Shown: piece by piece, positions 1 to 64,000 of the stretch
How positions within the stretch are numbered: the first letter of the stretch is position 1
How the letters are laid out: each line of letters opens with the position of its first letter
Assembly: GCA_963674965.2 (NCBI GenBank)
Contig: CAXXFL010000006.1
Span: forward strand, 1,088,001 to 1,152,000
Source: a bacterium
GTDB lineage: Bacteria > RBG-13-61-14 > DATKZS01
DNA: 64,000 nucleotides
Reading direction: 5' to 3'
Program-made: the position numbers and the translations under genes
The notes under the pieces: generated by a model
Database searches by the model: none
What the model was told of the DNA's origin: nothing
The model's input: only the letters and a program-made list of their open reading frames with translations

Positions 1-1
1 G

Positions 2-1516
2 GAATTGACCATGCGGGCCAGGCGGGTCCTGAGAGAAAAATTCCTCGCCGCCGACATGGGAATAACCGGGGCCAACGCCCTCATCGCCGAGAACGGGGCC
101 CTGGCCCTGGTCGAGAACGAGGGCAACATCAGGCTCACGACGACCCTGCCCCGGATACACGTCGCCCTGGTGGGCATCGAGAAGTTACTTCCCGCCATGG
201 ACGACCTGGCCCTCCATCTCAAGCTCTTGCCCCGGTGCGCCACGGGCCAGAAAATGCCCGGCTACGTTTCCGTCATCAGGGGGCCGGCCCGGAACGACGA
301 ACCGGACGGCGCGGTCGAGTTCCATCTGGTGCTCCTGGACAACAACCGGTCGTCCCTGGCCCGGGACCCTTTGCTCCGGGAGGCCTTGAAGTGCATCCGC
401 TGCGGAGGCTGTCTTAACGCTTGTCCCGTTTATCAGCACGTGGGCGGACACGCCTACGGCACGGTATATCCGGGTCCGATCGGCTCGGCCATCAGCATGG
501 CCATGCGCGACCCGGGCGCGAGCTTTGCCCTTCCCTTCATGAGCAGCCTGTGCGGGGCCTGCACGGAGGCCTGTCCCGCCGGCATACCTTTGCATCGAAT
601 CCTGCTCGAGCTTCGGGAAAGGGTCAACAAGACGGACGACTCGGCTGGAGGATGGGCCGAGAAGGCGGCCTTCCGCCTCTGGAGCGAGGCGTGGAAATCC
701 CCGGCCGGGTACGAGCTGACAAACCGCCTGCTGGCAGCCGCCATAAACGTGTGGGCAAGGGACGACGCCGTCAAGTCTTTGCCTCCACCAGGAGGCGCCT
801 GGACAAGGCAAAGGGATTTTCCGCCGCCCGCGAAAAATACTTTCCATGAAATATGGCGCACAAGACAAAAGAAAAGCCCGGCCCCCGGCTCGGACCCGGC
901 TGAGATTTCTCCACCCCCCATGCCGCCCGAGGGCAAGGGACCGGGGCCCTTCCCCTCTTCCCCCCGGCCCGGAGACCCCGGGAAATTCGCGAGCGAGATG
1001 AAGCTGATGAGGGGCGAGACCATCGTGGTGGATGGTCCGGACGAGGCGAGGACGGCGTTGCGGCAAACGCTGGAGCGCTTTGCCGGTTCAGCCATGGTCA
1101 AGTGGGACCATCCGGACCTGGATGAGCTTTCGCTTGACCACGTGGCCGCCGAGCTTGGTATTTCCCTGGCGGGCCCGCGAGGAGACAAGAACGATATAAT
1201 CAAAGCGGCGGCAAAGGCCAGGGCGGGAGTTACCGCCGCGGATTTCGGGCTGGCCGACTCGGCCACGCTGGTCCTTATTACGGGACCGGCCAGGCCCAGG
1301 TCTTTCAGCCTTTTGCCCGAGGTCCACGTGGCTCTCCTGAGAAAGGACCTTCTCTTTCGCGACAACGACGACCTGCCGGCGGCGCTCAAGAATTTCGGGG
1401 GCAGTAGTCTTAGAGGAGCGACCCTCGTAAGCGCTCCCAGCATGACGGGCGACATCGAGATGACTCCCGTGTTTGGAGTACATGGGCCCCGCGCCCTGAT
1501 AGTGATTATTTGGTGA
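2..1516 (+). CDS. lutB: Lactate utilization protein LutB (Fe-S) fused to a C-terminal LutC/LUD domain; 5'-truncated by window edge
   Basis: GITGAN..ENEGN motif, CIRCGGCLNACP and CGACTEACP clusters, Pro-rich linker, then LutC-type SLLPEVH and PSMTGDIE..GVHGP motifs. Confidence 0.85.
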   Translation, partial: ELTMRARRVLREKFLAADMGITGANALIAENGALALVENEGNIRLTTTLPRIHVALVGIEKLLPAMDDLALHLKLLPRCATGQKMPGYVSVIRGPARNDEPDGAVEFHLVLLDNNRSSLARDPLLREALKCIRCGGCLNACPVYQHVGGHAYGTVYPGPIGSAISMAMRDPGASFALPFMSSLCGACTEACPAGIPLHRILLELRERVNKTDDSAGGWAEKAAFRLWSEAWKSPAGYELTNRLLAAAINVWARDDAVKSLPPPGGAWTRQRDFPPPAKNTFHEIWRTRQKKSPAPGSDPAEISPPPMPPEGKGPGPFPSSPRPGDPGKFASEMKLMRGETIVVDGPDEARTALRQTLERFAGSAMVKWDHPDLDELSLDHVAAELGISLAGPRGDKNDIIKAAAKARAGVTAADFGLADSATLVLITGPARPRSFSLLPEVHVALLRKDLLFRDNDDLPAALKNFGGSSLRGATLVSAPSMTGDIEMTPVFGVHGPRALIVIIW

Positions 1517-3252
1517 TGGAAAAAGAACGGTTAAAAAAAATCTCCGCCCTGGCGCTCGCGACCTTGCCCGCCTTGGCCTGCCTGGCCCAGGCCCTTCATT
1601 TCTACCTTTTCAATCTTAACGACCTGGGCCTTGGCTTTCCCATTGACGACGCTTACATTTTCAAGCGCTACGCGGAAAACCTGGCCGCGGGCCGCGGCTT
1701 CTCCTTCAACCCGGGAGAGACCAGCTTCGGATGTACCAGCCTGGTGTGGCCCTTTTTAATGGCGGCGCTTATTAAGGCACTTCCTTTTCTGGACTACGTC
1801 ACCATCGCCTTCTGGCTGGGGGCATTGTGTAACGCCCTTACCGCCTCTGGAGCTTTCCTTGTTATTTGGAGGGCCTCGGGCAGGGTCGCTCCGGCGCTTT
1901 TCGGCGGCATGGTCATCGCGCTTTGCGTGCCTTTATCCTTTATCCACGCCGTGAGCGGCATGGAGACGCCCTTGACGGCTTTACTCCTGGTCGCCTTTTG
2001 CGCGGCCGCGCTGGACGATACGCCTCATCCCGCGGCGGCCGGCGTTATTGCCGGTCTCCTTTATCTGAGCAGGCCGGAGAACCTTTATTTCCCTTTAGGC
2101 TTCTTCATCGCCTGGGCCATGGTCCTTCCCTTCAAGGAAAAAAAGCCGGTCCTTCGCGGCATGGCCCTTTTCGCGGCCGCCTGGCTGGCGGTTGTGCTTC
2201 CCTCGGCTTTATGGGTCCATGCCCGGACGGGGACTTTTTTGCCGGGTACTTATTTGGGCAAGATCATGGCCAGTTCTCCCGCCCTGCTCGAAAGAGGGCT
2301 GGGCGAGAAAATCCTTTTCGGCGTCCTCTCTTTCCTGGACGGTTGGAAAAGGATCGGCTGGCCCCTACACTTCATTTCCTTCGCCCTCATGGCCGGGGCC
2401 GCGGCCGAGACGGCCCACGCCATCGCGTCCATTCCGGACCAGGAATTCAAGTATTTCAGCCGACTGAGGAAAATGGCCCTGGCCGGACGCGAGGCCCTGA
2501 CCAAGGAAGCCTCGGCGGGAAGGCTGATCCTGGCCGGATACATGCTCTTGCCGGGAGTATATGGTTTCCAGTTCCCGGTGCATCCGGCCTTTGGCGGCTA
2601 TTACAACCGCTATATCGCGCCGCTTTTCGTTGTCTGGGTCATACTGGGGGCCATCGGTATCCAGGGCGGATTGGCCGCCGTCTCCAATCGGCTGGGCTGG
2701 AAGGCAAAGCGAGAGCGCCTCGTTTCGATCGCGCTTCTCGTTCTTTCCCTTTGTTACCAGGGCTATCTATTCAACTTCCAGATAAAGGAGACCAAGGCCG
2801 TATACGCGGCCGAGGTCAGGCTCAACGCGGGCATAAGGATGGAGGCCGCCAAGTGGATAGCCGACCCGGCGAACGTTCCTCCCGGCGCCAGGGTAATGGT
2901 CGGGTACACCGGGCTCGGCGTGGTCGGAGGCGCCTGCGACCGCTACGTCCTGGACCTGGGCGCCCTCATCAACCCGGACATTTTCGAATATTACCGGGAC
3001 GCTCCCGTCACTCCCGAGGGAAGGTGGAAGGCCGTGCTCGGATACATGAAAGACAAAGGCGTGACCTGGTACGTGACTTTCGCCGCGCCGGCGGGTGGAC
3101 AGCTTAAAATACTCGATCCCGCGGCCACTCCAGGTTTTATCGAGGCGGCAAGGATAGGAGCGCAAGGCGAGCCGTCCTCCTTCTACGAACAGATTCGGAT
3201 TTACAGGATAGACTGGGAAAGACACGAAAATGACGAAAGCGGCCGTCCATAA
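1516..3252 (+). CDS. Polytopic membrane protein, GT-C-fold (AftB/GT39-like) glycosyltransferase
   Basis: DDAYIF.RYA.N...G.G..FNPGE...G.TS motif, SGMET, RPE, many TM helices; TGATG coupling to the upstream gene. Confidence 0.65.
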   Translation: MEKERLKKISALALATLPALACLAQALHFYLFNLNDLGLGFPIDDAYIFKRYAENLAAGRGFSFNPGETSFGCTSLVWPFLMAALIKALPFLDYVTIAFWLGALCNALTASGAFLVIWRASGRVAPALFGGMVIALCVPLSFIHAVSGMETPLTALLLVAFCAAALDDTPHPAAAGVIAGLLYLSRPENLYFPLGFFIAWAMVLPFKEKKPVLRGMALFAAAWLAVVLPSALWVHARTGTFLPGTYLGKIMASSPALLERGLGEKILFGVLSFLDGWKRIGWPLHFISFALMAGAAAETAHAIASIPDQEFKYFSRLRKMALAGREALTKEASAGRLILAGYMLLPGVYGFQFPVHPAFGGYYNRYIAPLFVVWVILGAIGIQGGLAAVSNRLGWKAKRERLVSIALLVLSLCYQGYLFNFQIKETKAVYAAEVRLNAGIRMEAAKWIADPANVPPGARVMVGYTGLGVVGGACDRYVLDLGALINPDIFEYYRDAPVTPEGRWKAVLGYMKDKGVTWYVTFAAPAGGQLKILDPAATPGFIEAARIGAQGEPSSFYEQIRIYRIDWERHENDESGRP

Positions 3253-3334
3253 AGATTGACGGCCAAGGCCGGCAGGGTTTAAATTAAAGCGTCGGTTGGC
3301 ATATGCCGAGAAATTTTTGCGGGAGGTAAGAAAA

Positions 3335-3793
3335 ATGGCACGGGCCGTCACGGTGGACAAACTAAAGGAAATGGTGGGCCAGGAGATAGGTCTCAGCGAC
3401 TGGCTGCAAATCAATCAGGACCGGATCAACGCCTTCGCCGAGTGCACGGAGGACAGGCAGTGGATTCACGTGGACCAGGAGATGGCCAAGAACGGTCCCT
3501 TCGGCACGACCATAGCCCACGGCTACCTTACTCTCAGCATGCTCAGCTACTTCAACTTTCAGAACAACGTGTTCCCCTCCGGCATCAAGATGGCGGTCAA
3601 TTACGGCCTCAACAAGGTCAGGTTTCTCAATCCCATCCCGGTGGGATCGAAGATCAGGAACCGCGCCGTGCTTAAGGAGGTCACCGACAAGGGCGGCGGA
3701 AGGCTGCTCATGATCACGGAGAACACCGTCGAGATCGAGGGGCAGGAAAAGCCCGCCATGGTCGCCGAAAGCCTGGCCATGCTTTTCGTCTGA
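3335..3793 (+). CDS. MaoC/NodN-family dehydratase
   Basis: F...T.D.QWIHVD, GPFG.TIAHGYLTLS, NYGLNKVRF motifs; GGGAGG RBS upstream. Confidence 0.9.
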   Translation: MARAVTVDKLKEMVGQEIGLSDWLQINQDRINAFAECTEDRQWIHVDQEMAKNGPFGTTIAHGYLTLSMLSYFNFQNNVFPSGIKMAVNYGLNKVRFLNPIPVGSKIRNRAVLKEVTDKGGGRLLMITENTVEIEGQEKPAMVAESLAMLFV

Positions 3794-3895
3794 CCCCGCG
3801 GGGGCGTGAAAAGGACCGGCGTCCGCCTCCTTTTAGGGCTGGCGTCTTTTCCTTGAAGGGGGCGGAGGCGCAAGATAGCGCCTTTTCCCGGCCTT

Positions 3896-3904
3896 TGGTA
3901 TAAT
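3896..3904 (+). promoter_or_regulatory. Extended -10 promoter (TGgTATAAT) 7 nt upstream of the methyltransferase ATG
   Basis: tggtataat at 3896-3904; ATG at 3912 with no SD sequence. Confidence 0.5.
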
Positions 3905-3911
3905 TCCGGAT

Positions 3912-4745
3912 ATGAAAATAGTGGACAAACTGAGGACGGCCCTGTTCAAGGAAACGGCCGAAAAGGGACCTTCGCCGCCGGACAAGGAATTATGGAGCCC
4001 GTCCATGGGCTCGGATTATCGGGAATTCTGGAACGCCATGGCCAAAGACAGGCAAGGGGCGTACCTGGCCGTGGCCGGTGAACCCTTTGGCGAGCCCGCC
4101 ACGGAGGAAAGCCTGTCCCGTCACGGGGCGGACACGGCCCGGATCATAGGCGACGTGCTCGAGATAGGCCCGGAGGACGGGGTGCTGGAGGTCGGCGTGG
4201 GAGTTGGACGCCTGGCCGAGCACCTTGCCCCCCGCTGCGGGTCCTTCACGGGCATGGACGTCTCGGACAACATGATCAAGGTGGCGAGGGAAAGGCTTTC
4301 CGGGATGGCCAACGTCGAGCTTCGGGCCCACGGCCAAAGCGATCTTTCTCCCTTCCCGGACGGGAGCTTCGACAAGGTCTACTTCCAGGTGGTCCTCATC
4401 CACCTGGACCGGGAGGACGCCTATCATTACATGAGGGAAACTCTAAGGGTCCTGAGGCCGGGCGGAAGGGCCTGGTTCCAGTTCTACAACCTGCTTCATG
4501 ACGGCGGCTTCAAGGAGTTCGAGTTCGCCGTCAATTACATGGTCGAGAAGGGAGGCAAGACGAGGGGCCGGGTCCACTGCTACACGGCCTCCGAGGTCCG
4601 CCGCCTGGTGGAGAAGGCCGGTTTCCGGATCGACGAGCAAAGGTCTCGCCTGGCCGAGGCCAAGCAGGACTTCGGCTACCGGATTCCCGACCTGGACTGG
4701 GAATTTTACCTTATCGCCGTGGGAGAGAAGCCCGCCAATGGCTGA
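3912..4745 (+). CDS. Class I SAM-dependent methyltransferase
   Basis: VLEVGVGVGR motif I, GMDVS, FPDGSFDKV, RVLRPGG. Confidence 0.85.
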   Translation: MKIVDKLRTALFKETAEKGPSPPDKELWSPSMGSDYREFWNAMAKDRQGAYLAVAGEPFGEPATEESLSRHGADTARIIGDVLEIGPEDGVLEVGVGVGRLAEHLAPRCGSFTGMDVSDNMIKVARERLSGMANVELRAHGQSDLSPFPDGSFDKVYFQVVLIHLDREDAYHYMRETLRVLRPGGRAWFQFYNLLHDGGFKEFEFAVNYMVEKGGKTRGRVHCYTASEVRRLVEKAGFRIDEQRSRLAEAKQDFGYRIPDLDWEFYLIAVGEKPANG

Positions 4746-5703
4746 TCCCCGCGCGAGCGTGGTCATTCCCACTCTGAACGGAGGAGCCCGGTTCAAGGAA
4801 TGCATCGAGGCCGTTTGCTCGCAGGAGCTGGAGGGCGGCTTCGAGGTGGTGACGGTGGACTCGGGCTCGAGCGACGGCACGGACGAGGTGGCCCGGAAGC
4901 ATGGCCGCCTCATCCGGATAAAGAAGTCCGAGTTCAACCACGGACTTACTCGCAACCTGGGTATTTCCCGGACCTCGGGCCGCTCGGTGGCCCTTATCGT
5001 GCAGGACGCCGTGCCCATGGGACGTGACTGGCTTTCGCGGCTGGTCGAGGCGGCCGAGACGGAGGGGGTGGCCGGGGCCTATAGCCGCCAGGTCCCTCGT
5101 CCTGACTGCCCTCCCTTTATCAAGGCGCGGCTGGACAGATGGAGCGCCTCTCGAGCCGACCGCGAGATCAAGTCCTTGAAGGGGGAGGACGAGCTTATGT
5201 CCCTTCCCATGCTCGAGCGGATAAGGCGGCTCAGCTTCGACAACGTCAGCTCATGCCTCAGGCGCGAGGCCTGGGAGCGTTTCCCCTTTGCCGAGCGCCG
5301 CTTCGGGGAGGACGCCGCCTGGTCGAGGGAAGTGCAACTGGCGGGATGGTCCGTGGTCTACGAGCCGGCCTCGGTGGTCGAGCACAGCCACGCCAACTCG
5401 ATGTGGTACGAGTTCAAGCGCGTGTATCTCGACCATCGCAACTGGCGGGAGGTGGCGGGAGGCGCGCTGTTCAACAACCTCGTGGAAGTTTTCCAGGCCT
5501 CGATCAACGGCGTGCCCGACAGGTGGGCGGAGTTGGAGGAGCGGGGCGTGACGGGGCTCGAGGCCTGGTACTGGCGGGCTTACGCCCTGCCCTATTGCGC
5601 CAGCCAGAACCTGGCCCAATACCTGGGTAGCAGGTCTTACAAGGCGGTCATGAAACTGGGATGGTATCGGCGGATCGACGATTTCATAGCCAAGGGGGTT
5701 TAG
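4738..5703 (+). CDS. Glycosyltransferase family 2 (rhamnosyltransferase-like)
   Basis: SVVIPTLNG, VDSGSSDGT, FNHGLTRN, QDA, FGED motifs. Confidence 0.85.
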   Translation: MADPRASVVIPTLNGGARFKECIEAVCSQELEGGFEVVTVDSGSSDGTDEVARKHGRLIRIKKSEFNHGLTRNLGISRTSGRSVALIVQDAVPMGRDWLSRLVEAAETEGVAGAYSRQVPRPDCPPFIKARLDRWSASRADREIKSLKGEDELMSLPMLERIRRLSFDNVSSCLRREAWERFPFAERRFGEDAAWSREVQLAGWSVVYEPASVVEHSHANSMWYEFKRVYLDHRNWREVAGGALFNNLVEVFQASINGVPDRWAELEERGVTGLEAWYWRAYALPYCASQNLAQYLGSRSYKAVMKLGWYRRIDDFIAKGV

Positions 5704-6989
5704 TCACGCGTATCGTCTACGTTAGCCAGGGATACCCGCCCGAGAGGGTGGGCGGCGTCGAGGTATATTTGAAGGGCCTGGCCCGCGAGATGTCCGGCGG
5801 CCACGAGGTCTTCGTCTTCAGCCGGGGCCTGCAGGATAACGTTAAGACGGGCCATACCTACGTCGAGATGGACGGCCCGGTCGAGGTCACCCGCGTGGAC
5901 GTCAACTTAAGGCGCCTCGGCGAGTTCCGGGAGATTTACTCGAGGCCCTGCATCGAGGAGTTGTTCGCCAATTACCTGGATCAGGTCCGGCCCGACCTCG
6001 TTCATTTCCAGCATTTCGGCGGCCTTAGTCTTGGCATGATCGACGTGGCCCGGGAAGCGGGCGCTCCGGTCGTGGTCACTCTCTCCGACCACCAGCCCTA
6101 TTGCCCGAGGGGCCAGCGGATCAGGAACGATAAAAGGGTCTGCACGGCCATCAACCTGGACGAGTGCCTCGAGTGTCTCAAGCCCCAGACCGTGGGCCTC
6201 GAGGGCAGGGCGGCCAAGCTGGCGGCCTATCTTTTGGGGAAGAGCAAGGGCCTGGATCTCCTGCGGACCATGCATGATGACGTGGCCGAGAGTTTTGCCA
6301 AGGTCTCGACCTTTATCATGCCCTCCGAGTTTCACCGGGCCCGGATGATCGAGGCGGGCACGCCGGCCTACTCGAGCGTGGTCATGCCCTACGGGCTGGA
6401 CCTTTCCATGCTCGACGGGGTCCCTCGCCGTCCCGCGGGGGAGCCGGTCAAGCGCTTCGGATACCTGGGTACCCTCATCCCCAGCAAGGGCGTGGAGGAC
6501 GTCATTATGGCCTTCAAGCGCATGAAGGTCACGGGTTGCTCCCTCCACGTTTACGGCGAGGCCGTTCCATATCACGGAGTAACCGACTACGACAAGCGCC
6601 TGGTCGAGATGGCCCGGAGCGCGGACGTGAGTTTTTACGGCCCCTACCAGCCCGATGACCTGCCCCGGGTCTTGTCTCGCATCGACGCGGTGGTCATGCC
6701 CAGCAGGTGGTACGAGTCCTACGGGATCACGATCAGGGAGGCCTTCCGGGCGGGCCGTCCCACCATCGTTTCCGACGTGGGGGCCTTTTCCGAGGCGGTC
6801 GATCATGAGGTCAACGGTCTCAAGTATCCGCCGGGGGACGTCATCGGGCTGGCCGCCGCCATGGACGCCATGGCCTCGGACGCGGACATGGCTCAAAGGA
6901 TGGCCGAGGCGGGCGGTCCCGTCACGAGCGTGTCCGACCACGCGGCCGGCCTGATCGCCGTTTACAACAAGGCCATCGAGGACTCTTGA
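5661..6989 (+). CDS. Glycosyltransferase family 4
   Basis: YPP..VGGVE, PDLVHFQH, KGV, PSRWYESYGITIREA (EX7E) motifs; start position uncertain. Confidence 0.85.
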   Translation: MVSADRRFHSQGGLVTRIVYVSQGYPPERVGGVEVYLKGLAREMSGGHEVFVFSRGLQDNVKTGHTYVEMDGPVEVTRVDVNLRRLGEFREIYSRPCIEELFANYLDQVRPDLVHFQHFGGLSLGMIDVAREAGAPVVVTLSDHQPYCPRGQRIRNDKRVCTAINLDECLECLKPQTVGLEGRAAKLAAYLLGKSKGLDLLRTMHDDVAESFAKVSTFIMPSEFHRARMIEAGTPAYSSVVMPYGLDLSMLDGVPRRPAGEPVKRFGYLGTLIPSKGVEDVIMAFKRMKVTGCSLHVYGEAVPYHGVTDYDKRLVEMARSADVSFYGPYQPDDLPRVLSRIDAVVMPSRWYESYGITIREAFRAGRPTIVSDVGAFSEAVDHEVNGLKYPPGDVIGLAAAMDAMASDADMAQRMAEAGGPVTSVSDHAAGLIAVYNKAIEDS

Positions 6990-8404
6990 TGCGCCTTCTT
7001 TTAATCCAGCCGGACTACGCGAGAAAACGCGAAAACGGCGGCCCACCGGCCGGTCTCATGCCGGCCAGGTCTCTTGTCCAGTTGGCCCTTCTGCTCGAGG
7101 GCATGGGCCATGAGACGCGGGTGCTCGATCCTTTCTCGGCCGCGAGCGCGGCGAAAGGGGAAGAAGAGGTGGACGTGGGCGCCGCCGCTCTCGCCGCCTC
7201 GAGGGAAAAAGGATTCGACGCGGCCGGCGTGGCCGTCTACACGGCCACTCGCAAGGAGGCCCGTCTCGCGGCCGGTCTCCTTAAAAAGGGTTCCAGGACC
7301 ATGCCGGTGATGGCGGGCGGGCCTCACGTCTCGAGGCTGCCCAAAAGCTTGATGGGCGGGTGGCCGGAGATCGACTACGCCCTTCTCGGGGCGGCGGAGG
7401 AATCTCTTCCGGCCCTCGTCGAGGCCCTGGATAAAGGCTCGTCCGCTTTCAGGATAAACAACCTGGCCTTCAGGGCGGGGCCAAAAACCGTCCGGGTCAA
7501 CGGCAAGGCGTCGTACAAGGCGGACCTCTCGGCCCTGCCCCCCACGCGCTACGACAAATACCTGGAGGCGCTACCCGAGCCCAGGATACCTCGGGCCTAC
7601 GTTATGACCGCGAGGGGATGCTCGTTCTGGTGCAACTTCTGCTCGAGCCTTTGGAAGAAGGTCATCCTGGCGGAACCGAAACGGGTGGCGGACGAAATCG
7701 AGCACCTGGCACGGGACTGCGGGACCGAGCGCGTCATCATTTATGACGACTGCTTCGGCATGAACGCGGACCACGCGGCCTCGGTGCTGGACGCCCTGAT
7801 CGAGAAAAAGGTCGAGGTCGAGCTCGAGGCCGTGACCCGGTTCGACGTGGTAACCGACGTTTGGCTGGACAAGTTCGTCCAGGCCGGCGGCGTCCACTTG
7901 TTCGCCGGCATCGAGACGGGGTCGAAAAAGCTCAGACGGCGCATGAACAAGCACATGGCCGACGGCGACCTTTGCGCGGGGGCCGAGGCCATCCGCAAAA
8001 GGGGGATCAAGCTGGGGGTATACCTTATGTTCGGCTTCCCCTACGAGGAGGACAGGGACGTTTCGGAGACGGTCCGGCTCGTCAGGAAGCTCGATCCCGA
8101 GCAGGTGATGAGCTCGGTCTTCGACGTGAAGCCCGGCGACATGCTCTCCGAGTTCTCGATGAGCGCCGAGGTCATCGAGCCCGACGACTGGCTGAGCGAG
8201 GAAAGAAGGCTGATAAACGAGATGGATGAGGAGACCCTGCTGATGAACGCGGCCAGGGCTACGGCCTTCGACCGGGCTTTCACCAAAAGCCGGATCATGC
8301 CGGAGCACGACTCGGCCGACTTTATCGTCGGGGCGAGCCGGGAAATAATCGAGCCGCTCATCGAGCGGGAGACGAAGAGGTGGTTGGGAAATGCCGGGAA
8401 GTGA
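6989..8404 (+). CDS. Cobalamin-binding radical SAM protein
   Basis: N-terminal B12-binding-like region (GGPHVS), RGCSFWCNFC CxxxCxxC motif, GIETGS, MFGFPYE. Confidence 0.8.
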   Translation: MRLLLIQPDYARKRENGGPPAGLMPARSLVQLALLLEGMGHETRVLDPFSAASAAKGEEEVDVGAAALAASREKGFDAAGVAVYTATRKEARLAAGLLKKGSRTMPVMAGGPHVSRLPKSLMGGWPEIDYALLGAAEESLPALVEALDKGSSAFRINNLAFRAGPKTVRVNGKASYKADLSALPPTRYDKYLEALPEPRIPRAYVMTARGCSFWCNFCSSLWKKVILAEPKRVADEIEHLARDCGTERVIIYDDCFGMNADHAASVLDALIEKKVEVELEAVTRFDVVTDVWLDKFVQAGGVHLFAGIETGSKKLRRRMNKHMADGDLCAGAEAIRKRGIKLGVYLMFGFPYEEDRDVSETVRLVRKLDPEQVMSSVFDVKPGDMLSEFSMSAEVIEPDDWLSEERRLINEMDEETLLMNAARATAFDRAFTKSRIMPEHDSADFIVGASREIIEPLIERETKRWLGNAGK

Positions 8405-8924
8405 AAAAGGTTTCGTGCAGGTTTACACGGGAGACGGCAAGGGCAAGACCACGGCGGCGTTGGGTCTTTGTTTCAGGGCCGCCGGCCACGGGATGAAGAG
8501 CCATATCATCCAGTTCATGAAGGGCCAGATAGACTACGGAGAGCTAAAGGCCGTGAAGATGACGGGCGGACTGGTTACCATAACCCAGGGGGGTCGGGAC
8601 TGCTTCGTCAGCCGCGAGTGCCCGGCCCGGGAGGACGTGGACCTGGCGGGGGAGGCCCTGGCCAAGGCCTCGGATTTGGTTGCCAAAGGAGAGGTCGATA
8701 TAGTGGTGCTAGACGAGGTCAACGTGGCCCTTGACTTCAAGCTGATCGAGGTAGGGGACGTCCTGAGAATAATGGACTCGAAACCAGCCAACATGGAGCT
8801 TATTCTGACCGGACGCTCGGCCCCCGCCGAGATCGTGGAGAGGGCGGACCTAGTCACGGAGATGCGCGAGGTCAAGCATTACTGGACCAAGGGAGTGACC
8901 GCCAGAAAGGGCGTGGAAAAATAA
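8391..8924 (+). CDS. cobO: Cob(I)yrinic acid a,c-diamide adenosyltransferase (CobO/BtuR)
   Basis: VYTGDGKGKTTAALG, QFMKG, VLDE, ILTGR, ADLVTEM..VKH motifs. Confidence 0.95.
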   Translation: MPGSEKGFVQVYTGDGKGKTTAALGLCFRAAGHGMKSHIIQFMKGQIDYGELKAVKMTGGLVTITQGGRDCFVSRECPAREDVDLAGEALAKASDLVAKGEVDIVVLDEVNVALDFKLIEVGDVLRIMDSKPANMELILTGRSAPAEIVERADLVTEMREVKHYWTKGVTARKGVEK

Positions 8925-8997
8925 TCGGCCAGGCTGAAACCGATCCCGGGTCGCCCGGCATCTAAAGATGGGAATTATTCGCGCGGGAGGGAAGATC

Positions 8998-9555
8998 ATG
9001 GCGGAAGAAAAGGTCCTTTACAAGGGCGGCATGTGGAAATTCGAGGGCGCGGCCCTGGTTTACGAGACCCCCATGGTGGCGGCCCTGGTGGCCCTGGCGG
9101 CGGCCGCTTTTATCTGGTTTCGATACTTCTATCTGCCTTTCCATGAAATCCCGGCCGACTTCAACGTTTACGTCTGGGCCGTCCTTAGCGCGGCCTGGCT
9201 TTTCTATCTTTTTTACAGCCTCAGCTATTACCCGAGAAAGGTTACCGTTTTTCCAGACGGCCTCAGGTTCGACATGCTCTTCAGCCATCGCGTCGTCAAG
9301 TCCGATAAAATCGAGTACATGCGGGCGATCGACGAGAAGCGGGCCGCCTCGACCTTGTTCAATCCTTATTACCGCAGCTTGACTCCATCTCTAGGGGGGG
9401 CCGTGCTTATAAAGTTTAAATCAGGCCGTCCGTGGGTTTTCAGTCCCGAGGACCCGGAGGCTTTTCTCGCGGCGGCTTCCACCTTCGCTGAAATCCTTCC
9501 CCCCGCCGTCTCCGAGGATGCCAGGCCCGAGCCCGGCGGCGAGTCGGCGGACTGA
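8998..9555 (+). CDS. Hypothetical membrane protein, two TM helices plus a bacterial PH-like C-terminal domain
   Basis: Two hydrophobic helices; C-terminal FSPEDPEAF motif; GGGAGG RBS. Confidence 0.55.
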   Translation: MAEEKVLYKGGMWKFEGAALVYETPMVAALVALAAAAFIWFRYFYLPFHEIPADFNVYVWAVLSAAWLFYLFYSLSYYPRKVTVFPDGLRFDMLFSHRVVKSDKIEYMRAIDEKRAASTLFNPYYRSLTPSLGGAVLIKFKSGRPWVFSPEDPEAFLAAASTFAEILPPAVSEDARPEPGGESAD

Positions 9556-9711
9556 AAACACGGTCTTTGCCGGGCCTTCGGTGCTATCATGTAAAGGCAG
9601 TGGCGAATTCGGGTTGTCAACCGTCGAATAATGCGATTTAATTAACGGGAAGTGCAGATATCTCATCCGGGGACCGCGTCAATTTAAATTGCCGAAAGGT
9701 GGTACCTATTA

Positions 9712-11382
9712 ATGAGTAAGGAAAAGTCGGAAACCGGCTCCAAGGCAAAGTGGGAGGATGACGTATTAACTCCCTTCCTTAACAAGAGCCCCGAGCGCAA
9801 AAAGCGCTTTCAAACCGTAAGCGGCAGGGAGATCGAGCGCCTGGCCTCGGCCGAGGACTTAAACGGTTTCGATCCTGAAAAGGAACTCGCCTTCCCCGGC
9901 GTCTACCCCTACACCCGAGGCGTTTACCCCTCCATGTACAGGGGACGGCTCTGGACCATGAGACAGTTCGCCGGGTTCGGCACGGCCAAGGAAAGCAACG
10001 AGCGCTTCCATTACCTGATGAAGCAGGGCGTGACCGGCCTGTCGGTGGCTTTCCATATGCCCACCATAATGGGACGGGACTCGGACCATCCCCGCTCTCT
10101 GGGTGAAGTGGGCAAGGTGGGAGTGGCCATCGACACCCTGTCGGACATGGAGACCCTGTTCGACGGCATCCCCCTTGACAAGGTCACCACCTCGATGACC
10201 ATCAACGCCCCGGCCTCGATCCTCCTGTCCATGTACATCGCCGTGGCCGAGAAGCAGGGCGTGCCCACCGACAAGATCGGGGGCACCATCCAGAACGACA
10301 TCCTCAAGGAATACATCGCCCAGAAGTCATGGATTTTCCCGCCCCGGCCCTCGCTCCGGATCATCACCGACGTGCTCTCCTATTGCGCCGGGCGCGTGCC
10401 CAAGTGGAACACCATCTCCATCTCCGGATACCACATCAGGGAGGCGGGAAGCACGGCCGTGCAGGAGCTGGCCTTTACCATCGCCGACGGCATCGGCTAC
10501 GTCCAGGCCGGCGTCGAGGCGGGCATGGACGTGGACGACTTCGCGCCCCGGCTGTCGTTCTTCTTCAACGCCCACAACGACTTCTTCGAGGAGGTGGCCA
10601 AGTACCGGGCCGCCCGCCGCATGTGGGCCCGGATCATGAGGGAACGTTTCAAGGCGAAGAAGCCCTCGAGCTGGAAGCTTCGTTTCCACACCCAGACGGC
10701 GGGATGTTCCCTTACCGCCCAGCAGGCGCAGAACAACATTATAAGGACCACCATCCAGGCCCTGGCGGCGGTGATGGGCGGCACTCAAAGCCTTCACACG
10801 AACTCGATGGACGAGACCCTTTCCCTTCCCACGGAGGAGGCCGTGACCATCGCCCTTCGCACGCAGCAGATCATAGCCGAGGAATCGGGCGTGGCCGACG
10901 CCATCGACCCTCTCGGCGGCAGCTACTTCGTCGAGAAGCTGACGAGCGATATGGAGGCCGAGGCCATGGAGTACATCGACCGCATCGACGAGATGGGCGG
11001 CATCGTCTCGGCCATCGAGAAGAGCTTTCCCCAGCGGGAGATCAACGACGCGGCTTACCGCTACCAGTGCGAGGTGGACGGCCACGAGCAAATTATCGTG
11101 GGCCTTAACAAGTACGACACCGAGGACTATCCACCCATTCCCACCTTGAAAATTGGGCCCGAGGTCGAAAAGGAACAGGTGGCGAGCCTGAAAAAGGTCA
11201 AGGCCGAACGCGACAAGGCCAAATGGGCCGAGAGCCTGGAAAATCTCGAGAAAGCCTCCCTCGGGAAGGACAACCTGGTACCCTTTGTCCTCGAGGCCGT
11301 AAAGGCCTACGCCTCGGTCGGAGAGATTTGCGACGTCTGGAGAAAAACCTTCGGCGAGTACAAGGCCCCCGCGGATTTTTAG
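9712..11382 (+). CDS. icmA: Adenosylcobalamin-dependent acyl-CoA mutase large subunit, isobutyryl-CoA mutase-like
   Basis: [52 protein letters not shown]; no C-terminal B12-binding domain. Confidence 0.75.
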
Positions 11383-11417
11383 ACTGTATCAGGCGGGCCG
11401 GATTATTCGATTTGGCC

Positions 11418-11450
11418 AAAACCGCGGGCGTCCCGCGGCGCGGGATGGGT
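11418..11450. repeat. Palindromic repeat X, copy 1
   Basis: aaaccgcgggcgtcccgcggcgcgggatgggtc, similar to 12308-12340. Confidence 0.55.
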
Positions 11451-11488
11451 CGAGAAGCGCGGCTGTCGGTAGGACGGAGCGGTAGCAG

Positions 11489-11590
11489 GCTGAGTATTGC
11501 TATTTTCTAAATCAAGCGAGGATTGTTGTTTTCAGTTACGCCACTTGCAAAAGGGCCTTTCAATGCGATTGGCGTCAGAAGCTTCCAGCC
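11489..11590. repeat. Left part of dispersed element Y (homologous to ~21546-21642)
   Basis: aaaagggcctttcaatgcgattggcgtcagaagcttccagcc vs aaaaggtcgttccaacgcgattggcgtcagaagagttcagcc, with weaker similarity extending upstream. Confidence 0.65.
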
Positions 11591-11609
11591 GGCACAAAAT
11601 GGGGAAAAC

Positions 11610-12278
11610 ATGAAAAGATTTATGCTCGCTATTCTAATATCGAGTCTTGCGATATTGCCATCGTGCAAGGATTTTGAGGGAGGAACTTCGAAATCGATGC
11701 AGGAGGATTTTGATAAGATCAGGCTTGATCATGTATTAATCATTGACGCCCTGGTCAAGGAATATAAAGCTAAGACTGGTAAGTACCCTTTTGAAGGTAA
11801 ATACGAACAACTGCCCGTTGCCGTTGTTATAGAGTCTGAAGCCCAAAAGGAATCCCACAAAGGGAATGTGCCTCTTTTTATTGATTTGAGTACAAGAGCG
11901 GTTGATGGAGATATTCCACCTCAACCCAAACGAATCGAAACGATCACAATCCAGGAGCTTAATGAGGAATTATCAAGTGGTCTTCAGAAAGATGTAACAT
12001 TACCCGTAGACCCCCAGAAAGTGCCCGTTAACAAACCCTCCGTTTACGTGTACACCTTTTATTTAGGCGTATATGACATTACGGCCTTCTTACATAACGA
12101 GTTCGCATTTGCGCGCCCATTGAACGAGTTCAACAACAAGATCACGGTTGGAAACCGCTCTCATCCCGAATCCGGCATTTGGACGGCGGAGGATTTAATC
12201 GCGCTTGAAGAGTTCAGGACCTTTTTTCAAGCTCCGTTTAATAAGCCCGGATACGTTATCAAGACGGCAATTGAATGA
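11610..12278 (+). CDS. Hypothetical lipoprotein, AT-rich relative to neighbours
   Basis: Signal peptide with lipobox-like LPSC; atypical codon usage. Confidence 0.65.
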   Translation: MKRFMLAILISSLAILPSCKDFEGGTSKSMQEDFDKIRLDHVLIIDALVKEYKAKTGKYPFEGKYEQLPVAVVIESEAQKESHKGNVPLFIDLSTRAVDGDIPPQPKRIETITIQELNEELSSGLQKDVTLPVDPQKVPVNKPSVYVYTFYLGVYDITAFLHNEFAFARPLNEFNNKITVGNRSHPESGIWTAEDLIALEEFRTFFQAPFNKPGYVIKTAIE

Positions 12279-12287
12279 TTCGGCGGG

Positions 12288-12340
12288 TGACCCGTCCGTT
12301 TTCGAAGAAACCGCGCGGGTCCCGCGTAGCGGGATGGGTA
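12288..12340. repeat. Palindromic repeat X, copy 2
   Basis: tgacccgtcc...aaaccgcgcgggtcccgcgtagcgggatgggta hairpin just after the lipoprotein stop codon. Confidence 0.55.
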
Positions 12341-12441
12341 CAGCGCCACGCGAATCGACGAGTCGAATTCGAGGCCAAGAATTTTCCTTCCGCCACGCCT
12401 TATGCTAATTTGTATCTTGCAACCTCGACCCCGATACAATC

Positions 12442-12680
12442 ATGCGGATCGAGACGAAAAGACTGATTCTTCGCGAGTACGTGGAGAGCGACTGGGAGGC
12501 CGTTCATCTTTACGCGCCCATACCAGGCTTTTCCAGGTTCGAGGAATGGGGACCCAACTCGGTCCAGGACACGAAGGATTTCATCGCCCGGGCCATGGAA
12601 AACAACGGCCGCGCTCCCCGTCTGCAATACGAATTGGCGGTGATCCTGCAAGGCGACGGCCGGCTTATCGGCGGCGTCGC
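12442..12680 (+). pseudogene. Truncated RimL/RimJ-type GNAT acetyltransferase
   Basis: MRIETKRLILRE...ELAVILQGDGRLIGG; GNAT-like sequence stops where repeat Y begins and the frame then runs on to 12897. Confidence 0.7.
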
Positions 12681-12710
12681 CGCCCACGCAATATTGAAGA
12701 CAATATCGCG
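12672..12710. repeat. Right part of dispersed element Y (homologous to 21645-21683)
   Basis: cggcgtcgccgcccacgcaatattgaagacaatatcgcg vs cggcttcgccgcccacgcgatattgaagacaatattgcg, 3 mismatches in 39. Confidence 0.75.
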
Positions 12711-12783
12711 ATGGGCCACCCCGCGTACGGGCCGAGGGGAAAAAAACATCACGCCGCCCCGGCCTCCCGGAAAATTATCTACT

Positions 12784-12966
12784 TCAGCTTACCAGGATAG
12801 CCAGGGCGCCGTGGACGACGGCCCCTATTACGAGGGCTATGCCGGTGGATTTATGGACCTTGATGGGGACCTTGATCCAGTGCATGCCGCTCGATAGCTG
12901 GAACAGGGCCAGGAGGAGGTTGATGATCCCCAGGATGAGTATGATGGACACGCCGGCGATTGACAT
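12784..12966 (-). CDS. Small two-TM membrane protein with three His residues
   Basis: 60 aa, two hydrophobic helices, TGATG overlap with the upstream gene. Confidence 0.65.
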   Translation of the reverse strand: MSIAGVSIILILGIINLLLALFQLSSGMHWIKVPIKVHKSTGIALVIGAVVHGALAILVS

Positions 12967-13349
12967 CACGAGCCTGCCTGGTCCAACTCGACCGTCGCCT
13001 TGGCCGGGCCCTCGCTCCCGTGCACGTTGCAGTTGCCCTCCGCCTCGAGTTCGAGTTTTTCCTCGACTTTCAGCTTGTACTCGAGGGTGAACTTTTCATC
13101 CTCAGGGCGCGACGTGGACGAGTACTCCCATTTCTTGACCTCTTTGCCGTTAACCTTGAGGACCACCCAGTTGGTGTGATGGAGCATGCCGTTACCGTGG
13201 TGCGAGACGTTGATCCTGACCGTGATCTCCTCTCCCGCCTTGGCCTTTTTGGGGGCCTCGATCTCGACCTTGGTCTTGTCCGCCCGGGCCGCGGGGGCCA
13301 GCGCCAGTAAAACGATCAAAACGGCCGAATAATAAAAAGGTCTTCTCAT
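12966..13349 (-). CDS. Secreted desulfoferrodoxin/superoxide reductase-like (Fe-binding domain) protein
   Basis: Signal peptide ending APAARA; SHH...HHTNW...CNVHG resembles the SOR H..H.I.W..CN.HG ligand set. Confidence 0.65.
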   Translation of the reverse strand: MRRPFYYSAVLIVLLALAPAARADKTKVEIEAPKKAKAGEEITVRINVSHHGNGMLHHTNWVVLKVNGKEVKKWEYSSTSRPEDEKFTLEYKLKVEEKLELEAEGNCNVHGSEGPAKATVELDQAGS

Positions 13350-13517
13350 GTTCTTTTCTCCCTTCAAGCCGGCCCGCGGGCCGGTCCCGGCCGGTAAGCG
13401 GCCCTGGTTTGTTTTTTCTCTTGGCGAATAATAATGAAGATAACGTGCATTTCCTTTTTTGCGAGTCAGCGGTCACGGCGAAATTACTCGACCGGGTTGT
13501 TATTTATCTCGCTCGGC

Positions 13518-16244
13518 TTAAAGATGGCAGGCGAAGGAATGATCGCCCGATCCGACCTCGTGGACTTTGCCTTCCCCGCCCGGCATTATCACCTTAGCCG
13601 AGGCGTTGGCGGGTATGGTCGCGTCGAGCTTGAAAAGTCCCTCCTCCACTCTCCAGTGGACCGATATGCGGCCCCTGATCGAGTCGTAATGGGCCCTGAC
13701 CCAGGTCAGGTCTCCACCGGGACGGGGCTGAATCAGAATCTTTTTGTAGGCCGGTCCGTCAGTATCGATTCCAGCCATGGAGCCCAGCATCCACTCCCCC
13801 ACCGAGCCATAGGCGTAATGGTTGAAGGAGTTCATGGACACGGGCCCGAAGCCTTTCTCGATGGTGTAGCTGTTCCAGCGCTCCCATACGGTGGTGGCCC
13901 CCTGGTCGATGGAATAGCCCCATGACGGGTAGCGCCGGTTGGTAAGAAGCTGGTATGCCAGGTCCGTTCGCCCCATTTCGGTCAGCACGGGGAGGAGCAT
14001 CTTGAGCCCGAGAAAGCCGGTGGACAAAAGGCCGCCATTTTCCTCGATTTTATCGGCCAGCCGTTTTTCCGCCAGAGGCCTTATTTCATCGGGCAGGAGA
14101 TCGAAGCCCAGGGCCAGAAGATACGCGGTCTGGGAGTCGCCTTGTACCTTTCCGCCCGCGTCCACGAAGGTCCTGGCAAACGCGGCGGCTATGTCCTCGA
14201 ACCTTTTTACGTACACAGCCTCGTCCTCGGGCTTGTCCAGGGCCTTGGCTATCCGGGCCATGAGAGTGCAGTCATAGGCGTGATAGGCGGTGGCCACCAC
14301 CCTCAGGGGAGTGGGATCGTCGATGTTCAGCCAGTCGCCGTATATCCCCAGGGGCGGGCTGATATTGTTTTTGCTCCGGCGCTTCATGAACTCCATGAAG
14401 TCGGCCATGGCCGTGTAATTTTTTTCCAGGACGCGAAGGTCGCCGTAAACGAGGTACATGTTGTAAGGGCATATAACGCCGGCGTCTCCCCACCCGGCCG
14501 CGGCCCCGGGCAGGACGTTGGGGGCCACGTCGGGGAAACGGCCCTTTTCATCCTGGCCATCCGAAAGGTCCACCAGCCACTTGGTGAAGAAGGGGGCCAC
14601 GTCCATGTTGTAGGTGGCCGTTCGCATGAAGACCTGGGCGTCTCCGGTCCAGCCCAGTCTCTCGTCGCGCTGGGGGCAGTCCGTGGGGACCTCGAAGTAA
14701 TTCGAGCGCTGGCCCCAGGTGATGTTCGAGTAAAGCTTGTTGACCAGTGGGTTGGACGTCTCGAGACTCCCCGCGATCGCGAGGTCGGAGTGGGCCACCA
14801 CGCCGGTTATGGCGTCCAGGCCCGGCTCGCCGGGGTATCCTTCCAACTCGACGTACTGGAATCCGTGATAAGTGAAGCGAGGCTCCCAAATCTCCTCCTG
14901 GCCTCCCTTCAGAACGTAAACGTCGGTGGCCCGCGCCGTGCGCAGGTTGGCCGTGTAAACGGTCCCGTCCTCGTTTCGCATCTCGCCGAAGCGCATGACC
15001 ACCTTGTCTCCCGCGGACCCGGTTACCTTAAGGCGCGCCCATCCCGCGAAGTTCTGGCCCATGTCGAACACGAACAACCCGGGCCGGGGTTCGGTCACGG
15101 AGATGGGACATATCTCCATGGTCCTTCTTACCGGAACGCCCGGGTATGACTCGACCTTAATCCCGACCCGGGAGGTTACTTCCACACCCTCCCAGTCATG
15201 GTCGTCGTAGCCGACCATGTCCCAGCCGGGGGTCTCCCGCCGCGCGTCATAGTGCTCGCCGTACTGGACGTCCGCCTCGAGGATGGGACCGCGGGAAGCG
15301 CGCCACGACTCGTCGGTGACGATAACATCCGCCGATCCATCCTCGTATTCCAGCGTCAGCCGGGCGTAAAAGCGCGTCTTGTCGCCGTAATATCTCTGGC
15401 CCTTGAGGCCGATGTTTCCCGCGTACCAGCCGTCGGAGAGGATGGCGCCGACGGCGTTGGGCCCGTCCTCATCGATCAGGTCCGTAACGTCGTAGGTCTG
15501 GTAATAGACGCGCTCTTTATAGTCGCTCCAACCGGGCGTGAAGTAATCGTCGCCCACTTTCCTCCCGTTAAGATGAAGTTCATAAACGCCCAGGGCCGTC
15601 GCGTGTATGAAGGCGTTTTTCAGCCCGCCTCGCGCGTTGAATTCCTTTCTCAGGAAGGGAGGAGGAAGATAGGTCTTTACCGCGCCCGGTAAGAACAGTT
15701 TTTGCATCCCCTTCGGTCCGGGCGTCTTGATTTTCAGGTCCCAGGCCAGGGGCGGGGGGATATGAAAGTAAAGGTCTCTGATCTCAAGGACCGGCGCGTC
15801 CTTTCCAATCCATTTAGCGTCCCACTCCCGGCCCATCATGCCCATGCTCCAGATGGCCGGTTCGCTCCAGCCCGAGGCGGAGCCGCTTTTGTCCCAGACC
15901 ATGACCTTCCAATAGCATCTCTCGCCCGCGCCGAGAGGCTTGCCCTCATAGGGGACCTGGATGGTCTCGTCGCTCTCGACCCTGCCCGTGTCCCAAAGGT
16001 CGCCAGAGTCGCGGTCCAGGTCCTCCCGGCTCGAGGCCGTAAGGATACGATACGCGCTCTGGTACTGGCCCGGCTGGTCCGAGGTCACTATCCAGTCAAG
16101 ACGCGGAGTCGGCTCGTCAACGCCAAGGGGATTCACCCGGTACTCACAGCGGAGCCGCTCGGGAGAAAGTCCTCCCGCCATGGAGATAGCGGGCAGCACG
16201 AGCAGCATGGTTAGAATCATAAGCCTTGAGATATGCCGGTTCAT
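13518..16244 (-). CDS. Alpha-L-rhamnosidase (GH78), secreted
   Basis: LRCEY..NPLG, FTYHGFQYV, PTDCPQRDERLGWTGD, GATTVWERW, MNSFNHYAYG; AGGAG RBS. Confidence 0.95.
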   Translation of the reverse strand: MNRHISRLMILTMLLVLPAISMAGGLSPERLRCEYRVNPLGVDEPTPRLDWIVTSDQPGQYQSAYRILTASSREDLDRDSGDLWDTGRVESDETIQVPYEGKPLGAGERCYWKVMVWDKSGSASGWSEPAIWSMGMMGREWDAKWIGKDAPVLEIRDLYFHIPPPLAWDLKIKTPGPKGMQKLFLPGAVKTYLPPPFLRKEFNARGGLKNAFIHATALGVYELHLNGRKVGDDYFTPGWSDYKERVYYQTYDVTDLIDEDGPNAVGAILSDGWYAGNIGLKGQRYYGDKTRFYARLTLEYEDGSADVIVTDESWRASRGPILEADVQYGEHYDARRETPGWDMVGYDDHDWEGVEVTSRVGIKVESYPGVPVRRTMEICPISVTEPRPGLFVFDMGQNFAGWARLKVTGSAGDKVVMRFGEMRNEDGTVYTANLRTARATDVYVLKGGQEEIWEPRFTYHGFQYVELEGYPGEPGLDAITGVVAHSDLAIAGSLETSNPLVNKLYSNITWGQRSNYFEVPTDCPQRDERLGWTGDAQVFMRTATYNMDVAPFFTKWLVDLSDGQDEKGRFPDVAPNVLPGAAAGWGDAGVICPYNMYLVYGDLRVLEKNYTAMADFMEFMKRRSKNNISPPLGIYGDWLNIDDPTPLRVVATAYHAYDCTLMARIAKALDKPEDEAVYVKRFEDIAAAFARTFVDAGGKVQGDSQTAYLLALGFDLLPDEIRPLAEKRLADKIEENGGLLSTGFLGLKMLLPVLTEMGRTDLAYQLLTNRRYPSWGYSIDQGATTVWERWNSYTIEKGFGPVSMNSFNHYAYGSVGEWMLGSMAGIDTDGPAYKKILIQPRPGGDLTWVRAHYDSIRGRISVHWRVEEGLFKLDATIPANASAKVIMPGGEGKVHEVGSGDHSFACHL

Positions 16245-16375
16245 TGTCTTGTTTCTCCTATTCATCAAAGCCCGCCGGATTCATGAAGCACGATCGGCCG
16301 GCCGGCGATCATTCTATCTCGTAAAGGACTATGAAGACAATTATATTGAAAAGACAAGTGATCGAAAAACGTAAA

Positions 16376-16452
16376 TGGCGCGCCCGGCAGGATTCGAACC
16401 TGCGACCTGCGGATTAGAAGTCCGCTGCTCTATCCAGCTGAGCTACGGGCGC
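16376..16452 (-). tRNA. tRNA-Arg (TCT)
   Basis: Reverse complement GCGCCCGTAGCTCAGCTGGATAGAGCAGCGGACTTCTAATCCGCAGGTCGCAGGTTCGAATCCTGCCGGGCGCGCCA: cloverleaf, TTCGAA T-loop, encoded CCA. Confidence 0.97.
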
Positions 16453-16623
16453 TTGGGGAGGCGGTCGAGCCGGACCGTTTAAGAGATCAGGAATAACGAT
16501 AATATCACGGAGGCGCCTTACAAACAATCTTTCTCGACGGAGGCAAGGGCGCGGATGCCAGGGATGGGCGGCCAATTACTCCCTTAAATTTTGGGTTCGG
16601 CGGGGTCTTGGAGGGCCTCGCGG

Positions 16624-17436
16624 TCATGAGAGGTCCACCAGTTCGGAAATCCTTTGGATTCTTCCGTCCACGAACGCGTCGTCCTCGATAATCAGTTCGA
16701 TGGCGGAGTTGGGGCAGGCTTCCACGCACCTGCCGCAGCCCCGACATTGCTCGCTTATATGAGCCTTGCCGTCCTTGAGGCTGATGGCCTCCACGAAGCA
16801 GGAGTCGATACAATCCCCGCAGCCTATGCATTCCCCTCCCACCTCGAGGCGGACGCCGGGGAGCCTGGTGACCTTGGAGCTTATTTCGGGGGCCAGGTGG
16901 GGTATGGCCCTCCACAGGCAGCAGCAGGGGCAGCAGCTGCATATGGTGAGAAGACGCTCCTTGGGCCCTATGCCCAGCCAGACCGTATCGAGCTTGTTGC
17001 GGCCGATCACGTTGACCAGTCCCGCTTCCCGGCATTTTTCGGCGTGGCGGTGGGCCTCTTCCCTGGTGACTGGTCTTCCCAGCTTGGGGTTGATCCTGGA
17101 GGCGGCCGAGCCCAGGAAGAGGCACCCGAGGTCGATGGGATAATCCTTACAGTGGGAGGCGTCGCGGCAGATGCATTTATCCATAATCCAGTGGCAGCGG
17201 GCCTGATCGATAAAATGATGCACGATCCTTGAAGGTAGGACTATCTCCTCGATACCCTCCACCTCGCGGTCCACCTTAATCACCGCGTCCCGGGGCAGAT
17301 AGGTCATGTCGTCGCCGTCGAACAGGGCCTTCTCCGCGATCTTTCCCATCACCGGAAATCCGGTGGTTTTCGCGATGGGAATGAGAAGATGAAAAGTCCT
17401 CTTAATCAGCTCGACCAGTAACGTCGGCATGGCCAT
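16624..17436 (-). CDS. 4Fe-4S binding (ferredoxin-domain) protein
   Basis: CICR, CSCCPCCC, CIGCGDCIDSC, CRGCGRCVEACP. Confidence 0.85.
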   Translation of the reverse strand: MAMPTLLVELIKRTFHLLIPIAKTTGFPVMGKIAEKALFDGDDMTYLPRDAVIKVDREVEGIEEIVLPSRIVHHFIDQARCHWIMDKCICRDASHCKDYPIDLGCLFLGSAASRINPKLGRPVTREEAHRHAEKCREAGLVNVIGRNKLDTVWLGIGPKERLLTICSCCPCCCLWRAIPHLAPEISSKVTRLPGVRLEVGGECIGCGDCIDSCFVEAISLKDGKAHISEQCRGCGRCVEACPNSAIELIIEDDAFVDGRIQRISELVDLS

Positions 17437-17462
17437 GATTATTTCTCCGTTTGTCCCGATGG

Positions 17463-18623
17463 CTACTCGTCAACCCTTTTCCAGGACGGGTCCCGGCCCT
17501 GGCAGGTCTTAAGCTCATCCAGGTAGATGAGCCGGTAGACCCGGCGGAATTCCTTGCATACGCCGCAGGCCTGGCAGGCGAATTGTTCCTTGTTCTTCTC
17601 CATTTCCTTTTTTTCCCACTCCTCGATCCATTTGGTGAACTCAGGTCCCGGCTTTACCTCGGGTTTCGAGGTTTCCTTGAGAAACGTGGGCCCCGGGGGC
17701 GCGGGTTTTCCCTCCTCGGCCGTGACCACCTTGGGCTTTAACGGCTCGGGTCCCGGCATGGCCTTATTGGCCGCGTTCTCGCATTGTCCCACCACCGTGC
17801 TCTTTCCGATCCACACGGTGGGCCGGTTCGGGTCGGCGGAGGCCGGGTCCTCCGGCAGGGCCTTGCACTGGTTGGAGGCGCAGGTCAGGGTCTTGCCTGG
17901 GGGGACCGTTTCGTGTAGACACTTCAGCTCGCAGGACTCCTCGTCGGGATTGGCCATGTGCAGGCCCTTGAAGTTGTCCCGCCTGTAGAGCTTGCTCATG
18001 GGCCTGGTCTGGCAGCAAACGTACCAGAAGCAGTCATCGTCCGACTCGCAGTAAAGAGGGTCGCTCACGGTCTCGCGGCCAAAGTCCGGCTGAAGGTGAG
18101 GGCACTGGTTGTGATGGGGGCACTCGGATTTTGCGGCCGTCTCTTGAGGTTTCCCCTGAGAGCAGTTTTTACATCCGCCCTTATGTGGGCATTCATGGCC
18201 GCCTTGGGCCCGCGCCGCGCCATGTCCGCCGGAGTGAGGGCAGCCCTCATCAGCGCTGGAAGTCGTCGCCGATCCGGCGGGATCGGCCGGCTTGTCGGCG
18301 GGGATTTCCTTGCCCGGTTTGAAGTCGGGGTCGGCCTCATAAACCTTGCCTTTGTCGTCCACCAGGTACCGGGCGAAGACTTCCTTGTTTATACAACCCG
18401 CCGGGCAATCGCCCCAGCCGCGCCAGTAAGAGATGCGCCATTCCTTTTTGTCCCGGTCGTAGTCGCAGTTGACGCCGGACTTGGCCCCGATAGTGGGGGA
18501 CTCGAGGCAGGCCGGAAAAACCCTCTTGACCACTTCCTTGTTGGCCTCCTCGGCCAAGGCGGTAAGCGCGAACGCGAAAGCAATGGACAGAGCCAGGCCG
18601 AGAGCCGCGGCAAATTTCTTCAT
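17463..18623 (-). CDS. Secreted Cys/His-rich hypothetical protein
   Basis: Signal peptide MKKFAAA...; GWGDCPAGC motif, four CPH motifs; GGAGG RBS. Confidence 0.7.
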   Translation of the reverse strand: MKKFAAALGLALSIAFAFALTALAEEANKEVVKRVFPACLESPTIGAKSGVNCDYDRDKKEWRISYWRGWGDCPAGCINKEVFARYLVDDKGKVYEADPDFKPGKEIPADKPADPAGSATTSSADEGCPHSGGHGAARAQGGHECPHKGGCKNCSQGKPQETAAKSECPHHNQCPHLQPDFGRETVSDPLYCESDDDCFWYVCCQTRPMSKLYRRDNFKGLHMANPDEESCELKCLHETVPPGKTLTCASNQCKALPEDPASADPNRPTVWIGKSTVVGQCENAANKAMPGPEPLKPKVVTAEEGKPAPPGPTFLKETSKPEVKPGPEFTKWIEEWEKKEMEKNKEQFACQACGVCKEFRRVYRLIYLDELKTCQGRDPSWKRVDE

Positions 18624-18872
18624 ATTACTTTCCTCCCGAGAAACGATCTTATTACGATGATGATAGCGCAAAGATCGGAGGTTGTAACCAATACCCCGAC
18701 CGTCTTCCAACATCCGCCTGCTTATTTGGCCCGCCATGGCTTTCCGTCATTACGGAGCGATGAGAAATTACAAGCGGGCGGTCCGCGTGCTTACCCATGA
18801 CCCGACAAAAAAGGGCGGTCAGAGCACTGGAGGTTTTTGCTTGCTGGCTTAAGGTTTAGCCCATTTTACGCG

Positions 18873-18898
18873 AAAAGGGCGCGGCTTGCCGCGCCCTT
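18873..18898 (-). terminator. Intrinsic terminator after the SSS operon
   Basis: aagggcgcggc-tt-gccgcgccctt perfect hairpin followed by a short T run on the minus strand. Confidence 0.7.
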
Positions 18899-18917
18899 GG
18901 AACCAGGTTGAATGACT

Positions 18918-19346
18918 TCAGCCCTTTTCCTCGGCGGAACTCTCGGTAGCGTCAAGCTGTTTGGTAAAGTGCTTGTAAAGCATCCACGTCACCCAGAAGC
19001 TGAAGAGAAAGATTATGCCGGGGACGACGATGCCGATAATTGGCGTACCCTGGTCCGGGCTTTCAGTTTTGGCTATTGCGATTTTTTCAGGGGCGGCCAC
19101 TTTCTCCACCGCCGCCGTTTCCTTGACCGGCTGAGTCTCGGGCGCTTTCATAAGGCTCAGGGCCAGGACCACGGCTATTCCCACGGCAAGCACAATGCCG
19201 CCTATTATGGCCAGGGCGCCGGTGGTGAATATTCTTTCGGCCTTGACGATCCTTTTCCTGTAATTGTAATAAGCCAGAAGCAGTCCAAGGGAGCTGACTC
19301 CGTAGGCCATGGCCATGCCGATTATTTTTCCTAAAGATTCATCCAT
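18918..19346 (-). CDS. Hypothetical three-TM membrane protein, likely co-transcribed with the symporter
   Basis: Three hydrophobic segments; 4-nt gap after the SSS gene. Confidence 0.7.
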   Translation of the reverse strand: MDESLGKIIGMAMAYGVSSLGLLLAYYNYRKRIVKAERIFTTGALAIIGGIVLAVGIAVVLALSLMKAPETQPVKETAAVEKVAAPEKIAIAKTESPDQGTPIIGIVVPGIIFLFSFWVTWMLYKHFTKQLDATESSAEEKG

Positions 19347-19350
19347 AACG

Positions 19351-21255
19351 TCACTCCCACTTGGTGGTCTTGTCGACCCTGTCCAGGTAGCCCTTCTGTT
19401 TCAACTCGAACTCGAGCGACATGGCCTTCAGCTTGGGATCGATCACCTTGTACATAAGCCAGATAGCAACAAGGCCGAACACCAGGGCTACGAAGCCCCA
19501 CCATTTAAGCAGCAACGCGCCCGCCAAGCCCACGGCGACAAGGATATAGGACAAGGCCGAGAAGACCGAGGCCGCCACGTCGTGTATGGTCCACTCATCG
19601 GACTCCTCGGGGGTCCAGTCCTGGGCGAAGAGCGACTTGGCATGGGCGCTTTTCGCCTCGGTAATAAGGCCGCGCTTAATGGCCTCGGCCCGAACCGGGC
19701 CCCAGAAGCCGACCGGACGCGCCTGGACATAGTATTGGACAAGGTGCTCCATGTCGTCGGGTTTGGTCAGGAACATGACCGGGATATAGACCAGGCCGAC
19801 CAGCACGGCCAAAAGCCAGAAGCTGGCCCAGTCGGGAAGCTGGGGAAGCACCCCCAGGGCCGGAAGCACGAAGACCACCAGCCAACTCATGAGAAGGTTG
19901 GCTATCCAACTGGACAGGTATCCCCAGGAGTTGAACCTCCACCAGATCACCTGGAGGATGGAGGGTATCCAGATGCCCGCCGCCTGGAGCCACAGGGCAA
20001 AGATAAGCCAGGCGGTTATATTCTCCATGGAAAGCCCGAGTATGAAGCTGCCAATAAGAAGGATAAACGTGTTAACCCGTCCGGCCCATACCAGATTATT
20101 TTCACTCGCCTTTGGGTTGATGTAGTGGTGATAAAGGTCGCGCGTGGCGTAAAGGGCGCCCAGGTTCAAATGGGTGGATATGGTCGATAAATGGATCGCG
20201 ATTATGGCCGCGAAGAACATGCCGATCAGGCCCACCGGCATGTACTCGAAGCCCATCTTGAACCAGCCGAACTCGTAGACGGCCCCTTCCTTGATATTAG
20301 GGAACATGACGAAGAAGGCCAGGATGGACACGGCCCAAAAAGAGTTCCTGAAGATGGCGGCCAGACCGCCGGCCCAGATGGAATAAGAGGCGTCGCGCAC
20401 GGTCCTGTTACTCTGTATGCGCTGGGCCTCGGGATACCAGTCGATGAAGTTGCCCATGCCGATGCCGCCGAACAGGGCCATGATCATAAGGGTGATGATG
20501 TCCAGGGCGTAGAACTTGCCCGACTCGAGACCGGCAAAGCCGTCGAAATGGAAGGGGTTGGTGCGCCAAGCCTGGCCCAGTTCGGCCAGCTTGTCCACGA
20601 TGGCCAGGGGCCCGCCCGCCTCGGCTATGCCCCATAGTGAGACGAGGGTGATGATGATAAAGCTGATCACTCCCTGCTGGAAGTCGGCCATGATCACGCC
20701 CCAGTACCCGGCGGTAAGAACGTAAATGGCGCAGATCGAGGTGAAGAGGGTGATACCGATGTATGGTTCCCATCCGAACAGGTAAGTGCAGACCTTGCCC
20801 ATGGCGGCGGACACCCAGGCCAGGACGAACATGTTCATGAACGTCTGCCACCCGGCCAGCCAGCCGCGTAAAAGCTCGGCCCCCAGGCCGGAGTAGCGAA
20901 GGTTCTGCCACTCGGCCTGGCTCATGGCCAACGAGCGCCGGAATATGCGCGTCGAGACAAAGGCGCTTACCGCGCACCAGGCGCTGAAAAAGGGATACCA
21001 TATGCCCCGCATGCCCCATTTGTAAATGGTGCCCGTGATCCACATGGGCGTGTCCGTGGCGGTGTGGGTGGCGTAGACCGAGGTGGCCGGCAACCACCAT
21101 GGCAGTCCTCTTCCGGCCAGGAAGAAGTCCGACTCGCTCCTTTTTCCCAGCCGATAAAAAATCACGCCGCAAACGATCATGAGCAGGATGAACAAGATAG
21201 TCCACGTCCAGTCCAGCGTCGTGAGTTTCACGGCAAGTTGAAGTTCTTCTCCCAT
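19351..21255 (-). CDS. Sodium:solute symporter (SSS) family protein
   Basis: DFFLAGRGLPWW, GVIMADFQQ, AQRI, RDLY motifs; about 13 TM helices plus a C-terminal extension. Confidence 0.9.
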   Translation of the reverse strand: MGEELQLAVKLTTLDWTWTILFILLMIVCGVIFYRLGKRSESDFFLAGRGLPWWLPATSVYATHTATDTPMWITGTIYKWGMRGIWYPFFSAWCAVSAFVSTRIFRRSLAMSQAEWQNLRYSGLGAELLRGWLAGWQTFMNMFVLAWVSAAMGKVCTYLFGWEPYIGITLFTSICAIYVLTAGYWGVIMADFQQGVISFIIITLVSLWGIAEAGGPLAIVDKLAELGQAWRTNPFHFDGFAGLESGKFYALDIITLMIMALFGGIGMGNFIDWYPEAQRIQSNRTVRDASYSIWAGGLAAIFRNSFWAVSILAFFVMFPNIKEGAVYEFGWFKMGFEYMPVGLIGMFFAAIIAIHLSTISTHLNLGALYATRDLYHHYINPKASENNLVWAGRVNTFILLIGSFILGLSMENITAWLIFALWLQAAGIWIPSILQVIWWRFNSWGYLSSWIANLLMSWLVVFVLPALGVLPQLPDWASFWLLAVLVGLVYIPVMFLTKPDDMEHLVQYYVQARPVGFWGPVRAEAIKRGLITEAKSAHAKSLFAQDWTPEESDEWTIHDVAASVFSALSYILVAVGLAGALLLKWWGFVALVFGLVAIWLMYKVIDPKLKAMSLEFELKQKGYLDRVDKTTKWE

Positions 21256-21295
21256 ACAGGACCTCCTTGAAAATGTCGGCTCGTAAACGGCTTAA

Positions 21296-21324
21296 ATCAT
21301 ATCCCCGCCCCCTCGGGGTGTCAA
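21296..21324 (-). promoter_or_regulatory. Sigma70 promoter for the SSS operon
   Basis: TTGACA-17 nt-TATGAT on the minus strand. Confidence 0.7.
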
Positions 21325-21545
21325 GATATAAAGCGCGTGGATGGCCGATTTATTGGCGGAGCGTCGAAGGCTTGGCCTGAGTCCTACTCCGGATGGACCT
21401 TTTAGTTCAGCCCCGTTGGGCCGACATTCATAGCCCAAGGTGGAGGCATTAGCCCGCTCCCCGCGGCCGCCCACATAACGGATGAGCTATGTGTTACTTG
21501 TTGGCCCGTGCCTTATAACAAAATGCATGGGTGGCGCATCCGTGG

Positions 21546-21683
21546 GCCGAGTGCTGCAATTTTCCAGAAGAAGCGCGGTTTTTTTAAGCTTCTCCATATG
21601 AAAAGGTCGTTCCAACGCGATTGGCGTCAGAAGAGTTCAGCCTTCGGCTTCGCCGCCCACGCGATATTGAAGACAATATTGCG
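21546..21683. repeat. Contiguous copy of dispersed element Y with terminal hairpin cgcgatattg-aaga-caatattgcg
   Basis: Matches 11489-11590 and 12672-12710 consecutively. Confidence 0.65.
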
Positions 21684-21865
21684 GCCACGGCGCTTGAGAC
21701 GGCGTTTTAAGCGGTCGGATTAACAAGCCTCCCGTTTATTTCAACAATTTATTCCTTTTGACGAAAAAATCCTATTATTTGCGTCTATTATTCATGACGC
21801 CCAAAAGGAAGCGGAAAGAGTATACCAGAGCGCCAAAGGTTTTCACAAGCCGGCGCGGTTCCGCG

Positions 21866-21987
21866 CTTTGGAGTGCGGCGGCTCGACGCCGCTTTTCTTC
21901 CGAGCGGCTTGACGCGAGGCTCACGAGTTTGGCGGCCTTGTCAAGCCAAGGCCGGTGAAAGCGGTCTCGAGCGGCCGCGCTCCAAAG
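21866..21987. repeat. REP-like inverted doublet (second family)
   Basis: ctttggagtgcggcggctcgacgccgcttt ... aaagcggtctcgagcggccgcgctccaaag imperfect inverted repeat. Confidence 0.7.
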
Positions 21988-22113
21988 GGGCGCAAGATGT
22001 ATTTAATATTTGCCCAGTTAAGCCCAAGTATGATATTATTTTTTTGACACGGGTAAATTTCAGGGCCCTGGCCGCTCGGGCGGCCTTCCAACTCGGCAAA
22101 GGAGAAAGCGATC

Positions 22114-23226
22114 ATGAGGAAAGGGATTTTGGCGGTCCTTAGCGTTTTGGCCGCGGCCGCTCTTTTTATCCTCGCGTCCTGCGAGGAAGGGGACTTCGAC
22201 GACCCCATGAAGGCCGTGCAAAGGTACTTCGAACAACTGGTCCGCAACGGCGATCGAAACGTGGACCCCACTAAACCCCTGGCCTACGACGTGGGCGAGA
22301 GGGTCCTCCAGGACGGCGTCAACGATACGACGGTGAAACTCATTTACGCGGCCTCGGGAGACGAGGTCTCGGGCGCGGTCCTGCCCAGCGCTCCCGTTTA
22401 TTGCCAACAGGGCAACGCGGCCTCCGGCATATGCGCCACGGCCGTGGCCTTCTATCCCGGCGGGCAAAGCGAGGAAAACGCCTGTTCCCTCTTCGGCGAC
22501 ACTCTCTATTACCTGGTGATCGACGGCCTGACCATATTCGGCGGCGACCCCCTCGACTCGATAACCGTCGAGTTCTTTACGGCCGAGGTGGATGAAGGCT
22601 CCTCCGTGACCTACTGCGGCTCGGGACCGCTCTACGCCTGGTGGACCATCGACGACCTGGACGCCGACGACGGCATGACCCTGGGCATTGGAGGAGACTC
22701 GCCATGGAGCATCACTTCTTACGGTATCCAGGCCTATCCGGATAATGGTTACTATGGGTACAATGCGTTTATGTCATCTATGCCTGGAGTATTAGACCTT
22801 CAAATAAGTGCATGGCCACCAGGTGGGAGTTTCTACCAATATCAGGCTACTCCTTATCTTCCGCCTTATACTCCTATGGTGCGCATTCGAAACTCAGACG
22901 GTTCTATGCATACAATACCGGCTGGGGCTTCAATTGTTATGACAAGTTCTATTGGCGCCACGGTAAATGTTACTTTGCCAGCGGGAGATACTGTGCCGGC
23001 AGGAGAATCTCTATTACTATACGTAGGAAACGATGGTTCTTCATATTATGCAGTAGACGGGAATACCACTGGTGGTGATTATTCCGTTGACTCAACGACA
23101 CTTGATAATTGTCAAGATCCATGCACTGCTTTTGGATTTCCACCACCTTGTCCAGACCCATCTGTAGGATGCCCGATGCTTTCTCCTCCGGACGCCTTTG
23201 CCAACCCGGCGGCGGCGACGCCTTAA
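22114..23226 (+). CDS. Secreted lipoprotein, Ig-like N-terminal region and low-GC Cys/Pro-rich C-terminal segment
   Basis: Lipobox LASC; codon usage shifts at ~22700-23170. Confidence 0.7.
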   Translation: MRKGILAVLSVLAAAALFILASCEEGDFDDPMKAVQRYFEQLVRNGDRNVDPTKPLAYDVGERVLQDGVNDTTVKLIYAASGDEVSGAVLPSAPVYCQQGNAASGICATAVAFYPGGQSEENACSLFGDTLYYLVIDGLTIFGGDPLDSITVEFFTAEVDEGSSVTYCGSGPLYAWWTIDDLDADDGMTLGIGGDSPWSITSYGIQAYPDNGYYGYNAFMSSMPGVLDLQISAWPPGGSFYQYQATPYLPPYTPMVRIRNSDGSMHTIPAGASIVMTSSIGATVNVTLPAGDTVPAGESLLLYVGNDGSSYYAVDGNTTGGDYSVDSTTLDNCQDPCTAFGFPPPCPDPSVGCPMLSPPDAFANPAAATP

Positions 23227-23291
23227 GCCGGAAGCTCTGGAGCCTTAGGATGAAACATTTTACCGAAACCTTGGAAACGGGAGTACGAAAC

Positions 23292-24626
23292 ATGCTTAAG
23301 AGATTGGTTTTACCGGTAATATTGGTGGCCCTTTTCTATTGCCACGCGGCGGGGGCCCAGGTCATTTACCAGCGCGTGCCCTTTGCATCCCCTCCCAACC
23401 CGGTGGGCTCGGGCGGACGCGCCGTGGGGTGGGGCAGCGCCTTTATCGCCGTGGCCGACGACGCCACGGCCGCGAGCTGGAACCCGGCTGGTCTCATCCA
23501 GCTTGTGACTCCCGAGGCGTCGGTGGTCACCTCCTATCACTCCCGCAGCGAGGACTTGTCCTTCGAGGGGCAGTTCAACGTCGACTCCGAGAGCGCCTCC
23601 CTGTCGCGGGTCAACATCAACTACGCCTCCGTGGTCTATCCTTTCAGCGTGGGCGGCATGAACATGGTGACCAGCCTCAACTACCAGAGGCTCTTCGAGT
23701 TCGACCGCGACCTCGACTTCACCGTCTCCGGCGTGCAGGGGGGCAACCAGTTCATCTCGAGCCGCGACTTCCAGCAGAAGGGCGCCATGACCACCCTGAC
23801 CCCGGCCTACGCCATCCAGATCACCCCCCAGTGGTCCATGGGCCTCTCGGTCAACGTGTGGGGCCTCGAGGACGGGGCTGACGGCTGGCAGCAGCAGCTC
23901 CAGGCCGTGGACGTGGTGGACCCGGGGTATCCTTTCCTCTCCAGGTCCCTGGCCGAGGCGGACGAGAAATACGAGATCAGCGGGTATAACTTCGTGGTCG
24001 GAACTCACGTTAAGATACAGAACTTCACCATCGGCGCGGTCTACAAGTCGTCCTGGGACGGCGACGTGAACTTCACCCGCACCGACGTCAGCTCGGTATA
24101 CTTTCCCGACAACCCGGCCGGCAACCAGTATCCCAACATAGCGGTCTACCAGGAGGACCAGACCATCACCTGGCCCGCGTCGTTCGGCGTGGGCGTGGCC
24201 TACCGTTACTCTGACCGCCTGTCCTTAGCTCTCGACGCCTACATGACCCAGTGGAGCGACTACGTGCTCGAGACGGAGGACGGCGAGAAACTGAACCTCC
24301 TGGCCGGCACGGCGAACCAGGACGCCGACGTTAGCGACACGGTCCAGGTAAGGGGCGGCGCCGAATACCTCTGGATCAGGCCCAAGTACGTCTTCGCCCT
24401 GCGCGGCGGGGCCTTCTACGACCCCGAGCCCATCGAGGACGAGATCAACGACTTTTACGGCGTGGCCCTGGGCGGCGGCGTGGTTTACCGGCAGTTCGTG
24501 GTGGACGCCGCGGTCCAGTACAAATGGGCCAGCGACGCCAAGGGCGAGCAGTTCGAGGGCTACCGGGCCAACACCCAGGTGGGCGACATGTTCGCCATCC
24601 TGAGCCTCATTTATCATATCGAGTAG
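23292..24626 (+). CDS. OmpP1/FadL-family outer-membrane transporter
   Basis: GSGGRAVGWGSAFIAVADDATAASWNPAGL motif, amphipathic beta strands, LRGGAFYDP. Confidence 0.85.
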   Translation: MLKRLVLPVILVALFYCHAAGAQVIYQRVPFASPPNPVGSGGRAVGWGSAFIAVADDATAASWNPAGLIQLVTPEASVVTSYHSRSEDLSFEGQFNVDSESASLSRVNINYASVVYPFSVGGMNMVTSLNYQRLFEFDRDLDFTVSGVQGGNQFISSRDFQQKGAMTTLTPAYAIQITPQWSMGLSVNVWGLEDGADGWQQQLQAVDVVDPGYPFLSRSLAEADEKYEISGYNFVVGTHVKIQNFTIGAVYKSSWDGDVNFTRTDVSSVYFPDNPAGNQYPNIAVYQEDQTITWPASFGVGVAYRYSDRLSLALDAYMTQWSDYVLETEDGEKLNLLAGTANQDADVSDTVQVRGGAEYLWIRPKYVFALRGGAFYDPEPIEDEINDFYGVALGGGVVYRQFVVDAAVQYKWASDAKGEQFEGYRANTQVGDMFAILSLIYHIE

Positions 24627-24672
24627 GCCGGTCCCGGTGTCGCCCATCTATGTCCCCGAAGGGGACGGATTC

Positions 24673-24833
24673 GGGTCGCCCACGCATTTTTGCGTGGGTG
24701 AGCGAAGCGAACGGGCTATTAGGTTCGTAACCGAGGGCGTTTGGCGGCTTTCGAACGAAGAGCAAGAAGGCCCGGCGAGGGTAGGCATTCAGCCTGCGGC
24801 TTACGCCGCCCATGCATGATGCATGGGCGACCC
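24673..24833. repeat. REPIN-like doublet, family R, copy 1 (161 bp)
   Basis: gggtcgcccacgcatttttgcgtgggtg ... cgcccatgcatgatgcatgggcgaccc terminal inverted hairpins. Confidence 0.85.
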
Positions 24834-24875
24834 TGACTTGCAGGTCTCATGGAACTACCAGCCGCTTAAGCGCCG

Positions 24876-25036
24876 GGGCCGCCCACGCATTTTTGCGTGG
24901 GTGAGCGAAGCGAACGGGCTATTAGGTTCGGCACCGAGAACGTTTGGCGGCTTTCGAACGGTAGGAAAGGTGATCGGACGGCGGGAAGGATTAAACCCGC
25001 GGCTTACGCCGCCCATGCATGATGCATGGGCGACCC
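24876..25036. repeat. REPIN-like doublet, family R, copy 2 (161 bp, tandem with copy 1)
   Basis: Same ends and similar interior as 24673-24833. Confidence 0.85.
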
Positions 25037-25151
25037 CGGAGTACGGGTGACCGCCGTATACAGGCGCGTAAAATAGTTTTTCCGGGTCCGTTCACCGTCT
25101 CATCTTGCGCCCGCTTCTTAATAGGTGAACGGGCCCTTTTCGTCTCTTTTT

Positions 25152-25502
25152 CTATTCGGTTTCCAGGTCGCGGAAGAAGCAGGAGCGCTTTCCCGTGTGG
25201 CAGGCCACTCCCACCTGGTCGATGCCCATGAGGAGCGTGTCGGCGTCGCAGTCGTACTTGATCCATTTAAGGCGCTGGATATGGCCGGAGGTGCCGCCTT
25301 TTTTCCACAGCTCTTGGCGCGACCGGCTCCAGTAGTGGCAAATCCTGGTCTCGAGGGTAAGGGCCAGGGACTCGGCGTTCATGTAGGCCATCATCAGGAC
25401 TTCCATGTTCTCGGCGTCCTGGGCGATGGCCGGGACCAGGCCCCGGTCGTCGAACTTGACCTTGTCAACTATTTCCTTGTACTTCTTGGCCGGATCGCTC
25501 AT
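25152..25502 (-). CDS. hisI: Phosphoribosyl-AMP cyclohydrolase
   Basis: [50 protein letters not shown]. Confidence 0.95.
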
Positions 25503-25606
25503 CTTGAACCCCTTTCAAACGACTCCGGCCCCGCCGTGAGGGCCAGGGCCGCGTTCGAGATTATGTATTTATCTTGGCCTAAAAAGCCGGGGGTATCAAA
25601 TCCGGG

Positions 25607-27328
25607 TTATTTCTTGCTCCCGAAAATCTTGGACCACACGCCTTTTTGCTTGCGGTCCTGGTTCATGAACGAAAGTTCCCGCTTGGCCGACTGGTTGTCC
25701 GGATTGACGTCGATCGCGAGACGGAATCGCTCCTCCGCCTCCTTCACGTCCCCCTCCCGCTTGGCGATAACGCCCAGGTAGTAATGGGCGCGGTCCAACT
25801 CCGGATCGATCTTGACCGCCGACTTGAGATATCCCTTGGCCTCGGCCGAGTCCTTTGCACCGGCCCGGAATATGGACCATCCCAGGTTCATGAAGAAACT
25901 CGGGTCCTCGGGATCGAGTTCGATGCAGACCTCGTAAAGCTCGCGGGCGTAAAGCGGGGCGTTGTGCCTCATGTACCAGCGGCCGCGCTCGGCGGTCTTG
26001 CGGGCCAGCATCTTTCCAATGGCCGCGTTATAGGCGTGGGGCCTCTCCTCCGCCACCAAGCCCCTCTCGTACTCGATCCTTTTCTCCGGCCGGGCCAGCA
26101 CGTCGTGGGCGAACTTGAGCTTGTCGTGAAGCTCCCTGGCAAGTTCTTTCGACTTTCCCTCCTGGTTGTCCATCTCGAGGGCGTTCCTCTTCTCGATGAA
26201 GGCGCGGTTGATCTCGTCCAGGTCGCTGGATATGGTCAGTCCCAAAAGCTCGAAGAGGTCGGAGGCCTCTCCGATCTCCTGGGCCATGCGCCGAAGCCTG
26301 GGCGCCACGCCGGGTCCCGGGTCCGTTTCGGCTTCCTTTTCCTCGGCGGGCGCGCCTCTATTTTCGCCGGGGTCCGCGTCCACCCTGTCCGAGTTCGGCT
26401 TGGTCATAACGTAGCCCGTTTCGACGTCGGGCTTGGGCCGTCTCAGGTCCTGGATATCCTCGTCTTCCTCCTTTTGCTTCTCTTGTTCGGGTCCGCCCTC
26501 TTTCCTGGTTTCCTCCATCTCCGGGGGCAGGGAGGCGTCCGCGTCCAAACAGGGCACCTCGTCGAAGACCTCGTCCTCCGATATCTCGGGCATGAACACT
26601 AAAAGCCGCGTCACCAGTAAAAGATACATCAGGTTGATGGCCTGGTTTATGTCCCCGAGATCGTTCTGCATGACCTGCATGGCCTGACCCACCCCGATCT
26701 CGCGATTGAACAGGTCCAGGACGTCGCTGTGCTTATAAAGGGGGTCGGGAAGAAGGAAGTAGTCACGAACGTCCTGGTTGATCTTCACCTTCCTTTGGTC
26801 CACGGCGAAAATCTCGTTGGCCAGGTCGTAAGAATGGAACCTGGCCATGCCCTCGTAGATGATCTCGAGCGGGTTCAGGTCGTACATGGGAAGGTCCAGG
26901 AAGACCTCCTCCCCGTCCGTGAAGGTATAGCGGCCGCTCCTGTAACCGCAGGCCTTGATGATTATCTCCTTGGCCGACTTGGCCCGGTAGTAATAAATCT
27001 GGGACTCCGTAACCTCGAGGATGTCCTGCAGGCACTGGACAACGTCGATCGACTTCTCCTTGGCCAGTTGCTTGACCTGGAGCACGTCCTCAACCGGCAG
27101 GCGGCTGTCCGCCACCATCACGTCAAGAACCGAGTGGCCCGGGCTGGTGGTCTCGGAATAAACGGGAATGCCGTTAAAGGCGAAAATCGAGGAGCGGATG
27201 CTGCCCGGATAAAGGTCCAGGCGGCCCGTCTTCCTGCTGGCGAAGAGGACCCCCAACAGCTTGATCATCGAGTGACTCGAAAGGTCGCCCTCATGCACTA
27301 TCTCTGAAGTTAAATCACAAAGGTTCAT
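25607..27328 (-). CDS. DUF4388-like + degenerate DnaJ + TPR domain protein
   Basis: RKTGRLDL N-terminal motif, acidic linker, LFELLG...AHDVLARPEKRIEYE J-like domain, C-terminal TPRs. Confidence 0.7.
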   Translation of the reverse strand: MNLCDLTSEIVHEGDLSSHSMIKLLGVLFASRKTGRLDLYPGSIRSSIFAFNGIPVYSETTSPGHSVLDVMVADSRLPVEDVLQVKQLAKEKSIDVVQCLQDILEVTESQIYYYRAKSAKEIIIKACGYRSGRYTFTDGEEVFLDLPMYDLNPLEIIYEGMARFHSYDLANEIFAVDQRKVKINQDVRDYFLLPDPLYKHSDVLDLFNREIGVGQAMQVMQNDLGDINQAINLMYLLLVTRLLVFMPEISEDEVFDEVPCLDADASLPPEMEETRKEGGPEQEKQKEEDEDIQDLRRPKPDVETGYVMTKPNSDRVDADPGENRGAPAEEKEAETDPGPGVAPRLRRMAQEIGEASDLFELLGLTISSDLDEINRAFIEKRNALEMDNQEGKSKELARELHDKLKFAHDVLARPEKRIEYERGLVAEERPHAYNAAIGKMLARKTAERGRWYMRHNAPLYARELYEVCIELDPEDPSFFMNLGWSIFRAGAKDSAEAKGYLKSAVKIDPELDRAHYYLGVIAKREGDVKEAEERFRLAIDVNPDNQSAKRELSFMNQDRKQKGVWSKIFGSKK

Positions 27329-27636
27329 GGATTTTTTCCGGTCCCCGAGTCGGCTAAACCCCGATCCGGCCCGCCGAGCGAAAGCTCCTTTTACAAAACC
27401 CTTCCTCTTCTCACGACTTAAAAGGTGATATTAATATAACGCCGTCAACTTGGCAAATTCCATGGTGAATGCCAATCACGGCCGAACCGCGGGCGCTCGG
27501 GTCGCTCCCCAAGTTTTTCCTATCCTCCCGTTGAAAAACCGATAATAATGGGTATTGACGATCATGGCAAACGGGCGTCTCACTTGCCATTCAAGCCGGA
27601 CGTTGCTATTTGCCAATGAGGGCGGGGCCTTTTTTC

Positions 27637-27665
27637 TTGACAAGGAAGCAAGGGCCGGATATATT
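27637..27665 (+). promoter_or_regulatory. Sigma70 promoter of the DAHP synthase leader
   Basis: TTGACA (27637-27642), 17-nt spacer, TATATT (27660-27665). Confidence 0.8.
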
Positions 27666-27671
27666 GGTAAT

Positions 27672-27773
27672 ATGATGATCGGAAACGATACGCGACCCGG
27701 ACGGCGATATTACGGCCGGCGATGGTATACCCGATTTACCTTTATCGGGTCCATCGGCGGGAGGGCTGTGTAA
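27672..27773 (+). CDS. Aromatic-amino-acid-rich attenuator leader peptide MMIGNDTRPGRRYYGRRWYTRFTFIGSIGGRAV
   Basis: Tyr13, Tyr14, Trp18, Tyr19, Phe22, Phe24 cluster; lies between promoter and terminator upstream of DAHP synthase. Confidence 0.75.
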   Translation: MMIGNDTRPGRRYYGRRWYTRFTFIGSIGGRAV

Positions 27774-27868
27774 ACTAGACCAACGAACGCCGGTGGACGA
27801 CAAGGAAAGGTCGCCGGCGAAAACATACTCGGGCCATGAAAACATGGCCGCCTCAACGAGGGGCTTAT

Positions 27869-27899
27869 AGCCGGCGCGGAAACGTGGCCGGCTTTTTTT
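27869..27899 (+). terminator. Attenuator terminator upstream of DAHP synthase
   Basis: agccggc-gcggaaacgtg-gccggct followed by a T run, ~150 nt before the start codon. Confidence 0.8.
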
Positions 27900-28050
27900 C
27901 GCCGGGAAAGAATTAAGGAGTAGAAAAATGGAGTCCCTCGGCGTGGTCCCTGGCAAAGCGTCTCCCGCGGTCCTTTCAGGGGCCGGAGAGCTTAAAATAT
28001 CGCTCGGCGAGAGCGGAGAAAAAATCAAGCTGGATTGGAGGAAAGGAAAA

Positions 28051-29085
28051 ATGATAGTGGTGATGAAGACCTCGATGACCAAGAACGAGCTGGACAACGT
28101 GACGGCGCGCATCAAGGAAATGGGCTACGCTCCCCACATCCTTCACGGGGTGGAGAGAAAGGTCATCGCCTGCATAGGCGACGAGAGGGGCAAGGCCCGT
28201 CTCCAGTCCCTCGAGACCATGCCGGGCGTGGACTCCGTGATGCCCATCTTGAAGCCCTACAAGCTGGCCAGCAAGGTGACCCATCCCAGAAAGAGCGCGG
28301 TCAAGGTCAAGGTCGCGGGCTCGAGAAGCTCGGTGACGGTGGGGGGCAAGAAGTTCGCCGTCATCGCCGGTCCCTGCTCGATCGAGAGCGAGGAGCAGCT
28401 TATAAGCACGGCCAGGGCCGTGAAGAAGGCGGGCGCCTGCATGATCCGGGGCGGGGCCTACAAGCCGAGGACCTCTCCCTACAGCTTCCAGGGCATGGAG
28501 GAGGACGGGCTCAAGCTCCTGGCCCTGGCCCGCGAGGAAACGGGACTGCCCGTGGTCACCGAGGTCATGAACCCCGGCGACGTGCTGTTAGTCGCCAAGT
28601 ACGCCGACGTCCTCCAGATCGGCGCCCGCAACGTGCAGAACTTCTCCCTTTTAAAGGCGGTGGGAAAGCTGGATAAGCCCATCTTCTTAAAGCGCGGCAT
28701 GATGACCACCATCGAGGAATTCCTCATGAGCGCCGAGTACATCATGAGCGAGGGCAACCAGAACGTCATGCTCTGCGAGCGGGGCATCCGGACCTTCGAG
28801 AAGGCCACTCGGAACACCCTCGACCTCTCGGCCGTGCCCGTGCTCCAGCGCGAGACCCACCTGCCCGTGGTGGTCGACCCCAGCCACGCCACCGGCCACT
28901 GGGAACTGGTCGAGCCCATGAGCCGGGCCGCCGCGGCCGCCGGCTGCGACGGCCTCATGGTCGAGGTCCACCCCACCCCCGAGAAGGCCTGGTCCGACGG
29001 CGGCCAGTCCCTCAAGTTCGACACCTTCGCCAAGATGATGAAAAACCTGGAGCCCTTCGTTAAGGCCATGAAGAGAACGATGTAA
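28051..29085 (+). CDS. aroF: 3-deoxy-7-phosphoheptulonate (DAHP) synthase, type I-beta with N-terminal ACT-like domain
   Basis: MIVVMK N-terminus, [47 protein letters not shown]. Confidence 0.95.
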
Positions 29086-29238
29086 GGAGGGGGACGTCCA
29101 GCGGGAGAGCGCAAGATTTTTTCATGAGGCGCGCGCGGGTGGCGCGGATCGCCTATCCGCGCGGCGAAAGCCGTTGGATTTTTATACGCGCCAGGCGGCC
29201 ACCGCCTCTTCCCGCGCCTTGGGCGCCAGGTAGCAAAG

Positions 29239-29474
29239 CTATCCGTCGTTTAAATATTTATAGAGATAGAACTGATATTTATTCGAGAATAATCGTAATT
29301 TATCATCAAATATCAGCGCGCGATATAAACTCCAGTCTTTTCTATCAATCGCCCATATAAAAACATTTTCGTTATCTCTAAGCAGGTATAGATAGTTTCC
29401 ATTAATATTACGCGTTTGAATTTGGTAATTTGACAATCTTTTATCATTTATCTCGCATCCAGGAACGCTAACTA
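29239..29474 (-). pseudogene. AT-rich C-terminal gene remnant of unknown function abutting the IS
   Basis: Open frame with no start of its own outside the IS; very low GC. Confidence 0.4.
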
Positions 29475-31238
29475 GTTTCTGTTGCACAACTGCTTAATGG
29501 CTTTCATTATGCGGTGCGGAGAGGATATGGACATGCAGATTTTCAGGGCGTCTATAAAGGACGGAAAAGATTTTAACGCTTTCAGGCGAGTTGAATGCCT
29601 GAGCCGGCCCTTTTCTATCCTTTCAAAAAACACCTCTCCTTTTGCTGTTTTTCATTTCCGTTTTTCATTGCCCCCACAGGGGCGCGCCCGGCGGCGGCTA
29701 AGTCAGCAGCGCGAGTTTTCGAAGGTTCCAGGCAAAGAACGAAAGACCCACCCAGGACTTGAAGCTCTCGAAACCTCTCCACAGGCATCGGCTCAGACCG
29801 AAGCCGCGAAGAAGGGCGGAAAGGCCGCCCTCGATCCCGGCCCGGAAGCGAAGAAGCTTCTTGAACCAGCGCTGACGCTCGTGCTCGATCCGCTCCGAAC
29901 TCCTTTTGCCGGGCTTGGGAATGGCCAGGCGCTCGATATAATAAGGACCTTCGGTCGCAAGCTTCTCATTGTCCTCATGATAGAAGCGGCGGTCGCCGGT
30001 AAACTCGCGTGGAGCCTTGCCGAACAGGCGGACGTGTTTTTGCAAAATGTCCTCGAAAAGGTCGGCGTCGGAAGGGTTGCCCTCGCACACTTTATATTGA
30101 AGCACAATCCCCGACCTTCCCGTCGCCGCCATCACCTTGTGACCGAACTCGGTCGGGCTCATGGTCTTGCCTCTCCGGATGATATCAACGTGCGGCTCGA
30201 AAACGGAAACCACCTTCTCTTGCGCGGGAACCTTCTCGCCTTTTATAACCCGCCGCTCGCACTGCTCGACGCACTGCTCAGAAAGCGGCAGGTAATGATC
30301 GAGTTCGCTCTTGATCATGGTTGCCAGGCCCGCATCGCTGAAATAAAGCTCTCCGCCTTTAAGGGCCTCGTCCAGCGCCTCCCGCGCCGAGCGGGCCATG
30401 GCCAAGATTTCCGCCGAAACCTTGAGAAGGTCCCGGTACCAGACCGCCCGTTTCTTCTCGATCCCTTTGCCTTTGCCCATGGCGATCTGGTAAGCGCGCT
30501 TCTTGGCCCGCCGAGTCCGGTCATGATATTCGAACCCGAGACCCGGCAGCTCCTTCCGCGCTCCTTTCATCAACCGGTCCAATACACGGATGCTGTCAAA
30601 AAGAAGCGAAGCGTCGGTCGGATAGTGGATGTTGGCCTCGGCCACCGCGGTGTCAGCGCGGACCGCCTCGCCGTCTTCTACTTTTTTTTTAATGGCCAGG
30701 GCCACGAGCATTTCGTTGATCCGCTCCCAGGTCTCGGGGCGGATGCGTTTTATCGCCCGCTCCAGGCTGCTGAAATGGGGAATGTCCCGCCCGAAGAACC
30801 TGGTGAACTTGCGGAAATTGTAATCGGAACCGAGGCGGTCGCCGAGTTCCCGGTAGGAATAACACTTGAGTTGATAGATGACCGCGCTCCTAAGGACCTG
30901 CTCGACGCTCATCCCCTCGGCGCCGGTCTCCTTGAGTCCGCTTTGGAGATCATCGGCAACAGCTTCCAGAATTTCCTTGGCCTCGTCGAGCGCTATGCTC
31001 ATCTTCTCAAGCTCAGTGTCTTGTTTGAAAAGATGGCCCGCTTTCAAAAATTCGTGGTCTTCAATGGTCATTTGCATTTTAATTTTCGGTCGCATTTTTC
31101 GCCCCCTTCACAGCATCCCGGCAAGTCAATCCTTGATTTTTCAAGGAGTTATTGTATCATATCAAGACCAAAAAGGGAAGCGAAAAATGCTTACAGCACA
31201 TTGTTTTTATTGGCTTTTTCTAGTTACGCAACTGGAAC
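29475..31238 (-). mobile_element. Insertion sequence (ISNCY/IS5-like), ~1.76 kb
   Basis: Imperfect terminal IRs gtttctgttgcacaact / agttacgcaactggaac; flanking direct repeat taacta at 29469-29474 and 31239-31244. Confidence 0.85.
29698..31095 (-). CDS. DDE transposase (ISNCY/IS5-like)
   Basis: RADTAVAEANIHYPTDASLL, EFGHK, GDRRF, RAGIEGGLS.L.RGFGL.RC motifs. Confidence 0.9.
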   Translation of the reverse strand: MRPKIKMQMTIEDHEFLKAGHLFKQDTELEKMSIALDEAKEILEAVADDLQSGLKETGAEGMSVEQVLRSAVIYQLKCYSYRELGDRLGSDYNFRKFTRFFGRDIPHFSSLERAIKRIRPETWERINEMLVALAIKKKVEDGEAVRADTAVAEANIHYPTDASLLFDSIRVLDRLMKGARKELPGLGFEYHDRTRRAKKRAYQIAMGKGKGIEKKRAVWYRDLLKVSAEILAMARSAREALDEALKGGELYFSDAGLATMIKSELDHYLPLSEQCVEQCERRVIKGEKVPAQEKVVSVFEPHVDIIRRGKTMSPTEFGHKVMAATGRSGIVLQYKVCEGNPSDADLFEDILQKHVRLFGKAPREFTGDRRFYHEDNEKLATEGPYYIERLAIPKPGKRSSERIEHERQRWFKKLLRFRAGIEGGLSALLRGFGLSRCLWRGFESFKSWVGLSFFAWNLRKLALLT

Positions 31239-31241
31239 TAA

Positions 31242-31406
31242 CTAGGTGGCAACCTGTTTTCCTATCAACAAAAGGTCATCACCTAGTATCGAAACGTCAT
31301 CCTTTACCCAATTTTCCAGTTTGTCTTCGTAATCCAAATCGTCCTCCTTAAAGGAAATGAGGTTACTGTCGCCATCCACTTGCCAGAGCCTGGTTTTTTC
31401 CGTCAT
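31242..31406 (-). pseudogene. N-terminal fragment (54 aa) of a NucS-like endonuclease
   Basis: Manual translation MTEKTRLWQV...YEDKLENWVKDDVSILGDDLLLIGKQVAT*; AGGAG RBS; ends before the expected D...ELK catalytic motif. Confidence 0.55.
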
Positions 31407-31467
31407 TATGATCTCCTTTTAATGCTTTGAAAACAAATATGGTAACGATACTTCGAGAGCTCGAATT

Positions 31468-31646
31468 TCAGGGGATTATTAACTCTTCACAATTAGCTTC
31501 TTCATATTTACGACTATTTTCATTGTATTCATATGTCGTATAAGATTGATATATTGAAGACTTGCCCCAAGAATACTCTGTTTTTATAGCCCAAAAGCCA
31601 TTCTTCTTATATGGCAGCACCTTAATACCTTCAATTATAAACGAAC
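31468..31646 (-). pseudogene. AT-rich C-terminal gene remnant
   Basis: Open frame ...YSWGKSSIYQSYTTYEYNENSRKYEE... begins abruptly at the stop of the GH15-like gene. Confidence 0.35.
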
Positions 31647-34040
31647 TCACGGCGCGTCGGGCTTCATGGGATCGAATGCCTCCGGCTCGTATAGGGCCAT
31701 GGCCGCCAGATACACGGTGACCCCGTTCCACAAATGGGGGATGCTGGTGCGCTGCTGGGCTAATTTACGACCGTCCATCTCGACCCACATGGTGACCTCG
31801 CCGTAGCAGTCCGTCCCGGGGAAGGGAACTTCGTTGGCCAGGAAAACCAGGGCGTCCTCGAGCAGCTCCCGGTATTCTCCCTTTTCCCGGTCGGCCAGGG
31901 CCAGGGTGAATATTTCCTCCCCCAGATAGGCGAAGCCGGGAGTCCGCTTGTTCATTTTTTCCTCGATCCTGGCGGCAAGCTCCCTTTTGATCTCGACCGC
32001 GCCGGGCTCGTCGAAATCGTCGAATACGGGGGCCGGCCAAAGGGACCATGCCAGGCCGCGCCAGCCGGCGCGCTCGTGGATTCTCGGGTCCTCGATCCTG
32101 CTCCTGATTCCTTCTCTCAATACGGAGGCCGCGCCGCGCCACTTTTCGACTTCCGTCCGGTCGAAGCCCCACTCTTCTTTCGCCGACCCGGCCGCGGCCA
32201 GTCCGGTCAACACGGCCGCGACCCCGTGTAAAGTCGCGTCGGGGGGGAAGCTGTCGTCCTCGATGGCCGGCCTGGTCCAGCCCTGTCTCATGTCCACGTA
32301 GTCGCAAAGGGCGTTGGCCGAACGCCTCATGGTGCCCCGGGTTCGACTTATATAGTCGGAGCGCTCCTCCCCGGAGAGGACCCTGGCGTGCCTCCAGAAG
32401 TTCCAGACCGAAAGGGCCGTCTCGTCGATCTCGAAGGCCAGAATGGACGGGATCGATCCCGGCGTCCCGTCGGCCGCCATGTTCGAGGGCCAGTGACCCT
32501 CAGGCTTGTAAAAAGGAAGACGATAATTGAAGATTCTGACGAAGTCGGGAGCCATGGACCCGGTCATCTGGGTCCGGCGATAGAAGTCGTGGTGGAGGCT
32601 GACCTTTTCCGGGAACCCGGCCATGTCCAGGGTCAGGTCGAAAAAGGCGCCGTCGCGGGGCCAGTCGTAGTTATACGCGGGCTGCCTGGAAATGGACGCC
32701 ACCACGCATCCCCCTTCCTTGTCCTGCCCCTGAATGAGGTTGACCACCGAGCGCCTGATGACCCGGTCCACCCCCGGGTCGGGGACTTTCGGCGCCTGGA
32801 TGGACGACCAGACGGCGCGCCACGAATCGGCCGCCTCGTCGCGATACCTGGCGGCGCCTTCCGCGCGGACCTTCTCGATCATGTCCACCGCGCCGGCCGC
32901 CGACTCCGATACCGCGATGGCCAGGGTCACGGTCCGATGGCCCCCTTCCTCGAAATCCTTGACCAGCGCCGAATCGGCCTTGCCAATATAATACGAGGCA
33001 TTCTCAAGCTCCCCGTCCCGCGAGTCCAAGACCCCGCCGGATAAGGCGCCAGTGCCCTTTCCTTCACATGAGTCTGGCCCCACCTGAAAGCCGTCGGAAC
33101 CCTCGATAAAGCCATAGGCGATAAACACGCCGCCCGCCGGGTAAGCCAGGTCGAGAAGCTCGGCCGTGACGCCGCCCGATATAAGTTCCAGAGCGGCCTT
33201 GCGGTCGCGGTCCTCGTGATAGAAATGCACCACCGCGTCGCTTTGGGCAAGATATACGGCCGCGAAGCCGGCCTTCTTGGGATCGGGGTCCGTGTATTCT
33301 CCGGGTCCGGCTTTGAAGGGGGCAAAAGTCCCGTGATAGAAGAAGCGCCGAACCGGTCCGCCAAGGTCATAAGCGCGGACCATGAGGTCCAGGTCGGGAT
33401 GGATGAAGTCCTTGACCGTCATCGTCACGTCGCCGCTTTTTAAAGTGGTGGACAATATGGTCGAGTCGGGCGGCTCGTACTCCCTCGAGCTTTCCCACAC
33501 GGGATCGTGGGCCCACAGCACTGACCCGCTCTCGGTCATGACCGCGCCGGAGGACCCGAGCTCGGGACAGGGTTCGATGGGCCTGGAGTACCGGCGCCAG
33601 TCGGGGGTGGGCGCGTCTTCTCCCATCCTGACGGCGACGGCCTTGGCCAGGGTGATGCCGTTCATCTGGGTGAAATATCTTAGCTGGTCGGTGAAGGTGG
33701 GGTTGGGCCAGCGGAAAACGGCCAACTCTCCCCACGGGGAGACCTCGACGGACAGGCGGCCGTTGCCCAGGGCGGTGGCGTAGTTCGAGGCGCCCATCAT
33801 CGACTCGGCGGCAAGGTCGGCCGCGAAAAGCGCGTCGCCGCCCGACTCCTCGAGGTGGGGCTTCACCATGTTCATGGAGACCTTGTCATAAAGCCATTTC
33901 ACGCCCGGCCAAACGGGAACGAAAGGCTCGGAAGCCTCGCCTCCTTTCGCTCCGGCGTCGATCGCCGCCCCGGAAAACATCAAAGCCGCTAAAAGGAACG
34001 CCGCCGCGATCCGTACTTTTAATTTTTTGGTTCGAGCCAT
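31647..34040 (-). CDS. Secreted GH15-like (six-hairpin) glycoside hydrolase
   Basis: Signal peptide; ALGNG.L, YNYDWPRDG, FEIDET motifs. Confidence 0.7.
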   Translation of the reverse strand: MARTKKLKVRIAAAFLLAALMFSGAAIDAGAKGGEASEPFVPVWPGVKWLYDKVSMNMVKPHLEESGGDALFAADLAAESMMGASNYATALGNGRLSVEVSPWGELAVFRWPNPTFTDQLRYFTQMNGITLAKAVAVRMGEDAPTPDWRRYSRPIEPCPELGSSGAVMTESGSVLWAHDPVWESSREYEPPDSTILSTTLKSGDVTMTVKDFIHPDLDLMVRAYDLGGPVRRFFYHGTFAPFKAGPGEYTDPDPKKAGFAAVYLAQSDAVVHFYHEDRDRKAALELISGGVTAELLDLAYPAGGVFIAYGFIEGSDGFQVGPDSCEGKGTGALSGGVLDSRDGELENASYYIGKADSALVKDFEEGGHRTVTLAIAVSESAAGAVDMIEKVRAEGAARYRDEAADSWRAVWSSIQAPKVPDPGVDRVIRRSVVNLIQGQDKEGGCVVASISRQPAYNYDWPRDGAFFDLTLDMAGFPEKVSLHHDFYRRTQMTGSMAPDFVRIFNYRLPFYKPEGHWPSNMAADGTPGSIPSILAFEIDETALSVWNFWRHARVLSGEERSDYISRTRGTMRRSANALCDYVDMRQGWTRPAIEDDSFPPDATLHGVAAVLTGLAAAGSAKEEWGFDRTEVEKWRGAASVLREGIRSRIEDPRIHERAGWRGLAWSLWPAPVFDDFDEPGAVEIKRELAARIEEKMNKRTPGFAYLGEEIFTLALADREKGEYRELLEDALVFLANEVPFPGTDCYGEVTMWVEMDGRKLAQQRTSIPHLWNGVTVYLAAMALYEPEAFDPMKPDAP

Positions 34041-34201
34041 TTTGCTCCTCCCTCCGCCGCGCCCCGCCAAGCGCGTTTCAGGTGTTTTTCAAACATGTTA
34101 TGATGAAGTTGGAAATCTGCCCAAAAACGTCTGGAGGCAAAGGATGATCGACCGTTTTTATCTGGAGATGAGCTTCATGCAGACCCACGGGCCGGCCATC
34201 C

Positions 34202-34387
34202 CATCCCGACGGCGAGGTCACCTACGGCTCCGGCTCCCATACGAACGAGCTGGTTATGGTATACGCCATCGGGCCCGGATCGAAAGGATTCACCACCCGC
34301 CAGGGCTCGTGGCGCTCCGGCACGACCCTTTTCAACAACTCCATGATCTTCGACGTCATGGCCGCCTCCACGGGAATCGAGAGGTAA
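34202..34387 (+). pseudogene. C-terminal remnant of an alkaline phosphatase
   Basis: Manual translation HPDGEVTYGSGSHTNELVMVYAIGPGSKGF...NNSMIFDVM resembles the PhoA-type HT..V.VYA.GPG...DN..IF end; in-frame stops upstream. Confidence 0.55.
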
Positions 34388-34414
34388 AAAACAACAACAA
34401 AATATCAGCCGTGC

Positions 34415-36118
34415 TTACCGCTTTTTCCCTCGACATGCCTCCAGAAGGATACGAAATAAGTAACCTCGATTCTTTTTCAATGCTAATATTAAAGGAGTTT
34501 GACCTTTCGCGTTCCTGGCTTTAATATCAGCGCCATGTTCCAATAAAAGTCGAATAACTCGATCATTGTCTATTTGTGTGGGTCCGGTAACGGCTTTGTG
34601 CAAGGGAGTATCACCATAGGCATCTTGCGAGTTCACCTTGGCTCCGTGCTCGAGAAGGATTCTTGCAATTTCAGTATTACCCCAAGTTGAAACTTCATGC
34701 AAGGGGTAAGTTCCGAACTCGGCGCTCCCTGAAAATTTGCCGGAGCGGACATTTCCATCAAACTCCTCTTTGCCCTCTTCACTCATTCTCGCGTTCACGT
34801 CGGCGCCCGCGTCGATTAGAGTCTTCACAACTTCCGAGCGTCCGCGAGCGGCGGCTTTGTAAAGAGCGGTTCGGCCCCGATTATCCACCGCGTCGACCTT
34901 AGCCCCATGTTTGAGCAGAAGTTTGACGATCTCGTCGTGGCCGCAAGAGGCGGCATTCATCAAGGGAGTCACTCCATCCTCGTCGGCGCTATTGACGTCG
35001 GCGCCTTTCTCGATAAAGAGCTCGGCGAGATTGATTTTTCCAAACGACGCCGCGGGATGGAGCGTTGAAGTGCCACTGTCGGATATAAACTTTGCATCCG
35101 CTCCATTTTCGATGAGGAAAACCGCTGTTTTATAATCCTGCTCCCATCCGCGTGCAATCAATTGGTCCCTGGCCACCCGTTGGCCGTCATCCGTTTCATT
35201 GCGGGCGTTTGCTGAGTCATTATTCCGTTTCCATGCCACGCAATATAGATAACCATTGTTTACATCTACTCCACTCTCAATCAGGAGCGCGGCAATCTCC
35301 AGATCGTTGTTCATGACCGCTAATAAAAAAGGAGTGCGGCCATCGTCGTCTTTCGCTTCCACGTCCGCGTTATGATCGACCAGGAATCGGCATACGTCCA
35401 AATGCCCGGCCGTCACGGCATAATGAAGCGGCGTTCTTTCAGGGTCTTTGGCGTTTACAAGCTCCGGGTCTCGGTCGACAATCTCCTTAACTTCCTCTAA
35501 GAGGCCCATGGCTGAAGCGGTGAAGACGTCGTGCTCGGCTCCGTGGGATAACAGTAGACCGTAAATATTCTCGTGTCCCATTCTGGCGGCGTAATGAAGG
35601 GGGGAATATCCGAGATTATCCACCGCGTTCACGTCCGCCCCTTTTCCGATGAGGAACTCAGCGTATTCTTTATTTCCGCCTGAAGCGGCGTTATGTAGCG
35701 CCGTCTCACCCCAGCAAAAATTTTTGGAATTAATATCGGCTCCATAATCAAGTAAGATTGAAATGATCTTTCCATGGTCCTCCCACTCCGCGGAATGCAA
35801 TGGAGTATTTTTATACGAATCGACCTTGTTAACGTCCATCCCGATCTCACAGAAATATTTAACAACGTCCCCGTGTCCGAAAGAAGCCGCCATGTGAAGG
35901 GGTCCGCCTTTTCCTTTGAACTCGAAATCAAGCAACTCTGGACTTTTTTTCACCATTTTCTTAATCCGTTTGAGATCCCCCTCCTCGAGGGCTCGATAAT
36001 AGCGTATCTCCTCCTCGGTCATCTTCTGGGGCCAGTCGGTGACACTAAAAAAACATGAAGCTCCAGATAAAAGAAGCATTGCTATAAGTACTATAATGTG
36101 GTTTCTCTTCCTCAACAC
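34415..36118 (-). CDS. Ankyrin repeat protein with N-terminal signal/lipobox
   Basis: More than ten G.TPLH.A..G...LL..GADVN repeats; GASC lipobox-like; lower GC. Confidence 0.9.
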   Translation of the reverse strand: MLRKRNHIIVLIAMLLLSGASCFFSVTDWPQKMTEEEIRYYRALEEGDLKRIKKMVKKSPELLDFEFKGKGGPLHMAASFGHGDVVKYFCEIGMDVNKVDSYKNTPLHSAEWEDHGKIISILLDYGADINSKNFCWGETALHNAASGGNKEYAEFLIGKGADVNAVDNLGYSPLHYAARMGHENIYGLLLSHGAEHDVFTASAMGLLEEVKEIVDRDPELVNAKDPERTPLHYAVTAGHLDVCRFLVDHNADVEAKDDDGRTPFLLAVMNNDLEIAALLIESGVDVNNGYLYCVAWKRNNDSANARNETDDGQRVARDQLIARGWEQDYKTAVFLIENGADAKFISDSGTSTLHPAASFGKINLAELFIEKGADVNSADEDGVTPLMNAASCGHDEIVKLLLKHGAKVDAVDNRGRTALYKAAARGRSEVVKTLIDAGADVNARMSEEGKEEFDGNVRSGKFSGSAEFGTYPLHEVSTWGNTEIARILLEHGAKVNSQDAYGDTPLHKAVTGPTQIDNDRVIRLLLEHGADIKARNAKGQTPLILALKKNRGYLFRILLEACRGKKR

Positions 36119-36368
36119 CGCCTCCGGTGGAGAATACTCTCAAAAATAAAGTAGCTATCCATTTTATGAGGATCATCTCTCATATTGCCCATCATTATAT
36201 CTATTTGACTCAATGGAATACAAATACGCCTCCTGCCAGAGCCCGGATATCGCGCTATATGGCGGCCGCGCTCGAACGGCCGGGATTCCCCTCGTTTGCT
36301 TTGATGGCTTTTCGGTCCGATAATAAGGTAAATCGTGGTTGGCCTTGGGCCTAGGACAAGGAGGCGGT

Positions 36369-37832
36369 ATGGAACTTGACCGGCTTTTCTACCCGAAAAA
36401 GATAGCCGTAGTGGGAGCTTCCGGCCGATTAGGCGGCGGCAAAATCCCTTTTTATCAGATAGTTAAGAAGGCGGGCTTTGGCGGTCCCATATATCCGGTT
36501 AACCCCAAGTACGACGATATTGACGGCGAGAAATGCTACAAGTCCCTGGCCGACGTGCCCGAGGGCGTGGACCTGGCCATCTGCTCCGTGCCCGCCCGCT
36601 TTGCCCTGGACACGCTCAGGATCGCGGTGGAAAAGAAGATCGGTTTCGTGCATTTTTTCACCTCGGGCTTTTCCGAGCTTGGCAACCGGGACCTGGAAAA
36701 AGACCTGATCGAGGCCGCCCGCAAGGGAGAGACCAGGATAGTGGGACCCAACTGCATCGGCGTCCACTGCGCACAGTCCCGGGTCACCTTCGATTTCCAG
36801 ATGCTGGACTGGAATGAGGACGCGAAAAAGGCGGAGGCCGATCAAAGCTTCGACGTCAAGTTCCGCATGGACGGCCCGGGCGACACGGCTTTTCTGGGTC
36901 AGTCCGGCGGCGTGACCAGCAACTTCGCGGTCATGACCCGGGCGCGCCACGTCCGGCTCAACAAGGCGGTAAGCTACGGTAACCAGATAGACATTCGGGC
37001 GGAGGACTACGTACGGTATTTCGCGGCCGACGAAAATATCAAGGTGATCGCGGCTTACATCGAGGACGTCAAGGACGGCCGGGCCTTTTTCGAGGTCCTC
37101 CGCCAGACCACGCCCGAGAAGCCGGTGGTTATCTTAAAGGGCGGCTCGACGGACGCGGGAGCGAGGGCGGCGGCCAGCCATACGGGCGCCATGGCTGGCC
37201 GGTCGGCCATCTGGCGGTCGGCCATGCGCCAGCTTCGGTGCATCGAGGTGGACACTCCCGAGGAGCAGCTTGACGTGGTCATGATGGCGACCTCGGCCAA
37301 GACCCCGAAGGGACCGAGGCTGGGCTACCTGGGAGCGGGCGGCGGAACGTCGGTGATCTTTACCGACCTGGCCGAGAAACACGGACTTCAAATGCCCGAG
37401 CTTTCCCCCCGGACGCGGGAAACCATCTCGGCTAAAATACCCGACGTCAACACCAGCACCAGGAACCCCGTTGACCTCGGGGCCTTCGGTTTCGACACTC
37501 GGATCATGAAGCACGCCATGGACGCCATGGACCCGGACCCCAGGGTGGACGTGATCGTGCCCTATTTTTCCCTCGACTTTATCAGCCTTTATCCCGACGA
37601 GTTGATAATCAAGGGGCTTACATCTTTTACCAACGACGCCATGAAGCTCGAAAAGCCCGTGGTCCCCATCCTGACCAAGGCGGCCGACGAGAAACCACGC
37701 CTCGAGTACCTAAGGCTCATGGCCCTCGCCATTTTCCGCCGGGCCGGGATGCCGGTCTACTACAACCTGCAGGACGCGATCAGGGCCATCTCCGCCGTGC
37801 TGCAATGGAGCGAGAACGGCAAAAGAGAATGA
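36369..37832 (+). CDS. NDP-forming acyl-CoA synthetase alpha subunit (CoA-binding protein)
   Basis: IAVVGAS, YPVNP, RIVGPNCIG, QSGG, SHTG phospho-His motif, NPVDL. Confidence 0.9.
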   Translation: MELDRLFYPKKIAVVGASGRLGGGKIPFYQIVKKAGFGGPIYPVNPKYDDIDGEKCYKSLADVPEGVDLAICSVPARFALDTLRIAVEKKIGFVHFFTSGFSELGNRDLEKDLIEAARKGETRIVGPNCIGVHCAQSRVTFDFQMLDWNEDAKKAEADQSFDVKFRMDGPGDTAFLGQSGGVTSNFAVMTRARHVRLNKAVSYGNQIDIRAEDYVRYFAADENIKVIAAYIEDVKDGRAFFEVLRQTTPEKPVVILKGGSTDAGARAAASHTGAMAGRSAIWRSAMRQLRCIEVDTPEEQLDVVMMATSAKTPKGPRLGYLGAGGGTSVIFTDLAEKHGLQMPELSPRTRETISAKIPDVNTSTRNPVDLGAFGFDTRIMKHAMDAMDPDPRVDVIVPYFSLDFISLYPDELIIKGLTSFTNDAMKLEKPVVPILTKAADEKPRLEYLRLMALAIFRRAGMPVYYNLQDAIRAISAVLQWSENGKRE

Positions 37833-38298
37833 CGCGGTCTTGGCCCAAGCGGCCGGGAACCGCCGGCGGGCGAGGAATTGCAAGTAACTCTCCAGGCGAT
37901 CGGCCGTTTCAGGCCGCTTCAGGAGCCAAAGTCATCGGTCAAAACAAAAGCGAACCACATGCTCCCGTAACCTCCTGACCTTCAAAGAAATATATAGGCA
38001 TTCAGCGAAATCGGAGGCAAGATAGTTCTTCATCTTTTTCGCGCCGCCGCGGTTTTCAAGGGAGATTGCGTAGGGGAGTTTTCCGCTCCCGTCTTTAACA
38101 TAACGCTCTTAAATATTCGTCCAGGATACAGAATTTACACGTCGTGCATTCTCTGAACCGTATTTTAAAAATACATGACGTAACCGGTTAAATACAATGT
38201 GTTTTGTGAACGCCTTCCAGTAATGGACTTTATATTTATCGCAAAAGAAATATCAATATTTCGATATTTATAAATATCACGCGTGCAATACGATAAAT

Positions 38299-38327
38299 AT
38301 AATAAATGAACGAAAAGCCGACGTCAA
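38299..38327 (-). promoter_or_regulatory. Orphan sigma70-like promoter pointing into a non-coding AT-rich region
   Basis: TTGACG-17 nt-TATTAT on the minus strand. Confidence 0.45.
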
Positions 38328-38598
38328 GAGAAATCTTATCGATAAAACGATATTTTATTGATGACTTGGGTCGGGCCATGAAAAATGGACGCCGCCTGGA
38401 TACCAATAATATCCAAATTATTTAATAGGATTAAGCCGAAAAATAACGCCGAGTTTGTACCTTTTCAATTTGAAATTATTATCGGAATACCCACTGGAAT
38501 AATGTTGAAAAACGGCCAGGATCAATGGAAATTTCTATTGATTTTCTGGTGAAATATAACTTCGGAATTATTGCCGGGAAAAAGCTAGGGCGGCGAAA

Positions 38599-39168
38599 TT
38601 ACCATTTTACACTCAGGCTGTGGGTCACCTTATTCTCGGAGGATTCCTCGGTTAGTTCGAAAACGGCCTCGGGATACCCGGACATCTCTATCAGCCTCTC
38701 GATACACCCGCAAATCTGCTCGATATAAGCGTCCGTTCCCGGGTCGGTGGGTTTGGAATAAATGTTTACTACTGCTTCCCTTTCCGAGGGGAACCCCACG
38801 TCAAAGGCCTCGAAGGAATAAAAATTATGCTGAATCTGGACGTATCGTTTCAGAGTTTCCAGCGGCCTTCCCTTGCCGATCATGGCCGGGTAATCGGCAA
38901 CGAGTTCATCGGCCTGAGATTTCCCGAGCGCCCTCGCCAGGGGGAGGCTTTCTCGTCCTACCAGCTTGAAGACGGCCATCCCCGCTCTCTGGAAGAACCC
39001 CATGGGATACCAGGAAGCGGGAAGTACCATTTGTTCGATCTTGCTCTTGTCGTCAGCCGTCAGGTAATCGCCCCAGGGAAGATTAGGGGACGACCGGATA
39101 ATCTTGACGTAATTAAGGACCAGGTTCCCTTTCACGTGTCTTCCGGCAAGTTTGCTTTTTTGTACCAT
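38599..39168 (-). CDS. Hypothetical protein, DUF2378/V4R-like
   Basis: VKG N-terminal and SWYP motifs, G..E..IEMSG C-terminal pattern. Confidence 0.5.
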   Translation of the reverse strand: MVQKSKLAGRHVKGNLVLNYVKIIRSSPNLPWGDYLTADDKSKIEQMVLPASWYPMGFFQRAGMAVFKLVGRESLPLARALGKSQADELVADYPAMIGKGRPLETLKRYVQIQHNFYSFEAFDVGFPSEREAVVNIYSKPTDPGTDAYIEQICGCIERLIEMSGYPEAVFELTEESSENKVTHSLSVKW

Positions 39169-39404
39169 ATAGAGGAATCTATACCAAACTTGAATCAAGA
39201 TCAATAGGCAAGGCAATTATTTTCCCCTGGCTCTATCCTCACGGCTACCCGAAGAAGGCGTCAATACCTAAACAGCTAATATAAATGATAATATTTTATT
39301 AACGGAAAGTTGGGATAAATGCGGCCGTTAAATAAAGTGGTCATGCAATGTACAAAAAGCCCAACCAGCTTTCGGAATTTATTTCAATGGTAAATGCAAA
39401 ATAT

Positions 39405-41915
39405 TTACTGGCCAGCTCCGGCCTTGGCGCCGCTGAGAGATTCTCTGATTTTTGCCGCGAGCGTTTTCTTGGTAAAGGGCTTCTCTATGAAGTTTTCATA
39501 CATGCCCGGCCCGCCTCGCGCCAGGACGGTCTCGTCGGAGTATCCTGACATGAAAAGGGTCTTCATTTGCGGGTTCATTTTGGAAAGCTCGACGGCCAGT
39601 TCTCCCCCCTTTTTGCCGCGGATGACCACGTCGGCCAGGGTCAGGTCGATCTTACCCCGGTTTCGCTTCCCAATATCGATCGCTTCCTCGCCGCTTCCGG
39701 CCTCGAGCACCTTATAACCGCACTCGGTCAACATCTTTTTGGCCACCATTCTGATCGAGCTTTCATCCTCCACGATGAGGATGGTTTCTCCCGCCGACGT
39801 TTTATCGTCACAAAGATCGGGGACTTTCTGGGCTTTGGCCTCCTCGTCGGCCAGGGGCAGATACACTCGAAAGGTAGACCCCAAACCGGGACGGCTCGAG
39901 ACGGTTATGTCGCCGCCTGACTGCCTCGCAATCCCGTAAACGGTGGACAGCCCAAGGCCCGTGCCCCGGCCTTGTTCCTTGGTAGTGAAAAAAGGCTCGA
40001 AAATCTGGCCCTTTACGACGTCATCCATACCGAGGCCCGTGTCCGTGACCGAAAGGGACGCAAAGGCCGCGGCCCGACCGGCGCCTGGAGTTATTTGCTT
40101 TATGGCCTCGGCGGCGGCGACTTTTAAAGTCTCGATGAACACTTTTCCTCCCCGGGGCATGGCGTCGCGGGCGTTTATTACCAGGTTTAGCAGTATCTGT
40201 TCGATCTGGATGGGATCGGCCTTGATGTTTAGCTCCTTTTCCCAAAGACCGGTCTGAAGCTCGATATCCTCGCCTAAAAGCCTGACCAGCATTTTCTGCA
40301 CGCCGCTCACGCACTCGTTTAAGTCCATTATTTTAGGACGTATCATCGTTTTCCTGCTGAAGGTCAGAAGCTGGCGGGTAAGCGATGCCCCGCTTTCCCC
40401 GGCGGCCCTTAAAAGCTCGAGGTCTTCCCTTATTGCCCGGTCGTCGCCCATCCTCTCGAAAAGACCGTCGCATACGGCGAGGATCACCGTAAGCTGGTTG
40501 TTGAAATCATGGGCCACGCCGCCGGCCAACTTGCCGATGGCGTTCATCTTTTGGGCGTGAAGAAGCTGCTCCTCCAGTTTCTTGCGCTCGCCGATGTCCG
40601 TTATTATGGCCCGGCTCTCGATCACGTTTCCATGTTCTCCGATAATGGGATGCAAACACAACAGCCCGTGAACTTCCGCGCCAATCACGCTTTGGGCCAG
40701 AATTTCCAGGTTGTCGATCCGACGCCCGTCTTCTATCAGTTCTCCGATAGTCTCCCGGTCGCCCGGCGCCGCCTCGGAAATCAGGTCGATAAACCTCATG
40801 CCCCGCAAATGGGCGGCTTCAAGGCCAAACATCTTTCCCGCCGCCTTGTTGGCCTGGCGGATTTTTCCTTCCCCGCCGATGGTCAGATACGCGGCGGGGG
40901 CCCCGTCGTAAAGGTCCTGGTACCTTGCCTCGGAATCAAGAAGCGCCCTTTGCGCTTCTTCCCGCTCGTCAATCTCCTTTTTCAGCATGATATTCGCCTG
41001 GGTCAGGCGCTTTGTTCTTCTTTTTACTCTTCCCTCGAGTTCTTCATTGGCCTTCCGAAGGCCCCTCTGGGCCCTGGTCAGATCGGTAACGTCATGGAAA
41101 AGAGCGACAAAGCCCTTGAACTTGCCGCTGACGTCGAGCATTTTCTTCAGCTTTACCCGGTAGTTAAACTCCGCCCCCCCGCTCGATACCCGCTTTTCCA
41201 CCTCCAGCTGCTCATCGCCGGAGCGGACCAGACTTTCAATGTCATCGGAAATCCAATCGAAGCCGGGAGCGCAATCTTCATCGCTATAATAACTGGCGCC
41301 GGGAACTCCCCCCTGGCAAAACCTTTCCTGAGCCGCGTGGTTCATGCCGATTACGTTACACTTCTTGTCGAACAGGACCGCGGGATCGTAAAGGCTTTCG
41401 AATATGGTAAGGTACTTGTTCTTCTCGTTGGTCATGCGGCGGTTGGTGGACTGCAACTCCCTGGTCTTCTCTCCCTCGCCTAGGGCGGCCCATTCCATGC
41501 AGAAACCCAACTCCACCCTGTCGAAAAAGCGGTCGATATACCGGCAGGCCATCTCTTTTCGAGCGGCCTCGAAATCCGAATCTCCTATGAGGTCGATATA
41601 GCTCTGGCGGTAGTACTTCATGAGACCCAGGAACATGCCCAGCGTAACGCCCCGTTTCCTGTGGCGTTTGGCCTCGAGGATACCGAAGGCCGCGATCGGG
41701 TCGATCGAGTAATCCTCCTCCGGCGAGAGCTCGGGAGGAGAAGAGGAAGTGACAAGCGCATCGATTAACGACTCGGATAGCCTGGAAACCGAAACGCGCC
41801 AAGCCTCGGCCAGGGTCGAGGTATACTTGACGTATCCCCGTTCCCGGGCGTAGCCGATTACGCGCTGGATGATCCAGTCCTCGCTCGACTCGATAAGGGC
41901 CGCCATGGCTTCCAT
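39405..41915 (-). CDS. Hybrid PAS sensor histidine kinase with receiver domain
   Basis: Two PAS domains, GGVAHDFNN H-box, NARDAM, D.G.GM, FEPFFTTK, GTGLGL, C-terminal REC (VEDE, SGY, KPF). Confidence 0.95.
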   Translation of the reverse strand: MEAMAALIESSEDWIIQRVIGYARERGYVKYTSTLAEAWRVSVSRLSESLIDALVTSSSPPELSPEEDYSIDPIAAFGILEAKRHRKRGVTLGMFLGLMKYYRQSYIDLIGDSDFEAARKEMACRYIDRFFDRVELGFCMEWAALGEGEKTRELQSTNRRMTNEKNKYLTIFESLYDPAVLFDKKCNVIGMNHAAQERFCQGGVPGASYYSDEDCAPGFDWISDDIESLVRSGDEQLEVEKRVSSGGAEFNYRVKLKKMLDVSGKFKGFVALFHDVTDLTRAQRGLRKANEELEGRVKRRTKRLTQANIMLKKEIDEREEAQRALLDSEARYQDLYDGAPAAYLTIGGEGKIRQANKAAGKMFGLEAAHLRGMRFIDLISEAAPGDRETIGELIEDGRRIDNLEILAQSVIGAEVHGLLCLHPIIGEHGNVIESRAIITDIGERKKLEEQLLHAQKMNAIGKLAGGVAHDFNNQLTVILAVCDGLFERMGDDRAIREDLELLRAAGESGASLTRQLLTFSRKTMIRPKIMDLNECVSGVQKMLVRLLGEDIELQTGLWEKELNIKADPIQIEQILLNLVINARDAMPRGGKVFIETLKVAAAEAIKQITPGAGRAAAFASLSVTDTGLGMDDVVKGQIFEPFFTTKEQGRGTGLGLSTVYGIARQSGGDITVSSRPGLGSTFRVYLPLADEEAKAQKVPDLCDDKTSAGETILIVEDESSIRMVAKKMLTECGYKVLEAGSGEEAIDIGKRNRGKIDLTLADVVIRGKKGGELAVELSKMNPQMKTLFMSGYSDETVLARGGPGMYENFIEKPFTKKTLAAKIRESLSGAKAGAGQ

Positions 41916-42363
41916 GCGCTTCGCCTTTCAAACCGGGCGATAAAGATCGCCTTCTAAATGGCCAACAACTTCGGCGTTTTGGGAGTCCCCGTCTCCTCAT
42001 TTATCCAGAGAGTGGAAATAATTTGCTTTTCGATGCGTCGAGCGCGAGCGTCAACTTCGTGAGCGGTCTCGTGGGGTATATGGTTTTGACGTTAACGACG
42101 TTCCTTCCCTACGGCACGGAAGTCGCGATCGTTCCTCTTCCCGAATCTCAGTCGAAACCGCCAGGTAAGATCGAATATCACATTATCATATATTTTTTAA
42201 AAGGCAAGCAAAAAAAGTATAAAAGGAAAACGCATATGCGTCGGCCCAGCGGCCTCGGCGCGAGGGTAACCATGAGGCCGCCAAGCCGCCGGCCAAACAA
42301 GATTCGGCGCCGCGGCGCCTTGCGAGGTTGTCCTATATAGAGCGCGCCCTTGTCCCCGCACCA

Positions 42364-42437
42364 ATAAGCCCCGTCACCCACGCAAGATGCGTGGGCGACC
42401 CGGAATGGTGGCGGCCGGAAGTTTGGCAAACCCCTCA
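42364..42437. repeat. Family R partial copy plus flank, nearly identical to 47057-47120
   Basis: 42374-42437 vs 47057-47120: 63 of 64 nt identical. Confidence 0.85.
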
Positions 42438-42597
42438 AGACCGTGTAGCCCATCTCGCGAGCCGTCGGCGAACTCTTCGAAAAAACCCGGGCCATGCTCG
42501 AAAGACTTCATCGCGTCCAAATCCTCCAGGTCTCTAACCGGGCCGAGTTTTTTCGAACCGCTGGGCGCCCCGTCTTTTTCATGATCGGAAGAGTTGC

Positions 42598-43113
42598 TCA
42601 TTTTTTCCTTCTACTTGATCGCGACGAAAAATCAAAAGCCAGCACGTCTTCATCGGTTAACTCGGGGCCCGTATAGACCATCGCCTTGCCGTGGCACGCG
42701 CCGACCGCGATGGCAAGTTCCAGGAGCGCCCTTTCCTCCACCATGGTAAGACCGCCCTCGAGCCTGGTTAATGGATGAATCACCATGGCGGGCCTTAGCC
42801 TTAATATCTTTCTCGGTCTTCCGCGGCCGAGTTCCCGGATAAAACGCCTCAGCGTGGCCTCGGCGATCGTGAAGTCGCTTATTATCGAGCGAGGATGGTC
42901 GAATCCATTACATAAAACCACGCCATGGCCCTCCCCGCGTTCGCGGGCGGCTTTGCCGATCATTACTATTTCTTGCCTTCCCTTCGAATTTATCGCCACC
43001 CAGGGTTCGTCCTCATAGTGGGATTTGGTGATGACGCCGCGCACGGACAAAAGGTCGGGCCTGATTCGAACGTATAGAGCGTCGGTCAAATAATCTCTTA
43101 GCCGGTTACGCAT
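42598..43113 (-). CDS. Short MreB N-terminal-like (YjaA-like) protein
   Basis: EPWVAI..IGK.A, F.HPR.IISDFTIAE, EGGLT.VEERAL.ELA...GA motifs; 171 aa. Confidence 0.7.
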   Translation of the reverse strand: MRNRLRDYLTDALYVRIRPDLLSVRGVITKSHYEDEPWVAINSKGRQEIVMIGKAARERGEGHGVVLCNGFDHPRSIISDFTIAEATLRRFIRELGRGRPRKILRLRPAMVIHPLTRLEGGLTMVEERALLELAIAVGACHGKAMVYTGPELTDEDVLAFDFSSRSSRRKK

Positions 43114-43182
43114 GTTGCCTCCCAATCGGCCCTACGGCTTCCTCGTCAGCTTCTCGGCCAGTTTCAGCGCCAGGCCGGTTTG

Positions 43183-43328
43183 GGGTCGCCCATGCATCAT
43201 GCATGGGCGGCGTAAGCCGCGGGCTGAGGTCCTCAATTTCCAGCCACGCCGTTGTCATCCAATTCGACGTGAGGAAAAAACCGGGCGCATGCCTTTTCTC
43301 CGAAACCATAAGCCCCGTAGCTCCGCTC
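43183..43328. repeat. Family R copy, one end lost; close to 46912-47050
   Basis: gggtcgcccatgcatcatgcatgggcggcgtaagccgcgggctgaggtcctc...gaaaaaaccgggcgcatgc...cataagccc. Confidence 0.85.
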
Positions 43329-43492
43329 CGTTCAGTCCTCCATTGAATCAAGATTCGGAGTGATCGATGATATCCAAAATAGAGAATCTACTTTGGTTTA
43401 ACAAAATTTAGCCTTGGAAAGAGCAAGGTCCGTCACGATATTTTCCTCGCGTTCAGATTTTCGCGGGTGTTTTGGCCCCACCAGTATCTTGT

Positions 43493-46400
43493 TTAAAAAG
43501 GAGCGGGATACTCATCGAGCCTCTCTATTGCTCTCTTATATCCGGGCGCCGCCTCGACCGCCATTCGATAGTGCCTAACGGCCGACTTTTTATTCTTCAT
43601 TATCTCGTGGCACCCGCCTAAGTAGTAGTCCCATATCCATTTAAAATCGCTTCTCCTTTTCATTCTCTCAAACAAAGCGAGCACTACCTTGTGATCGGAC
43701 GATTTGGTCATTCCCATGAATTCCATGCCGAGTTCACCGAGTAGTATTTCACCTTGAAACCCTTCCGGTAGGTCAAGGCTTCGGGAGAGCAGATCGAAAT
43801 GTTTTCGAGCGTCCTTAACGTTTTTGGATTTGACCGACACGAGCGCGGCGATCATTTGATCATAACAGGGCTTGTAATGCGAACGGTATAGAATCTCGGC
43901 GCTTTCAACGGCCTGCTTCTTCTTGCCGGCCTCGAATTGCGCGCGTATGGTGAGGTAAGTAATGATTTGTTGCTCCAGGATGAATTTGTTTTTCTCGGGG
44001 ATATCCTCGAGGATTATCAAGGCTTCCTCATAGTCATGTCCGAACAGCGCGACGTCGGCGCGTAAAGCGTCGTCGATCGAGGATTGCTTCTCTTCCTTTC
44101 CAAATTTCTCCAGGGCCTTTGTGGCCGAGACCGCGTCGCCTTTTCCATAAAGGTCCCAAAGACAAACGAGAGACAAATAGTAGCGGTCATAATCCTTGTG
44201 CTTTTTCGGAGGAGTTGCCTGGATGAAATCATTTTCCTTTTGCCCACGCACTCGCGCTTCAAAAATGCGGTTTAAAGACGACATGGAAGGCGACATTTCA
44301 AAAGCCTTTTCAAATTTTTCCGACGCGCGGTCGAGTTCTCCCCGCTCCATCAAAGTTTCTCCCCAATCCCCGTATATCCATTTGCCGTTCGGGTATCTTT
44401 CAACCGCCCTCGCGAATTCCGCGTCCGATTTAGCATAATCTCCGACCGCGTTATACCCTTTGGCCAAACCAACTATCGCGCCGCCCTGCCAATAACTTAT
44501 TTTTGAGGCTTTTTGGTAGTAATCCATGGCCTTGAATTTATTTCCCTCGCCCAGGTGGATGTTCCCTATACTTACAAGCGTAACCGTCCGACAAAGAGGA
44601 GACTCGTCCACCTCCAACTCGCGTCTCATTACTTTCAAAGCCTTTTCAACTTGCCCTTTTTCCATATACAAATCTCTTAGTTTCGAATAGTACTTTTTAT
44701 TGCCTGGGTCTTTCTTTATGGCCTCCTCAAGCCGTCCGATACTATCGTCGATCATAACCGGCGTTTCGGGCGCCGCTTTAACTATCACGCTTCCTTCAAG
44801 TTTGTCCGCCTCCTCGTGTTTGCCGGCTTGTCTGAGGACCCTGGCTTTATAGGATTTGGCCACTGATGAATCAGGTCTCGCGAACAGCATGGCGTCAATG
44901 GAGTCTTGATAAGGACTCCATCCCTTTCTCTGAAATGCATATGGCGCAACCCGTTTATTAAGGCTGTAATCGTAGGGCCACCGTCGGGAGATTCTGGCCA
45001 TCTGAGGCCCCGCTTTTGGGTCCAACGTCTTTTCCGCGTAATAGACAATGGCTTTGAGTAACTCCGTATTGTCCTCGAATCTTCGAGTCCGCTTGAACAT
45101 CAGACGCTTGGCTTCTTCGAATTTTTTAAACGCCATCAAGTACCGTCCGGCGTCGGCCTGGGGCTCGGCCATTTCCGGATACAGTTCATATTGTTCCACG
45201 AGTATCTTTTCCCACTGCTCGGGCCAGTTGATCGCCTTGACCATTCCCAGGTGGCCGTCGATGTTCAGATAGGTTATGGCGTTTAAGTAATCGACAAGCA
45301 GCATCGGACCGGCGTTCAAGCCGGGCAAAGGACGTTCCCGCAGGCGCTCCGTATCCTTCTGTACAAGCTTGCGCCACTCATCTTCCCGCTTTCTGAAATC
45401 CCGCAGGGACGCGTAATACGTCCCCCTTTTCATACCTAATATGTTGGCGTTCCCGCGCGAATCCGCGTTCGCTTTCGAAAACGCCTTTTTAACCGGCGCT
45501 CTTTCCATATCTGGCGCTATAGGGACCGCTCCCTGCTCCCATTGCCTCTCCATGTCGTCCATGGCGGCCATCCCGAACTTTGAAGTACCGTCGACCGCCG
45601 CCAGGAAAAAGTTCATGCCCGATACAAAATCGCTTTTTGCATAGAACTTGCCGGACAGTTTTGTATTGACCCAAAGAGATTGCAGAGGCTCCAGTTCGTA
45701 TAGTTCCTTAAACTTTTCCCAGGAATCCTTGTCCTTTAAAGTGGCAAGCGCCAGTTTATGGACGAAATAATCATCCGACTGCTCCTCGTCCAACTCTCGA
45801 AGCCTGGAGTGACTAACCCACCACAGGTATATTGCTTTGGCCCTGACCTTTTCTCGGCCCATCTTCTCCGCCAGTTTCACTTCCTTTTCCGCTCGATATT
45901 CTCGGTTGGTGACGTAGTCGATCCATGCCGCGGCCCGGTTTGCGTCCGGGTCTTGAGGGCCGTATATAAGCGCTATCCGGGAGGCGCAAAAAGCCGGAAG
46001 ATTGTACCGGTCGGCCAGTCCCGCCACTTCTCTAAACTCGAATCCCATTGAAGACCAGGCCTCGGACAAGCCGGCCCACGCCTTGGGGTCGCTCGGGTTA
46101 GAGACCGCGGCGGCGGAGAAACTGTCAATGGCGCGGATCAAGGAAAACGGATCGCTTTTCAGGAGCAGCTCTTGCCCCCGTTGCATCGCGTCCTTGTCCG
46201 TGAGGCGCGAGTTTCCCTTTTTCAACGAGAATTTCCTTTTCCCTGGATGACGCTTGGCGATCTCTTTTGCAAGTTCGCGCGCGCTTTCCATCTGCAGGTC
46301 TTCCATGATCGATGGAGACATTCCCTTTTGCGACAACGTCTTCTCAAAACCGCCGGCGGCCTTGGCGGAACAGTCATAATCCCTTATTACGATTTTTGTA

Positions 46401-46894
46401 GCGTCGATGTCCATGAACAACTCCGCGAAGTAAAGCCGGTTTACGTTCAGGGCGGAGCAGCTTTGATTTAGAAGTTCAACCGCTTCCTCGTCCTCGCCGA
46501 AGGTCGGTTGTTTCTTGCGGTTCTCCGGCCGGTAGTAAATATCCTTGACCTGGCTTATCGCTTCCGGAAGAGGCATGGCCGCCGTGGAATAAACGTCCGC
46601 CAGCGCCGTTGCCACTTGGTCGAACCCTCTGCGCAAGCATATATCGAAGCTGTAGTCGTTGCCGTGATGCATAATTATCGGCAGCACCGCCAGGTCGGAA
46701 GCGGGACCGGCTTGGACGGCCCTTATATAGTCGTTGCTCATAAGCGGCGTTTCCAGTTCGTAGATGGGGCCCTTCGGGGCGGGAGGCGCCGGCGGCTTCT
46801 TGCGCTCCACCCATGTTGACACGCCGAAAAATCCTAACAGCAGCGCGAAAACGACCGCCACCGTTATTACGGCCAATACTAATATTCGTTTCAT
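43493..46894 (-). CDS. Large membrane-anchored TPR-repeat protein
   Basis: N-terminal TM helix, multiple TPR-like repeats, lower GC. Confidence 0.75.
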   Translation of the reverse strand: MKRILVLAVITVAVVFALLLGFFGVSTWVERKKPPAPPAPKGPIYELETPLMSNDYIRAVQAGPASDLAVLPIIMHHGNDYSFDICLRRGFDQVATALADVYSTAAMPLPEAISQVKDIYYRPENRKKQPTFGEDEEAVELLNQSCSALNVNRLYFAELFMDIDATKIVIRDYDCSAKAAGGFEKTLSQKGMSPSIMEDLQMESARELAKEIAKRHPGKRKFSLKKGNSRLTDKDAMQRGQELLLKSDPFSLIRAIDSFSAAAVSNPSDPKAWAGLSEAWSSMGFEFREVAGLADRYNLPAFCASRIALIYGPQDPDANRAAAWIDYVTNREYRAEKEVKLAEKMGREKVRAKAIYLWWVSHSRLRELDEEQSDDYFVHKLALATLKDKDSWEKFKELYELEPLQSLWVNTKLSGKFYAKSDFVSGMNFFLAAVDGTSKFGMAAMDDMERQWEQGAVPIAPDMERAPVKKAFSKANADSRGNANILGMKRGTYYASLRDFRKREDEWRKLVQKDTERLRERPLPGLNAGPMLLVDYLNAITYLNIDGHLGMVKAINWPEQWEKILVEQYELYPEMAEPQADAGRYLMAFKKFEEAKRLMFKRTRRFEDNTELLKAIVYYAEKTLDPKAGPQMARISRRWPYDYSLNKRVAPYAFQRKGWSPYQDSIDAMLFARPDSSVAKSYKARVLRQAGKHEEADKLEGSVIVKAAPETPVMIDDSIGRLEEAIKKDPGNKKYYSKLRDLYMEKGQVEKALKVMRRELEVDESPLCRTVTLVSIGNIHLGEGNKFKAMDYYQKASKISYWQGGAIVGLAKGYNAVGDYAKSDAEFARAVERYPNGKWIYGDWGETLMERGELDRASEKFEKAFEMSPSMSSLNRIFEARVRGQKENDFIQATPPKKHKDYDRYYLSLVCLWDLYGKGDAVSATKALEKFGKEEKQSSIDDALRADVALFGHDYEEALIILEDIPEKNKFILEQQIITYLTIRAQFEAGKKKQAVESAEILYRSHYKPCYDQMIAALVSVKSKNVKDARKHFDLLSRSLDLPEGFQGEILLGELGMEFMGMTKSSDHKVVLALFERMKRRSDFKWIWDYYLGGCHEIMKNKKSAVRHYRMAVEAAPGYKRAIERLDEYPAPF

Positions 46895-46911
46895 CTACAT
46901 CCTCCTTAACG

Positions 46912-47120
46912 AGGTCCCCCACGCGTCATGCATGGGCGGCGTAAGCCGCGGGCTGAGGTCCTCCATTTCCAGACCCGACGCGGCCATCCAATCCGACGCG
47001 GGGAAAAAACCGGGCGCATGCTCCTATCTCCGAGGCCATAAGCCCGTTCGCCGCGCTCACCCAAGCAAGATGCGTGGGCGACCCGGAATGGTGGCGGCCG
47101 GAAGTTTGGCAAACCCCTCA
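46912..47120. repeat. Family R complete doublet (reverse orientation) plus shared flank
   Basis: Both terminal hairpins present; ends ...tgcgtgggcgaccc at 47084. Confidence 0.85.
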
Positions 47121-47156
47121 GGCCGGCTCCACTCATTCATCCTATATCATACGGGC

Positions 47157-47897
47157 TCACATGAAAAGCGGCCTCAATAGCACGGCGCCGGCGATGAGGA
47201 GGAGGACGTAGATCATCATGCTGAAGGGTTTTTGGGGGATGCGGTCGTGGAGGAGGTTGCCGAAGAAGGTCCCGAAGGCCACGCAGGGCAGTCCGGTCAG
47301 GACGATGGGTATCATGCTCGTCTCCCACGCTCCCGAGGCCGTGTAGGTGGCGCAGAGGATGACGTTGAGCACGGCCCAGACCAGGCTGAGGGTGGCGCGG
47401 AAGGATGATTTTTCGGGCAGCATCTTGGCGGCGTAGATGACCAGGAAGGGCCCGCCGCTGGCCAGCGCCCCCTGGGTGACGCCGCCCAACAGGTTAAGGG
47501 CGTGATAAAAGCCGTCGGGGATTTTGCGAGAGGTCCTGGCCCCGGCCAGGTTCCACAGGGCCACGAAGACCACGAAGAATCCAAGGGCCAGCTTGAGGCT
47601 CTCAGTCGGCAGGTAGCGGTAAACGGCGTAGCCCAAGGGCAGTCCGATAAGGGAGAGGATTACGATGGACCGGGCGTGGGTCCGGTCGAGGTGGTCCCGC
47701 TCGGTATAGGCGAAGTAGCCGCACTGGACGAGGTTGATGATAATTAGCGCCGGTATCAGGGTTTTAAGCTCGAAGAAGAAGATGAGCACGGGCAGGATAA
47801 GGACGATGGCGCCGAAGCCGGTAATGCCCTGGACAAGGTGCGATATGCAAAGCGATATCGCCAGCACCGAATATTTTACCGCGTCGGGACTATCCAT
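47157..47897 (-). CDS. TSUP (TauE/SafE) family transporter
   Basis: VQGITGFG, GLPLG, SGGPFLV, FRATL motifs; about 8 TM helices. Confidence 0.85.
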   Translation of the reverse strand: MDSPDAVKYSVLAISLCISHLVQGITGFGAIVLILPVLIFFFELKTLIPALIIINLVQCGYFAYTERDHLDRTHARSIVILSLIGLPLGYAVYRYLPTESLKLALGFFVVFVALWNLAGARTSRKIPDGFYHALNLLGGVTQGALASGGPFLVIYAAKMLPEKSSFRATLSLVWAVLNVILCATYTASGAWETSMIPIVLTGLPCVAFGTFFGNLLHDRIPQKPFSMMIYVLLLIAGAVLLRPLFM

Positions 47898-48178
47898 CTT
47901 TAACCACCGGACGGTTTAGATGTTACGCCAAGATGGGGATTTAGACAAAAGTTAAAAACCGGCCCGATAAACTTGAGAAGGCGCGCCCCGGCCGGGGCTA
48001 TACAAGGGGGGAAAAGGAATGGGCTGAACCGGAGCTATTCATTCAACATTACTTTCCCGTTCCCGGCTTTCTTTCGTCGAAAAACACTTCTTCTTTCGAG
48101 ACCGGTTTGGACATGGAAGGATTTGGATATATCTTCATTGGCGAGGGGGCCATACAAGGCCCGACGGGGGGAAGCCTA

Positions 48179-49252
48179 ATGAAAGCGAAAGTATATCTTG
48201 CCAGGGTGAAGGACGGCGCCGAGCCGGAGCGGCAGGCCAAGGCGGCCAGGTCGGCGCTTTTGGCTACGGGGTTTATCGATCGGCTCATGGCCCGCGACAT
48301 GGTGGCCATCAAGGTACACGTGGGCGAGAGGCATAACGACACGCACGCGCCGCCCGAGATAGCGGCGGCCATGGTTGCCGCGGCGAGGAAGGCCAAGGCC
48401 CAGTGTTTCATCACCGACACCTCGACCCTCTACAAGGGAAGGCGTGAGAACGCCATCGTCCACGCCCTCCACGCCCATGACCACGGCTTTTCCATCGAGA
48501 ACACGGGGGCTCCCTTCTTGCCGGTGGACGGCCTCTCGGGCACGGATGAGGCGGAGGTCGAAATAAAGGGAGAGCTTTTCGAGAGCGTCAAGGTCGCGGG
48601 CCAGATACTTCTGGCCGACGCCATGATCATGATCAGCCACCCGACGGGCCATCCGGCCTCGGGCCTGGGCGCGGCCATCAAGAACGCGGGCATGGGCCTT
48701 GCCTCCCGGGCGGGCAAGATGCGCCAGCACAGCTCGATCACTCCCGAGGTGGACGCCGGCAAATGCACCAACTGCGGCAAGTGCAGGAAGTGGTGCCCCA
48801 AGGACGCCATCAGCGAGAAGGACGACGTTTCCTATATCCACCAGAAGAGCTGCATCGGCTGCGGCGAGTGCATAGCCGTGTGCCGTTTCGGGGCCATCAT
48901 GTGGGACTGGAAGATCGAGTCGCCCGTGGTGCAAAGGTCGATCGCCGAGTACGCCGCCGGGGCACTCAGGCACTTCGGGGACAAGGCCGTCTTTATAAAC
49001 GCTCTTACCAACATGACCCAGGACTGCGACTGCTTTAACCGGAAACAAAAGAAGATCATACCCGACGTGGGCATAGTGGCCTCGACGGACATAGTGGCGG
49101 CGGACCAGGCCACCCTGGACCTGACCATCCAGGAGGGGGGCAAGAACCTGGCGCAATTATCCTACGGGCGGCTGGACTCTTCCATCCAGCTCGATCACGC
49201 CGTCAAGATGGGACTGGGAACCAGGGAATACGAGATCGAGGAGGTCAAATAG
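48179..49252 (+). CDS. DUF362 Fe-S protein with ferredoxin domain
   Basis: VAIKVHVGE, TDTSTLY.G.R.N, GAAIKN.GMG.ASR.GK..QH, two CxxCxxCxxxC, CDC. Confidence 0.9.
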   Translation: MKAKVYLARVKDGAEPERQAKAARSALLATGFIDRLMARDMVAIKVHVGERHNDTHAPPEIAAAMVAAARKAKAQCFITDTSTLYKGRRENAIVHALHAHDHGFSIENTGAPFLPVDGLSGTDEAEVEIKGELFESVKVAGQILLADAMIMISHPTGHPASGLGAAIKNAGMGLASRAGKMRQHSSITPEVDAGKCTNCGKCRKWCPKDAISEKDDVSYIHQKSCIGCGECIAVCRFGAIMWDWKIESPVVQRSIAEYAAGALRHFGDKAVFINALTNMTQDCDCFNRKQKKIIPDVGIVASTDIVAADQATLDLTIQEGGKNLAQLSYGRLDSSIQLDHAVKMGLGTREYEIEEVK

Positions 49253-49399
49253 CCGCTGGTACTTCGGCCGCTTATTTTTGTCGGGTCGTCGCGTCATTAA
49301 AAACGGTGATGAAGCGACTCGGCAAACAAGCCGGCATTTAAGCGCGCAATCGTCCCGCTCCGTTGCGAAGCCGTCGGCAAACGACCTCGATTCCCTGGA

Positions 49400-49555
49400 C
49401 CAAAGCCCGTTCGCCGCGCTCACCCACGCAAAATGCGTGGGCGACCCGGATTCCGGACGGCTCGAAGTCATATAACGACCTGTAAGTCTGGGTCGCCCAT
49501 GCATTCTGCATGGGCGGCGTAAGCCGCAGGCTGAGTCCCTCCTGCCGCCGGCCCC
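49400..49555. repeat. Family R junction: end of one doublet, ~42-nt spacer, start of the next
   Basis: ctcacccacgcaaaatgcgtgggcgaccc ... gggtcgcccatgcattctgcatgggcggcgtaagccgc; spacer resembles the reverse complement of 24834-24875. Confidence 0.85.
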
Positions 49556-49668
49556 CTTCCGGCCCGTTCGCTTTTCTCGCCCACCCGATTTTATCCGGTC
49601 ATCGCTCCGTATTGGCGGCAAGGCCAAGACGCGCCCAACAAGCAAGCCGACATTTTATAGTCGGAGTA

Positions 49669-51381
49669 TTAGAGGGTCCGCGATGGTCCTCCCTTTAACA
49701 ACTCGGCCGCCCTGGCCGCGTGCTCGGAATCGGGATACCGTTCTATAAGGGCCGATAGAACGTTGGCCGCGTTTTCCCGCATGGCGCACTTCATCATCAG
49801 TATCTCGCCGCACCGATAAAGCGCCTCGGCCGCCCGGGGATCGTCCTTGTAAAGGACGCCGTACTCCCGCAACATGCGCGCCGCCTCGAGGGGCTTTCCC
49901 GCCTTCTCGGCCCAGTCGGCCACGGCCATCAGCTCGGGAGGATCGAAGGTGAAGTCGGGTATGGTTTTCCTGTAGTCCTCATACATGTCGAAGAGGGCCT
50001 CGAGGGCGTACTGCCTGACGAAGTCTCGGGCCAGCTCGCGCCCGTATTTTTTCACGGTCTCCTGGTCCCCGAGGTGATAGGACGCCACCATAATGCCGCG
50101 GAGTCCTCCCAGGTTTTCCGGGTCGGCCGCCAGCACTTCCGCGAAAAGGACCTTGGCCTGATCGAAGCTTCCGTGCTCGATGAGGTAATTGCCGTGCATG
50201 ACCTTTTCCGACAGCTCGATATCCCGGCCGAGGTCGCGCCCCGCCTCGGGAGGAGCCGCTCCCCCCGGGCCGGCCGCGACGTCTCGGCCGCTTTTCGCGA
50301 CCGCCGCCGCGGCCAGGGCCACGCCCGCTCCGTATGTTTCTTCCCCCGGCGACCAGAAGGGCGTGGTGGGCTTGCCGTCCACTCTAAAGGTCGGCTCCTC
50401 CTCGGTCTCCCGCCACCACTTCAGCTTGTAGCGGGTCTGGTAGGAAAGGTATCCCATCAGGTAAGCGACGGTGATCAGCATGTAAACGTGAGCCGCGCCG
50501 TCCACGACGTAAAACAGAACGTGATAGATAACGTACTTGGAAAAGGACTTCTCCGGAAGAAGGGCGTGAAGCGCGGTCCTGGCAAGGGCGTAGACGATAA
50601 AAATTCCCGCGATGACGGCGAAGGCCCTTCTGTATTCGTCCTTTATCTTTTGCACCTGGGACGAGATGAACCTGAGGTCGAAGGCCTTGGACCCGCTCTT
50701 GAACACCCCCTGGATCAAAAGAGACATGGGGAACATGTAAATGGCCTGCGAAAAATATATGCCGCCCACCACCAGAAAAAAGGACAGGAAAACGTAACGG
50801 ACCCATACGTCGGGCCAGTAGTACACGCTGTTAAGCGACAGTATGATAAGGACCAGGGGCCAGAACATGCCCAGAGCGGCCACGAACAGCCTGACGTAGG
50901 CCAGGCCGAAATCCTGGAGCGGGCTAGTGCCCGGCCTGGCCCTTGGCAGCCCGAACCTTCCGTCCTCGACCCATGACACGCTCAGATAGAAGTAGGGGAT
51001 CATGAAGGAGAAGAAGGTCGAGTAAGCCACCATGATGGTCGCCCTCCAAAAGCTCTCCATGCCCATGTTCTCGAATTCCTCGGCGAAAAAGACGTAGCCG
51101 TAAAGGGTCCGAAGCATGGTCGCCAGCGCGACGAAGACGGCCATCATCACGGGTCCGTACTCGGTAAAGGCCACTGTGAAAACGTTGCGAAGGTTTTTCC
51201 AGAAGGGCATGATCTGGATATAGGGGGACAGGTCGGTAAGGGAGTTCGAGCACCTGGCGCACATGATCACGCTGGTGTGCTTGAAGGGTCTGACCTTTAC
51301 GCACTCGGCGCAAAAGCCCTTCTCGCATCTCGGGCAATGATAGGTCGCGCTCCTTTCCGGATGGTTGGCGCAGTGGATCAT
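49669..51381 (-). CDS. B-box zinc finger + multi-TM + TPR protein
   Basis: CANHPERSATYHCPRCEKGFCAEC, CARC, about six TM helices, C-terminal TPRs. Confidence 0.7.
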   Translation of the reverse strand: MIHCANHPERSATYHCPRCEKGFCAECVKVRPFKHTSVIMCARCSNSLTDLSPYIQIMPFWKNLRNVFTVAFTEYGPVMMAVFVALATMLRTLYGYVFFAEEFENMGMESFWRATIMVAYSTFFSFMIPYFYLSVSWVEDGRFGLPRARPGTSPLQDFGLAYVRLFVAALGMFWPLVLIILSLNSVYYWPDVWVRYVFLSFFLVVGGIYFSQAIYMFPMSLLIQGVFKSGSKAFDLRFISSQVQKIKDEYRRAFAVIAGIFIVYALARTALHALLPEKSFSKYVIYHVLFYVVDGAAHVYMLITVAYLMGYLSYQTRYKLKWWRETEEEPTFRVDGKPTTPFWSPGEETYGAGVALAAAAVAKSGRDVAAGPGGAAPPEAGRDLGRDIELSEKVMHGNYLIEHGSFDQAKVLFAEVLAADPENLGGLRGIMVASYHLGDQETVKKYGRELARDFVRQYALEALFDMYEDYRKTIPDFTFDPPELMAVADWAEKAGKPLEAARMLREYGVLYKDDPRAAEALYRCGEILMMKCAMRENAANVLSALIERYPDSEHAARAAELLKGGPSRTL

Positions 51382-51394
51382 TCGCCGCTCCTCG

Positions 51395-53851
51395 CTAATG
51401 TCTTAGCTCGATGGCCACCTCGCCGCCCTCGTCCGGCGCCTCGATGGTTACCGCCCCCTCCGATTTCAGGTAGCCGTATTGCTCGAGGCCCGGGCCGGGC
51501 CGCTCGTCTTGCTTTGCAGGCCTCGCCTCGGTCCCGTTGATTAAAACTTGTCTTGGCCTCGATCCCGTCCTGACCTTGATCTTCAGCGTCCGGGGAGGAG
51601 GCTGGAAGGGTCCCTCCCTGGGACGGATCGTCACCGACAGGCCGCCGTCCTCAAGGCGTTCCTGATGAACGCGACGCCTTGAGAACACCCCGCTCTCGTA
51701 ATCACGGCTTATACCGTCGTCCTCGTAAAGCGACGACTCGGAGCGGCCCGAGGCCGGCGGGTACAGATCGATCTTGAGGAACTCGGGCGGCTTCTCGTCC
51801 AGCCACCTTAGGGCGGGCCAGAGGAAAAGAGCGGCGCCGTCCCGGACGTAAACGGGCATGGTCTCGAGGGGCGCGCGACGCTCGATGGTCCTCGGTCCCC
51901 CGATCTCCTCGCCCGTCCAGAAGTCCGTCCATTTCGCCTCGGGAAGATATACCTCCCTCCGCCTCGATCCCTTCTCCATGACCGGCGCGATCATGATCCA
52001 CGGCCCGATCATGACCTGGTCGTCGATGCGCGGAGCGACCCGGTCCTCGGGAAAGTCGTAAAACAGCGGCCTGAAAACGGGGGCCCCGCTCTCGTGGTGC
52101 TCCCTTACCAAGGAGTACATGGCCGGGTGGAGGCGGTAGCGGAGCTTCAGGTAACGGCGGGCTATGCTCTCGACTTTCGCCCCGAAGCTCCACGGTTCCT
52201 GCCTCGAGGTCCAGATGGCCGAGTGGGTACGGCTAAACGGATAAAAAGCCCCGAGTTGTATCCAGCGAGCGTAAAGCTCGGGCGAGCAGTTGCCCTTGAA
52301 GCCGCCCACGTCGGCCCCGCAAAGGCCAACGCCCGAGAGGCCCAGGTTGAGGAGCATGCGGACGCTGAGGGCCAGGTGGTTGAAGGCGCTCGAGTTGTCT
52401 CCCGTCCATACGGCGGCCAGGGACTGGACCCCCGCGTAGCCGGCGCGGGTGAGGATGAAGGGACGCTCGCCGGGCCGCAGCCTCTCGAGGCCCTCCCGCG
52501 TGGCCCGGTTCTCGTCCATGGCGTAGAGGTTGCGGCAGGCCTCGTGGTCGAGCTTCCGGCCGTTCGCTTCATGGATAAGGTCGGGGTCCTTGATGGTTCC
52601 CACCGCCGCCACCGAGCCGCCCACCCGAGCGTCAAGCCGCCAGCAGGCCGGCTCGTTCATGTCGTTCCATATCCCCCGAATCCCGGACTCGATAAGCACC
52701 GAGTGCATGTCGCCCCACCAGGTCCCCACCCCGGGTCTCGAGAAGTCGGGAAAAGCGACCTTACCCGGCCACACCCGGGCGCGAAACTCCCTGCCCAGGG
52801 AGTCCCTTAGAAAATAATCATTGTCCACTCCCTCACGGTAAGGCTCGTATTCCTCGTCCGCGGCCAGGCCGGGGTCCACGATGGATATGAGCTTGAAGCC
52901 CGACTCGGCCAGGTCCCCGGACATGGCCTTCATATCGGGAAAGCGCTCGCGGTCGATGGTGAAAGAGCGGTATCGGTCCATATAGTGAATGTCCAGGTGG
53001 ATGACGTCCGAGGGGACGTCCCTTTCCCGGAACTCCCGGGCTATCCCTCGGACCTCCTCTTCGTTCTTGTAGGACCAGCGGGACTGGTGATGCCCCAGGG
53101 CCCAGCGGGGAGGCATGGGCGCGTGGCCCGTTACGTCGGCGTAGCGGGAAAGGACCTGGGCCGGCGTGGGCCCGAGCATGACGTAAAGGTCCAACTCGCC
53201 TTGCGCGGCGTTGTATCCGAAGACCTCGCCGAAGGTCGCGCCCAGGTCGAACCCCGCCCGCCCGGGGTTGTCGAAGAGGAGACCGTTGGCCTCCCCCTCC
53301 CGGAGAATAAGGGCGAAGGGAATGGACATGTAAATGGGGTCCGTATCCATGGAATAGCTCTTGTCCGCGTTCCACATCTCCATCTTGCGCCCGAGCTTGT
53401 TGAAAGGGCCCGTCTTTTCCCCGAAGCCGAAGTATCCCGAGTGACGATCGATCGAGTGGGCCAGGGCCACGCCCGTCTCGGTCCAGCCCATGCAAAGACC
53501 AGGATACTCCTTAAAGACCGCGTTGCCCGAGGAGTCGTAAACGCTCAGGCGATAGGGCTTCCTCGCCGCGATCAGCCTGAAACCGGGAAAAAAGACCTCG
53601 GCCGCGGCCGCCTTCTCGACCACCTCGGGGTCGGGACCCGCCTTGCCGGACATGGAGGGCGCGAAATAACCGCCGTCCCCCATCCGGCCGCCCCTGCCCG
53701 AGCGGATAAGGAGAACGCCCTCCATAGGATTGGAAATCCGGACCGAGCCGCCTTCACCTTTTAGAAGCACCCCGCCCTCCGAGGTCTCGATACCGGTAAG
53801 TTCCCCGAACTTAACGAAGCGTTTATTATATAAGTTTTTTATTACGTCCAT
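51395..53851 (-). CDS. Alpha-glucosidase (GH31)
   Basis: HLDIHYM, GIWNDMNEP nucleophile motif, WTGDN, ADVGGF, RWIQLGAFYPF.R.H. Confidence 0.95.
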   Translation of the reverse strand: MDVIKNLYNKRFVKFGELTGIETSEGGVLLKGEGGSVRISNPMEGVLLIRSGRGGRMGDGGYFAPSMSGKAGPDPEVVEKAAAAEVFFPGFRLIAARKPYRLSVYDSSGNAVFKEYPGLCMGWTETGVALAHSIDRHSGYFGFGEKTGPFNKLGRKMEMWNADKSYSMDTDPIYMSIPFALILREGEANGLLFDNPGRAGFDLGATFGEVFGYNAAQGELDLYVMLGPTPAQVLSRYADVTGHAPMPPRWALGHHQSRWSYKNEEEVRGIAREFRERDVPSDVIHLDIHYMDRYRSFTIDRERFPDMKAMSGDLAESGFKLISIVDPGLAADEEYEPYREGVDNDYFLRDSLGREFRARVWPGKVAFPDFSRPGVGTWWGDMHSVLIESGIRGIWNDMNEPACWRLDARVGGSVAAVGTIKDPDLIHEANGRKLDHEACRNLYAMDENRATREGLERLRPGERPFILTRAGYAGVQSLAAVWTGDNSSAFNHLALSVRMLLNLGLSGVGLCGADVGGFKGNCSPELYARWIQLGAFYPFSRTHSAIWTSRQEPWSFGAKVESIARRYLKLRYRLHPAMYSLVREHHESGAPVFRPLFYDFPEDRVAPRIDDQVMIGPWIMIAPVMEKGSRRREVYLPEAKWTDFWTGEEIGGPRTIERRAPLETMPVYVRDGAALFLWPALRWLDEKPPEFLKIDLYPPASGRSESSLYEDDGISRDYESGVFSRRRVHQERLEDGGLSVTIRPREGPFQPPPRTLKIKVRTGSRPRQVLINGTEARPAKQDERPGPGLEQYGYLKSEGAVTIEAPDEGGEVAIELRH

Positions 53852-53911
53852 TTCTCTATTTCACCGGCCGCCTATTTTTATGCGGCCATCGCTCCGTCAA
53901 TACGGCAACCA

Positions 53912-54042
53912 GGGTCGTCAAGCATCCTGCATGGGCGTCGCAAGCCGCGGGCTGAGTTCCTCCCGCCGTCCGGCCTCCTTTTCCTCCGTTCGGAAGCCGC
54001 CAAACGCCCCCGCTTATGAAGCCAAAAGCCCGTTCTCTTCAC
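53912..54042. repeat. Degenerate family R copy
   Basis: gggtcgtcaagcatcctgcatgggcgtcgcaagccgcgggctgag...aagccgccaaacg...agcccgttc. Confidence 0.75.
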
Positions 54043-54086
54043 CGCGGGATTTATTTATTCCACCGTCGGCATGAAAAAAGCTCGTG

Positions 54087-54697
54087 TAGTGTATCACGCT
54101 TATGCCACATCATGAAGGACGGCCCGGCCGCGTTCCACCTTGGCCATGATTTCATCCGCCTTGGCCGTCCAGGAAAAACTTTTCGGGTCGGAATTATAAT
54201 GGGGGCTTGAGACCGGCGGCTTTCCACACCCTCTGCACCATGGAGTGGCTTGTTCCCAGTTCCTTGGCCAGAGTTCTGGTGCTCCAGTGGGTGGCGTTGT
54301 TCGGCTTCTCTTGAGTGGTTTTCCTGATGATCTTAGACGCCATCTTCTCCCGCGCCGCTGGCTTTCGCCCACCGCGGGGCGCGTCCTTGATCATGCCCTC
54401 CAGCCCCTGCTCCGCGAAACGGTTCCGCCAGCGTTTTACGGTTTGGGCGTCGGTGGCAAGAGCGGCCTGAATGTCTTTGTTCATCATGCCGTCCGCCGCC
54501 ATCAGAACAATCTTCGCCCGGAGCGCCCGCCGCGCCGGGATGGAACGACCCCGCGACCAGCGCTCCAAGGTTTTTCGCTCTTCTTCATTCAGCTTGATTT
54601 TGACCGCGACTCTCATGGGCGGCATCCTTTGACTATCGAGGATAATACCATGGCAATACACGGCGGATTTATAATCAACTAAAATTATGATTCACTA
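54087..54697 (-). mobile_element. Internally deleted IS630-family element (~0.6 kb)
   Basis: Ends tagtgtatca / tgattcacta with TA duplication; transposase N-terminal HTH region joined out of frame to the C-terminal tail. Confidence 0.8.
54100..54616 (-). pseudogene. IS630 transposase lacking the DDE core
   Basis: RAKIVL.AADG, DAPR.GR, THWSTRTLA, WK..GLKP, then HYNSDPKSFSWTAKADEIMAKV in another frame. Confidence 0.85.
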
Positions 54698-56290
54698 TGA
54701 TGGGTCCTTATGGACGGATTCTTTTTCGATCAATTGGTCGAGCCTCCCGTCAAGTTGGTTGACCAGTTTCTTGAGGGACGACTCGCTTAGCATGCCCATG
54801 GCGTAAGCCTTTTTGAGCTCGTCCTTTTCCATTGCCAGCAGGTGTCGCCTTGTGGCCCTGGTCTCCTCGTCGTGCAGTTCCCTGGTCGTCTCGTATATTT
54901 CGCCGATGGCCGTTTCGTTTTGGGCGAGTTTCTCCTTGTATTCCTGGAGAAGTTTTTCGTGGACGAACCTGGATATGGACCTTGCCCCGTAAAGCTCCTC
55001 CAACTCGGTCATGGCCGCGTGGGCGCTTTTAATGCCGGCCGCCAGTTCCTGGTACTGGGCGTGTCCGCCGCCGTGGAGGACCCCGAGTTTCTTTAAAAGG
55101 GGCTTGATAGTCAGGGCCTGTCCGAGGATTGAGAGGACCACCACTCCGAAGGTCATGGAAAGGATAAGCTCCCGGTGGGGCATATTCCTGTCCAGGCTGA
55201 GTACCAGGGCCATGGATATGCTTCCCCTGAGCCCTCCCCATATCATGATTGGACTCCATTTCCAGGGGAACTTATGGAACAGTCCGTTAATGAGGGGCAA
55301 AAGCAGGGTCACCGAGGCCGCCCGGGCCACGAGCACGGCGAGCCAGGCAATAATAATATGTCCGGAGTAAGACAGGAGTATGCTCAGCTTGGCCTCCATG
55401 CCGATGAGCAGGAAGATGATCGAGTTGATGATAAAGGCGGCGAACTCCCAGAAGCTGACGACGGCCATCTTGGTGGTGGGAGACATGCCCACGCTGGCTC
55501 CGTAGTTGCCGCTCATCATTCCGGCGGCGACCACGGCGATGACTCCGGACACGTGCAGGTGCTCGGCGATGATATAGGAGCCGTAGGCGAGGATGGTGGT
55601 GAGCATTATCTCGATGAGGTGGTCGTCCACCCTGGCGGTCAGGTAGCTCATGGCCAGTCCCGTGACCAGGCCCACGCCCAGTCCGCCGAGGACCTCCTTG
55701 AGAAAACTTCCCGCCACCCAGAGTGCCCCGATGTGTTTGACCGTCTCCCCGTGGGCGTCATGTCCGGCCACCGCGGCCAGGAGCAGTGAAAACATTACCA
55801 CGGCCGTGCCGTCATTGAACAGGCTCTCGCCTTCCACCACCAGGTGCAGGCGGTGAGGCACTCCCAGTTCCTTGAAGATGGCGATAACCGAAATCGGGTC
55901 GGTGGCGGAAATAAGGGCCCCGAAGAGCAAGGCGTAGAGAATGCCGAACTGGGCGTAACCGATGACGTACTGGAGGCCCAGGAAGGTCAGGCCACCGCAG
56001 ATGAGGAGGGAAATGACCACCCCGAGCACGGCCAGAATAAGTATTGGTCCCGCGTCCCGCTTGAAGTGGGACACGTCCAGGTGGAAGGCCGCCTCATACA
56101 AAAGGGCGGGCAGGAACACGGCGAAAACCAGCTCCTTGTTCAGGTGTAGCTCGACCTCCAGGGAGAGCGCTCCCAGCGCGAGGCCCGTGACGACCAGGGC
56201 CACCGTGTAGGGTAGACGAAGGCGCTGGGCCAGCATGGCCACCGCCGCCGCCACGATGAGTAAAAGGATAAGCTGCTCTTCGATAATCAT
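54695..56290 (-). CDS. Na+/H+ antiporter, CPA1 (NhaP/NhaG-like)
   Basis: FLPALLYEAA, GALISATDP, EGESLFNDG, HVSGVIAVV, WGGLRG. Confidence 0.95.
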   Translation of the reverse strand: MIIEEQLILLLIVAAAVAMLAQRLRLPYTVALVVTGLALGALSLEVELHLNKELVFAVFLPALLYEAAFHLDVSHFKRDAGPILILAVLGVVISLLICGGLTFLGLQYVIGYAQFGILYALLFGALISATDPISVIAIFKELGVPHRLHLVVEGESLFNDGTAVVMFSLLLAAVAGHDAHGETVKHIGALWVAGSFLKEVLGGLGVGLVTGLAMSYLTARVDDHLIEIMLTTILAYGSYIIAEHLHVSGVIAVVAAGMMSGNYGASVGMSPTTKMAVVSFWEFAAFIINSIIFLLIGMEAKLSILLSYSGHIIIAWLAVLVARAASVTLLLPLINGLFHKFPWKWSPIMIWGGLRGSISMALVLSLDRNMPHRELILSMTFGVVVLSILGQALTIKPLLKKLGVLHGGGHAQYQELAAGIKSAHAAMTELEELYGARSISRFVHEKLLQEYKEKLAQNETAIGEIYETTRELHDEETRATRRHLLAMEKDELKKAYAMGMLSESSLKKLVNQLDGRLDQLIEKESVHKDPS

Positions 56291-56385
56291 TCGGTTTTAC
56301 CTCGGCCGTGGTATCATGTAAATATTACTTTATTATTGTCCGCGATAAAAACCTAACATGTGGCCAATAACCCGCGGGAAAACGC

Positions 56386-57999
56386 ATGAACGTGGATACA
56401 CAAGAAAAAGAGAAGGGCGCGAGAAGAAAAAGGGCGCCGTTCAAGGCCTTTTTTATCTTACTGCCCTTCCTGGCCATATTGACGCTGGAGCTTTTCCTGA
56501 GGGCCATAGGCTTCGAATACTGGCCGGAGAGGCCCGATCCCACTTGTCTTCCCTATCTTGCATCGCGCGTTGAAGGGGACAAAACAATATACGAGCCTTC
56601 CAGGTACTATCAATTGTGGAACCATCACTTTCAGGTTCAGGTACCGAAGGAAAAGGAGCACAAAAGGATAGCGTGCTTGGGGGGCAGCGCGACCTACGGC
56701 GGGTCCTTCGGAAGGCCCGGCTCTTTTTCGGAATGGCTGTCGGTCATGCTTTCCGCCGTGGACCGAGACGCCAAATGGGAGGTCATCAACGCGGGACAAA
56801 ACGGGGCCTCCAGTTTCGGAGTTTTGGGGATAGCCGCTGAAATTATGATGACGCGGCCCGATCTCGTCATCATATATTGCGGGAATAACGAGTTCCGTTA
56901 CCACCGTCTGAACCCGAGGCCCGATTGCCGAGGCGCCTGGCTGAAAAAAATAAAATTGGATTCAAGGACCCTGAGGCTGGGGGGCATGATCGCCGACAAG
57001 TTGTCCAATTCCGAGGACAAGTCCAAGTTTGACGCGGGGCGCGTGATAGGACGCGGCGTCGAGGAGATCGATTCCCTCTGGGAATGCGGTTGGGACGTGG
57101 AAAATGAAGAGGAAGTATTTCGAAGATACGCGGGCAATTTGGATAAGATGGTCCAAGCGGCCAAGCAAGGCGGCGCCAGGGTATTTTTATGCTCCATTCC
57201 CGTCAACCTCAAAGATCGCGAGCCCTTTGGAAAGTACGATGAAGCCGGGCTTGAGGAACGGACGCTTAGAGAAGTAAACGGGTTCCTTGACGCGGGAGAC
57301 GAGAAATATCTGGAGGGAGACGTAAAGAAGGCGCTGGATTATTATATAAAAGCCGAGGAGTCGGCTCCCGCCTTGGCTCGCGTTAAATATAGAATCGCGT
57401 GTTCATATTTCTCGCTTGGAGAAAAGGAGTTGGCGTCGCGCCATTTCCACGCCGCCTTGGACCTCGAGGCGATCAAGGACCGGGCCAACGGCCGGATTAA
57501 CGCGGCTATAAGGGAGGTCGCCCAAAAAAACGGCGTGACCTTCGTGGACCTCGAGTCGGCCATGGCCGATAATTCCTCAGCCGGGATACCGGGAGACGAT
57601 GAGTTTTCCGATGAAGTACATCCCACGTTGTCCGGATATGAAATTATCGCCGAAAGACTTCTTGCCGCCATGATAGAGGAGGAATTGGTCGAGCCGGATA
57701 AAGAATGGATTCAAACGGCCCGCGGGGCCAGGGATTATTACCGGGACCATATGCCCCATGATTTCCTTTACGCCTCGTATATGAACGCGGCCAAATACAA
57801 CGCGGCGGCCGCCCGCTTCGAGCGGGCGAAGTATTATATCAAGCGGGCAATCCAATATAAGCCGGCTGACGATGAGGCCCTTGATCTTCTATTTGCCCTG
57901 GAAAAGATCAAGCCCCCAGGTATCGAGCAAGAGGCCCCGTGGGGAACTTTCGATTACGCCTTGACCCTGTCTGGCGGGAAAGGGAAAGCGAAACGGTAA
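56386..57999 (+). CDS. Membrane-anchored SGNH/GDSL hydrolase with TPR insertion
   Basis: CLGGSATYG, INAG, GNNE, DEVHP blocks; TPR-like helices. Confidence 0.8.
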   Translation: MNVDTQEKEKGARRKRAPFKAFFILLPFLAILTLELFLRAIGFEYWPERPDPTCLPYLASRVEGDKTIYEPSRYYQLWNHHFQVQVPKEKEHKRIACLGGSATYGGSFGRPGSFSEWLSVMLSAVDRDAKWEVINAGQNGASSFGVLGIAAEIMMTRPDLVIIYCGNNEFRYHRLNPRPDCRGAWLKKIKLDSRTLRLGGMIADKLSNSEDKSKFDAGRVIGRGVEEIDSLWECGWDVENEEEVFRRYAGNLDKMVQAAKQGGARVFLCSIPVNLKDREPFGKYDEAGLEERTLREVNGFLDAGDEKYLEGDVKKALDYYIKAEESAPALARVKYRIACSYFSLGEKELASRHFHAALDLEAIKDRANGRINAAIREVAQKNGVTFVDLESAMADNSSAGIPGDDEFSDEVHPTLSGYEIIAERLLAAMIEEELVEPDKEWIQTARGARDYYRDHMPHDFLYASYMNAAKYNAAAARFERAKYYIKRAIQYKPADDEALDLLFALEKIKPPGIEQEAPWGTFDYALTLSGGKGKAKR

Positions 58000-58033
58000 A
58001 ATCTCCGGGATAACGCCCGACAAGCGCGCCCCG

Positions 58034-59326
58034 TTAAGGCCATATTTTACCCAGCATCCGCGGGAAGGGTATGGTTTCGCGCACGTGTTTTAGCCCGCAA
58101 ATCCATGCGACGGTCCTTTCAATGCCCAGCCCGAAGCCCGCGTGAGGCGCGGTCCCGTAGGTCCGCAGGTCGAGGTACCACTCGAAGGCCTGGCGGGGAA
58201 GCCCGTGTTTTTCGATCATCCGCTCGAGGACGGCAAGGTCGTCCTCCCTTTGCCCGCCTCCGATGATCTCGCCGTAGCCCTCCGGCCCGAGAACGTCGAC
58301 GCAAAGGGCGACCTCCGGCCTTTCCGGGTCGCGCTTCATGTAGAAGGCCTTGATCTCCGCCGGATAACGGTGAATCATGACGGGACGGTCGAACTTCTCC
58401 GAGATCACCGTCTCGTCCTCCGCCCCGAAGTCTCCGCCCCAGGAGAACTCGATACCCTCCTTGTTCAGTATCCGGACCGCCTCGTCGTAGGTTATCCGGG
58501 GGAATGGTTTCCTCACGCGGCTCAGGACCGAAAGGTCCCGCTCGAGAGACTCCAGTTCGGCCTTTTTGTTCTCGGTGGTCCTTTGGACCACGGCCTCGAG
58601 GAAATCCTCGGCCAGGTCCATGTCCCCGGCCAGGTCGAGCCAGGCCACCTCGGGCTCGAGCATCCAGAATTCCATCAGGTGGCGCCTGGTCTTGGACTTC
58701 TCGGCCCGGAAGGTCGGTCCGAAACAATAGACCTTGCCAAAGGCCATGGCCGCGGCCTCCTGGTAAAGCTGGCCCGACTGAGTCAGGAACGCCGGGTCCC
58801 CGAAGTAATCGGTCTCGAACAAGGTGGTTGTGCCCTCGCAGGCCGCGGGCGTCAGGATGGGCGAGTCGATCAGGGTAAAGCCTTCCTCGTCCATGTAACG
58901 CCGGCACTGGCGTATTATCTCGTGTCTGACCCGAAGGATGGCGTGCTGGCGGCGCGAGCGGAGCCAGAGGTGGCGGTTGCTCATGAGGAAGGCCGTGCCG
59001 TGGTCCTTTGGCCCGATGGGGTATTCACTGGCCAGGTGTACTATCTCGAAGTGATTCACGCCGATCTCGAAGCCGATGGGAGAGCGCGGGTCCTTTTTGA
59101 CCTCTCCCCTCACGATGACCGAGCTTTCCTGGGTGACCTCGCCGGCGGCCTGGAAGGACTCCTCCGACAGGTCTCCCTTGAACGCCACGCACTGAATAAT
59201 GCCGCTGCCGTCCCGAAGCTGAAGGAAATGTAGCTTGCCCTTGCTGCTTTTGTTGTAGAGCCAGCCCCTCAGCTCGACCTCGTCTCCATGGTGATCGGCG
59301 ACGTCCTCTATCCTTATCGTTTTCAT
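58034..59326 (-). CDS. asnS: Asparagine--tRNA ligase
   Basis: [61 protein letters not shown]; alternative start at 59341. Confidence 0.97.
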
Positions 59327-59341
59327 GTCTTTCCCCATCAT

Positions 59342-59911
59342 TTATTTTGGGCCGTCAAATATCATCCTGGTGTAGGGGCGAGTCTCGACGTCTTCCTCGC
59401 CGATCCCCAGCTCGCGGAAAATTTTCTTGATCCGTTTCCATGCGCCACCTATTTCATCTTCATTCGCGACCATGATCTCGATCTCGACAAACCATCCCAG
59501 CCCTCCGATCTCGATCAGCTCTATCCTTGCCGGCCCATCAGGTTTATCGGAAGGTCCCGCCTCGATTATATACCTTTTTCCTTTTTTGGTTTTCTCGACC
59601 AGGGCCGCGAACCCGAAGGACCTTATGAAAGCAATAAAGGCCGCCGTGTCGCTTACCTCGAACTCGACCTCGGCGCAGGCCTCGCCGCCGCCGTTGGCGA
59701 TTTTGTCCTTCACCGTCACGAGGCTGTTTTTTCCGCTCATGCGCAGTCGGAACCTATTATAGGTGTAGCCTTCAATGGATTCCGGCTTGAAATAGACGTC
59801 GTGGTAATCGATTTCCTCAAGGAAGCGGGCATTTTTCGCGAGCCAGGAGCGTATGGACTCCGGGTCCGATATCCTCGCCTTGATCTCGACCTCGATGGGG
59901 CGTTCGTTCAT
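59342..59911 (-). CDS. cyaB: CYTH-domain protein / class IV adenylate cyclase
   Basis: EVEIKA, D.YF, RLR, K.K, GLG.FVEIE, PY motifs. Confidence 0.8.
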   Translation of the reverse strand: MNERPIEVEIKARISDPESIRSWLAKNARFLEEIDYHDVYFKPESIEGYTYNRFRLRMSGKNSLVTVKDKIANGGGEACAEVEFEVSDTAAFIAFIRSFGFAALVEKTKKGKRYIIEAGPSDKPDGPARIELIEIGGLGWFVEIEIMVANEDEIGGAWKRIKKIFRELGIGEEDVETRPYTRMIFDGPK

Positions 59912-61536
59912 AATTTGTCCTTTTTTAGCGATTGGGACGACAATCTTCTCAACAGTTCCAGTTCGCGCCAGGGCATTCCCCATTCGTAATCAGCGTTTCT
60001 TAAAATATCGTCAACGTTCATCCTCAGTTCCACGGCGGATTGCGTTCCCGGTTGATAAGAAAGGGCTCGGTCGAGGCAGAGTCTGGATCGTTCAAACCTT
60101 CCAAGAAAGGCGTTTAGCGAGGCGCTGGTAAAATATGAGCCATAAAGATAGTCGTCCGGGAAGGATTCCTCATATTTATCGGCGGCTTCCCTTGCCCTTC
60201 TTCGCCACGCCGGGTGAGCGGCTACCATTTTTTCCTCCACCATGATTTCAAGTAACGATTCGGCTATTATTCTGTGACCCATGTGGGTGGGATGCACGTT
60301 GTCAACGAACAAGTCGTCGCCCGGCACTCCATCCCGGGAATGCAATCTAAAAACAGTCTCAATATCGGAGACTGGAGTATTTAACTCTTTTCCCTTTCGA
60401 ACTACTATATCATTCAGGTCCTTGCCGGCCCTGTCCCGGTTTACGTCAAGGTAGGCGGCGTCGCGAAAAAAATTGTACGCGCCGTCGGTATCGCCGCTTA
60501 TCAGCGAGACGTGTCCCAGATAATAATTTAATTCGGCCGATTCGGGGTCCGTTCTATATGCTTGCATCAGGGCATTTTGGGCCAGATTGTAGTCGCCCTC
60601 TTTAAAGGCTTTCTTTCCCTCATCCACCAGGCGAGTAAAAACACCCGTCTTGTCTTCATGCAATTCCGATCCATGATATGAACCCGTTGGCTCGAAGTCT
60701 TTCAGGTTTGAAGCCACCGTGCAAATGATTACCTTCGATCCTCTTTGACGAGCCTCGGATATCATGGCGCCTATTAGTTCCTCATATCGGCGTCTGATGA
60801 CGGCGGCGTTCTTCCTGTCCCAATCATTATATTTAATTTTTTGGTAATATTTCACGGCGTGCTTTTTCATATCCTCCTGGTTGGGACTGAATATGGCCTC
60901 TTCATTACCTTGCTTCCAGGAGAATATTTTATGCGTCAAGATGACAAGCCTTAGATCCCTGAGGCGTCTTTGGATTCGCGGCATCCAGGAAGAGCGGGTG
61001 GATGACGTTTGCGCGCGATGATAAAAAAACTCGTTATTTCCCGAATAGATTATAACGAGGTCTGGATCGAGAAATAAAACCTCTCGTTCAACTTCCAAAA
61101 CAAGAGAAGCTGGGAAACCGGCTTGACCGCAATTTATCGTCTCAAAGGTGAAACCACTTTGGATATCTTTCAACATGGCGTGCAGCCACCCGAGAAAAGC
61201 GCCGGGGTTTCCAAAGGAATAACCGTTGGCCGTGCTTCCTCCCACGCATACTATTCTAAACGTGCCCGGGGGTTTTTCCTCTTTGACTCGAAAATTATGT
61301 CCCCATGGCCGATAGTATCGCGTTGGTTCATAATAAGCCTCTCCATCTATCGTCACCCTTTGCAGATAAGGAAGACCCGCGGGGTTTTTTTTCAGTCCAT
61401 ATTCCGATTCAATAAAGTCAAACTTCAAAAAAAACAAGGATATTTCCAAGGCCGCGGGAATTGATAAGAGTATTAGCAATGCCAGAAGACTGAAAAGAAC
61501 GCGATTTTTCAAGCTTGATTTTTTTTCGGGGGACAT
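59908..61536 (-). CDS. Membrane-anchored SGNH/GDSL hydrolase with TPR insertion (paralog of 56386..57999)
   Basis: CVGGSTANG, INCG, GNNE, DNVHP; same architecture. Confidence 0.8.
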   Translation of the reverse strand: MSPEKKSSLKNRVLFSLLALLILLSIPAALEISLFFLKFDFIESEYGLKKNPAGLPYLQRVTIDGEAYYEPTRYYRPWGHNFRVKEEKPPGTFRIVCVGGSTANGYSFGNPGAFLGWLHAMLKDIQSGFTFETINCGQAGFPASLVLEVEREVLFLDPDLVIIYSGNNEFFYHRAQTSSTRSSWMPRIQRRLRDLRLVILTHKIFSWKQGNEEAIFSPNQEDMKKHAVKYYQKIKYNDWDRKNAAVIRRRYEELIGAMISEARQRGSKVIICTVASNLKDFEPTGSYHGSELHEDKTGVFTRLVDEGKKAFKEGDYNLAQNALMQAYRTDPESAELNYYLGHVSLISGDTDGAYNFFRDAAYLDVNRDRAGKDLNDIVVRKGKELNTPVSDIETVFRLHSRDGVPGDDLFVDNVHPTHMGHRIIAESLLEIMVEEKMVAAHPAWRRRAREAADKYEESFPDDYLYGSYFTSASLNAFLGRFERSRLCLDRALSYQPGTQSAVELRMNVDDILRNADYEWGMPWRELELLRRLSSQSLKKDKL

Positions 61537-61548
61537 ATCCGATTATCT

Positions 61549-62346
61549 CTAAAGTCTGTCGGCGAAACCCGGCGCCAGTCGAGCCATGACCCTGGCGCCG
61601 GCCATGGCCGACAGGACGGCGCAAAAGACCATCGCCGCGAGGGACGTCCAGTCCGGCCACAGGCCCTCGAGCAGGACGGCCCGGTAAGACTCGACGAAAT
61701 GAGTGAAGGGGTTGAGGTAGATCAATACCCGAAAGCCGCCGGGCACGAGCTCGGCCGGATAGAAAATGGGCGTTCCGTACATCCATACCAGGAGCAGGAC
61801 CGGAAGAACGTGTATAAGGTCCCGAAGGTATACCGAGACCGAGCCGATTATCATGGAAAGACCGACGGTGAAGACCAGTTGCAAAAGCACGATGACCGGT
61901 AGAATAATCATCGAGTCCGAGGGGCCGGGCAAGGTGACGGAGGAGATAAGACCCAATACAAGCATGCCCATGAACTGGCCCAGGAGCGCGCTGACGGCGG
62001 GGAAGGTCAAAAGCACGGAAAGGGGAAACCTGGCCCGGGTGACCAGGTTCTTGTTCTCCAGGACTACCGTTCCCGCCCGGGCGAGGGCCTCCTGGAAGGC
62101 CAGCCAGGGCAGGATACCGCAAAGGATGTAAAGAGCGCTGACTCCCAGCTCCGGCCTGCCTCCGAACCGGGCCTTGAAAACCACGGCAAAGATGAAAGTG
62201 AACACCAACAGCAAAAGCAGTGGATTGACGATCGTCCAGAAAGCGCCCATCAGGCTCCCAACATACTTGGACCTGAAGTCCCGGGCCGTCATGGTCCAGA
62301 GCAGGCCCGGGTGGGCGAGCAACTCTCGATATGGGTCGCTTTGCAT
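61549..62346 (-). CDS. wzm: ABC-2 polysaccharide export permease (Wzm-like)
   Basis: RDFRSKYVGS..G.FW...NPL, RDL, TPIFYP, LNP motifs. Confidence 0.85.
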   Translation of the reverse strand: MQSDPYRELLAHPGLLWTMTARDFRSKYVGSLMGAFWTIVNPLLLLLVFTFIFAVVFKARFGGRPELGVSALYILCGILPWLAFQEALARAGTVVLENKNLVTRARFPLSVLLTFPAVSALLGQFMGMLVLGLISSVTLPGPSDSMIILPVIVLLQLVFTVGLSMIIGSVSVYLRDLIHVLPVLLLVWMYGTPIFYPAELVPGGFRVLIYLNPFTHFVESYRAVLLEGLWPDWTSLAAMVFCAVLSAMAGARVMARLAPGFADRL

Positions 62347-62449
62347 GGAAAGAGTTTATCACCATTACCGGCATTATTTCAAAAGGTTGGCCGGCCCGCT
62401 CCTTGTGGTAGAATCGACGGACCGGTGCAAAACGTTAAAGCCTAAAATC

Positions 62450-64000
62450 ATGGAAGACAAAAGTAAAAAGATATTGAAATCGATCGAAAGGGGGGGGGAG
62501 TTCCTGGCGGCCCGGTCCCTTCTTCGGGATTTCATCGTGCTTGCCTTCTTGACGGCCCTCTTTTTCCACCGGGCCTTTCCTGGGGATTTTATCTGGCGCG
62601 ACGCTTATCACGAGTATTACGTTCTGCGCTTGATAATTGACCGGGCTGGGGGCTTTCCCCTCTGGAACCGTCACGTATATTGCGGGTCTCCCCTGGCCGG
62701 GGCCGTGTATCCAGGATTATGGTACCCGGTAAACCTGCTCCTGTTTACTCTCAGTCCACTTCCGGTCGGTTTGTCCTGCAAGCTTTTCATCATGATCCAC
62801 TTTCTGGCCGCCGGGGCGGGGCTTTCCTTTTTGGCTCGTAAAGCCGGCGTTAACGGCTCGTCCGCCCTTGTCGCGGGTCTGGCCTATGAGTTCTCTGGCT
62901 ACCTCGTATGCCAGCATTCGTCCATTAACCTGCTTCCCTCCTTTACTTTGGTCCCGCTGGCCATGGCTTTTATGGGAAAGGCCAGGTCGGGCGACGGCCT
63001 ACGCTGGGCCGCTCTGGCCGGGGTCTCGGCCGGTCTGACCTTTTTGGGGGGCGACCCGCAGGGGTTCGCGCTGGCCCTGGGCCTCGGGGCCTTATGGGCC
63101 ATATTCGCCTCGTCGGGTCATCCCGGCGCGGACATAGGCCGCCGTTTAACCTGGGGCCGATTGGCCCAGGCCGTCGCTCTGATGACCCTGTTCGCCCTCG
63201 CCATTGCCGCGATCGAATTCATCCCCGCTCTTTCCGTTCTGGCTCAGAGCGGAAGGGGAGGGGGGTTCGATATCGACGTGGCCGGGTGCTGGTCCTTCCA
63301 TCCCCTCCGGACCATCGAGTTCTTGCTGTCTCGTCCCTTTGGAGACTCCTTGGGGCTGGACAACTACTGGGGCGCTTTCCTGGGGGAGAAGTGCTTTCCC
63401 CTTCCTCTCACCATGTCGCCCTATCTGGGGGTCTGGACCTGTTTCGCCGCGGCATTGGCGTGGAGGTATCGCGAGGGCAAAGGGGACGGCGTCCTTTATT
63501 TCTTCTCCGCCCTTTTGGCGCTGGCCCTCCTGATGGCGGCCGGCCGGCATTCTCCCGTTTACCGCCTGGTTTTCGCTTCCCTGCCCGGCATGCATCTTTT
63601 AAGGTATCCGGAAAAATACCTTTTCGTGGCCGCTATCTCCTCGTCCATGCTGGCCGGGCTGGGAACGAAAAGGCTCCTTGCCCGCCGGAACGAGGCGAGG
63701 TCTCGATTCGCGTCTTTAGGCCCGCCTTTCCTGGCCCTCGCTTTAACGGTCCTGTTTGTACTGGCGTTGAAGATATTTGAAGTCGAGCTTCTCGGGCCGC
63801 TCGGCAATCTCCTTGCCAGGGGCGCGCCCGCCGAGGTCACCCCCGAAATGGCCCTCGCCGACGTCAAGCGGGCCGTCGTCTTTTTCGGTTTCATGATGGT
63901 GTTTTGCCTGATGATTTTCAACGCCGTAAAAGGCGGGGCCTCGAGGTGGCGCGGCGCTCTCATTATGTTATTTCTTTTCGCCGATCTTTATATCGCCAAT
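62450..64000 (+). CDS. YfhO-family membrane glycosyltransferase-like protein; runs off the window end and is absent from the ORF track
   Basis: Manual translation at several points gives one frame: RDAY, PLWN..YCG.P, YP, H..AG.G...AY.FSG, GGDPQ, RYPEK. Confidence 0.8.
   Translation, partial: MEDKSKKILKSIERGGEFLAARSLLRDFIVLAFLTALFFHRAFPGDFIWRDAYHEYYVLRLIIDRAGGFPLWNRHVYCGSPLAGAVYPGLWYPVNLLLFTLSPLPVGLSCKLFIMIHFLAAGAGLSFLARKAGVNGSSALVAGLAYEFSGYLVCQHSSINLLPSFTLVPLAMAFMGKARSGDGLRWAALAGVSAGLTFLGGDPQGFALALGLGALWAIFASSGHPGADIGRRLTWGRLAQAVALMTLFALAIAAIEFIPALSVLAQSGRGGGFDIDVAGCWSFHPLRTIEFLLSRPFGDSLGLDNYWGAFLGEKCFPLPLTMSPYLGVWTCFAAALAWRYREGKGDGVLYFFSALLALALLMAAGRHSPVYRLVFASLPGMHLLRYPEKYLFVAAISSSMLAGLGTKRLLARRNEARSRFASLGPPFLALALTVLFVLALKIFEVELLGPLGNLLARGAPAEVTPEMALADVKRAVVFFGFMMVFCLMIFNAVKGGASRWRGALIMLFLFADLYIAN

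Follow-up and report, generated by a model that had tools for sequence, protein, structure and literature searches.

Introduction

The attenuators of the textbooks mostly respond to a single amino acid and control a terminal branch. According to the accessible parts of the published work, the aroR leader of Corynebacterium glutamicum (Phe-Tyr-Phe) attenuates aroF (Mentz 2013, PMC4046766; PMC11802643), with a response reported for phenylalanine and, in the portion of PMC11802643 that is accessible, none for tyrosine despite the Tyr codon. The aroR-aroF pair is also the subject of Neshat 2014, taken here as cited in the available text of PMC11802643 and PMC7356990. For the his leader of E. coli and Salmonella, the accessible text of PMC10989985 sets hairpins AB, CD and EF against BC and DE. 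In delta-proteobacteria and their relatives no description of an aromatic leader before DAHP synthase was found in the literature outside subscription journals and supplements, and the available parts of PMC545781, PMC1173090, PMC4833913 and PMC5343134 describe no such leader.

The locus considered here lies in a 64-kb stretch of DNA, the whole of which is referred to as the window. Within it a short aromatic-rich ORF, a series of competing RNA helices and an intrinsic terminator precede a DAHP synthase gene (Table 1). The parts of an attenuator exist, they exceed chance and they stay with the gene in relatives. Together they are likely to make up a transcription attenuator that acts through the ribosome on a monocistronic DAHP synthase gene and senses the supply of aromatic aminoacyl-tRNA; the leader most likely confines expression of the enzyme to aromatic amino-acid shortage.

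Table 1 Features of the leader and of the DAHP synthase gene, in window positions
Feature	Position	Strand	Basis
Sigma-70-type promoter, TTGACA-17-TATATT	27637..27665	+	11/12 consensus matches
Leader ORF, 33 codons and TAA, MMIGNDTRPGRRYYGRRWYTRFTFIGSIGGRAV	27672..27773	+	Translation; homologous ORF in L001
Aromatic codon cluster YYGRRWYTRFTF (TAT TAC ... TGG TAT ... TTT ... TTT)	27708..27743	+	Shuffle test
Segment 1, inside the aromatic codons; pairs with segment 2	27716..27735	+	RNAduplex; repeat search
Segment 2; pairs with segment 1 or (27749-59) segment 3	27744..27760	+	RNAduplex
Segment 3; pairs with segment 2 or segment 4	27788..27798	+	RNAduplex, MFE folding
Segment 4; partners are segment 3, 27715-23 or the terminator 5' arm (antiterminator)	27810..27820	+	RNAduplex
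Small hairpin GGCCAUG-AAAA-CAUGGCC, between segments 4 and 5	27832..27849	+	Folding
Small hairpin GCCUC-AACGA-GGGGC, between segments 4 and 5	27850..27864	+	Folding
Intrinsic terminator, segments 5 and 6: bulged hairpin 27869-27893 and U7 tract to 27899	27869..27899	+	-16.8 kcal/mol
In-frame ATG with AAGGAG Shine-Dalgarno, 41 codons into the DAHP synthase frame	27928..28050	+	ORF list
Type I-beta DAHP synthase gene, 344 aa, N-terminal ferredoxin-like regulatory domain	28051..29085	+	Homology, profiles

Promoter, leader ORF and gene

A scan of 27000-29500, restricted to sigma-70-like sites, returns the leader promoter as the sole such site on the plus strand, and three sites over both strands where 0.7 are expected. 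The -10 hexamer is separated by a gap of 6 nt from ATG 27672, such that the predicted transcription start, 7 nt past the -10, is the A of this ATG. A Shine-Dalgarno sequence is absent before the leader ORF both in the window and in its closest relative (L001), which has the same promoter geometry (TTGACA-17-CATAAT, 6 nt, ATG); for the leader of the second-closest relative (L078) the promoter scan calls no promoter. Because the promoter-to-ATG spacing is kept in two of three close relatives, the window ORF is probably translated from a putative leaderless transcript. The aroR leader transcripts are said to be leaderless.

The aromatic codons of the leader are Y13, Y14, W18, Y19, F22 and F24, that is, six within 12 codons. 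In 5000 dinucleotide shuffles of the ORF this density is reached 8 times. The cluster is specific to the reading frame, frames 2 and 3 reaching 0 and 3, and small ORFs that reach six aromatic codons in 12 number four in the entire window, on both strands. It is proposed that the cluster represents the candidate regulatory codons. Another short ORF with many aromatic codons, at 59527-59628, was discarded as it sits within a CYTH-domain gene on the opposite strand.

The downstream enzyme is readily assigned, with the Pfam domains DAHP_synth_1 and FXD (PF18152 at 5e-20), a score of 499.5 bits with NCBIfam NF006421 (cutoff 335) and a match to PDB 1rzm (E 3e-105) over residues 1-339. Homology places its start at ATG 28051. 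The family profile begins at residue 42 of the longer form that would start at 27928, and the stretch 27928..28050 is missing in L001 and L078. The terminator and the gene are 151 nt apart, a distance that contains the in-frame ATG 27928, and folding of 27900-28065 for a second RNA element finds it unstructured (z +0.74). There are no further aromatic-pathway genes among the 36 ORFs scanned in the window.

Competing helices and the terminator

The leader region folds more stably than all of 200 shuffles (z -4.85), and the density of GCCGG/CCGGC reaches its 64-kb peak here, with 10 sites and with 2 of 3189 sliding windows equal to it. With RNAduplex, helix 1:2 (27716-35 with 27744-60) has an energy of -26.0, helix 2:3 (27749-59 with 27788-98; 11 pairs, one of them G-U) -23.5, helix 3:4 (27788-96 with 27811-19) -17.5 and helix 4:5 (27812-18 with 27870-76) -16.9; helices 1:2 and 4:5 are also recovered by an independent repeat search. 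The leader stop codon, at 27771-73, falls within the 2:3 loop. The terminator, the stem of which is bulged, is not listed by a simple terminator scan.

The chain was compared with shuffles by counting only helices upstream of the terminator and by asking that they overlap, exclude one another and each be at least as strong as observed; three links are obtained in 0 of 500 shuffles and four links in 12 of 500. Other pairings are also on offer. For instance, 27715-23 forms a helix of 9 pairs with 27810-18 (-19.8 kcal/mol), which is the one used by the window MFE, and the terminator 5' arm also pairs with 27713-25 and 27754-70 at -16.4 (RNAduplex). The wiring of the window helices is ambiguous, since the palindrome GCCGGC recurs and many pairings compete.

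An earlier note on this DNA had described the promoter, a predicted start at or next to the leader ATG, a 33-residue ORF with six aromatic codons in 12 positions, the mutually exclusive helices 1:2, 2:3, 3:4 and 4:5 and a terminator 5:6 with its U tract, and these are all found where it placed them. Its helix 3:4 is likewise present, though drawn too short, the helix really consisting of 9 pairs.

Conservation in close relatives and in a wider class

Two close relatives were compared, L001 and L078. The DAHP synthase of L001 is 75% identical to the window enzyme and its flanking genes differ; indeed the leader and the DAHP synthase gene are all that the window shares with either relative. When blastn was run with the window leader against 80 loci it gave no meaningful match, the homology with L001 becoming visible on reading and aligning the sequences. 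The L001 leader aligns with that of the window through promoter, ORF and terminator, with the homologous ORF beginning at L001:2701, a Trp at codon 18 as in the window and aromatic codons lying over segment 1.

The helices were found independently in each of the two sequences and then compared; pairs were not counted on the MAFFT alignment of the two, because the structural register is lost after about column 100. In L001 the chain has energies of -22.7 (1:2), -24.9 (2:3), -24.6 (3:4) and -17.5 (4:5), with -15.7 for the terminator, and shuffles give three links in 0 of 500 cases and four links in 1 of 500. Between the two leaders the helices are retained although their sequences differ; the outer 1:2 helix, for example, reads CGAUGG/CCAUCG in the window but GCGG/CCGC in its relative L001. 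The L001 MFE shows 1:2, 3:4 and 5:6, and a hairpin followed by U5 occupies the place of the small hairpins of the window. The L078 leader contains 6 Trp, 2 Phe and 2 Tyr and presents a classic four-segment attenuator (1:2, 2:3, 3:4).

More widely, of 75 related loci from Desulfuromonadales, Syntrophaceae and others, 52 have a mini-ORF rich in Phe, Trp and Tyr before the DAHP synthase gene. Small ORFs with at least six F/W/Y in 12 residues occur in 51 of the 75 upstream regions as against 45 of 2130 control tiles, and a terminator follows the mini-ORF in 50 of the 52 leader loci as against 3 of the 23 loci where no leader was found. Of the 52 leaders, 44 contain Phe, Trp and Tyr together. At 6 of 33 codons, the window leader is poorer in aromatics than the leaders of this class.

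Pairing reaches 87.0% in the class terminator, where both sides are changed in 7 of 13 pairs, and 88.1% in the class antiterminator, which joins the 3' end of the leader to the 5' arm of the terminator and has both sides changed in 3 of 10. In 15 loci two successive terminators are linked by a relay that is 93.4% paired, compared with 45-62% when slid; the first hairpin of the class relay is itself a terminator. Class leaders begin well downstream of a promoter-like TTGACA, and a regular expression detects a Shine-Dalgarno-like site in 28 of the 52. A covariance model (R1) derived from 34 leaders of the class scores 32.3 bits with L078 and has no match in L001; its best score in the window is 7.7 bits (E 0.026), which covers the terminator only and leaves the leader itself unmatched.

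The earlier note had taken the region for a ribosome-mediated aromatic attenuator acting on DAHP synthase, a core reading that L001, L078 and the 52 of 75 related loci support. The note would have taken a lack of conserved aromatic codons or helices in relatives as refutation; L001 has the ORF, W18 and the full chain from 1:2 to 5:6.

Proposed mechanism

From the arrangement of these parts we infer a start site, translation of the leader, stalling, a choice of helices and a response to each amino acid. Transcription would begin on or beside ATG 27672, and ribosomes would translate the leader of 33 codons. Under a shortage of charged tRNA for Tyr, Trp or Phe, the ribosome would stall on codons 13-24. 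By the geometry of the leader a ribosome halted at W18, Y19 or F22 would lie over segment 1, which would leave 27749-59 free; the freed segment 2 could then pair with segment 3, and segment 4 would take the terminator 5' arm. With 4:5 formed, RNA polymerase would therefore read through into the DAHP synthase gene. With ample supply, the ribosome would proceed to the stop codon within the 2:3 loop or come off the RNA, and segment 3 or, following release, 27715-23 would capture segment 4. With segment 4 captured, the 5:6 hairpin and U tract would form and transcription would stop at about 27899. The integration of Tyr, Trp and Phe supply by one leader is a plausible, candidate property of such a device.

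The earlier note had suggested that folding the leader with ribosome footprints masked at each aromatic codon would bear on its switch, and here the predicted switch is not reproduced. In masked equilibrium folding the probability of the terminator is 0.94 with no ribosome, and 0.96, 0.61, 0.91, 0.95, 0.96 and 0.47 with the ribosome at Y13, Y14, W18, Y19, F22 and F24, respectively; at the stop codon it is 0.19, which is opposite to the attenuator model. The terminator prevails at equilibrium in most masked states, and the states are not discriminated. Before segment 6 exists, the terminator 5' arm has an upstream partner in every masked state (P 0.75-0.89). A greedy co-transcriptional simulation gives read-through in the window for W18 and the stop codon only, and never in L001; this simulation is crude, treating helices as irreversible, and erratic, with early spurious helices, and was given zero weight in either direction.

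What sets the switch?

Could the attenuator be real and yet be switched by a protein or a small ligand, with the aromatic ORF incidental? The strongly structured leader RNA, the ORF without a Shine-Dalgarno sequence and the failure of ribosome-masked folding to reproduce the switch all speak for such an arrangement. It is nonetheless improbable, as the aromatic cluster is frame-specific and seldom reached by chance, recurs in L001, L078 and 52 of 75 loci of quite unlike nucleotide sequence, and is accompanied in window and L001 alike by a stop codon in or on segment 2. Nor is there a match to an Rfam family, be it a leader family, T-box or riboswitch: with 4227 families and permissive thresholds, 27300-28200 yields nothing better than E 1.1, and 18 related loci yield tRNAs only. 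A shade less probable again is the idea that the unit is a separate gene of about 230 nt, for a small RNA or small protein, and that a different promoter, or constitutive leak-through, accounts for DAHP synthase expression. No other sigma-70-like promoter lies on the plus strand in 27000-29500, the terminator-to-gene gap included, the unit keeps its place beside DAHP synthase in relatives whose other neighbouring genes are all different, and the antiterminator logic is conserved. In favour of the idea are the presence of a full promoter-to-terminator unit, the 151 nt and second strong Shine-Dalgarno/ATG (27928) that precede DAHP synthase, and the capacity of attenuator RNAs to act in trans, as is described for rnTrpL of Sinorhizobium in the part of the literature available.

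A closer contender, unlikely but deserving far more weight than either of these, retains the attenuator and changes its wiring to a four-segment switch, in which 27715-23 captures segment 4, helix 2:3 is a constant scaffold and the contest between 4:5 and 5:6 decides. The MFE of the full leader and the growing transcripts contain 27715-23:27810-18, 2:3 and the terminator, and the L078 design has four segments. L001, however, is without a counterpart of the 27715-23 helix and has a strong 3:4 (-24.6) instead, and the class relays through two hairpins.

Comparison with known systems

The resemblance to aroR-aroF lies in a short aromatic leader peptide before DAHP synthase and, in the available accounts of aroR, in ribosome stalling that raises read-through. 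Unlike aroR, the window comes from a different phylum and has a Trp codon, none being reported for aroR in those accounts, on the descriptions of which the comparison is made. With the his leader, as described in the accessible text, the shared element is a six-segment relay where three hairpins, the last a terminator, are exchanged for two shifted ones once the first segment is covered by a ribosome; the his leader differs in its seven His codons, its single amino acid and its Shine-Dalgarno-dependent initiation, and the His_leader covariance model has no match in 27300-28200. Like trpL and pheL of gamma-proteobacteria, the leader ORF contains codons for end products and is followed by an antiterminator in competition with a terminator, but those systems have four segments, sense one amino acid each and serve terminal-branch genes, and neither Trp_leader nor Phe_leader matches here. 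Mycobacterial leaderless Cys-rich short ORFs (bioRxiv 10.1101/834739), compared by description only and from the accessible part of that source, are similar in that an amino acid is sensed through codon content, with control of the genes downstream, and differ in that cysteine is sensed, in Actinobacteria.

The Desulfuromonadales/Syntrophaceae class has the same gene, an aromatic mini-ORF, an antiterminator and terminator and a two-hairpin relay in common with the window. Tentatively, and with rather less than even confidence, the window leader may belong to a broad uncatalogued family of Phe/Trp/Tyr attenuators that guards the shikimate entry enzyme across Desulfuromonadales, Syntrophaceae and neighbouring uncultured lineages. 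The hallmark of this family would be a hairpin relay through which a stalled ribosome disarms two terminators, or a decoy and a terminator; within it, the window and L001 would make up a branch of leaderless members, with one mini-ORF reading all three amino acids. The comparative set, with its 52 of 75 loci, covarying antiterminator and terminator and relay-linked tandem terminators, suffices to define an RNA family absent from Rfam, which would improve how small ORFs and 5' leaders of uncultured anaerobes are annotated. A sensor that sits at the shared first step and has codons for three aromatics could therefore show one leader weighing several inputs. The mechanism itself is classical, with precedents in aroR-aroF and the six-segment his leader; it is the placement that is new.

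The leader in the window

The core of the earlier interpretation, an aromatic leader-peptide attenuator of a DAHP synthase gene, is supported, and the mechanism is most likely classical ribosome-mediated attenuation. The promoter, leader ORF and hairpin with U tract first described at 27637..28051 are all present (see table), and the promoter is the sole sigma-70-like + strand site that the promoter scan returned in 27000-29500. The end of the -10 hexamer is separated by 6 nt from ATG 27672, which has no Shine-Dalgarno sequence before it, and a start 7 nt past the -10 falls on the A of this ATG, so that the spacing calculation agrees with the start predicted at or next to it. Dinucleotide shuffling of the ORF gave at least six aromatic codons in 12 in 8 of 5000 cases (other two frames, 0 and 3), and only 4 small ORFs of this aromatic density occur in the whole window, both strands included. 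One of the four, at 59527-59628, was dismissed as lying inside an opposite-strand gene.

Features of the leader, the DAHP synthase gene and their surroundings (window coordinates unless loci are named)
Feature	Position	Strand	Remarks
161-nt element, two direct copies	24673-24833; 24876-25036		85% identical, 203 nt apart; between FadL-like outer-membrane gene and hisI
Promoter TTGACA-17-TATATT, sigma-70-like	27637-27665	+	11/12 matches
Leader ORF	27672-27773	+	product MMIGNDTRPGRRYYGRRWYTRFTFIGSIGGRAV
Segments 1, 2, 3, 4	27716-27735; 27744-27760; 27788-27798; 27810-27820
Terminator hairpin (5:6)	27869-27893, U tract to 27899	+	-16.8 kcal/mol
DAHP synthase gene	28051-29085	+	monocistronic; likewise in L078
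DDE transposase gene (IS element)	29698-31095	-	directly 3' of DAHP synthase
Tandem terminators in related loci (L036, L039, L041, L044, L047, L053, L054, L057, L060-L063, L068, L069, L080)	about 130 to 30 nt before DAHP synthase start
tRNA gene just upstream of leader in related loci (L002, L013, L027, L034, L036, L041, L048, L062)	~370-460 nt before DAHP synthase start, where coordinates allow	-	Rfam tRNA, about 70 bits

The leader folds more stably than all of 200 shuffles (z -4.85), and its 10 GCCGG/CCGGC sites are the densest cluster in the 64 kb, a level reached by 2 of 3189 sliding windows. The mutually exclusive helices proposed between its segments are all available as potential pairings, with duplex energies of -26.0 (1:2), -23.5 (2:3), -17.5 (3:4) and -16.9 (4:5). 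In 500 shuffles, a chain in which the 3' arm of one helix overlaps the 5' arm of the next, the last falls on the terminator 5' arm and every helix is at least as strong as observed never arose with three links and arose 12 times with four. Helices 1:2 and 4:5 were also recovered independently by a repeat search, while 3:4, present as described, is longer than first stated, with nine pairs. Segment 4 with its A-run (27814-27823) is a perfect 10-nt complement of 27896-27905, that is, the terminator U tract and the following CGCCGG, and this helix would enclose the terminator in read-through transcripts.

The downstream gene encodes a type I-beta DAHP synthase with an N-terminal ferredoxin-like domain (Pfam; NCBIfam NF006421 at 499.5 bits, cutoff 335; PDB 1rzm, E 3e-105). 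Its start is placed at ATG 28051 by the family profile and by all 80 homologues, rather than at ATG 27928, which is in frame and would give a longer form. The latter has a strong AAGGAG Shine-Dalgarno sequence and opens 41 codons (27928-28050) that run into the gene without a stop; this 123-nt stretch is unstructured (z +0.74), has no counterpart in the relatives L001 and L078 when these are aligned with the window. Possible readings are an extended N terminus, another upstream ORF joined in frame, and a spacer.

Close relatives

Scanning genome contigs with the enzyme as query gave 80 loci, the closest being L001 (75% identity, from an uncultured deltaproteobacterial MAG) and L078 (73%). Within the fetched flanks neither has any other gene in common with the window, and therefore the leader travels with the DAHP synthase gene. 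The comparison of upstream regions called for earlier is favourable for L001, whose alignment with the window extends through promoter, ORF and terminator: it keeps the promoter spacing (TTGACA-17-CATAAT, 6 nt, ATG), the Trp at codon 18 of a 29-codon ORF (MLDKAVILCAKRFSVRGWCGYPFIFTGVR), a stop codon in or on segment 2, and the chain of exclusive helices (1:2 -22.7, 2:3 -24.9, 3:4 -24.6, 4:5 -17.5, terminator -15.7), which none of 500 shuffles matched with three links and 1 of 500 matched with four. These helices are built from different sequences, the outer 1:2 pairing, for example, reading CGAUGG/CCAUCG in the window where L001 has GCGG/CCGC. The 32-codon leader of L078, with six Trp, two Phe and two Tyr, belongs to an attenuator of textbook 1:2, 2:3, 3:4 design, for which the promoter scan made no promoter call.

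A wider class of aromatic leaders

An ORF of 15-45 codons with at least six F/W/Y in 12 residues lies upstream of DAHP synthase in 51 of 75 loci (at least 400 nt upstream), against 45 of 2130 control tiles taken elsewhere in the same loci. A 450-nt search found one in 52 of the 75 loci having at least 200 nt upstream, the other 5 of the 80 being too short to judge. These 52 belong to Desulfuromonadales, Geobacteraceae, Syntrophaceae and other Thermodesulfobacteriota MAGs, and the same search found none in Nitrospinota and Rokubacteria loci. Phe, Trp and Tyr are all present in 44 of the 52 leaders. In 50 of the 52, the ORF is followed by a hairpin with a T-run; of the 23 loci that lack such an ORF, 3 have such a hairpin, among them L001, whose five aromatic codons fall below the threshold. 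In many Desulfuromonadales loci the tRNA gene beside the leader represents conserved local synteny.

Pairing was counted in 34 of the 52 leaders, namely those whose first terminator fitted a regular expression (18 loci omitted). The terminator is 87.0% paired with both sides changed in 7 of 13 pairs, its outer stem being fixed by selection because the expression chose the 34, and the antiterminator, formed by the conserved ORF end (...CCG UCU GCC CGG GG...) with the terminator 5' arm, is 88.1% paired with both sides changed in 3 of 10; slid controls gave 20-51%. The peptides of the class share a conserved C-terminal RPSARG-like motif (e.g. L020:1174-1302, L054:2780-2906), a tail that is probably conserved owing to RNA pairing, because its RNA is the antiterminator strand.

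A second terminator, ~40-60 nt short of the gene, is common among class loci. A further regular expression picked out 15 loci, one row of which (L080) is misaligned in this stretch; in these loci the first terminator's 3' arm is complementary to the second terminator's 5' half and loop (93.4% paired versus 45-62% slid), with compensatory changes that include CG to UA swaps. Thus the class relies on the type of hairpin relay first proposed, and because of this pairing one stalled ribosome could disarm both terminators. R1, a covariance model of the same 34 leaders, was searched against 42 of 81 sources; it recovers 17 class loci outside its training set and L078:2858-2974 (32.3 bits), but neither the window nor L001 nor the loci that look leaderless. 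Hence the window and L001 can be no more than distantly related to the class and, since L078 matches R1 where they do not, their leader type is suggested to have diverged from the class type.

Mechanism

From the likely ribosome geometry, an A site on W18, Y19 or F22 would leave segment 1 covered and 27749-59 free for 2:3, and a ribosome that has reached stop codon 27771 would sit in the 2:3 loop. Under starvation 2:3 and 4:5 should then form, with read-through, and under plenty 3:4 and 5:6, with termination; after ribosome release, 1:2 or pairing of 27715-23 with segment 4, alongside 5:6, would also terminate. The minimum free energy fold of the window instead pairs 27715-23 with 27810-18 (-19.8) together with 2:3, a preference that would make the device a four-segment switch with a scaffold; L001 and the class favour the relay. 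Ribosome-masked equilibrium folding, proposed as a check, failed to reproduce the predicted switch, as the terminator wins in most masked states but is disfavoured with the ribosome at the stop codon; a crude greedy co-transcriptional simulation behaved erratically.

Comparison with known systems

No description of this leader family was found in Rfam or in the literature searched, which left most subscription journals outside. The significance lies chiefly in a broad uncatalogued leader family and in the question of multi-amino-acid sensing. The attenuators in the original Corynebacterium aroR report are said to be leaderless. Like the window, Corynebacterium glutamicum has an aromatic leader on a DAHP synthase gene: aroR, a Phe-Tyr-Phe leader, attenuates aroF, with a reported response to Phe and none to Tyr (PMC4046766, PMC11802643, PMC7356990). 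Leaderless short-ORF attenuators are reported for mycobacteria (bioRxiv 10.1101/834739), and the his leader is a six-segment relay (AB, CD, EF versus BC, DE) like that proposed for the window (PMC10989985). Each feature of the window leader thus has a precedent.
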